Below the pieces are notes generated by a model that saw only the letters and a program-made list of their open reading frames with translations, had not been told where the DNA came from and made no database searches. The translations under genes and the position numbers were made by a program. From a virus (lineage: Duplodnaviria > Caudoviricetes): a stretch of 30,473 nt of DNA. This document shows positions 1-30,473 of this stretch, in pieces (within the stretch, counting starts at the first letter, position 1; each line of letters opens with the position of its first letter). Where the stretch lies: positions 1-30,473 of IMG/VR virus record IMGVR_UViG_3300010236_000009; one strand, given 5' to 3'.

Positions 1-85
1 GGTCAGAGAGGTTGTCGGCTCCAGGACTACAAGCAGAATGATGAACACAAATTCTATTTGGGTTCCCTTGTCTAATTACAGCCAT
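1..85 (-). CDS. Endolysin, N-acetylmuramoyl-L-alanine amidase (Amidase_2-like), N-terminus only; runs off the window
   Basis: Not in the ORF track. ATG at 85 gives MAVIRQGNPNRICVHHSACSPGADNLSD. The I-x-VHHSA segment is the Zn-binding motif of Amidase_2 lysins, and the gene follows the tail genes. Confidence 0.7.
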   Translation of the reverse strand, partial: MAVIRQGNPNRICVHHSACSPGADNLSD

Positions 86-164
86 AATTATTTATTGTCT
101 TTTTGTTTTCCCCCTCAAGCTGGGGTTATAGGCTTCTTGTCTCCTGGTTCTTCTGCTATTTTAA

Positions 165-245
165 TTATGTTGCCAGCCACGCCATTAGAACAAGAAAGCC
201 AGCGATGATAAGAGCTAAGATTGCCCCGTATTTAATGTCGTTCAT
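165..245 (-). CDS. 26-aa single-transmembrane peptide (possible lysis accessory)
   Basis: Not in the ORF track. MNDIKYGAILALIIAGFLVLMAWLAT; starts 1 nt after the tail fibre stop and lies just upstream of the amidase. Confidence 0.5.
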   Translation of the reverse strand: MNDIKYGAILALIIAGFLVLMAWLAT

Positions 246-246
246 A

Positions 247-1134
247 TTAGGCATAAAAATAAGACCCATTAAACACCATAAGATCGCCAGAAGCCCAAGT
301 AAACGGCACGGTTGGGGCTACAGTCCCGGCTTCACACCTTATTCTAGCTGCACCAGAAGAAGCCATCGGATAATACTTAGCAACATTTAAATCAATTCCA
401 TACCCAGCAAGATGATGAGCCTTAGCATTAAAAGTATCTAAATAACCCACAGGAATGGAGATTCCCCAAGCACCTTCTCCATAAGTAGTTGTCGAACCCA
501 TCTCAATAGCAATAAAAACAAATATAAGCGAACCATTTATCTTAAATCTGCCTATTTTAGTGCCATTGCCAAGATCAGGATTGGTGGTAGTGGCAGTCCA
601 ATTAACTGTAAAATTAAAGTAATTAGGAAACCCCTGCGGGTTCTCGGACTTCGAGTAGTAGTTGTCGGTGATAGCCGCATTCGCAACTGAGTAGTCTGAG
701 CCACCGGTAACCGTTAGGGTCGTTCGATTATTCCCTGAGTCATAAGTTGATACCCCGATGATATAGCCATACTTCCAGTCTCCGCCTTGTTTGTAGCGTA
801 TCTTATCGCCCTTCTGATACTTGCCTGTTACGTCGCCTGCCGCATAGACCTCGGTTGCCGATTTGTAGGTCCACGTTTCGCCTGCTTCAATCCAGCCTCC
901 AACATTAAAACCAAAAACAACTTCATCATTAGAATTAATCTTTAATAAATTTCTTGCTGTTCCACCGCTATCTTTACCACAATAAGCTTTTCCATTATCT
1001 AATAACAATCCTTGAGCGGAATGAGAGTCATAGGCTTGGTCGTTGGCAACCATATTGTCTAACTTGGCTTCGGTGATAACATCGCCGGCTGTCCAAGTAA
1101 CTGAAGTATATGTGATTGTTCCTAAATCAGCCAT
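247..1134 (-). CDS. Tail fibre / receptor-binding protein
   Basis: Last gene of the tail module; G/T/S-rich and beta-rich. N-terminal WTAGDVITEAKLDNM anchor-like motif, a GWIEAGETWTY...NPQGFP module and a C-terminal GRFKINGSLIFV fibre-type domain. Confidence 0.7.
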   Translation of the reverse strand: MADLGTITYTSVTWTAGDVITEAKLDNMVANDQAYDSHSAQGLLLDNGKAYCGKDSGGTARNLLKINSNDEVVFGFNVGGWIEAGETWTYKSATEVYAAGDVTGKYQKGDKIRYKQGGDWKYGYIIGVSTYDSGNNRTTLTVTGGSDYSVANAAITDNYYSKSENPQGFPNYFNFTVNWTATTTNPDLGNGTKIGRFKINGSLIFVFIAIEMGSTTTYGEGAWGISIPVGYLDTFNAKAHHLAGYGIDLNVAKYYPMASSGAARIRCEAGTVAPTVPFTWASGDLMVFNGSYFYA

Positions 1135-1684
1135 TTCTTATTTTAAAATCTTTTAAACTATTCCTTTTTAAACAAGAACATTCAATAATCGGATATTCAC
1201 CATCAGCATTAACCGCTAACGCCCCATGCCATTTCCCAACTTCTTTAAAAACAGAAACCGTTTTTGGTTGGCCATTTTTATCTAATTTTACTTCTCCCTG
1301 TTTATGATTCTTATAGTTTTTTTGGTAACGGTCCAAGACAATATTTTCCTCTTTATCAAGTTTACTTTTAACAATATAATGTAGATCGCACCAATTTTTT
1401 AATTGATCATTATCGGCATAAACTTCTCCCAATAAATCACCACATCCGCCACAAAATAATTGATATTTCTTTTTCCCCTTAGCTTTTGGGCAATGAAAAG
1501 CAAATTTTCTAGAATTAATACTCTTTCTTTGATCAAGGGGCATTTTAGAAATTCTTTCTGCCCAATCTTTTCTTAAAGGAAAACAATCACAATCGTGTTT
1601 ATCTATCGGCATTAATGAATAAATAGCCCTTTCCCCGTTATTCCGAACAAAATTTTCTTCTTCTTGAGAAATGGACGCTCTCAT
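1127..1684 (-). CDS. Cys/His-rich basic hypothetical protein
   Basis: 185-aa ORF with HDCDC, HC, CGGC, WCDLH and CSC motifs; overlaps the tail fibre start by 8 nt. Confidence 0.6.
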   Translation of the reverse strand: MRASISQEEENFVRNNGERAIYSLMPIDKHDCDCFPLRKDWAERISKMPLDQRKSINSRKFAFHCPKAKGKKKYQLFCGGCGDLLGEVYADNDQLKNWCDLHYIVKSKLDKEENIVLDRYQKNYKNHKQGEVKLDKNGQPKTVSVFKEVGKWHGALAVNADGEYPIIECSCLKRNSLKDFKIRNG

Positions 1685-1690
1685 GTTTTT

Positions 1691-1729
1691 ATTTTAGCAT
1701 TTTAACTATTAAATTCAAATCTTTGAATT
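1691..1729 (-). promoter_or_regulatory. Putative extended -10 promoter with an inverted repeat over the -35 region
   Basis: TGcTAAAAT (1691-1699) lies 6 nt before ATG 1684. TTGAAT/TTTGAA sits at 16/17 nt spacing. AATTCAAA-tc-TTTGAATT palindrome at 1712-1729. Confidence 0.45.
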
Positions 1730-1745
1730 GGCAATTTTACCAAAT

Positions 1746-2399
1746 TCAATATTTTATAACTAATCCAAGCTTATAAAGATCAATAAAATCATTTGCGTCA
1801 GTATTATTCTCTTTATAATATCTTGCCACATAACTTCTTTCTCCAGGGGTCAAATTGCCTCTAAAGCTAGTCGCCCCTCTCATATAACAGTAGCCGAATG
1901 GGTCGCTACCAGCCGCCTGCTCGCTCCCAGAAACTTTACTATTGGTAACAACAGCGGCCGCCGCTATGTCATATAAATCAATAGAGCAGGTTCTCGTTGC
2001 TCCCCCGCTTGTTCCCGCCCGATAAATAGCTTCTAAATAAAAAGACGCCCCATCATAATCATCGGGGTCTATCTTAAAGTAGGTTGGCCAAAGATATTGA
2101 GGAACAGCCATATTGGTATAAAATGCATCAAAGCCTCCACTTGTTGCCCCAGACATTATCAGCGGTAAATAATATTCTTTTGGAATACCAGAAATCTTTC
2201 CCGTAGAAGTATTTGCTTGCCAAATAATATTTCCATTAATATCATAGACAGTAACCTTGTTAGTATTAGGATCAAATTCATAAATAGTATTAAAATTCCG
2301 GTCTCTAATTAAAAATTTACCGACAATTTCCTGGTCGCCGACAAAAGATTTATCGCCGACAACTCTTTCTTTCGCATCTTTTCTAACTATTTCTGTCAT
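1746..2399 (-). CDS. Minor tail / tail-tip-associated protein
   Basis: Coupled by ATGA overlap to the tail-tip gene; beta-rich composition. Call is mainly positional. Confidence 0.55.
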   Translation of the reverse strand: MTEIVRKDAKERVVGDKSFVGDQEIVGKFLIRDRNFNTIYEFDPNTNKVTVYDINGNIIWQANTSTGKISGIPKEYYLPLIMSGATSGGFDAFYTNMAVPQYLWPTYFKIDPDDYDGASFYLEAIYRAGTSGGATRTCSIDLYDIAAAAVVTNSKVSGSEQAAGSDPFGYCYMRGATSFRGNLTPGERSYVARYYKENNTDANDFIDLYKLGLVIKY

Positions 2400-3964
2400 A
2401 TTCCAACAAATTCATTTATAGATCCAACCTTAGTGGCCCCAACTATTGCCCAACTATCAGCTTCATCATCAAACGTTTCCCTTAAAGTTAAAATCTGTTC
2501 GAATCCCCCCAAGGCTAAAGATCCTTGAATTCTCATCACCCGATAGCTTTTGTAAACATTTAAATCTCGATCATAAACATTAACCTTGTCTTTCAGTTGT
2601 AATCTAGGGATTCCTCTTACTCTAATCCTAATCCTTTTTCTTGGGTCTTTATATTTCTGGACAATTGTTCTGGCCAAATAATAAGCAAAACTATCATTGT
2701 CAATAAAGTCATTATTAATTTCCAAAACATGTTTATCATATTGGGCAATTGAATCACTATCTTCATAAACTTGCTGAATTGGCGACTTTATCACCGCTGG
2801 CGTCCCCCTTAATCTAAAATAAGTTAACCAACATCTTGCCCCAGAATTATTAACGATTGTTAACTTGACCCGATCGGTAAAGCTTTCTGCCGTTATGCTG
2901 ACAGAACTAGTAACAAACGATCCCGTGCCATCAGAGGCGGTGTTAGCAATATAATCAGTAGTTGCGACCGGATCCTCTATCGAAACACACGGATTATCAA
3001 ACGAAGCCCAAATTTCTTTTGTTTCTCCTTTATCTACTTCTTCAACAATGCCGTCTTTCCATATTTCCGTAACATCGCCAGACTCCCGAGGCTCAGCTTG
3101 GACAACGCACCGGTTAATAACTTCCACGCTTTCGTCTTGCTGCCACTCCAAAATATCGTTATTGTCTATTGTCCAAACAACCGAATTATAAGGTGATTGA
3201 GCGAATTTTCTTCTGTTTTCGAATCTAATTATTCCATTTTCATCCTGATAAAAATTCGCTTCTTCTGCTTCGCAAATTTGTCTAATTCTCTCTCCGGCGG
3301 TCATATCCTTGTTAAACCAAGCAAACCCGATTTTATTTAAGCCAGTATCTAGTTGATATTGGCTAGAACCTAGTCCCGCCTCAATCAAAATCTCTTTAAT
3401 AATTTCATCGCTTCTTTTATCGGTATAAATTGCCGAATTCATTACCAAATCATTTAAATAATAAATATAATCTAGGCCGCTAAATCTGACTAGGCCAAGA
3501 TTTTTATCTTCTTTAATTGTATCCGTCAAGCCCTTAAAAACCACCAAGTTATTATCCCTGCCTAAAAGATTAAAGCCCAATGCCGCCCGAACTGGTCTAT
3601 TAGGCAAAATTGCCGTTCCAATTGTAGAGTTAAATTCCGGAGTGAATCTTCTATCAGTATTATCTAGTTCGACATCTAATATAGTAAAACTAATTCCCCC
3701 TAGTGGTTCTTCAATGAACCGATCATATTCTAAGCTAATCACCTTGTCTGTTTCATCGTCAAATCTGAATGATTCCGTTGGCGTTAAAATTGTATTTTCT
3801 CCTCGAACCAAACAATTATTAACCGTAGACGTTCCCACTATTCCATAACTAAAATCATCAACAATCCGCTTCCAAGCCACATAAAATCTATGGCTTAACA
3901 ACCTCTCAGTGGCCGTAGTAATACTATCAAAAGCTGTCGAAATAGAATCAGGTAAAGTTAGCAT
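2396..3964 (-). CDS. Tail tip / baseplate hub (Tal-like) protein
   Basis: Second gene after the tape measure. Motifs ELDNTDRRFTP, FYQDENGIIRFENR, SIAQYDKHVLEINNDFI and GIPRLQLKDKV resemble siphophage hub proteins. Confidence 0.7.
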   Translation of the reverse strand: MLTLPDSISTAFDSITTATERLLSHRFYVAWKRIVDDFSYGIVGTSTVNNCLVRGENTILTPTESFRFDDETDKVISLEYDRFIEEPLGGISFTILDVELDNTDRRFTPEFNSTIGTAILPNRPVRAALGFNLLGRDNNLVVFKGLTDTIKEDKNLGLVRFSGLDYIYYLNDLVMNSAIYTDKRSDEIIKEILIEAGLGSSQYQLDTGLNKIGFAWFNKDMTAGERIRQICEAEEANFYQDENGIIRFENRRKFAQSPYNSVVWTIDNNDILEWQQDESVEVINRCVVQAEPRESGDVTEIWKDGIVEEVDKGETKEIWASFDNPCVSIEDPVATTDYIANTASDGTGSFVTSSVSITAESFTDRVKLTIVNNSGARCWLTYFRLRGTPAVIKSPIQQVYEDSDSIAQYDKHVLEINNDFIDNDSFAYYLARTIVQKYKDPRKRIRIRVRGIPRLQLKDKVNVYDRDLNVYKSYRVMRIQGSLALGGFEQILTLRETFDDEADSWAIVGATKVGSINEFVGI

Positions 3965-4302
3965 TAAACTTCTTCTAAATATAAAACAAAATCCTCTCGA
4001 TATTGACTACCTTTAGTATTATATTGTCGATTGCCGATATCAACAAAAACTGAAGTATTAATTGTTAGGTTGTCTTCTGAAACACTAAAATTAACGGCCT
4101 TTTTGGAATTATAAATATTAATAATCATTGTTGCTTGGCTTTGGGTCAACATTTTAAATTCCAATAAATATTGATACTTCTGTCTAACATAATCTCTTCT
4201 GCTAGCACCAGAAAAAGTAGTTACAGATTTCATTATTTGAACTGGAACCCGCTCTATTCTAACTGGTCTTGGTAATGTTTGATTATTTAATGTATAGCTC
4301 AT
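3964..4302 (-). CDS. Distal tail (Dit-like) minor tail protein
   Basis: 112 aa directly after the tape measure; ends in LEEV, typical of this position. Confidence 0.6.
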   Translation of the reverse strand: MSYTLNNQTLPRPVRIERVPVQIMKSVTTFSGASRRDYVRQKYQYLLEFKMLTQSQATMIINIYNSKKAVNFSVSEDNLTINTSVFVDIGNRQYNTKGSQYREDFVLYLEEV

Positions 4303-6605
4303 AGTCGTAATAATTCTTGTGGTTGTTTATTTTGAGATCTTGCCAGTTTACCGACCTCTTCCCATAATTCATAAGCAATTTGTCTTTTCTCGATTGCCTT
4401 GCCAGCATAAACTCCCATATTAATATTAATAGTTAGATTACCATTATTACTGCCAACGGGGGTAACCTGTTCTCCGCCATGAACAACAGCCAGCTGGGGC
4501 ATACCAATTGGCCCGGGGACAGTTCCTCCTTCTTGGAAAAAAGGTAATTTAGCACTTAACCAAGAAGTGGCACTTTTCCAAGCACTAGAAATACTTTCTC
4601 CAATCGTAGCCAATAATCCCTTGCTGTCTGGCGAAATCTGAGCCGAAGGAGCAAACTCCGGAGCCTGGATTTCGGGTAAAACCACTCGAGAAACTTCTTC
4701 TTTCGCTCTTTTTTCTTGTTCTTGAATTGCCCTAGTAGTTTCCTCGGCAGACTTATGCTCTTTGCCTTTATAATAAGATTCTTGTTCTGTTCTGCCCTGA
4801 ACATACATTTCCTGTAATTTTTCATTATGATCTCTTTCCCTAATTGCTTTTTCTTCCGCTAATTGTCTTTTCAATCTAGTAATATCATCTTCCTTTTGTT
4901 GATCTTTTAGGGCATCGAAATCAGCCTGATGAGCTTTATAAATCTCTAATTCCAGAGTTAGCTCTGTTTGAAGTAAGCTTAATCTCTTTTCATGTTCTGT
5001 CTTTATTTTTTCAGTCTCTTTTTCAAAAATAGACCCTGTTTCTATTTTTTGAAGTCGATAGGCCTCGTTTTCTTCTTTTAACTTTTTCTTTAAATCTTCT
5101 AGCTTACGCTCACTTCTTTCAATATCCTTTAAATATTTATCATCCTGAAAGGCTTCCCGTTGCCGCTCAGATAACATTAAAGCAGTTTCCTCTTCTTCAA
5201 TATCTCTTTTAATATTAAAAACCTTTTCTTCATGCCTCGACTCGAGGCTTTCCATATCCTTGTCGTATCTTTCTTCTCTTTCTTTTAATTTTTCTTCATA
5301 GCTTTTATTCTCTTCGTTAATATCTTTTTCTAATTGTTCCCGTTTATCTCGATGAGCAAAAATCAGATCTCTTAACGATTCATTAAAGCTTCTTGTCATG
5401 CTTTCAATGCTTCTTTCATAGCTTTTAATTTCATCGGCGATAGACTTAGCCATATCTCTCGTTTCTTGGCCAACATCACTCATAAAATCACCAATACGGC
5501 TTGCCGATTCTTTTTGAACATTATAAATTCCCTGAATACTTTCGCTAGTAATTTTTTGTATTCCTCTGGCGGTATCGTCAATATTGTTTAAAACAGTTTT
5601 CGTGGTATTTTTAACAGTTTCCCAAGCACTTTGGAATCTTAATCCTTGGAATTCTATAAACGCCTTTGCTAATCCGCCCAACGCAATCGCCGTATCCCTT
5701 ATCACACCGGCCAAAAACATTGCCGATTGAGCAATTTTTGCCATTGCCTGAGGAGTAGGGATTAAACTAACAATTAAATCGGTAAAGTTTTGGTTTAACA
5801 TTTCCATTGCTGGTGTTAGAGCTTGGCCAATCGCCGCTCGCAAATTAAATATCTCATTATTCAACCTTGCCTTTTTACCGATAAGCGTTTCTGTCATTCT
5901 TGCGGCATCCCCTTCCGCCTTTTCCGATACAATTAAGGTCCCCAAATATTTTGCCTCTGCTCTTTCAGCTTCCGTTAATTGACTAACCTTTTTACCCAAA
6001 ATGTTGGCTCCAGCCTCAATAATAATGTTATAATTTTCCTGTTGTCCAGAAAGATTACCAATCATGGCGTTTTCTGTTAAAAACGATTCTGCCAAATTGC
6101 CAACTGCTTGATCATATTCAATCGTTTCCGCTCTTCCAAAAGCCGCCTCATTTTTATAGGCATTCATTAATTCAATCGCTTTATCTAGACTTAATCCTCC
6201 CGCCATTAAGTTTTTTAAGCCTTGAGCCGCTGTTGTTACCGTAATTAATCCATCCGAAGCTAAACGTTTAGCCGCTTCCGTGGCCTGATTTTGATCCTCT
6301 CCAAAAGCTGCCGATACCGAAGCTAAACCAGTCATCGCTAAAGTATATTTTTCTGCCGCTTGAATTGAGGCATTAAATTCATTTTTTAAAGCACTAGCAG
6401 CGTATTGAATGGCATTGGTCGCAATCTGGGCAACTCCAAAACCAGCCGCTAATTGAAGAATCGAAGACTTTAGCCCACTAGTGGAAGAGGTTGTTTTTTT
6501 TGTTTCATCAGATAAATTTTTGATATTATTAGCAACACTGCCAAGCTCCCTTTTTGTCTGGTCATCAGCAGAAACAACAATAGTAACTTTTTTAGTATCG
6601 GCCAT
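4299..6605 (-). CDS. Tail tape measure protein
   Basis: Long Ala-rich helical then coiled-coil protein after the tail chaperone. N-terminal VTIVVSADDQT and C-terminal FQEGGTVPG...AVVHGGEQV motifs. Start placed at ATG 6605 rather than TTG 6611. Confidence 0.9.
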   Translation of the reverse strand: MADTKKVTIVVSADDQTKRELGSVANNIKNLSDETKKTTSSTSGLKSSILQLAAGFGVAQIATNAIQYAASALKNEFNASIQAAEKYTLAMTGLASVSAAFGEDQNQATEAAKRLASDGLITVTTAAQGLKNLMAGGLSLDKAIELMNAYKNEAAFGRAETIEYDQAVGNLAESFLTENAMIGNLSGQQENYNIIIEAGANILGKKVSQLTEAERAEAKYLGTLIVSEKAEGDAARMTETLIGKKARLNNEIFNLRAAIGQALTPAMEMLNQNFTDLIVSLIPTPQAMAKIAQSAMFLAGVIRDTAIALGGLAKAFIEFQGLRFQSAWETVKNTTKTVLNNIDDTARGIQKITSESIQGIYNVQKESASRIGDFMSDVGQETRDMAKSIADEIKSYERSIESMTRSFNESLRDLIFAHRDKREQLEKDINEENKSYEEKLKEREERYDKDMESLESRHEEKVFNIKRDIEEEETALMLSERQREAFQDDKYLKDIERSERKLEDLKKKLKEENEAYRLQKIETGSIFEKETEKIKTEHEKRLSLLQTELTLELEIYKAHQADFDALKDQQKEDDITRLKRQLAEEKAIRERDHNEKLQEMYVQGRTEQESYYKGKEHKSAEETTRAIQEQEKRAKEEVSRVVLPEIQAPEFAPSAQISPDSKGLLATIGESISSAWKSATSWLSAKLPFFQEGGTVPGPIGMPQLAVVHGGEQVTPVGSNNGNLTININMGVYAGKAIEKRQIAYELWEEVGKLARSQNKQPQELLRL

Positions 6606-6795
6606 TTTCAATATCCAGCTTTATAAATTCTTTTACCAGTATAACCCAATATTCTGGCTGATTCAATAAAGTGTAATAATCCCAGCCCATCTTTTTTTGA
6701 ATTAAATAATCGACATATTCATTGGGACAAGAAGAACTTTCCCCTCGCAAGTAAAACCTAACCCCCTCAACAATATCAATTATTTCCCCTTTTTT
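6592..6795 (-). CDS. Tail assembly chaperone -1 frameshift extension (lambda gpGT-like)
   Basis: The -1 frame is open from the slippery site A AAA AAG (6789-6795) to TAA at 6592: GEIIDIVEGVRFYLRGESSSCPNEYVDYLIQKKMGWDYYTLLNQPEYWVILVKEFIKLDIENGRY. It fills the gap before the tape measure gene. Confidence 0.75.
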   Translation of the reverse strand, partial: KKGEIIDIVEGVRFYLRGESSSCPNEYVDYLIQKKMGWDYYTLLNQPEYWVILVKEFIKLDIENGRY

Positions 6796-7106
6796 TTAGG
6801 CTCTCTTACTTTTAGAAGCTTATCAAGAAGAAAATTAAAATCATCTTCCCGAAGATCATTAATTACGCCTTCATCAACACTTTTACCATCAATTTCCTTA
6901 GTTCCTTGAACAACGATCGCAGTTTTAGTTAAATCGCTTTGATTAACAGGAACATTTTCAATAATAATATTATCATCTTGGTTTTTAACAACTGCCCCAG
7001 ACCACTTGGCATTATTAATAATACCCTCCTCGCCGTGGGTAAAATAAGTAACAATTTTCGCCTTAGATCCAGAAGGCAACTCGACAATATTCAGTTCTCG
7101 ATCCAT
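6780..7106 (-). CDS. Tail assembly chaperone (gpG-like)
   Basis: Lies between the tail tube and tape measure genes; AAGGAG ribosome-binding site; slippery sequence just before its stop. Confidence 0.8.
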   Translation of the reverse strand: MDRELNIVELPSGSKAKIVTYFTHGEEGIINNAKWSGAVVKNQDDNIIIENVPVNQSDLTKTAIVVQGTKEIDGKSVDEGVINDLREDDFNFLLDKLLKVREPKKKGK

Positions 7107-7120
7107 AATAATTAAGCTCC

Positions 7121-8086
7121 TTAGTAAGACGCTTTTTCGTTAACCAGTTCGCAACTGCTAATAACGCCGTCAGTTAAATCATAATTAGCCTTAAAGTTAA
7201 CCGTTTGAGAAACAATATCTTCTAGGGCCAAATTAGGAGTCCAGCCGCTAAAGTCGACCTTTGGAAATACCAACTTGAAAGAAGGATTTGTTGTCCCGAT
7301 TACCACATCATCGTTTAATATTTCAATTTGGAGAGCCTTTTCGTCGCCATCTAACATATAGTTTCGAATAGTGTTGTCTTCATAAACCAAACTAATCGAG
7401 CCGCTAACAGAAAAAGTCTTATTCAAAATATCAATCGGCTGAACTGTCCCCATTACCGAATCTCTTTCAACATTCTTTTCAAAAGCGACACTTAAAGTTT
7501 TAATTTCTAATTCACTTGCCGACGCTAAACCGGTGATATCACTAGCAATTTTTAAGTGAACATGTTTTTTAGAAAATTTATTTTCTGATGTATTAGAAGG
7601 AGTTGCCGAAAAAATACCAGGAGCTTTAGAAGTAAACCCTACTAAATATTGAACCAAGCCATCTAAATTAGCTGTTAACTCTAATCTATTAATCATTACC
7701 AGTTTCAATATTTCTGTCGCTAAGTCAGAATATTGAGCCGTTAATGCTAACGATTGATGATTATTAGTATCTAGCAAACTATAAGAATGTTTATTAGCAC
7801 CACTATAGACAACAGAACTAACACTTCCCAATAAATTATATAACCAAAACCCAAAACTTTGATCCCTCAGTTCTGCCGTTAATTCGCCTTCACAATACTT
7901 TTCTGTTACCAATTTCCCCTCGCTATCAACAATTGATCCTAATCCGCCCTCAATTCTAGCCTCATCAATCATGGGGTTAATAGAAAGGCTTACTTGGGGA
8001 ATCCACAAATTGGGCGTTCCCCCTGCCCCCCTCACAGATTCTTTCGCAATGCCTAATTGAACTAGACGGCCGATAAATTTACTCAT
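7121..8086 (-). CDS. Major tail tube protein
   Basis: MSKFIGRLVQLGIAKES N-terminus and beta-rich VSGSISLVYED segment; lies between the tail terminator and the chaperone. No sheath gene, so the tail is non-contractile. Confidence 0.85.
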   Translation of the reverse strand: MSKFIGRLVQLGIAKESVRGAGGTPNLWIPQVSLSINPMIDEARIEGGLGSIVDSEGKLVTEKYCEGELTAELRDQSFGFWLYNLLGSVSSVVYSGANKHSYSLLDTNNHQSLALTAQYSDLATEILKLVMINRLELTANLDGLVQYLVGFTSKAPGIFSATPSNTSENKFSKKHVHLKIASDITGLASASELEIKTLSVAFEKNVERDSVMGTVQPIDILNKTFSVSGSISLVYEDNTIRNYMLDGDEKALQIEILNDDVVIGTTNPSFKLVFPKVDFSGWTPNLALEDIVSQTVNFKANYDLTDGVISSCELVNEKASY

Positions 8087-8087
8087 C

Positions 8088-8107
8088 CTTAATTAAATAA
8101 TAGCAGA
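8088..8107 (-). repeat. 20-bp exact direct repeat, copy 1 (TCTGCTATTATTTAATTAAG on the minus strand)
   Basis: Identical to 12269-12288; both copies are intergenic. Confidence 0.9.
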
Positions 8108-8126
8108 TATTAACTTTTAATGTCAA
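8097..8126 (-). promoter_or_regulatory. Sigma70-type promoter for the tail genes
   Basis: TTGACA (8121-8126), N18, then TATTAT (8097-8102) with an extended TG; 10 nt before ATG 8086. Confidence 0.6.
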
Positions 8127-8568
8127 ATGATACTTTTGCCTGAATTCTAACTTCAGCCACAATCATCTTTTCCTCTATAAAATAGTCTATCACAGTTGGA
8201 ATGGGAATTAAAGAGATCATCGTTTTACCCGTTGGCAAGCTAGCCTGAATTCCAGAAAATGTTTCATCTTTATCAAATTCATCAACGACTGAATCAACTA
8301 ACTCTTCAATAATCCGGAAGCCATCTTCCACTTTTTCTTTATTAGAAGTTTTATTGACGATGTTTAGACTCAAAAATAATCGAACCGAAAAAACATAAGT
8401 TCTTAAGTTTTCCGCTTGTGTTTCATAATCAGACTCAACATTTGACGGAGTAATTGTTGCCGCCGGAAAACCATCAAAATCTAACCAAGGAAAATCATAA
8501 ACCGCTTGAATATCGCTAATTCCTTCAAGCTTAGATTTAATCTGGTTAGACAAAATTCGCATACTCAT
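8110..8568 (-). CDS. Tail terminator / tail completion protein
   Basis: Immediately before the tail tube gene; VYDFP...FPAATI motif. Confidence 0.7.
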   Translation of the reverse strand: MSMRILSNQIKSKLEGISDIQAVYDFPWLDFDGFPAATITPSNVESDYETQAENLRTYVFSVRLFLSLNIVNKTSNKEKVEDGFRIIEELVDSVVDEFDKDETFSGIQASLPTGKTMISLIPIPTVIDYFIEEKMIVAEVRIQAKVSFDIKS

Positions 8569-9029
8569 TTCATTGTTGCTAAAATTTTAATTGCCTGGTC
8601 AACTTTTCCCAAAAAGTAGCTATAACCTTCATTTTCATATTTTTTTACTCCTCTAATCATAAACGGATTAGGTTTCGTTCCTGGATGGCTAACTTTTCTA
8701 ACTGGGTGTTCCGCCCCCTTCCAATATAACGCCTTTTTATTTTTGGGCAAAATTATATGGGGTCTTGTTCCCTGATGAACCCAATAGGCATAATCAACAT
8801 TTGGTTGAATAATCGCTGTTAACCCCCCAGAATGGATTCTCATTCCCTTACTAATAGAGGCCCTTAGCCTACCAGTATCAACTGGTGCTTCTTCCATCGC
8901 TCCCCGCTGAACCAAAAGAGCATAGCCTAAAATTCCCTCCTTAAGTTTAGTTAATAAAATTCCCTCAAAACCTTTAAATTGCTTAACTAAATTTTCGGCC
9001 GTTGGTTTTAACTCAACTTTAATTTTCAT
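8565..9029 (-). CDS. HK97 gp10-family neck protein
   Basis: APVDTGRLRASI, YAYWVHQGT and HPGTKPNPFM motifs. Confidence 0.9.
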   Translation of the reverse strand: MKIKVELKPTAENLVKQFKGFEGILLTKLKEGILGYALLVQRGAMEEAPVDTGRLRASISKGMRIHSGGLTAIIQPNVDYAYWVHQGTRPHIILPKNKKALYWKGAEHPVRKVSHPGTKPNPFMIRGVKKYENEGYSYFLGKVDQAIKILATMK

Positions 9030-9339
9030 CTAGCTTGGTAATATAGACTTCCTTAAATTGGCCAATGCCGAACAGCTCTGCTTCAATAATCTCCTTAACA
9101 GAAAATTTTTCTCCAGTATCTTTATTTTCTACTTGATCTCCCTCCTGAATAGCGACAAAATAATCAACAAAAAGAATATAATCTTCCCCAAAAACTCCTG
9201 ATACTCTTTCCGTCGTTTCTCTGTCTAATTGCTGGATATTAGCTTCAACCGTCGCCGTAGATTGAAGCCTAGATCGGTCGCTACCAACAATTGGCTTCAT
9301 CCTTCTAATAATTGCCGTTTTATCAAGAAAAATGTTCAT
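9019..9339 (-). CDS. Head closure / head-tail joining protein
   Basis: 106 aa between the adaptor and gp10-like genes; IQEGDQV...FSVKEI pattern. Confidence 0.7.
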   Translation of the reverse strand: MNIFLDKTAIIRRMKPIVGSDRSRLQSTATVEANIQQLDRETTERVSGVFGEDYILFVDYFVAIQEGDQVENKDTGEKFSVKEIIEAELFGIGQFKEVYITKLDEN

Positions 9340-9340
9340 C

Positions 9341-9943
9341 TTAGAAACTAATTCGCTGGTATTTACTTAAAACTTCTTTTATTTCATCATCACTAAACGC
9401 TTCTTTAGAAAAAGCAACATCGTAATTATATAATTTCATCCGGCTAATATTAGAGGGGATCTTTCTTTCGTTATAAACTCTTCCGACCAATTTCCAAACA
9501 ATATTTTCTAAATCAGATAACCCAACACTAGACAAATAAATCCCTTCATTAACATCAAAATTATAGCCAGCAGTATAGTCTGCCTTATAATTTTGAAAAC
9601 CCCGAATAAAAGTAAAATTTGCCCTAATAATTCCACTATCATTATCAACCAAATAATCATCACTGTTTATCGTATCCCACCCGTTATTTTCTCTTTCATA
9701 TAATGTGAATGTTTCCCCAGAAACAACTGGCCATTGAGGTAAAACTAATTCTTTAGAAGATTGACCATCTAGTTTTGTTTCAGAATAAGTGGTTTTTTTA
9801 AATCTTCGATCGCATTCATTTTCTACAAAATCACTAACCGAATTAATTAAAGATTCTAAAACCGTATCGTAGTTACTAGAAGTAATGCCTAAAAAGGCCT
9901 TTAAACGATCAAGACTTGTAAGGGCATAGCTGTTTAGACTCAT
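9341..9943 (-). CDS. Head-tail connector (adaptor) protein
   Basis: LTSLDRLKAFLGI...D..LESLI...VENECDRRF, LPQWPV, YTAGY and VYNER motifs. Confidence 0.85.
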   Translation of the reverse strand: MSLNSYALTSLDRLKAFLGITSSNYDTVLESLINSVSDFVENECDRRFKKTTYSETKLDGQSSKELVLPQWPVVSGETFTLYERENNGWDTINSDDYLVDNDSGIIRANFTFIRGFQNYKADYTAGYNFDVNEGIYLSSVGLSDLENIVWKLVGRVYNERKIPSNISRMKLYNYDVAFSKEAFSDDEIKEVLSKYQRISF

Positions 9944-10101
9944 TTATCATTTTTCATCATTCGATTATGATATCGCTTTTTGGGTTTATAAATTCTGGCC
10001 TCGCCCCGCTCAATCAAGCCATGAGCAATATTTCCAGATACCTGGATAACGCTATATCTTTTTCCTAAGCTGGTTGTTTTTAGCAATTTTACTTGAATCA
10101 T
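9940..10101 (-). CDS. 53-aa small basic post-capsid protein
   Basis: Not in the ORF track. MIQVKLLKTTSLGKRYSVIQVSGNIAHGLIERGEARIYKPKKRYHNRMMKNDK; its TGA overlaps the next ATG (ATGA). Confidence 0.7.
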   Translation of the reverse strand: MIQVKLLKTTSLGKRYSVIQVSGNIAHGLIERGEARIYKPKKRYHNRMMKNDK

Positions 10102-10165
10102 TTTTAACTTCTCAATGAAGCGAAATCTAACTCCTTCAATTTCGCTTCACCTGAGCAATTAAAAA
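10101..10165 (-). other. Long intergenic stem-loop after the capsid gene
   Basis: Perfect 11-bp stem TGAAGCGAAAT (10116-10126)/ATTTCGCTTCA (10139-10149), extended by CTCA/TGAG and TTTTTAA/TTAAAAA. No U-tract in the transcribed direction. Confidence 0.75.
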
Positions 10166-11254
10166 TTACCAGTTGGTAATCTTTCTAAAAGCACGAGTTA
10201 AAGCAGTAACGCCATCAACTCTTTCAGTAACCTTAATCGCTACCTGATCTTTCTCGAAAGTGCCCGCTCCTTCGGTGGTTGTTTTAACTGACATTTGCCG
10301 TCTATCACCAATGTAATAGAACCGCAAATCACCAAAATAAACGGTGTTTCCACAATCGTTTTGCTCTAAAACTGGCCTACCCATCAATCGAGGCAAGCCG
10401 CCATCTCTAGGATCAACCAACAGATATCGACCGTCGCTGTCTTTGAGTTTGCTAATATTTAACAAAGTCAAATTTGAAGCCAGCCAAACTCCGTTTTCCC
10501 GATGAGATTGAGGAAGTCTCCAATAAGCATTGATAATATCGTCAGCATCACCGGTTCCACCGGCACTCTCTGAGCTTATGCTTGCTTGGCTTAGACCAGT
10601 CGGTTCGCCAGAACCAGAACCAGTAACAAACTTATGGTCTTCTTCCCGATAAATAGCTTGAGCAAATCGATCAGTTAAATAAGGCACCAAGTCAATGGCT
10701 GAATCCTCAAATAACTCGGTAGAAAGATAAATAATGGCATTCAGTTTTTTGGCGGTAAGTTGAACATTGCCAAAATCAGCCGAAGTGGTAGAAATTGAAG
10801 TGTTTTCTGACCCCCAATAAACTGCTACATCTGCCGCTAAAGCGGGCAATTCCAACAGCTTACCAGCCATCGGCCAAACAGTCGCAAACCTTCTGATTAC
10901 CGGTTTATCTTGGGCCCAATCAACAATATCTGCCCTAAATTCATCAGGCACCAAATAACCGCCAGAAGCGTCAACGCCTTCAGCTAATGCCTTGGCGTGA
11001 GCCTTGTCGCCATCTAAGACCGCTTTGAAGAATGCTTTAATTTTCTCTTCTTTATCGAGTTCTTCAGGATCACCACTTTTAGGTTTTTCCTTTTTGGCTT
11101 CGTTAGCCGCTGAAATCACAGCTTTAGCAGTTTTTTCCACTAATTTTTCCATTAGTTCGTTGAGTTGGCTTTCCTCTTTTTCCTGCTCTTTAGCCTTCGC
11201 CTCTTTTTCCTTTTCAATTAACTTTAATGCTTCTTTTAGTTCTTGAATATCCAT
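10166..11254 (-). CDS. Major capsid protein, HK97 family
   Basis: Coiled-coil delta domain, GGYLVPDEF, LSTELFEDS, LKDSDGRYL, LMGRPV, FGDLRFY and FEKDQVAIKVTERVDG motifs. Confidence 0.97.
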   Translation of the reverse strand: MDIQELKEALKLIEKEKEAKAKEQEKEESQLNELMEKLVEKTAKAVISAANEAKKEKPKSGDPEELDKEEKIKAFFKAVLDGDKAHAKALAEGVDASGGYLVPDEFRADIVDWAQDKPVIRRFATVWPMAGKLLELPALAADVAVYWGSENTSISTTSADFGNVQLTAKKLNAIIYLSTELFEDSAIDLVPYLTDRFAQAIYREEDHKFVTGSGSGEPTGLSQASISSESAGGTGDADDIINAYWRLPQSHRENGVWLASNLTLLNISKLKDSDGRYLLVDPRDGGLPRLMGRPVLEQNDCGNTVYFGDLRFYYIGDRRQMSVKTTTEGAGTFEKDQVAIKVTERVDGVTALTRAFRKITNW

Positions 11255-11258
11255 ATTT

Positions 11259-11269
11259 TCACCTCCTTT
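11259..11269 (-). promoter_or_regulatory. Strong Shine-Dalgarno site of the capsid gene
   Basis: AAAGGAGGTGA ending 4 nt before ATG 11254. Confidence 0.85.
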
Positions 11270-11301
11270 CCTACCAATGTTAAATAGATTAACAGTTGGA
11301 G

Positions 11302-12264
11302 TTAACTTTTAATCCCATTAGTAGCAATCTTTAATAACTTTTCTAATAATTCCTTTTGAGTCATCTCTTTTTTAATTTCTTTTCCTCTAGCCACTTTTGC
11401 TAAAGCAACTTCAAAATGTTTTACCTCCGGAGGAATACGGCCAAATCTTTTATATTCATTAGCAACTTCTTGATATTCTTCTTTATCAATATTTTTAAAC
11501 AAGGAAATCATTTTTCTTTGAACTCCCCCAAAACTTTCTTTCCAGCTTTCATCTTTTTTCCACTCCTTAAAGTTCTTTGAAACCTGAAAGCCCTGATCTC
11601 TCAAAACAACCAACGCCTCTGGATTGGCCGGCACATTAACTGCCGAAAACTCTAAGGCTTCCCATTTCTTAAAATGATAACCAGTTTCAGTTTCTTCCCA
11701 TTCTAAAGGCAAAAACCCAACCGAAAAAGCGTCTAAAAATCCTTCTTTATATTTCCGGTAAATTTCAGCAGCAAACTTATCTTTCAAATCAAAGACTGGT
11801 TGAAAATAAATTTTATTGTCTTTAACTTCAAAATTTTCCACTCTTCCAATTGAGGGCCTCATTTCTCCACCTCCGGCGTTATGAGACCATAATAGTCTAG
11901 GGTTCTTGGAAAAATTATCAAATATGGCTCCTGTCGGCTCTAAAATATCCCCATCACGATCAATCGTCCCCGAAGAAATAACACACAATCCCAGTCGGCC
12001 ATTATCTTCTTCAGATAAATCTTTAACAAAAGCGGTTGTAAAAATAGCTTTACTCTGTTTGGCGTTTTCCTCTACCCACTTTTTCGCTTCCTCCATAGTC
12101 CACTTTTCTCTATCAAATAAATAAGTTTTAATTTTCTTGTGGTCCAGACAATAAAGAGCCTTAATTCCCTTTTTCTTGGAAATATCTATTGTCCTTAGAT
12201 TTTTACTATCGCACTTGTGTTTAGGATTAGGAATCCTAATGTAATTTTCTGTTACTTCTGGCAT
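11302..12264 (-). CDS. HK97-type prohead protease with N- and C-terminal extensions
   Basis: IDRDGDIL, NPRLLWSHN, PSIGR, LDAFSVGF and LEFSAVNVPANPEA motifs. Confidence 0.92.
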   Translation of the reverse strand: MPEVTENYIRIPNPKHKCDSKNLRTIDISKKKGIKALYCLDHKKIKTYLFDREKWTMEEAKKWVEENAKQSKAIFTTAFVKDLSEEDNGRLGLCVISSGTIDRDGDILEPTGAIFDNFSKNPRLLWSHNAGGGEMRPSIGRVENFEVKDNKIYFQPVFDLKDKFAAEIYRKYKEGFLDAFSVGFLPLEWEETETGYHFKKWEALEFSAVNVPANPEALVVLRDQGFQVSKNFKEWKKDESWKESFGGVQRKMISLFKNIDKEEYQEVANEYKRFGRIPPEVKHFEVALAKVARGKEIKKEMTQKELLEKLLKIATNGIKS

Positions 12265-12268
12265 AGCT

Positions 12269-12288
12269 CTTAATTAAATAATAGCAGA
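12269..12288 (-). repeat. 20-bp exact direct repeat, copy 2
   Basis: Identical to 8088-8107. Confidence 0.9.
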
Positions 12289-12306
12289 ATATTAAATCCC
12301 TCGCAA
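12278..12306 (-). promoter_or_regulatory. Sigma70-type promoter for protease and capsid genes
   Basis: TTGCGA (12301-12306), N17, then TATTAT (12278-12283) with an extended TG; 13 nt before ATG 12264. Confidence 0.6.
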
Positions 12307-12307
12307 G

Positions 12308-14494
12308 TTATAGCTTTATAACTGGTAAAATGGTGCATCGGCAATTCGGATGTAACGGCGGAACCGCTAAATCTCCATAGTCTATTTTCATTCTCCCGCC
12401 ATCAACCCCGACTAACTCATCGCCTTTATTTAAAAAGTTTTCATCTAGGGTTCTAGTTTTATATTCTTTCTCCATTGCCAAACAATATTGACAAGTTCTT
12501 TCATCTAAAGCCACCAGCCATTCTTTATGAGAAACAATTCCCGACTGTTTATATCCCAATAAATTTCCCAAATTGCTTGCTCTAATAGTTTCTGTCCTCG
12601 CAATCGATTCTGAGCGAGTTGTTTTGGCTTCCGCAAAAACATCCTGAACCCTTTTAGTAATTTTAGGCACACTTTCGTTATTACTAATACCAGCGATTAA
12701 TTGCTCTTTCAATTTCTCATAAGTAGTTAAATTAACGTTTCCCGCCAACTTTAATTCAAATTCATTAATAGTTTCTATTGCTCTATCGGTAAAGGTTATT
12801 TCCTCATCAAGGTCTAATAATTCCAAAGCACTTTTTCCTGATTGGGCTATTAAACGATAAACTAAATTATTAATCACTTCTATTAAAATATTATTTTCTT
12901 CTTCCATATCAAATAAATAATTGTCAACAATTTTAATTCGTTTAGGCATTTTAATTTCATTAACTTTTTTTAAAACTAATTTTTCTTGTCTTCCAAAATA
13001 GTCATTCAAAATATTAACCATTTTCTTTTCACTCGCTTCGCTCCGATTAACCATTTCTTTCCAAAAAGCTTCAGCTTTGTTTTTAGGAATTTTTACCTCT
13101 TCTTTTCCGGCTTCTTTAACTATCCTATCTTTCATCGTTAAATAAACAATTTTTTTCAAAATATCAGATGTGCCATTTTTTAACATTTCTTCTCTAATTC
13201 GATTTTTAACAATATCTAGCGGGGTTCTTTTATGATTAACAATAATTCTTTTTTTCCTTTCAATTTTATTACCTTTAATTTTCCCTAATTGGGGCGAAAC
13301 ACTAAAAGGCATATAAATAACATCTCCTTCATCAACCGGATCATATCCTAATAAGTCCCTTCTTTCATTAATTGTCAAAACGTCTCCCCCATCTTTAACC
13401 ACTTTTAGTTTTTCCTCTTTATTCTCTGGAACAGGGTCAACAAAACCAAAATATAAGTTTTCCTCCCAATCAGTAATATAAAATTCATTTAAAAATCCAA
13501 CCAGTTTAGTCATTCTTGGCCGAATAACATTCTCCATCCACATTTCTTTTTGGGTAATCGCATTTGCCCGGTTAACATCATCAGAAATTGCCGCTATAGT
13601 TTTGGGAACCTGAAAAATAGAATAAATTTCATCTCGGCTAAATTCTCTTAATTTCAAAAACTCCATATCCTTTAAGGTTTGTTTCAGAGCCGTATCAATC
13701 TCCAGCCCGCCAGTTAATATTGCTAGCTGATGAGCGTTTTTTACTCCTCCAAATTTAGTTCTCCACTCCGATTTAATTCTTTTAATTTCTTTTTCTTTTA
13801 ATTTCTGTTCCGTCTTCAAGATAACCGAAGGGGTGGCATTATTATAAAAGAAGTTTCTGTTCCACTTTAAAGCAAAAAGGTCTGTATCATAAGTATAAGC
13901 GATTGCCTGTAACGGCCCCATTCCTCGATAGGGGTTAGTTGGATTGAAACTTTTTAAATGAACAATGTCTTCTACTTTGTATTCATCGCCCTTTCTCATC
14001 CCCGGCACCCGATATTCATATCCTCCAATGAAATCGCCATCTTTTTTGGGAGGAAGAATCTTTACCCAATCAGGTCTTAATATCCATAATTCTCTAGGCT
14101 TACCCCCAACTCGATACTTATAAAAAAATGCTTCTCCCACCAGTTGCTGATAAGCTTCTAGTCCATAAAAGAAATCGTATCGACTCTGGAAATCATTAAC
14201 CCTATCTAAAACATCTAGGGCAGGGTGTTCTTCCACCTCTTCGATTTTCTTTCCCCTTTTCCGATATAAAACCAACTCAATATTGGCGACTTCTTTAGCG
14301 ATTGAATCAACAGCCCGATAAACCCAGCCCCTCATTGCTTCCAAATAATCTTTATCTTTCATATTCGGAGGCTCAGGAAGACTCATCATATCCATTCTTG
14401 TTGACATTGGCGGAGCACCAACTGAAGCCTTACTCTCTTTCGGAGAATTGAACAAACTAATTAATCTTTCCGGCAATTCATTAATAAATCCCAT
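12308..14494 (-). CDS. Portal protein (HK97 family) fused to a MuF / SPP1 gp7-like minor head domain
   Basis: Portal motifs WVYRAVDSIA, LWILRPDWV, YRGMGPL, FFYNNATPS and LTINERR. MuF motifs RSESIARTET, KEWLVALDERTC and PPLHPNCRC. Confidence 0.93.
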   Translation of the reverse strand: MGFINELPERLISLFNSPKESKASVGAPPMSTRMDMMSLPEPPNMKDKDYLEAMRGWVYRAVDSIAKEVANIELVLYRKRGKKIEEVEEHPALDVLDRVNDFQSRYDFFYGLEAYQQLVGEAFFYKYRVGGKPRELWILRPDWVKILPPKKDGDFIGGYEYRVPGMRKGDEYKVEDIVHLKSFNPTNPYRGMGPLQAIAYTYDTDLFALKWNRNFFYNNATPSVILKTEQKLKEKEIKRIKSEWRTKFGGVKNAHQLAILTGGLEIDTALKQTLKDMEFLKLREFSRDEIYSIFQVPKTIAAISDDVNRANAITQKEMWMENVIRPRMTKLVGFLNEFYITDWEENLYFGFVDPVPENKEEKLKVVKDGGDVLTINERRDLLGYDPVDEGDVIYMPFSVSPQLGKIKGNKIERKKRIIVNHKRTPLDIVKNRIREEMLKNGTSDILKKIVYLTMKDRIVKEAGKEEVKIPKNKAEAFWKEMVNRSEASEKKMVNILNDYFGRQEKLVLKKVNEIKMPKRIKIVDNYLFDMEEENNILIEVINNLVYRLIAQSGKSALELLDLDEEITFTDRAIETINEFELKLAGNVNLTTYEKLKEQLIAGISNNESVPKITKRVQDVFAEAKTTRSESIARTETIRASNLGNLLGYKQSGIVSHKEWLVALDERTCQYCLAMEKEYKTRTLDENFLNKGDELVGVDGGRMKIDYGDLAVPPLHPNCRCTILPVIKL

Positions 14495-14498
14495 ATCT

Positions 14499-15869
14499 TT
14501 AGTATATACTAATTTTTGGCTCAGTTAAATATTCCATTGCTAGGGCAATACTCCAGAAAGCATCACCGTGTCCTTCTGGCGTTTCAATTGCCTTCAAATC
14601 ATTTTGAACCGCCAAAATAGATCGTCTTTGCCGATCATCGGCAATTAATTTAATTTTACCATTAGTCCGCTTCTTATCAAATTCTGTTGCCAAAGCATTT
14701 TTCTTTTTTAATCCCAAATTAACGCCAATATATTCCGGCCCCAATTCCCCTTTTTCGGCAACAACCTCAATCTCTCCTCTAGTATTATCATAATACAACC
14801 GGTCAATTTCAAAGTTTTCAATTGCCAAATCCAAGTATTCTAATTGGTCTTTATAATCTTCCCCGTCAAAAAAGTGCTGATGGATTTGAGTCCATTCCTC
14901 CTTATCTCCCCGGACTTCAAAAACGCTAAAATGAGCCGGATGCCTATGTTTACCTAAATCCCAACCCCCAATAATGTCATATTCTTTAGGGTTTTCTCTT
15001 TTAATACCAATGGGATAATTAGGGATATCAAACATCATTGATAAAACCTGTTCTTCGCTAAAAAACGAGTTCTCAGAATAAACAGGCGAACACATATATT
15101 CCTGATTAAATATTTTCTCTCCTCGCTCATTTTTTCTTTCAATTAATTCCTGATAATTATAATGTTCGGGCCATAATGAGATTTTCTTTTTATAATCAAC
15201 AATCGCTGGTAAAATCCTTACTTCAAACCTTTTTAAAAACTTTTTATCAAAAAAGAAATCATCATTAGTCTGAGGTGTCCCAACCACGTGTAAAAAAGCA
15301 TCTTGATTAGGAATATCAATAATCTGGGTTTTCATTACATAATTAACCGTTCTAACAATTTTTGGCTCTAATTTGTTAGCCGGATCTTGAAACGGGTCAT
15401 CAACAAATACCCCCCAATTACAATGTAATCCTCTCTTAAAACCTAATAAACCTTGCGGCGATAAAGTAAAGGTAGCCGTTCTTCCCTGCCAACGATATTT
15501 AATCACGCCTTCCGCCGTAGTTTTTAAATCAATCAAATCTTGAAAATAAGGATTCAACTTAACCAAATCCTTAATCTTGCCAATATGATAGGCCGACATT
15601 TCCCCTTTATAAGAGAAATAATGAGCTTCCATATCAAACTTAGTATCTGCCCTTCTCAACATATCCCACATGAAATAAGCATAAAGAGAAGTCGATTTAA
15701 AGTGGTCTTTAGCAGAAACCCTAACTGTTCTTAAATGATTCTGAAGAAAATTAGCGGTCTTAGTAACAAATTCACCATCGACAAACTTTTCGAAGCTTAA
15801 ACAAAAAATATTGTTAACAAAATAATCAAAGCTCTGAATCGACTTTATTATCTTTTTCGGATCTAACAT
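14499..15869 (-). CDS. terL: Terminase large subunit
   Basis: Walker A-like SAKDHFKST, Walker B VFVDDP, VVGTP, FNQEYMC; nuclease motifs GWDLG and HGDAFWSIALA. Directly upstream of the portal gene. Confidence 0.9.
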   Translation of the reverse strand: MLDPKKIIKSIQSFDYFVNNIFCLSFEKFVDGEFVTKTANFLQNHLRTVRVSAKDHFKSTSLYAYFMWDMLRRADTKFDMEAHYFSYKGEMSAYHIGKIKDLVKLNPYFQDLIDLKTTAEGVIKYRWQGRTATFTLSPQGLLGFKRGLHCNWGVFVDDPFQDPANKLEPKIVRTVNYVMKTQIIDIPNQDAFLHVVGTPQTNDDFFFDKKFLKRFEVRILPAIVDYKKKISLWPEHYNYQELIERKNERGEKIFNQEYMCSPVYSENSFFSEEQVLSMMFDIPNYPIGIKRENPKEYDIIGGWDLGKHRHPAHFSVFEVRGDKEEWTQIHQHFFDGEDYKDQLEYLDLAIENFEIDRLYYDNTRGEIEVVAEKGELGPEYIGVNLGLKKKNALATEFDKKRTNGKIKLIADDRQRRSILAVQNDLKAIETPEGHGDAFWSIALAMEYLTEPKISIY

Positions 15870-16206
15870 TTTCTTTCACTAATTTAGTTAATTCGGGGAT
15901 TAAGCTAAAGGCTTCACCGCCAACATCAAGATTTTGCTGAGGCTTTCCCTCAATTCTATCAAATATTTCCTTAATTGCTTTTATGTCTCCTTTGCTAGCT
16001 AATACCGCCAAAGTTATTGCGATTTCTTCCATTCTACTTTTACCAGTTTTACTTCTCGGATCAACTTCTTTTAGAAACTCAAGTAAGGCGTCAGTTAATG
16101 GTTTTCTAACTGGTCTGCCACTAGGATTACCGGAATGTCCCGGGACAAACCTTCCCTTTTCATCCCTGATAACTTCCTGTTCACTGGCTGATTGTTCACG
16201 ATCCAT
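15826..16206 (-). CDS. terS: Terminase small subunit
   Basis: KGRFVPGHSGNPSGRP and GDIKAIKEIFDRIEGKPQQ motifs; overlaps the terL start. Confidence 0.8.
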   Translation of the reverse strand: MDREQSASEQEVIRDEKGRFVPGHSGNPSGRPVRKPLTDALLEFLKEVDPRSKTGKSRMEEIAITLAVLASKGDIKAIKEIFDRIEGKPQQNLDVGGEAFSLIPELTKLVKENVRSEKDNKVDSEL

Positions 16207-16212
16207 AATTAG

Positions 16213-16221
16213 ATTATATCA
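16213..16221 (-). promoter_or_regulatory. Putative extended -10 leaderless promoter for terS
   Basis: Perfect TGnTATAAT 6 nt before ATG 16206; no Shine-Dalgarno site; weak -35. Confidence 0.5.
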
Positions 16222-17416
16222 TTGGCGTTATCTCTTGCCATAACTCCTCCTTACCGATAAACTTGGCGTATCGCTTTCTAATAACATCACAGTATTTTGG
16301 GTCTAGTTCCATCATATAGCAAACTCTTTTAAGTTGCTCGCAAGCGATTAGAGTAGAACCTGAGCCACCGAATAGATCCAATACTAATTCTCCTTTTTTG
16401 CTAGAATTGCCAACAGCATGAGAAATTAATTCTATTGGTTTCTGGGTAGGATGTAATTCATTTTTTAATGGTTTGTCATAATTCCAAACAGTTGTTTCCC
16501 CCGCACTACCATAGAACTTGTGTCTTGCCCCACTTTTCCAACCATACAACAAAGGCTCGTGTTTGTAATGGTAATCACTCCTGCCCAAAACATGATTATT
16601 TTTTACCCAAATTATTGTTTGTTTAAGTTCCCAATCAGCCTCTAAAAGAGATATCATCATCATCATCATCATCAACTCTCCACCCTGGGGACTACAACAA
16701 TAATAACTACCCCCTGCCTTTGTAAATACGTTCATATTTTGAAAAGCACTAACCCATAATCCCTTCATCTCTTTAACCGTCAGCGTATCATTATCTATAT
16801 TTTCTTGAATACGGTTACCTTTATCAATAGCGTTTAGAAAACTGTTCTTGTCCCCATAGCTTACCCCATAAGGTGGGTCAGTAAACACCATGTCCGCCTT
16901 CTGCCCACCCATTAACCTCTCTACATCCTCCTTTTTAGTAGCGTCCCCACACATCAGTCGATGTCTCCCCAACTGATATATCTCGCCTAACTTGCTAACC
17001 GGTTCGCCCCCTTCAACCGCTGGCGGATCGTCCTCTTCCACTTCTCCTGTGTCCCATTTAGCGGGGTCTATCCCCCAATCTCCTAAGGGTAAATCTCCCC
17101 ATTCATTAGCTAATAAATCATAGTCCCATTCTCCATCAGCCAAATTATCGTTAATAATAAAATTTCTTTTTTGTTCTTCCGTCCAGTCTTTAGCACAAAC
17201 AAAATAACTATCTTTTATTTCAAAACCCTCTTGAGCCAACTCTCTTAACACTCTTAGCCGCATATTGCCGCCCAAAACAATAAAATTCTCATCATAAACA
17301 ATGGGGCGTTTTTCTAACATTTGAGGAAATTCCCGAATCTTTTTCTTTAATCTCTCGAAGGCCTCTTTTTTTATCATTCGAGGATTATTTGGGTTTAGTT
17401 TTAATTTATTTAACAT
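16214..17416 (-). CDS. ParB-like N-terminal domain fused to an N6-adenine/N4-cytosine DNA methyltransferase (beta class)
   Basis: NPNNPR...GGNMRL ParB-like domain; DPPY, HPTQKP and VLDLFGGSGST motifs. Usual position upstream of terminase. Confidence 0.92.
   Translation of the reverse strand: MLNKLKLNPNNPRMIKKEAFERLKKKIREFPQMLEKRPIVYDENFIVLGGNMRLRVLRELAQEGFEIKDSYFVCAKDWTEEQKRNFIINDNLADGEWDYDLLANEWGDLPLGDWGIDPAKWDTGEVEEDDPPAVEGGEPVSKLGEIYQLGRHRLMCGDATKKEDVERLMGGQKADMVFTDPPYGVSYGDKNSFLNAIDKGNRIQENIDNDTLTVKEMKGLWVSAFQNMNVFTKAGGSYYCCSPQGGELMMMMMMISLLEADWELKQTIIWVKNNHVLGRSDYHYKHEPLLYGWKSGARHKFYGSAGETTVWNYDKPLKNELHPTQKPIELISHAVGNSSKKGELVLDLFGGSGSTLIACEQLKRVCYMMELDPKYCDVIRKRYAKFIGKEELWQEITPMI
16655..16672 (-). 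repeat. (ATG)6 trinucleotide repeat encoding Met6
   Basis: Six CAT units on the + strand; protein reads GELMMMMMMISL. Confidence 0.9.
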
Positions 17417-17589
17417 AACCTCTCCCCTCCCCTATTCTTTTTCTCTTGGGAAAAATTTTTACCCACAAAACACCTCTCCCCTACTCTATTTTTCCCGCCC
17501 AAAATAAACCCGAAATCTAAATGTTTTTTACCGAATAAAAGCCGCATTTTCTGACAGATTTTGCTTAGTGTATTATATAGAAACATATA

Positions 17590-17964
17590 TTATGATAGGG
17601 TCTCTTTTATCTTATTCTGATAATATTTTATCTTATCTTGATACCACTTCTCTTTAAATTTAGCGATTTTATTCTTATTTTTTTCTAAATAAGCCCACCG
17701 ATCGGGAAATTTATTTTTAAACCACTCTGCCGCTTCTAGGGGATTTTTATGCCACCTATTAATATGGCAATGAAAACATAACACCATCAAATTATTCTCG
17801 TCCCACCTCAAATAATTACCCCTTGATTTAGGAATAACATGAGATAAATGGCCATTTTGCTTTTCAACCGACCTGCCGCACCATTGGCAAATATTCTTAT
17901 CTCTTAAAAAGATATATTCCCTAGAAATCTTAGTCAGTTTTTTTTGTAAACTTTTTATCGACAT
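17590..17964 (-). CDS. NinG/Rap-like HNH nuclease
   Basis: YIFLRD...CQWC...SHVIPKSRGNYLRWDENN...CFHCH. Confidence 0.85.
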   Translation of the reverse strand: MSIKSLQKKLTKISREYIFLRDKNICQWCGRSVEKQNGHLSHVIPKSRGNYLRWDENNLMVLCFHCHINRWHKNPLEAAEWFKNKFPDRWAYLEKNKNKIAKFKEKWYQDKIKYYQNKIKETLS

Positions 17965-18811
17965 TTGGCAACAACATTACTTCATCATTATATTGTTTTC
18001 TTAATTCAGCGTTCCTTCTTAACAAAAAAGACATTAATTTAGCTTTTCCATTTTTCAGGCCGCCAAAATAATAAACTAAATTATTAATATCTTTAGGCAA
18101 ACATTTACCAGAAAACCCTCGGTTATTTCTAAATACCCAAGTGTGAGAAGGCGATACTCTTGGGTCAGCGAGCCAAACTTGTCTTAATTCGTTCCAGTCA
18201 ACACCGATACTTTCCGCCAAAGAAAAAAATTCATTACAAAACATTACCTTAGTTGCGATCCAAGAATTTTCCATTAATTTACATAATTCTGCCGTTTCCG
18301 CGGGGACCTGATAAATCTTTGTATAAGAATTAGTAACCAAAGTCCATAACTCAGCAAAATCACCAGTTACCGACTTATCGCCACCAAGAATAATAAAAGT
18401 TTCTTTTCTAGCATCTGTTAATGGATGGCCAACCGTTTCTCCCAAATATTCTGGGCTAAAGCAAAATCGATTGCCGTATTTTTTATTTAAATAATTAGTC
18501 GTGCCGATCTCAACCGTTGATTTAAGACAAAATTGTCCTACCCAATCAATCCAATTTTTAACTGCTCCCCTAACAATCGAGATATCGCAACGGCCATTTT
18601 TTAACATTGGCGTTGGCACACAAACAAATCCAAAATCATAATTATGATAACCATTAACAACTGAATTATCTTCAACTCTTCTAACCACGCCATCTTCATT
18701 AACATAGTGAGCCTTTTTAAAATATTCCCCAATAAATTGGCCAACCCAACCATAGCCAATAATTAAAACTTTGGGAACCTTATTGATAATATCTCTATGC
18801 GGTTTTAACAT
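17930..18811 (-). CDS. UDP-glucose/GDP-mannose 6-dehydrogenase family protein lacking the C-terminal domain
   Basis: GYGWVG, CVPTP, KSTV, FSPEYL, AELCKLMENSWIATKVMFCNE and catalytic GFSGKCLPKD motifs. Confidence 0.9.
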   Translation of the reverse strand: MLKPHRDIINKVPKVLIIGYGWVGQFIGEYFKKAHYVNEDGVVRRVEDNSVVNGYHNYDFGFVCVPTPMLKNGRCDISIVRGAVKNWIDWVGQFCLKSTVEIGTTNYLNKKYGNRFCFSPEYLGETVGHPLTDARKETFIILGGDKSVTGDFAELWTLVTNSYTKIYQVPAETAELCKLMENSWIATKVMFCNEFFSLAESIGVDWNELRQVWLADPRVSPSHTWVFRNNRGFSGKCLPKDINNLVYYFGGLKNGKAKLMSFLLRRNAELRKQYNDEVMLLPNVDKKFTKKTD

Positions 18812-19619
18812 AAAAATCTTGCCACTCTTTTACTGATATTTTAACATCCCACTTTTCTTTTACTTCTTTTAATCTTTTTATCCGCTCTTTTTCCCTTTCT
18901 TCACCATTCAAAAATCGATCCAGCTCCGATCCATTAGTAGCAACCGGCATCCCTAGGGCCCAAGACTGAATTATTTTATTATTACTTTTAAACCGAAAAC
19001 GATAATTATTAGAAGGAGCCTTAGGTAATAAAACAATGTCATGTTTAATAATTTCTTCATTAACAGTTTCCTGATCATATTTAACAAATTCATCATTAGC
19101 ATAAAAAGGTTGATCGCTAATTACTGTTAAGCTTAATCCTCTTCTTTTTAAACTTTCAACCGCTGGTTCTAAAACCACATTGGCATTTCCAGAATAACCA
19201 AAATAAACACAACTTTTTGCCAAACCTTGATGTTTGTTTTTAATGGGTCTAGACCACTCTAGATCCACCCGATCGGGAATACAAATAACCGGAACATTGC
19301 CAATATCAAATTTTTTAATTTGGTCTGCTAGTGCTTGAGTAGAAGTAACCACGCCGTTACAATTTCTAATCATTTCTACCACTGGTCGATTATCTAACCA
19401 ATCAGGGTCGCAAATATCGAAAAACTTTTTCCCCTTGAAATTTTTGACCATTTCCTCCCAATATGCTTTTTGGAAAATTAAGCCATCATATTCTCTCCCC
19501 GTCGAATACATTTCACATTGTTCCCAATATTTGGCAATCCATTCCCCTCTAATACGAGAAGAGCCAACTGACCCCTTCCGGCGATGATCATAATATTCCA
19601 TGGTAACCAAACCAATCAT
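18795..19619 (-). CDS. GT-B fold glycosyltransferase
   Basis: SSRIRG, FDICDPDW, IPDRVDL, YFGYSGN and DIVLLP...KSNNK...WALGMPV motifs. Start moved to ATG 19619 (AGGAGG site, ATGA overlap). Confidence 0.75.
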   Translation of the reverse strand: MIGLVTMEYYDHRRKGSVGSSRIRGEWIAKYWEQCEMYSTGREYDGLIFQKAYWEEMVKNFKGKKFFDICDPDWLDNRPVVEMIRNCNGVVTSTQALADQIKKFDIGNVPVICIPDRVDLEWSRPIKNKHQGLAKSCVYFGYSGNANVVLEPAVESLKRRGLSLTVISDQPFYANDEFVKYDQETVNEEIIKHDIVLLPKAPSNNYRFRFKSNNKIIQSWALGMPVATNGSELDRFLNGEEREKERIKRLKEVKEKWDVKISVKEWQDFYVKTA

Positions 19620-20584
19620 TTCAAAACCTCCTTTATTACTTCTAGCCATTGTTTTTCAAAATTTTTCCGGCTAAATTCTTTTTTAGCAAATTTTCTGCCC
19701 CGTTCGCCAACTTCTTTTGCTTCCTGGCAACGATTAGTGATTAAATCAGAAACTAAAGTCGCCACCGCCAATGGATCTTCATCAACCAAAAAGCCATTAA
19801 CCCCATCTTCAATAAAAGACTCAGCGTCTTGGTGTTTATTAGTAACGACACAACAACCAGACAACATTGCTTCTGTCCTCGATCTCGGCCGAGGTGATTG
19901 GTGAGTCAAATTTAAATATACCAAGCTTCTCGACAACCAGTCTCGATATTCTTTCCAAGATCCGAATTTAACATCGATACCAATCCAAAAAAATTTAAAT
20001 CCCCATTCGTTTAAAAGACTAATCGTATTTCTCAAAATTTCTCGACGATAGGCCTTTTCCATTCCAGCCGGAGAAACATAAGTAGTAATTCTCGGCTCTT
20101 TCTCATTAGAATACCATTCCTCAGGGTTCATCCCATGAATAACCGTCTTCCCCCAACCCCACATTTTCTGGGCCTCAAAAGAGTTACAAATCATAAAGTT
20201 ATCGCCAACCAAATCTTTAACTCGTGAAATAACTTCCCTTTCTGGCAATCGGTCATCAAGGGGGACCATGTGATTAATAACAATTTTAGGGATATCTGTA
20301 ATTAAGCTATTAACTTCCCGGTATAATTCTCCCTTACCAATATCATTGGTAACACACTGTTGATCTAGGTGTAAAATAGCAAAATCATACTTGTTTTTTT
20401 CATAATGGGTAACCCAATTAACGTTTTTTGGTAATGGCCGCGATTTAGTTCCCCAAGTCCTATAAGGATTAATTAGCAAATCATATTGACCAATAAAAGA
20501 CATGTTGGCTATTTCGAATTGGTGCCCAACATGCCATGGCACACCGATTACCTTAAATTTTCTGTGAGTCTGTTCAGTTGACAT
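19616..20584 (-). CDS. GT4-like glycosyltransferase
   Basis: VYLNLTHQSPRPRSRTEAMLSGCCVVT...IEDGVNGFLV...GRKFAKKEFS. Confidence 0.85.
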   Translation of the reverse strand: MSTEQTHRKFKVIGVPWHVGHQFEIANMSFIGQYDLLINPYRTWGTKSRPLPKNVNWVTHYEKNKYDFAILHLDQQCVTNDIGKGELYREVNSLITDIPKIVINHMVPLDDRLPEREVISRVKDLVGDNFMICNSFEAQKMWGWGKTVIHGMNPEEWYSNEKEPRITTYVSPAGMEKAYRREILRNTISLLNEWGFKFFWIGIDVKFGSWKEYRDWLSRSLVYLNLTHQSPRPRSRTEAMLSGCCVVTNKHQDAESFIEDGVNGFLVDEDPLAVATLVSDLITNRCQEAKEVGERGRKFAKKEFSRKNFEKQWLEVIKEVLK

Positions 20585-20867
20585 TTTTTAAATTTTCTTT
20601 ATATTTTTTAATCGCTTCTTGCTTAGCCTTCTCTTCTTTTTTTTCAGCCTTTTTTTCCGCTTTTCTAACCGCCTTTTTAACATCATCTAAACTAGAAACA
20701 ATTTTGCTCCAATGATCAACTGCCTCATTAAAACTAAACTGTAAAGACAAAATAAAATTAAATACCCGACCGCAATCTAAACAGTAATACCACATCGGGG
20801 CAATCTTTTTCAAATTTTCGTGCGGGCATTCATCAGTTAAATATCTTATTTCTTTTGGTTTATTCAT
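20574..20867 (-). CDS. Small zinc-finger-like protein with a basic helical tail
   Basis: CPH...CLDC motif. Start moved to ATG 20867 (GGAGG site, ATGA overlap). Confidence 0.6.
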   Translation of the reverse strand: MNKPKEIRYLTDECPHENLKKIAPMWYYCLDCGRVFNFILSLQFSFNEAVDHWSKIVSSLDDVKKAVRKAEKKAEKKEEKAKQEAIKKYKENLKNVN

Positions 20868-22450
20868 TCTCCACCTCCTAATTTCCACAACAATAACTTT
20901 GCTTTATAAATTTCATCTTTCTTGGTGAACCTGCTTTTAGAATCTAGCAAAACCCGGCATTTGGCCTTCGGAACATATTGGTAATTAACCCCTGCCATTC
21001 TCATCTTAGAAATTAAATCCCTTGTCATCCCCCCATAATAAATCATTCTTTCATTAAACATTCCCATATTAACTAAATCTTTTTTATAAATACAGCTAAA
21101 ATTTTCCACAAACGATTTTTTATTAGCCCCCTTGTCGCCAAATAACCATAATCTCGGCCTTAATTTATCAACAAATTCATTAATGGCGTCTCTGTCCATC
21201 ATAAATCGATCGTCTTGGAAAACCAAAATATTACCAAATGCCTCAACAATACCATTATTCCTGGCCCTCGCCAAGCCATAGCCATCTTTGCTTTGTTTTA
21301 CATATTTAATGGGAACTTTTGCGAGCCTCTTAAACTCCATCACCACTTTTTCCGTTTCATCATTACTCCCATCATCAACCACAATTATTTCTATATTGGG
21401 ATATCTCTGGGCGGCGATCCCCAAAAGAGTAGTTTGTAATATCTTTGCTCGATTATAAGTGGGCACAATCACCGAAACCAAAGGCTTATTCATTCCCAAG
21501 ACATCACGATAAATCCGATAATATCTAATCGCATAATAACTATTGTCTCGATCAATAATTGATTTAAAAGCTTCTTCCCGCATTTTTTCCCTTAATTTTC
21601 GGTTTTCTTTTAGTTCTTTTATCTTATTAACAAGATCCTCTATGTCTTCTTTATTCCCATCTCGAACCACCATATTTTTCCCGTTTTCAATATCAGGAAC
21701 CAGCCCAACTCGCCTAGTTAAAACGGGCACCCCACAAGCCATCGCCTCAAGGTGAGGAAGAGAACCGCTTTCAAAATTATCGGTAGAATTATTAATAAAC
21801 AAATGGGCCTCATAATAAGAATTTCTCAACTCTTCATCAGAAATATCCTGTCTAAAATCTAAATAATCACCAGCCTCACTAACAATTTCTCGGAAATAAT
21901 TCATATCAGATATTCTTCCCACCAGAATAAATCTTGTTTTTGTTTCCCGGCAAGCCCTGGCAACCTCTAAAATACCCTTATTGCTCTCGATTCTTGCCGC
22001 GACCATAATAATTTTAAAAACATTTTCTTTTGGATACTCTCTTTGAAACTTAAAGAAACCAAGATCGGTTGTATAGGGAATTAAAATTGGCGTTTTTGAA
22101 AACGCCCTAATCATATCTTTTTGCTGGGTTTTATTTCTAACAATAACCCGATCATATTTTTTAAACCAATCTTTATCACAGACATTATATGGATTATGAT
22201 GAGCTAATATTTTTGGCTTGCTGGCCAAAAATGGAAATTTTTCCATTAGCATTTCCGCCGTCTTAAAATATTCAAAATCAATTAAGTCAGCCTCATTAGC
22301 CTTTTTTTCAAATTCCGATAAATTATTTGGCCTTTTGGGGTGAACAGCAATAGTCTCTATTTCGCACCGATCCTTTAAAATTTCTTTTGGTTTCGCACCA
22401 CAAATCCAAATTGCCGAAGGAATTTTGTCAACAACAATTAAAATTTTCAT
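20864..22450 (-). CDS. Bifunctional GT4 + GT2 glycosyltransferase
   Basis: GT4: NKG...ESGSLPHLEAMACGVPV. GT2: VSVIVPTYNR, VVDDGSND, ARARNNGI, FQDD. Start placed at ATG 22450 (ATGA overlap). Confidence 0.92.
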   Translation of the reverse strand: MKILIVVDKIPSAIWICGAKPKEILKDRCEIETIAVHPKRPNNLSEFEKKANEADLIDFEYFKTAEMLMEKFPFLASKPKILAHHNPYNVCDKDWFKKYDRVIVRNKTQQKDMIRAFSKTPILIPYTTDLGFFKFQREYPKENVFKIIMVAARIESNKGILEVARACRETKTRFILVGRISDMNYFREIVSEAGDYLDFRQDISDEELRNSYYEAHLFINNSTDNFESGSLPHLEAMACGVPVLTRRVGLVPDIENGKNMVVRDGNKEDIEDLVNKIKELKENRKLREKMREEAFKSIIDRDNSYYAIRYYRIYRDVLGMNKPLVSVIVPTYNRAKILQTTLLGIAAQRYPNIEIIVVDDGSNDETEKVVMEFKRLAKVPIKYVKQSKDGYGLARARNNGIVEAFGNILVFQDDRFMMDRDAINEFVDKLRPRLWLFGDKGANKKSFVENFSCIYKKDLVNMGMFNERMIYYGGMTRDLISKMRMAGVNYQYVPKAKCRVLLDSKSRFTKKDEIYKAKLLLWKLGGGE

Positions 22451-22860
22451 ATTTTCGGTTTCATCCAAACATGAATATCATTTCTGCTATTAGTTACCAT
22501 TTTCTTTATTTCCCATCTTCTTATATTATAAATTTTATCAATATTGTCTCTTTCAAGAAATTCAAAAGTTCTCTCGGTATAAAACGTCTTATGGGTAAGA
22601 ACCCAAGCGTTTTCCCCTTTTAAATGAGGAACAACAATATAAAGTTCTTGACACTTATCCCAACAATCGTTTAAAAAATTAATTGCCTCTTCTTGGCTAA
22701 GGTGTTCCAAGAAATGACTAGTTCTTATTTGTTCCCACTTTCCTTCCGGCAAACCATTGCGGACATCTAAAACATACTTCTGGCCAAAATCCTTAATATC
22801 TAGGCCAACAAAACCATCAGCAACTTTTTCGCCACAACCAACATCCAGTTTCATTTCCAT
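22447..22860 (-). CDS. Small class I SAM-dependent methyltransferase
   Basis: KLDVGCG...FVGLDI...SHFLEHL...IVVPH. Confidence 0.8.
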   Translation of the reverse strand: MEMKLDVGCGEKVADGFVGLDIKDFGQKYVLDVRNGLPEGKWEQIRTSHFLEHLSQEEAINFLNDCWDKCQELYIVVPHLKGENAWVLTHKTFYTERTFEFLERDNIDKIYNIRRWEIKKMVTNSRNDIHVWMKPKI

Positions 22861-23435
22861 GCTTCAACAAATAAACCTATTAACGCCTGATCTTTAGACT
22901 GGCCAGATTTTAATCTAATTTTCGACATTCTTAATCCCTCTTCGCGATAAAATCTCATTAGCTCTAACACTCCAATAGTGGCTAGTCTTTTTCTGACTAT
23001 TACCTTTTTAAATCCCACCACTGGTAATACTTTTTCAAACCATTCTGGCGTATATCTTAAATAATCCCATTTATCATGTAGTGGGTTGATAAAGGGAACA
23101 GAAATATAACAAATTTCTCTTGTAACATCATAAAGATTCTTGACTGCTTGAATTGGGTTATATATATGCTCTAGTGTTTCTAAACAAAAAACTACATCAT
23201 AACGCTTAACATATTTGCCGGGCATATCAGCAAAGGCAAGGGGGACATTTAAATCTGCTACAACATCTGTCCCAAACTGCCCATCTATATCTAGAGTAAC
23301 ATACTCTTTGGGCTTACCATTCACAAAGTTTTTAGCCCAATACTTTTCTGGCCCACAGCCCACATCCAAAACAGTTTTCCCCCCGATATCGATTTTGGAT
23401 AAATAATTAACTATTTGCTCTCTGCTTTTGCTCAT
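22851..23435 (-). CDS. Class I SAM-dependent methyltransferase
   Basis: VLDVGCG, YDVVFCLETLEH and ISVPFINPLH...DYLRYT motifs, a type common in polysaccharide loci. Confidence 0.85.
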   Translation of the reverse strand: MSKSREQIVNYLSKIDIGGKTVLDVGCGPEKYWAKNFVNGKPKEYVTLDIDGQFGTDVVADLNVPLAFADMPGKYVKRYDVVFCLETLEHIYNPIQAVKNLYDVTREICYISVPFINPLHDKWDYLRYTPEWFEKVLPVVGFKKVIVRKRLATIGVLELMRFYREEGLRMSKIRLKSGQSKDQALIGLFVEAWK

Positions 23436-24307
23436 AAAGATTTAAAAAAATCATAATATTTATTGGCCATATTCTCTAGCCCAAAATCATATCCCTTTTG
23501 ATAGTTAGTCATTATTTCCCCAGTAGAGCCAAAATCACAAGCATAATTAATAAACATTCCGCAATGTAAGGCCTCTATAAGAACATTAGGACAAGGATCG
23601 GCAAAACTAGGAAACCAAAACTCATCACAAGACCTCATTACCTTCGCCACTAATTCTGGTTTTTTTAATATTCCAAGATACTGCCAATCTTTGCCGATCT
23701 TATAATCATATAAACCGAACTCATTTTGTAGCAAATAAGTAGGATATTTACCGGCAAAAATAATTTTTAATTCTTTGTCAAGTAGTTTTTCATAACGATA
23801 ACGGGCGATTACTTCCTCTATTCGTTTATTTTCATCTTTACGACTATTTATATTTAAAACGGTTTTTCCTTTACCAAAATTAAATTTATCGCCATTAGGT
23901 TTAAAAATATCCTTATCAACTCCGTTCATAATTACACACCAGTTATTCCCCCCCCCAGTAATTGTGCGAAGCCAATCATAAGTAGTATTTTTCACGAATT
24001 CACTTTGGCAAATTATCCCATCGCTATTTTTAAAAAAATACTTAAACCTCTCCCACGTTTTCCCGTTATTCCTCCAAACCTCAGGAATTCCATCTAATCT
24101 TAAAACAACTTTCGTTTTTTTCTTTAACTTATCAAAAGTTTCAGGAAGTATCATTGTCGCTCCGGCAATTAAAGAAATATCCGCTTCATCTAAGCTATCA
24201 ACTACCTGAAAATATTTCGAAGATCCTTTTATAAGATTTTCTCTAAATCTCCAGCCACCGCCAATTTCCATTTTAGAGTCGTTAGGCAAATAAACTTTAC
24301 TTTTCAT
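23432..24307 (-). CDS. GT4-like glycosyltransferase
   Basis: GGG near the N-terminus, VLRLDG, IICQSEF, IMNGVD and FPSFADPCPNVLIEALHCG motifs. Confidence 0.85.
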   Translation of the reverse strand: MKSKVYLPNDSKMEIGGGWRFRENLIKGSSKYFQVVDSLDEADISLIAGATMILPETFDKLKKKTKVVLRLDGIPEVWRNNGKTWERFKYFFKNSDGIICQSEFVKNTTYDWLRTITGGGNNWCVIMNGVDKDIFKPNGDKFNFGKGKTVLNINSRKDENKRIEEVIARYRYEKLLDKELKIIFAGKYPTYLLQNEFGLYDYKIGKDWQYLGILKKPELVAKVMRSCDEFWFPSFADPCPNVLIEALHCGMFINYACDFGSTGEIMTNYQKGYDFGLENMANKYYDFFKSL

Positions 24308-24863
24308 ATTTTCTTTTTACAATCGCATAACCATTAGCATCAGTAAACACATTGGTAATAACATCTTTTTCTTTGAAAAAATCATAATAGGCCCGAGGTA
24401 TTCCATATCTTCCTTCCCAATTTGCTTTATGAAAAAAATCATCTAAAATAATTATTGGAATATTCAGCTCCCAAACTGCCCCCAAATCTCTTAATACCCC
24501 CTCATATTGATGATTGCCATCAACATAAACCATGCCAAAATTATCTTTCCACTTTTCAATATTATTGTTAATAGTCTCGACGCTATCGCCTATAATCCTT
24601 GTTACTCTATTTTTTACCCCAATTATTTTTACTCTTTCTTCAAAACCTTCTAAGTCCTTTATCTTATCTATTGTTACTGTTTCCTCAACATCAGTATCAA
24701 ACAAAAAAGCACTACTTCCAATACCAAATCCAGAACCAATTTCTAATACTTTTTTTGGTTTATATTTTCTTGTTACCAAAGATAAAAACTTAAACGCTTC
24801 TATTCCTTTCTCATTTAATGTTTTATAAAATTCTTCAAGCCTTTGTTTTTGGTCGCTTCTCAT
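24297..24863 (-). CDS. Class I SAM-dependent O-methyltransferase (Methyltransf_24-like)
   Basis: VLEIGSGFG, VYVDGNHQYEGVLRDL and IILDD motifs. Confidence 0.85.
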   Translation of the reverse strand: MRSDQKQRLEEFYKTLNEKGIEAFKFLSLVTRKYKPKKVLEIGSGFGIGSSAFLFDTDVEETVTIDKIKDLEGFEERVKIIGVKNRVTRIIGDSVETINNNIEKWKDNFGMVYVDGNHQYEGVLRDLGAVWELNIPIIILDDFFHKANWEGRYGIPRAYYDFFKEKDVITNVFTDANGYAIVKRKYEK

Positions 24864-25135
24864 TTCTTTTTTAACAACTTATAAATACTAATTAACAATA
24901 AAATCACCAATAATATATTTCTAGCCACCAAAATAGAAACAGCCATTGGCTCTAATTGGATTAAACTATCCCAATATCTAAAATAAAACCAGGTCAAAAA
25001 ACTACAACTAATAAATAAACCGGCCTCTAAATGAGAAAGAAAAGCCACAAATGGGGCCACCCAAACTAAATACTGTGGACTAAAGGTATTGCTAAAGAGA
25101 ATTGCCGCTAATAATAAAATAAAACTCAGTCTCAT
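24860..25135 (-). CDS. C-terminal part of a GT87-like (GT-C) membrane glycosyltransferase
   Basis: Hydrophobic; FSPQYLVWVAP motif; has its own GGAGG ribosome-binding site. Confidence 0.7.
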   Translation of the reverse strand: MRLSFILLLAAILFSNTFSPQYLVWVAPFVAFLSHLEAGLFISCSFLTWFYFRYWDSLIQLEPMAVSILVARNILLVILLLISIYKLLKKK

Positions 25136-25190
25136 CTTATTGACCTCCCCTTCCCAACATTATTTATTCTTCCCATTAACCCATACATAG

Positions 25191-25838
25191 TCAATCACTC
25201 CTTATTTCAAAAGTATTATGTTTAAATTCGACAATCGAATTTCTATTTAATAGTTTAGGAATTGCTCTAACACTTTCAATTTGTATTCCCCTATCCCCGT
25301 GAAAATCAAAAATGCAATTAACCCAATTAGGAAAAAATAAAAATGAATAACCAATAAACACCAACGAAATAAAAGCTCCCCACAAAATAGAAAAAAATTC
25401 CTTTCTTTTTAATAAAGACCCCAAAACAACTGGTAACAAAATAACTGGATATAATTTAGTTAATATTCCTAAAGTTAAAACCGGTAAAGACCAAAAGCTT
25501 TTTTTAATTGCCAAATAAACCCCCAATAAACTAAATAGGGCGGGGAAAATATCAAATCTATCCCAAAGCAAACCCCCCAACGGCAAGATACAAGCTAAAA
25601 ATATATAAGGATTTCCTTTTAATTTTTTAATAATAAGACAAGAGATTAAAATAGCCAAAATAACCATTCCATACCACATTAAAGTGAAATATCGTTCCCC
25701 AAAAATGTTCGCCAATTTAAACAATATAAACGCAAACGGAGGATATTCTAATTGAAAATCTAAATAGGGTTTCCCAATGTTTTGAGCATAACCCCGATAT
25801 AGGGCTAACTCTCCCCATGGGACAGATATTTCAGTCAT
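25191..25838 (-). CDS. N-terminal part of a GT87-like (GT-C) membrane glycosyltransferase
   Basis: Multi-pass membrane protein; PYLDFQLEYPP, RFDIFPAL, TKLYPVILLP and HGDRGIQIES motifs. Confidence 0.8.
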   Translation of the reverse strand: MTEISVPWGELALYRGYAQNIGKPYLDFQLEYPPFAFILFKLANIFGERYFTLMWYGMVILAILISCLIIKKLKGNPYIFLACILPLGGLLWDRFDIFPALFSLLGVYLAIKKSFWSLPVLTLGILTKLYPVILLPVVLGSLLKRKEFFSILWGAFISLVFIGYSFLFFPNWVNCIFDFHGDRGIQIESVRAIPKLLNRNSIVEFKHNTFEIRSD

Positions 25839-26038
25839 TTGGTTCGAAATTCTATCTTTAATTTTCTTAAAATTTGATAAAGTTGAGGTTTTGATATTCC
25901 GTTCCTTTTGGCAATTTCTTTAACAGAATATAGCCAGCTATCATTCTCATCTTTCATAAAATACTCCTGTAATATCCGCAAATTACGAGAAGAGTTTTCG
26001 TCTATATCTAGTTGATTTCGGCTTTTTATTTTAACCAT
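25835..26038 (-). CDS. Helix-turn-helix DNA-binding protein
   Basis: SVKEIAKRNGISKPQLYQILRK; first gene of the glycan operon. Confidence 0.75.
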   Translation of the reverse strand: MVKIKSRNQLDIDENSSRNLRILQEYFMKDENDSWLYSVKEIAKRNGISKPQLYQILRKLKIEFRTK

Positions 26039-26048
26039 TATTAACCAT

Positions 26049-26077
26049 ATAATACCATTTATTATTTTATTTGTCTA
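26049..26077 (-). promoter_or_regulatory. Sigma70-type promoter of the glycan operon
   Basis: TAGACA (26072-26077), N17, then TATTAT (26049-26054) with an extended TG; 10 nt before ATG 26038. Confidence 0.65.
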
Positions 26078-26600
26078 TACTTCCCTTAAAGTCTAAAGGA
26101 ACTAAAAACTCGTTTTTTTCCCAATTATCCAAATCTAAAATAAAACACTCTTTAACAGAGTCTCTAAATTTAATATCATATACCGATCCATTCCAAAAAG
26201 AGGCCATTGGTATTAGCCAAAAATGTCTATTGGTTGCCGCCATTAAATAGGGATTAGGATAATCTTTAGGATTATTTTTACAAGTCCATATTTGCGGCGA
26301 TTTAACTACAACTTGATGGTCTTTAAAGTCATCAAAAATTGTTGTTTTTATTTCCAAAGTCCATTTTTTAACCTCTTCTTTATATCGGACAAAAAGATAA
26401 TAATCTGGCTTGATTATAATTTTATTATCAACCAGTTCCTGATCCCCGATTTTTTCTGACCAAACATTATCTGATCCGAAATTACCCTCAAGAACACTCT
26501 TCAAACCAGATAAGGCCGCTTTCCCATTCCATTTCGCAACCATTGATCGTTTATTCTTTTGGAAAGGAATATCATTATTTAAAATTTCCCAAGTCCCCAT
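26067..26600 (-). CDS. PD-(D/E)XK nuclease-like protein
   Basis: IKPDYYL...TLEIKT matches the PD...(D/E)xK catalytic pattern. Confidence 0.55.
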   Translation of the reverse strand: MGTWEILNNDIPFQKNKRSMVAKWNGKAALSGLKSVLEGNFGSDNVWSEKIGDQELVDNKIIIKPDYYLFVRYKEEVKKWTLEIKTTIFDDFKDHQVVVKSPQIWTCKNNPKDYPNPYLMAATNRHFWLIPMASFWNGSVYDIKFRDSVKECFILDLDNWEKNEFLVPLDFKGSIDK

Positions 26601-26615
26601 AATAACTTAATTTTA

Positions 26616-26969
26616 TCACTTCACATCAAAACTATTATGAAAAACCCGGAAATTCTTATAAGTCTGACCGCTATCGCTTTCCACTTTGCCAAGATATAAA
26701 ATCGCCACCTCATCGCCAATGGCAACATCCTTTAACCTTGAGTCTAAAACGGTCGAACCCCAAAAACTATTTTTATTACCTTTCCGATCTTCAAGAGTGT
26801 AAATGGTTGATTTATTTTTACCGACCCCCTCTTTTTTACCAACAAAAACACCTCTTAAACGAGGCTCTTTATCAAAATCCCAACACTCATTAATTTCATC
26901 GGTAACTTCACCAAACCCCTCTTTTTCTAATTCTTTAACATATTCTTCTATATCATTCATTTCTATCAC
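26616..26969 (-). CDS. Putative OB-fold single-stranded DNA-binding-like protein
   Basis: WDF...LRGVFV...FWGSTVLDSRL...GDEVAILYLG...YKNFRV pattern; fold assignment is inference. Confidence 0.45.
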   Translation of the reverse strand: MIEMNDIEEYVKELEKEGFGEVTDEINECWDFDKEPRLRGVFVGKKEGVGKNKSTIYTLEDRKGNKNSFWGSTVLDSRLKDVAIGDEVAILYLGKVESDSGQTYKNFRVFHNSFDVK

Positions 26970-27265
26970 CCCCTTTTAAATTTATTTCTTGGTATAACTA
27001 ATAAAACTTTGTTATCACGGGAAACAAATCTTCCAGCATATTTTAATGCCATTTTTGGACTTATCTCATAAGCTCCCCGGCCTAACAACCTAACCATAAT
27101 TTTCTTTTTCTTCTTTTCTGCCTCTTTAACCGCCTCAAGAGAAACCCCCATTCCCTCAACTCCCATTTCCCAACCATATTTTTTCCATGCTCCCCAATAT
27201 GGCTCTCTTAACATAATGATTAAGTGGTCATTAGTCTCAATCCAATTCTGCCCCCTAATTTTCAT
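26966..27265 (-). CDS. Hypothetical phage protein
   Basis: 99-aa basic ORF coupled to the next gene. Confidence 0.6.
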   Translation of the reverse strand: MKIRGQNWIETNDHLIIMLREPYWGAWKKYGWEMGVEGMGVSLEAVKEAEKKKKKIMVRLLGRGAYEISPKMALKYAGRFVSRDNKVLLVIPRNKFKRG

Positions 27266-27328
27266 TTTTAATCACAATAAAATTTCTAAAATTAACGTTC
27301 CAATCATCAACAAAATTACTTTTTGTAA

Positions 27329-27472
27329 TCACTTCCTTTCATTATTATTTAGCATGCTACAACGTTCCCTTAGCACATCCCAACAGCTTTCATAATCTCC
27401 GCCATCTAATCTCTGTCCACAGTTAGGGCAATACTTATCACTTACATTCACAACTCGAAAGCAGTTAGCCAC
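27329..27472 (-). pseudogene. Fragment of a zinc-ribbon phage protein
   Basis: Not in the ORF track. (V)ANCFRVVNVSDKYCPNCGQRLDGG...; the first Cys of the first CxxC pair is missing. Confidence 0.45.
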
Positions 27473-27576
27473 CTAAGAACCGCTACCCCATCACTAAATA
27501 TTATCCCCTCAGCAACGATTCCTGTTCCGCTTACTTGGCTAACATCCTCGATTCTTTTTAGCCAAAACTTTTTCAT
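27448..27576 (-). pseudogene. Apparently truncated conserved phage protein (42 aa)
   Basis: Not in the ORF track. MKKFWLKRIEDVSQVSGTGIVAEGIIFSDGVAVLRWLTAFEL; ATGA-coupled to the methyltransferase stop. Confidence 0.55.
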
Positions 27577-28613
27577 ATTTTATCTATACTTAAATATAAC
27601 CTTTCTCCTATCCAAGTAACTACATTTGTCGTTACTGCATTGCCCAAACATTTATATCGCTGAGTGTCGCTTATTCCCTCCGTCCAACCGTCGGGAAACC
27701 CCTGCAGGCGTTCGCATTCGGTCGGCGTTAAGCGTCTGATTGCTCCATTGAGTTTATAGCTGTCCCAATTCTGTTTGCTTCCATAAGGGCTTTTTCTTCC
27801 TCCACTTCTAACCGTTTTTGAAACTTGGTATAAGCCTGTCTTGCCCCCCAATCCTCCAGCATTTCCAGCTATTGTGGAAGCAATTCCGCTTGCGTCATAA
27901 ACCCGTTGCCCCTGCGGAAAATTCCTGCTTAACTCTTTCTCATCTTCTTCGAGCCACTTTTTGTTCTTTTCCGACATAATTGCTCCCCGATACTTCAGCT
28001 TTTTATAAGTCTCTCCGTTTGTTCCTTCGACAGGAAATACTTTTGGTCTGGGTGTTCCTCTAAGATGTCCGACAATGAACACTCTTTCCCTATTCTGGGG
28101 GACTCCGAAATTTTTGCTGTTAAGAACCTGCCATTGATACTCATACCCCAAGTTGGTGAGAACCCCAAGTATTGTCTGGAAAGTTTTTCCTTTGTCATGA
28201 CTAAGTAAACCCCTGACATTTTCGAGTAGAAAATATCGGGGTCTTTTGTCGGCAAGAATCCTAGCGATTTCAAAAAATAGAGTTCCTCTGGTGTCCTCAA
28301 ATCCTCTCCTTTTACCTGCGATTGAAAATGCTTGGCAAGGGAATCCGCCACAGAGTAAATCGTGGTCTGGGATTTCTGATGAGGGAACCTTAGTAATATC
28401 TCTTGTGTCGATTTCCCCATAGTGTTTTTTGTAGATTTGGCTGGCGTATTTGTCCCATTCATTGGACCAGACGCAATAAAATGCATGTTGGCCGTGTTGT
28501 GATGTTCCGCTCTTATTGTTGGGGCTATCTTTGGGTTTAATTGCCACCTTTTGTAACCCATATCTAAATCCTCCTATGCCTGCAAATAAGTCTATAAACC
28601 TTATTGTTTCCAT
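27573..28613 (-). CDS. DNA cytosine-C5 methyltransferase
   Basis: Motif I FAGIGG, IV GFPCQAFS, VI ENV, VIII QNRERVF, IX RRLTPTECERLQGFP, X LGNAV. Confidence 0.97.
   Translation of the reverse strand: METIRFIDLFAGIGGFRYGLQKVAIKPKDSPNNKSGTSQHGQHAFYCVWSNEWDKYASQIYKKHYGEIDTRDITKVPSSEIPDHDLLCGGFPCQAFSIAGKRRGFEDTRGTLFFEIARILADKRPRYFLLENVRGLLSHDKGKTFQTILGVLTNLGYEYQWQVLNSKNFGVPQNRERVFIVGHLRGTPRPKVFPVEGTNGETYKKLKYRGAIMSEKNKKWLEEDEKELSRNFPQGQRVYDASGIASTIAGNAGGLGGKTGLYQVSKTVRSGGRKSPYGSKQNWDSYKLNGAIRRLTPTECERLQGFPDGWTEGISDTQRYKCLGNAVTTNVVTWIGERLYLSIDKI
27995..28561 (-). CDS. Nested +1-frame ORF; probable second (beta-like) subunit of the C5 methyltransferase
   Basis: 188 stop-free codons; AGGAGG (28570-28575) 8 nt before the ATG; ends in CSLSDILEEHPDQKYFLS. 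Confidence 0.65.
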   Translation of the reverse strand: MGYKRWQLNPKIAPTIRAEHHNTANMHFIASGPMNGTNTPAKSTKNTMGKSTQEILLRFPHQKSQTTIYSVADSLAKHFQSQVKGEDLRTPEELYFLKSLGFLPTKDPDIFYSKMSGVYLVMTKEKLSRQYLGFSPTWGMSINGRFLTAKISESPRIGKECSLSDILEEHPDQKYFLSKEQTERLIKS

Positions 28614-28622
28614 CTTCCTTGG

Positions 28623-28841
28623 TTAGTCCTCCTCCTCAAAGAACCTATTTGGTATTATCCTTTTTAAGGCATTTTGTATAACCGTTCCTTGCTGAGAATA
28701 GTGCCAAAACTCATGCCCAAAGTCATCTAAAAATTCATATAAGGCGTAGGCCTGTCTTTCCGTCAACCAAACTGGTTTATGTTTGCCTCTCGGCTTTCTA
28801 GGCATTTTTTTATATTGGTCGTAAACCTCATCTTTATTCAT
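28623..28841 (-). CDS. Hypothetical protein
   Basis: 72-aa ORF with an AGGGGA site upstream. Confidence 0.6.
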   Translation of the reverse strand: MNKDEVYDQYKKMPRKPRGKHKPVWLTERQAYALYEFLDDFGHEFWHYSQQGTVIQNALKRIIPNRFFEEED

Positions 28842-28858
28842 ATTCCCCTATTCTTTGT

Positions 28859-28969
28859 TTAAGCATATTTCTCTATTAACCATAACACCACCCGATACCA
28901 GCCCAAAGCGAGGGCCAGACCGGAAACAATAATAGCAACGACGGTTGATAAAAGAGATGATTTATTCAT
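28859..28969 (-). CDS. 36-aa membrane peptide
   Basis: Not in the ORF track. MNKSSLLSTVVAIIVSGLALALGWYRVVLWLIEKYA; overlaps the upstream stop and fills the gap. Confidence 0.5.
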   Translation of the reverse strand: MNKSSLLSTVVAIIVSGLALALGWYRVVLWLIEKYA

Positions 28970-29405
28970 TTATATCCCATTTTCTATAATCCCAGCCATA
29001 CTTTTTACAGATTTTCTTTAAAATTGGTATTCCATAAGAGCAATAATTTTCTTCGAAGTCCCTCTCTATTTCTTTGTAAAAATCCTCATCTCCTAAAAGC
29101 CAAATCCAGTTTGAAAAATGGTCTATGCTCCTATTAGCTGAAATTCCACGCATATTGTTCGCTTTCTCCCAAGCAAATGGCATATAATCTAACATTTCTT
29201 TTAAGATATTCTTTCTGGTTAGTGGTTTATGAATTGTAAGCCATTTCCTTTCTGTAATTCCTTCTTTTAAAAATTCTTTGGCGTGCTGAAAATCTAAATA
29301 AACTGCACAATCGCTAGCTTTTACACCAAAAAAGTCATCATATTGTCCAAACGATTTTATCCTTTTAACTATTTCTTCTTGAGTTCTTGTCATTTTTATC
29401 ACCAT
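28962..29405 (-). CDS. Hypothetical phage protein
   Basis: 147-aa ORF in the co-oriented gene run. Confidence 0.7.
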   Translation of the reverse strand: MVIKMTRTQEEIVKRIKSFGQYDDFFGVKASDCAVYLDFQHAKEFLKEGITERKWLTIHKPLTRKNILKEMLDYMPFAWEKANNMRGISANRSIDHFSNWIWLLGDEDFYKEIERDFEENYCSYGIPILKKICKKYGWDYRKWDINE

Positions 29406-29414
29406 CCTTTATTT

Positions 29415-29666
29415 TTATACTTTCTGCCACTTCTCAAGACACTCATCACAAATCAGTAGATTTAATTTTCTTTTCTCATCATATACTTTATGTAAGGCAT
29501 ATTCACCATTAGCATTTGGATAAACAGCTTTCGAGCACATTTGACAATACTTGACTGAGGCAAGATACCGCCTCTGCTCGACAGTTTTCCTTAATTCCTC
29601 TCGGCCCTTCTTTTGACGGTCTGGGGTCGGATTTTTTCTGGTGCTCCAAGGCGATAAGTTAATCAT
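29415..29666 (-). CDS. Zinc-finger-like hypothetical protein
   Basis: CQMC...CDEC motifs. Confidence 0.6.
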   Translation of the reverse strand: MINLSPWSTRKNPTPDRQKKGREELRKTVEQRRYLASVKYCQMCSKAVYPNANGEYALHKVYDEKRKLNLLICDECLEKWQKV

Positions 29667-29932
29667 AATTCTTTCTTTTTTTTATTTTTATCCTTCACTA
29701 TGAACATCAACGACTCTTCAGACGGATAGCCTCGGTAGTAACCACCCTTACATTCGCTCACTTCTAGGCCAAGCATACTTTCCTCCCCTCCATCCACAAA
29801 CGTTCCCCACTTGGTAACAGCCTCTATCTTGTCGCCTGGAGCGATTAGCTTTAGAGCAGAACGTTCATGGTCATTCTCAGGAGTCAGCATTATCTGTTTG
29901 GCTCCATCTAGTAGTAATATGGATATCTTCAT
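29663..29932 (-). CDS. Hypothetical phage protein
   Basis: 89-aa ORF with an ATGA overlap to the next gene. Confidence 0.6.
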   Translation of the reverse strand: MKISILLLDGAKQIMLTPENDHERSALKLIAPGDKIEAVTKWGTFVDGGEESMLGLEVSECKGGYYRGYPSEESLMFIVKDKNKKKKEL

Positions 29933-30000
29933 ATTTTTTTCTCAATCGGCCAGACCCTCACCCAGCACCTGTCCCCGCAACCAATCCTATCTCTAACCAT
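29929..30000 (-). CDS. 23-aa micro-ORF or gene remnant
   Basis: MVRDRIGCGDRCWVRVWPIEKKI; starts 1 nt after the HNH stop and ends in an ATGA overlap. Confidence 0.35.
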   Translation of the reverse strand: MVRDRIGCGDRCWVRVWPIEKKI

Positions 30001-30001
30001 G

Positions 30002-30472
30002 TTATATATTGCTAAATTGATTTCTACCGAGAACAGGCTCTATAGTTAATGCCTTCTTTACCGTCCATCCCATTTCCAATCTTCTCCTAATGGTTTTTTG
30101 GCTAATCCCTGTTTCATCTTCCCATTCAGACAAACTTAACTTTTTCCCACCAAAAGAAACCATCCTATTGTCATCACGATTATTCATCTGCTCCTTTCTC
30201 GTTGCCCACCGACAATTATCGGCGCAATAATCACCACTATTATCAATTCTATCTATCTCTAGAGTATCCTTGTAAGTAGGCCCCATATCTTCCCAAAAGT
30301 TCTCGAATGAGTGCCAACGCTTACAAACCCTAATACCCTTACCCCCGTAATATTTATAAGAGCTAACATTCTTATTTTCACATCTTCTTATCATTGCACA
30401 CCAGATACCATATTGTCTTGTATCGGTCATGCCGTGGGTTCTGCTAGCGTATCCCAGTTGCTTTGCTAAATT
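30002..30472 (-). CDS. HNH-type homing endonuclease-like protein, probably 5'-truncated by the window
   Basis: YGGKGIRVCKRW..FENF..DMG and IDRIDNSGDYCADNCRWAT motifs. The frame is open to the window edge (NLAKQLGYASRTHGMTDTRQY), so the true start is probably outside the window. Confidence 0.8.
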   Translation of the reverse strand, partial: NLAKQLGYASRTHGMTDTRQYGIWCAMIRRCENKNVSSYKYYGGKGIRVCKRWHSFENFWEDMGPTYKDTLEIDRIDNSGDYCADNCRWATRKEQMNNRDDNRMVSFGGKKLSLSEWEDETGISQKTIRRRLEMGWTVKKALTIEPVLGRNQFSNI

Positions 30473-30473
30473 A

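Follow-up and report, generated by a model that had tools for sequence, protein, structure and literature searches.

The window, that is, the whole stretch of 30,473 nucleotides analysed here, carries a compact block of glycosyltransferase and methyltransferase genes next to its packaging genes. An ORF check confirmed all the genes that an earlier note had listed for 17930..26077. They lie on the minus strand between 17930 and 26038 (all coordinates below refer to this strand), and Pfam, PHROG, and fold comparisons supported their identities with the corrections given below. Nearly all start and stop codons overlap as claimed (10 of 11 junctions, with a single 55-nt gap), part of these overlaps depending on the longest-ORF choice of start. 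The proposed block end at 17930, however, did not hold. Junction spacing remains between -44 and +7 nt across the HNH, ParB-methylase, terS, terL, and portal genes, so the unit extends further. This contiguous stretch (12308..17964; Pfam, PHROG, and junction analysis) comprises HNH, a 58-aa ORF, a ParB-N6/N4 methylase, terS, terL, and portal-MuF. At the other end, a small HTH protein (25835..26038) with a weak Pfam HTH match is common to the close relatives L001 and L199. The single promoter that had been proposed corresponds to a sigma70-like candidate at 26049..26077 (TAGACA-17-TG-TATTAT, 10 of 12 matches). Promoter-like sites are scarcely more frequent in the window than chance predicts (51 against 42.4 expected); its support therefore comes from conservation, the site being conserved in L199 and L001 having TTGACA at the equivalent place.

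Five genes constitute the core of the block, namely GT4c (23432..24307), a GT-B glycosyltransferase with a GT4-type Pfam match (22 of 27 long loci); MT23 (22851..23435), a SAM methyltransferase of Pfam Methyltransf_23 (26 of 27); GT4-GT2 (20864..22468), a bifunctional glycosyltransferase by Pfam (27 of 27); GTb (19616..20584), another GT-B enzyme with a GT4-type match (27 of 27); and GTa (18795..19649). GTa has no match in Pfam, PHROG, or NCBIfam, and its 538 relatives form a family without a model or annotation. Its predicted fold is a two-Rossmann GT-B (pLDDT 95.9; GTb was modelled at 95.2) that matches BshA (Z 21.1, rmsd 3.0, 261 aligned), PimA (Z 20.2), Gtf3 (Z 19.1), and T4 AGT (Z 18.2); such matches of a predicted GT-B model do not reveal the acceptor. 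Against cultured phages, neither GTa nor GTb gave a match, GT4-GT2 matched through its GT2 domain only, and GT4c had one match, in a faecal phage.

The remaining genes are accessories. A two-domain nucleotide-sugar dehydrogenase (17930..18811) occurs in 17 of 27 long loci. Its annotation as a UDP-sugar dehydrogenase stands for the N-terminal and central UDPG_MGDP_dh domains, but the C-terminal UDP-binding domain (PF03720) is absent, here and in the relatives checked (0 of 17 records; control, 14 of 14). The enzyme retains a GxGxxG motif, the catalytic Lys, and a GxC motif. Of the methylated, acidic oligosaccharide suggested previously, the acidic sugar is optional and depends on this truncated enzyme. 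A short SAM methyltransferase (22447..22860, 137 aa; PHROG E 3e-7) is a frequent accessory (18 of 27 long loci), and a Methyltransf_24 methyltransferase (24297..24863; Pfam) is found in 7 of 27. The supposed zinc-finger protein (20574..20888) is a small Cys/His-containing protein that matched no family and is present in five loci, the window included. The sugar set may differ from phage to phage through accessories that come in varying combinations, among them the dehydrogenase, an epimerase, a deacetylase, a DegT aminotransferase, and a sulfotransferase.

The membrane enzyme is a GT87-type GT-C naturally split into two genes. The N-half (25191..25838; Pfam GT87 E 1e-8) is an accessory without the first TM helix. 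The C-half (24860..25135) is a 91-aa ORF with its own RBS that starts at the SPQY helix and matches the GT87 C-terminus (E 1e-12). Together they are without two TM helices of full-length relatives, and the split may restore membrane topology after the loss of one helix. A simple frameshift between the halves was considered and rejected: approximately 48 model positions are absent between them, and a 120-aa ORF intervenes in L214 and L215. A pseudogene was likewise ruled out, the split form being conserved in relatives. The two-gene form was found in 13 further distinct loci and GT87 in none of the 84 core loci, which marks it as a mobile membrane accessory. The GT-C is a separate mobile enzyme that likely modifies the host surface, and it would use a host lipid-linked sugar. 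The genes of the block are real but fall into two modules, a soluble core and a GT-C accessory, rather than the single pathway once envisaged; the two GT-C genes, like the gene for the Methyltransf_24 protein, are accessory to the core.

The earlier note had proposed looking for the gene set in other phages. A locus search with a single GTb sequence returned nothing, and a search with a GTa alignment recovered 144 viral loci, in which the median identity of the GT families to the window is 36-43%. The phages concerned are tailed and uncultured, form a large group, and measure 35-60 kb. In sequencing runs, no RNA run was listed as carrying the sequence; two DNA runs were, with small shares. Of 75 related phage loci, 74 have the core genes in one and the same order (GT4c, MT23, GT4-GT2, GTb, GTa). 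Viewed alone, the divided GT87 and the shortened dehydrogenase seem broken, as they would in a decaying or misassembled host locus. Nevertheless, both forms are conserved in relatives, GTa was detected in only 2 of 401 Patescibacteria-phylum genomes (both times within a prophage), and the number and divergence of the viral loci contradict a near-identical host copy; we regard such an origin as very improbable.

The core is also linked to the head genes. The portal gene lies downstream of it in 74 of 84 loci, 31 of these 74 running from GTa to portal without an intervening terL, and in four loci the block is placed between terL and portal. Conversely, 30 of the loci selected by portal reach 8 kb or more upstream, and 27 of these contain GTa and GTb. 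Tree distances of GTa, GTb, and GT4-GT2 correlate with those of portal (0.58, 0.62, and 0.53, respectively) about as those of the head genes do (capsid, 0.65; protease, 0.56), whereas GT4c (0.36) and MT23 (0.31) track it weakly, at the null maximum. Further, a crude hydropathy scan found at least three TM helices in none of 329 block ORFs, hence no Wzx/Wzy or ABC export candidate in the conserved block, which agrees with the view of a multi-step phage glycan pathway distinct from a capsule locus. Besides the GT-C, the block of the window encodes no TM protein, and GT4-GT2 has no predicted TM segment.

These observations bear on whether the core, acting in lysogens or in infected cells, instead makes a host glycan (on a protein, a pilin, or a lipid-linked precursor) that is exported by the host and alters attachment or blocks superinfection. 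Two relatives are indeed prophages in ultra-small Patescibacteria, the GT2 domain of GT4-GT2 matches a GtrB-like PHROG, and the window genome has added a GT-C. Sugar genes of Patescibacteria phages have also been interpreted as surface-adhesion AMGs in the accessible part of one study (PMC12911398). On the other hand, the conserved block contains no flippase, polymerase, or GT-C, and it is inherited with portal, unlike a swappable moron. It also runs directly into the packaging genes, and these are normally silent in lysogens. We consider a host glycan unlikely as the product of the core.

A virion acceptor is suggested by the HK97-type major capsid protein (10166..11254), which has a Ser/Thr run at residues 155-158 (S155-T156-T157-S158). 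The run is present in 50 of 50 capsids of core-bearing phages and in 1 of 31 core-less ones (3 of 32 in a first count of core-less rows), although a tree indicates that run and glycosyltransferase block may share only one or two origins, so these are not 50 independent cases. It is the sole such tract among 327 windows. L239, a 100%-complete core-less relative, has neither GTa nor the run. Two exceptions were seen: L248 has three Ser/Thr and no GTa, and L311 has the run while GTa is absent from its 37.8-kb record, a prophage with host-like genes directly upstream of terL, where it may be cut. The Ser+Thr content of whole proteins was uninformative, and a C-terminal Ser/Thr extension of the capsid was sought and not seen. 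The run could be structural. It would be incidental if another virion part (portal-MuF, a tail fibre, or a decoration protein) were glycosylated or if a longer polymer of repeating units, made by GT4-GT2, coated the particle. The best PDB sequence match of GT4-GT2 is a chondroitin synthase, with heparosan synthase also among the matches, and the dehydrogenase and an epimerase could supply uronic acids; these matches, however, span the generic GT2 domain only, and no conserved Ser/Thr tract was found in five tail and neck families (tube, adaptor, terminator, stopper, and neck). Such a target is accordingly doubtful.

Outside phages, clearly chromosomal GTb-GTa pairs were found only in Bacteroidales peptide-export clusters, one of which is a lanthipeptide cluster. 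In G002, the pair neighbours a LanM above the cut-off, a double-glycine-type precursor rich in Ser/Thr/Cys, a peptidase-ABC transporter, and HlyD; L087 shares the transporter and HlyD and has LanC-like genes as well. The GTa homologues are 30-38% identical to that of the window, and the Bacteroidales GTb is nested inside phage GTb diversity. The products of these clusters are putative, and the role of GTb-GTa in them may be no more than sugar extension. This recruitment fits a peptide acceptor and argues against glycosylation and methylation of phage DNA at packaging, on a base supplied by an unrecognised enzyme. DNA as the target would suit the position of the block beside the ParB-methylase and terminase, the C5 methylase that the window also encodes (Pfam), the T4 AGT fold match, and the TAGT or QueC/FolE genes that adjoin ParB in some relatives; DNA-modifying glycosyltransferase loci are also located near terminase and ParB genes, according to the available part of bioRxiv 2023.12.21.572611. 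TAGT and Que genes, however, were gained and lost independently of the core. A ThyA-like hydroxymethylase was detected in 0 of 35 records, most of them incomplete by CheckV and 12 with terminal repeats (control, 10 of 14), and a Tet_JBP search, run without a positive control, gave 0 of 35. TET/2OG, ThyA, and DNA polymerase were likewise not found in a Pfam scan of 121 unassigned ORFs from ten near-complete relatives. The previous statement that known DNA glucosylation does not explain the block is upheld, and we give DNA modification little credence.

Our analyses therefore favour a virion protein as the target of the core and the host surface as that of the GT-C, out of the three targets (virion, host surface, and packaged DNA) named initially. 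Most likely, with a probability of roughly 0.6, the core builds a short methylated glycan O-linked to the capsid Ser/Thr run as its putative target. Inherited together with the head genes, it would act in the cytoplasm late in infection, presumably through late co-expression. GTb and/or GTa may place the first sugars on the protein, GT4-GT2 and GT4c may lengthen the chain, and the methyltransferases may decorate or cap it; the sugar coat could shield or retarget the particle. A broader proposal is offered only tentatively: a widespread Patescibacteria phage clade would glycosylate a dedicated Ser/Thr loop on each capsid subunit, using a GT-B/GT-A assembly line of five domains that it encodes itself, and would vary the coat through swapped sugar-tailoring genes, GTb-GTa would be a new protein O-glycosyltransferase family borrowed by Bacteroidales for lanthipeptides, and the two-gene minimal GT-C would be a functional mobile host-conversion enzyme. 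Whichever reading holds, GTa represents a new type of enzyme, and so does the two-gene GT-C. If capsid glycosylation is true, the sugar genes of Patescibacteria phages, at present classed as AMGs that help the host, become virion genes; the four-residue site and enzyme set are testable in E. coli, with no need for phage or host culture.

We found no description of this module in the accessible literature; subscription papers and supplements lie beyond this scope and may bear on its novelty. In the accessible parts of that literature, phage virion glycosylation is demonstrated only in some mycobacteriophages (Corndog gp35-38 and Che8 gp108-110; Freeman et al. 2023, via PMC11600133 and PMC11256854), in which the products of such genes act on the capsid and the tail tube (PMC11600133). 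Like them, the present module combines phage-encoded soluble glycosyltransferases and a methyltransferase linked to virion genes of an HK97-type siphovirus; in Corndog, a methyltransferase and three glycosyltransferases lie between terminase and capsid genes. By contrast, it comprises five GT domains, of which four are GT-B, together with a variable set of nucleotide-sugar enzymes, and the residues proposed as its site lie in an internal loop of the capsid protein. GTa, GTb, and GT4c showed no homology to Che8 gp108-110 or the Corndog enzymes, and only weak generic matches linked GT2 to gp108 (E 1.5e-4) and the Methyltransf_24 protein to gp35 (E 5e-6). By analogy, the module likely works as in mycobacteriophages with unrelated GT-B enzymes, which would extend virion glycosylation to a large uncultured clade. 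Megavirinae clusters, as described in the available text of PMC10117803, similarly group glycosyltransferases with nucleotide-sugar enzymes, have clade-specific sugar sets, and target the virion surface, but those are giant eukaryotic viruses with fibrils and not 35-60 kb tailed phages. TET- or ThyS-linked DNA glycosylation (bioRxiv 10.1101/2023.12.21.572611, accessible portion) also has its GT-B and GT-A enzymes in the neighbourhood of methylases, ParB, and terminase; the 5mYOX or ThyS partner that defines it was not detected here. Bacteroidales RiPP clusters, which pair LanC-like proteins with glycosyltransferases in the available part of PMC10352776, hold true GTb and GTa homologues but are chromosomal peptide-export loci with uncharacterised products. 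Finally, the accessory resembles GtrABC and GT87/PIG-M-like systems in being a phage-borne GT87-type GT-C, and differs from GtrABC in that no GtrA flippase or membrane-anchored GtrB was seen in the block of the window, and from full-length GT-C enzymes in consisting of two genes with two TM helices fewer.

The 30.5-kb window is the entire virus record, without a larger parent genome, and nearly all of its genes lie on the minus strand as the late region of an HK97-type siphovirus (terminase, portal-MuF, protease, capsid, neck, and tail). All sugar and methyltransferase genes named in an earlier note are present, and GC content is flat across them. That note closed the block at 17930, but there is no boundary at this position; gene junctions remain between -44 and +7 nt as far as the portal gene, so the block can be read as the leading part of the packaging and head operon. 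Two DNA methylases, a ParB-N6/N4 methylase fusion ahead of terS (16214-17416) and an upstream C5 cytosine methylase (27573-28613), are not conserved with the core described below.

The glycosyltransferase GTa (18795-19649) is the least recognisable gene of the block. Its 538 relatives lie mostly on phage-size contigs, and an alignment search returned 144 viral loci and 17 loci in species genomes. Of the viral loci, 80 were taken further, and 84 GTa loci were counted once four Bacteroidales loci and duplicates were set aside. The earlier note had proposed looking for the same gene set in other phages; the core is present across these 84 loci, and the order GT4c (23432..24307), MT23 (22851..23435), GT4-GT2 (20864..22468), GTb (19616..20584), GTa, portal is kept in 74 of 75. 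Among the 27 of 84 loci with at least 9 kb upstream, which were used for gene-content counts, GTb and GT4-GT2 occur in all 27, MT23 in 26, and GT4c in 22, together with a short methyltransferase (18; 22447..22860 in the window), a dehydrogenase (17), a deacetylase (15), and an epimerase (9). GT87 occurs in none of the 27. The proposed single glycan-synthesis operon is real and conserved but comprises two modules rather than one. A portal-based search found GTa and GTb in 27/30 loci with 8 kb or more upstream. This figure is not unbiased: the profile was built on portals of core-bearing phages, and part of the contigs were shared with the GTa search. The three loci without GTa/GTb fall on a separate clade or a long branch. 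GTa, GTb, and GT4-GT2 track the portal tree to much the same degree as capsid and protease; for GT4c, MT23, and the dehydrogenase the agreement is no better than the null maximum. Cultured phages gave no GTa or GTb match. Between GTa and terL, L013, L016, and L021 (L numbers denote related loci) carry inserted QueC, FolE, and ParB-like genes of 7-deazaguanine-type DNA modification, and L018-L020 carry ParB with TAGT-like glycosyltransferases.

We favour capsid glycosylation as the role of the core, at a probability of roughly 0.6. Against a host-surface target, none of 329 block ORFs has at least three predicted TM helices. Against a DNA target, ThyA-like genes occur in 0/35 records, and TET, ThyA, and polymerase are absent from 121 otherwise unassigned ORFs of ten relatives (one per cluster; of 122 picked, 8 were left out and 7 added). 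Tet_JBP was likewise found in 0/35 records, in a search without positive control. Published DNA-glycosylating glycosyltransferases are classed by partners such as TET/ThyA-type enzymes, as a section of bioRxiv 2023.12.21.572611 describes.

One clue to a protein acceptor lies in the capsid (10166..11254), where solved structures and core-less relatives have an ESxPxF-like site and core-bearing phages have K/S-S/T-T-T/S-A-x-F (S155-T156-T157-S158 in the window), on what we take, by the HK97 fold, to be the outward-facing E-loop. At least three of the four positions are Ser/Thr in 50/50 core-bearing capsids, in 16/56 without assigned core status, and, at first count, in 3/32 apparently core-less capsids. 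Exceptions were L107 and L163, with <4 kb upstream of portal, and L311, which has the run yet no GTa within its record; this record presumably begins at terL beside host genes, by our own gene labels. With these dropped and L239 and L248 added, the core-less count is 1/31. The run was the sole such tract among 327 windows scanned, and five tail or neck families held none comparable. Since core and run each probably arose only once or twice, their match is suggestive and not statistical proof. In L038, L041, L053, L078, and L167 the capsid gene appears to be broken into parts separated by HNH-like ORFs, which suggests self-splicing introns. MuF proteins of L074 (3075-4208), L077, L015, and L017 carry a fused domain that resembles ADP-ribosyltransferases (Pfam ART-PolyVal).

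Chromosomal GTb-GTa pairs offer the other clue. Three Bacteroidales loci (L089, L087, and L094) place them with a peptidase-ABC transporter and/or HlyD, a peptide-export context; a fourth, L090, was too short for context. The Bacteroidales GTb copies form a group with those of phages (local support 100%), and the pair is rare there (2 strong and 6 weak partial hits among 401 genomes). A class II lanthipeptide cluster in a Bacteroidales genome (G002, C24; L233:9360-12524; L089) combines a Ser/Thr/Cys-rich precursor with two LanC-like genes, an epimerase, and several glycosyltransferases including GTb-GTa. In G002, LanM scores over its cut-off, and the 66-aa precursor has a 36-aa core with 9 Ser/Thr and 6 Cys. 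The cluster is a candidate glycosylated lanthipeptide pathway.

All four glycosyltransferase families look active, as invariant polar residues are retained. The GTa model (pLDDT 95.9) has a GT-B fold near BshA, PimA, Gtf3, and T4 AGT, with Z scores of 18-21 that do not distinguish the acceptor. Among 22 nucleotide-sugar dehydrogenase copies listed (260-326 aa; window 17930-18811 and 21 relatives), most keep the nucleotide-binding and GxC motifs; the C-terminal domain is absent in the 17 records searched, and activity is therefore uncertain.

The second module is the split GT-C (N-half 25191..25838, C-half 24860..25135), whose halves match the model of full-length GT87 relatives at positions 57-237 and 308-404. 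The best 8 of 821 relatives are all short, six having 214-230 aa and the same ends. The N-half precedes the C-half in 20/23 loci examined. Without duplicates and the record of the window itself, 13 distinct split loci remain; the halves overlap at ATGA in 12 of them and are separated by a 120-aa ORF in the other. In the window, the 55-nt spacer (25136-25190) holds GGAGG and a short ORF of 18 codons, with a stop that overlaps the start of the C-half; in the close relative L199 the two halves simply overlap at ATGA. Two helices are missing from the pair, the first TM helix and the one that follows the second outer loop. Loss of the latter would invert the remaining topology unless the gene were split, which may be why the two-gene form exists. 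Its surroundings vary among other portal types, tail-like genes, and a position immediately ahead of GT4c; in a different phage type (L204-L212, L217) it lies between tail-like and injection-like genes. GT-C enzymes act on the outer side of the membrane, so the pair is best read, with moderate confidence, as a host-surface moron.

Evidence for Patescibacteria as hosts comes from two integrated relatives, not from the window's own phage. One lies beside chromosomal genes in G001 (labelled Magasanikbacteria; ATP synthase and serS near) and the other in G803 (tyrosine recombinase, typA, and murC near), the only GTa hits among 401 genomes sampled from the phylum. Further short contigs with GTa are binned with Saccharibacteria, Peribacteria, and unrelated phyla, the last possibly misbinned. 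Directly behind its capsid gene, the G803 prophage carries putative sulfotransferase-like, kinase-like, and nucleotidyltransferase-like genes (L231:9154-10365), labels that we partly assigned ourselves.

Our literature search found no description of the GT4c-MT23-GT4-GT2-GTb-GTa module. Part of a groundwater study interprets the sugar genes of Patescibacteria phages as O-antigen AMGs (PMC12911398). Megavirinae glycosylation clusters, as portions of PMC10117803 present them, are of similar size and likewise vary in their sugar genes. In its way of working the core resembles mycobacteriophage virion glycosylation, whose function is covered in parts of PMC11600133 and PMC11256854; we compared the gene layout of Corndog, and homology to those enzymes is limited to weak GT2 and MT24 matches (MT24, 24297..24863 in the window).
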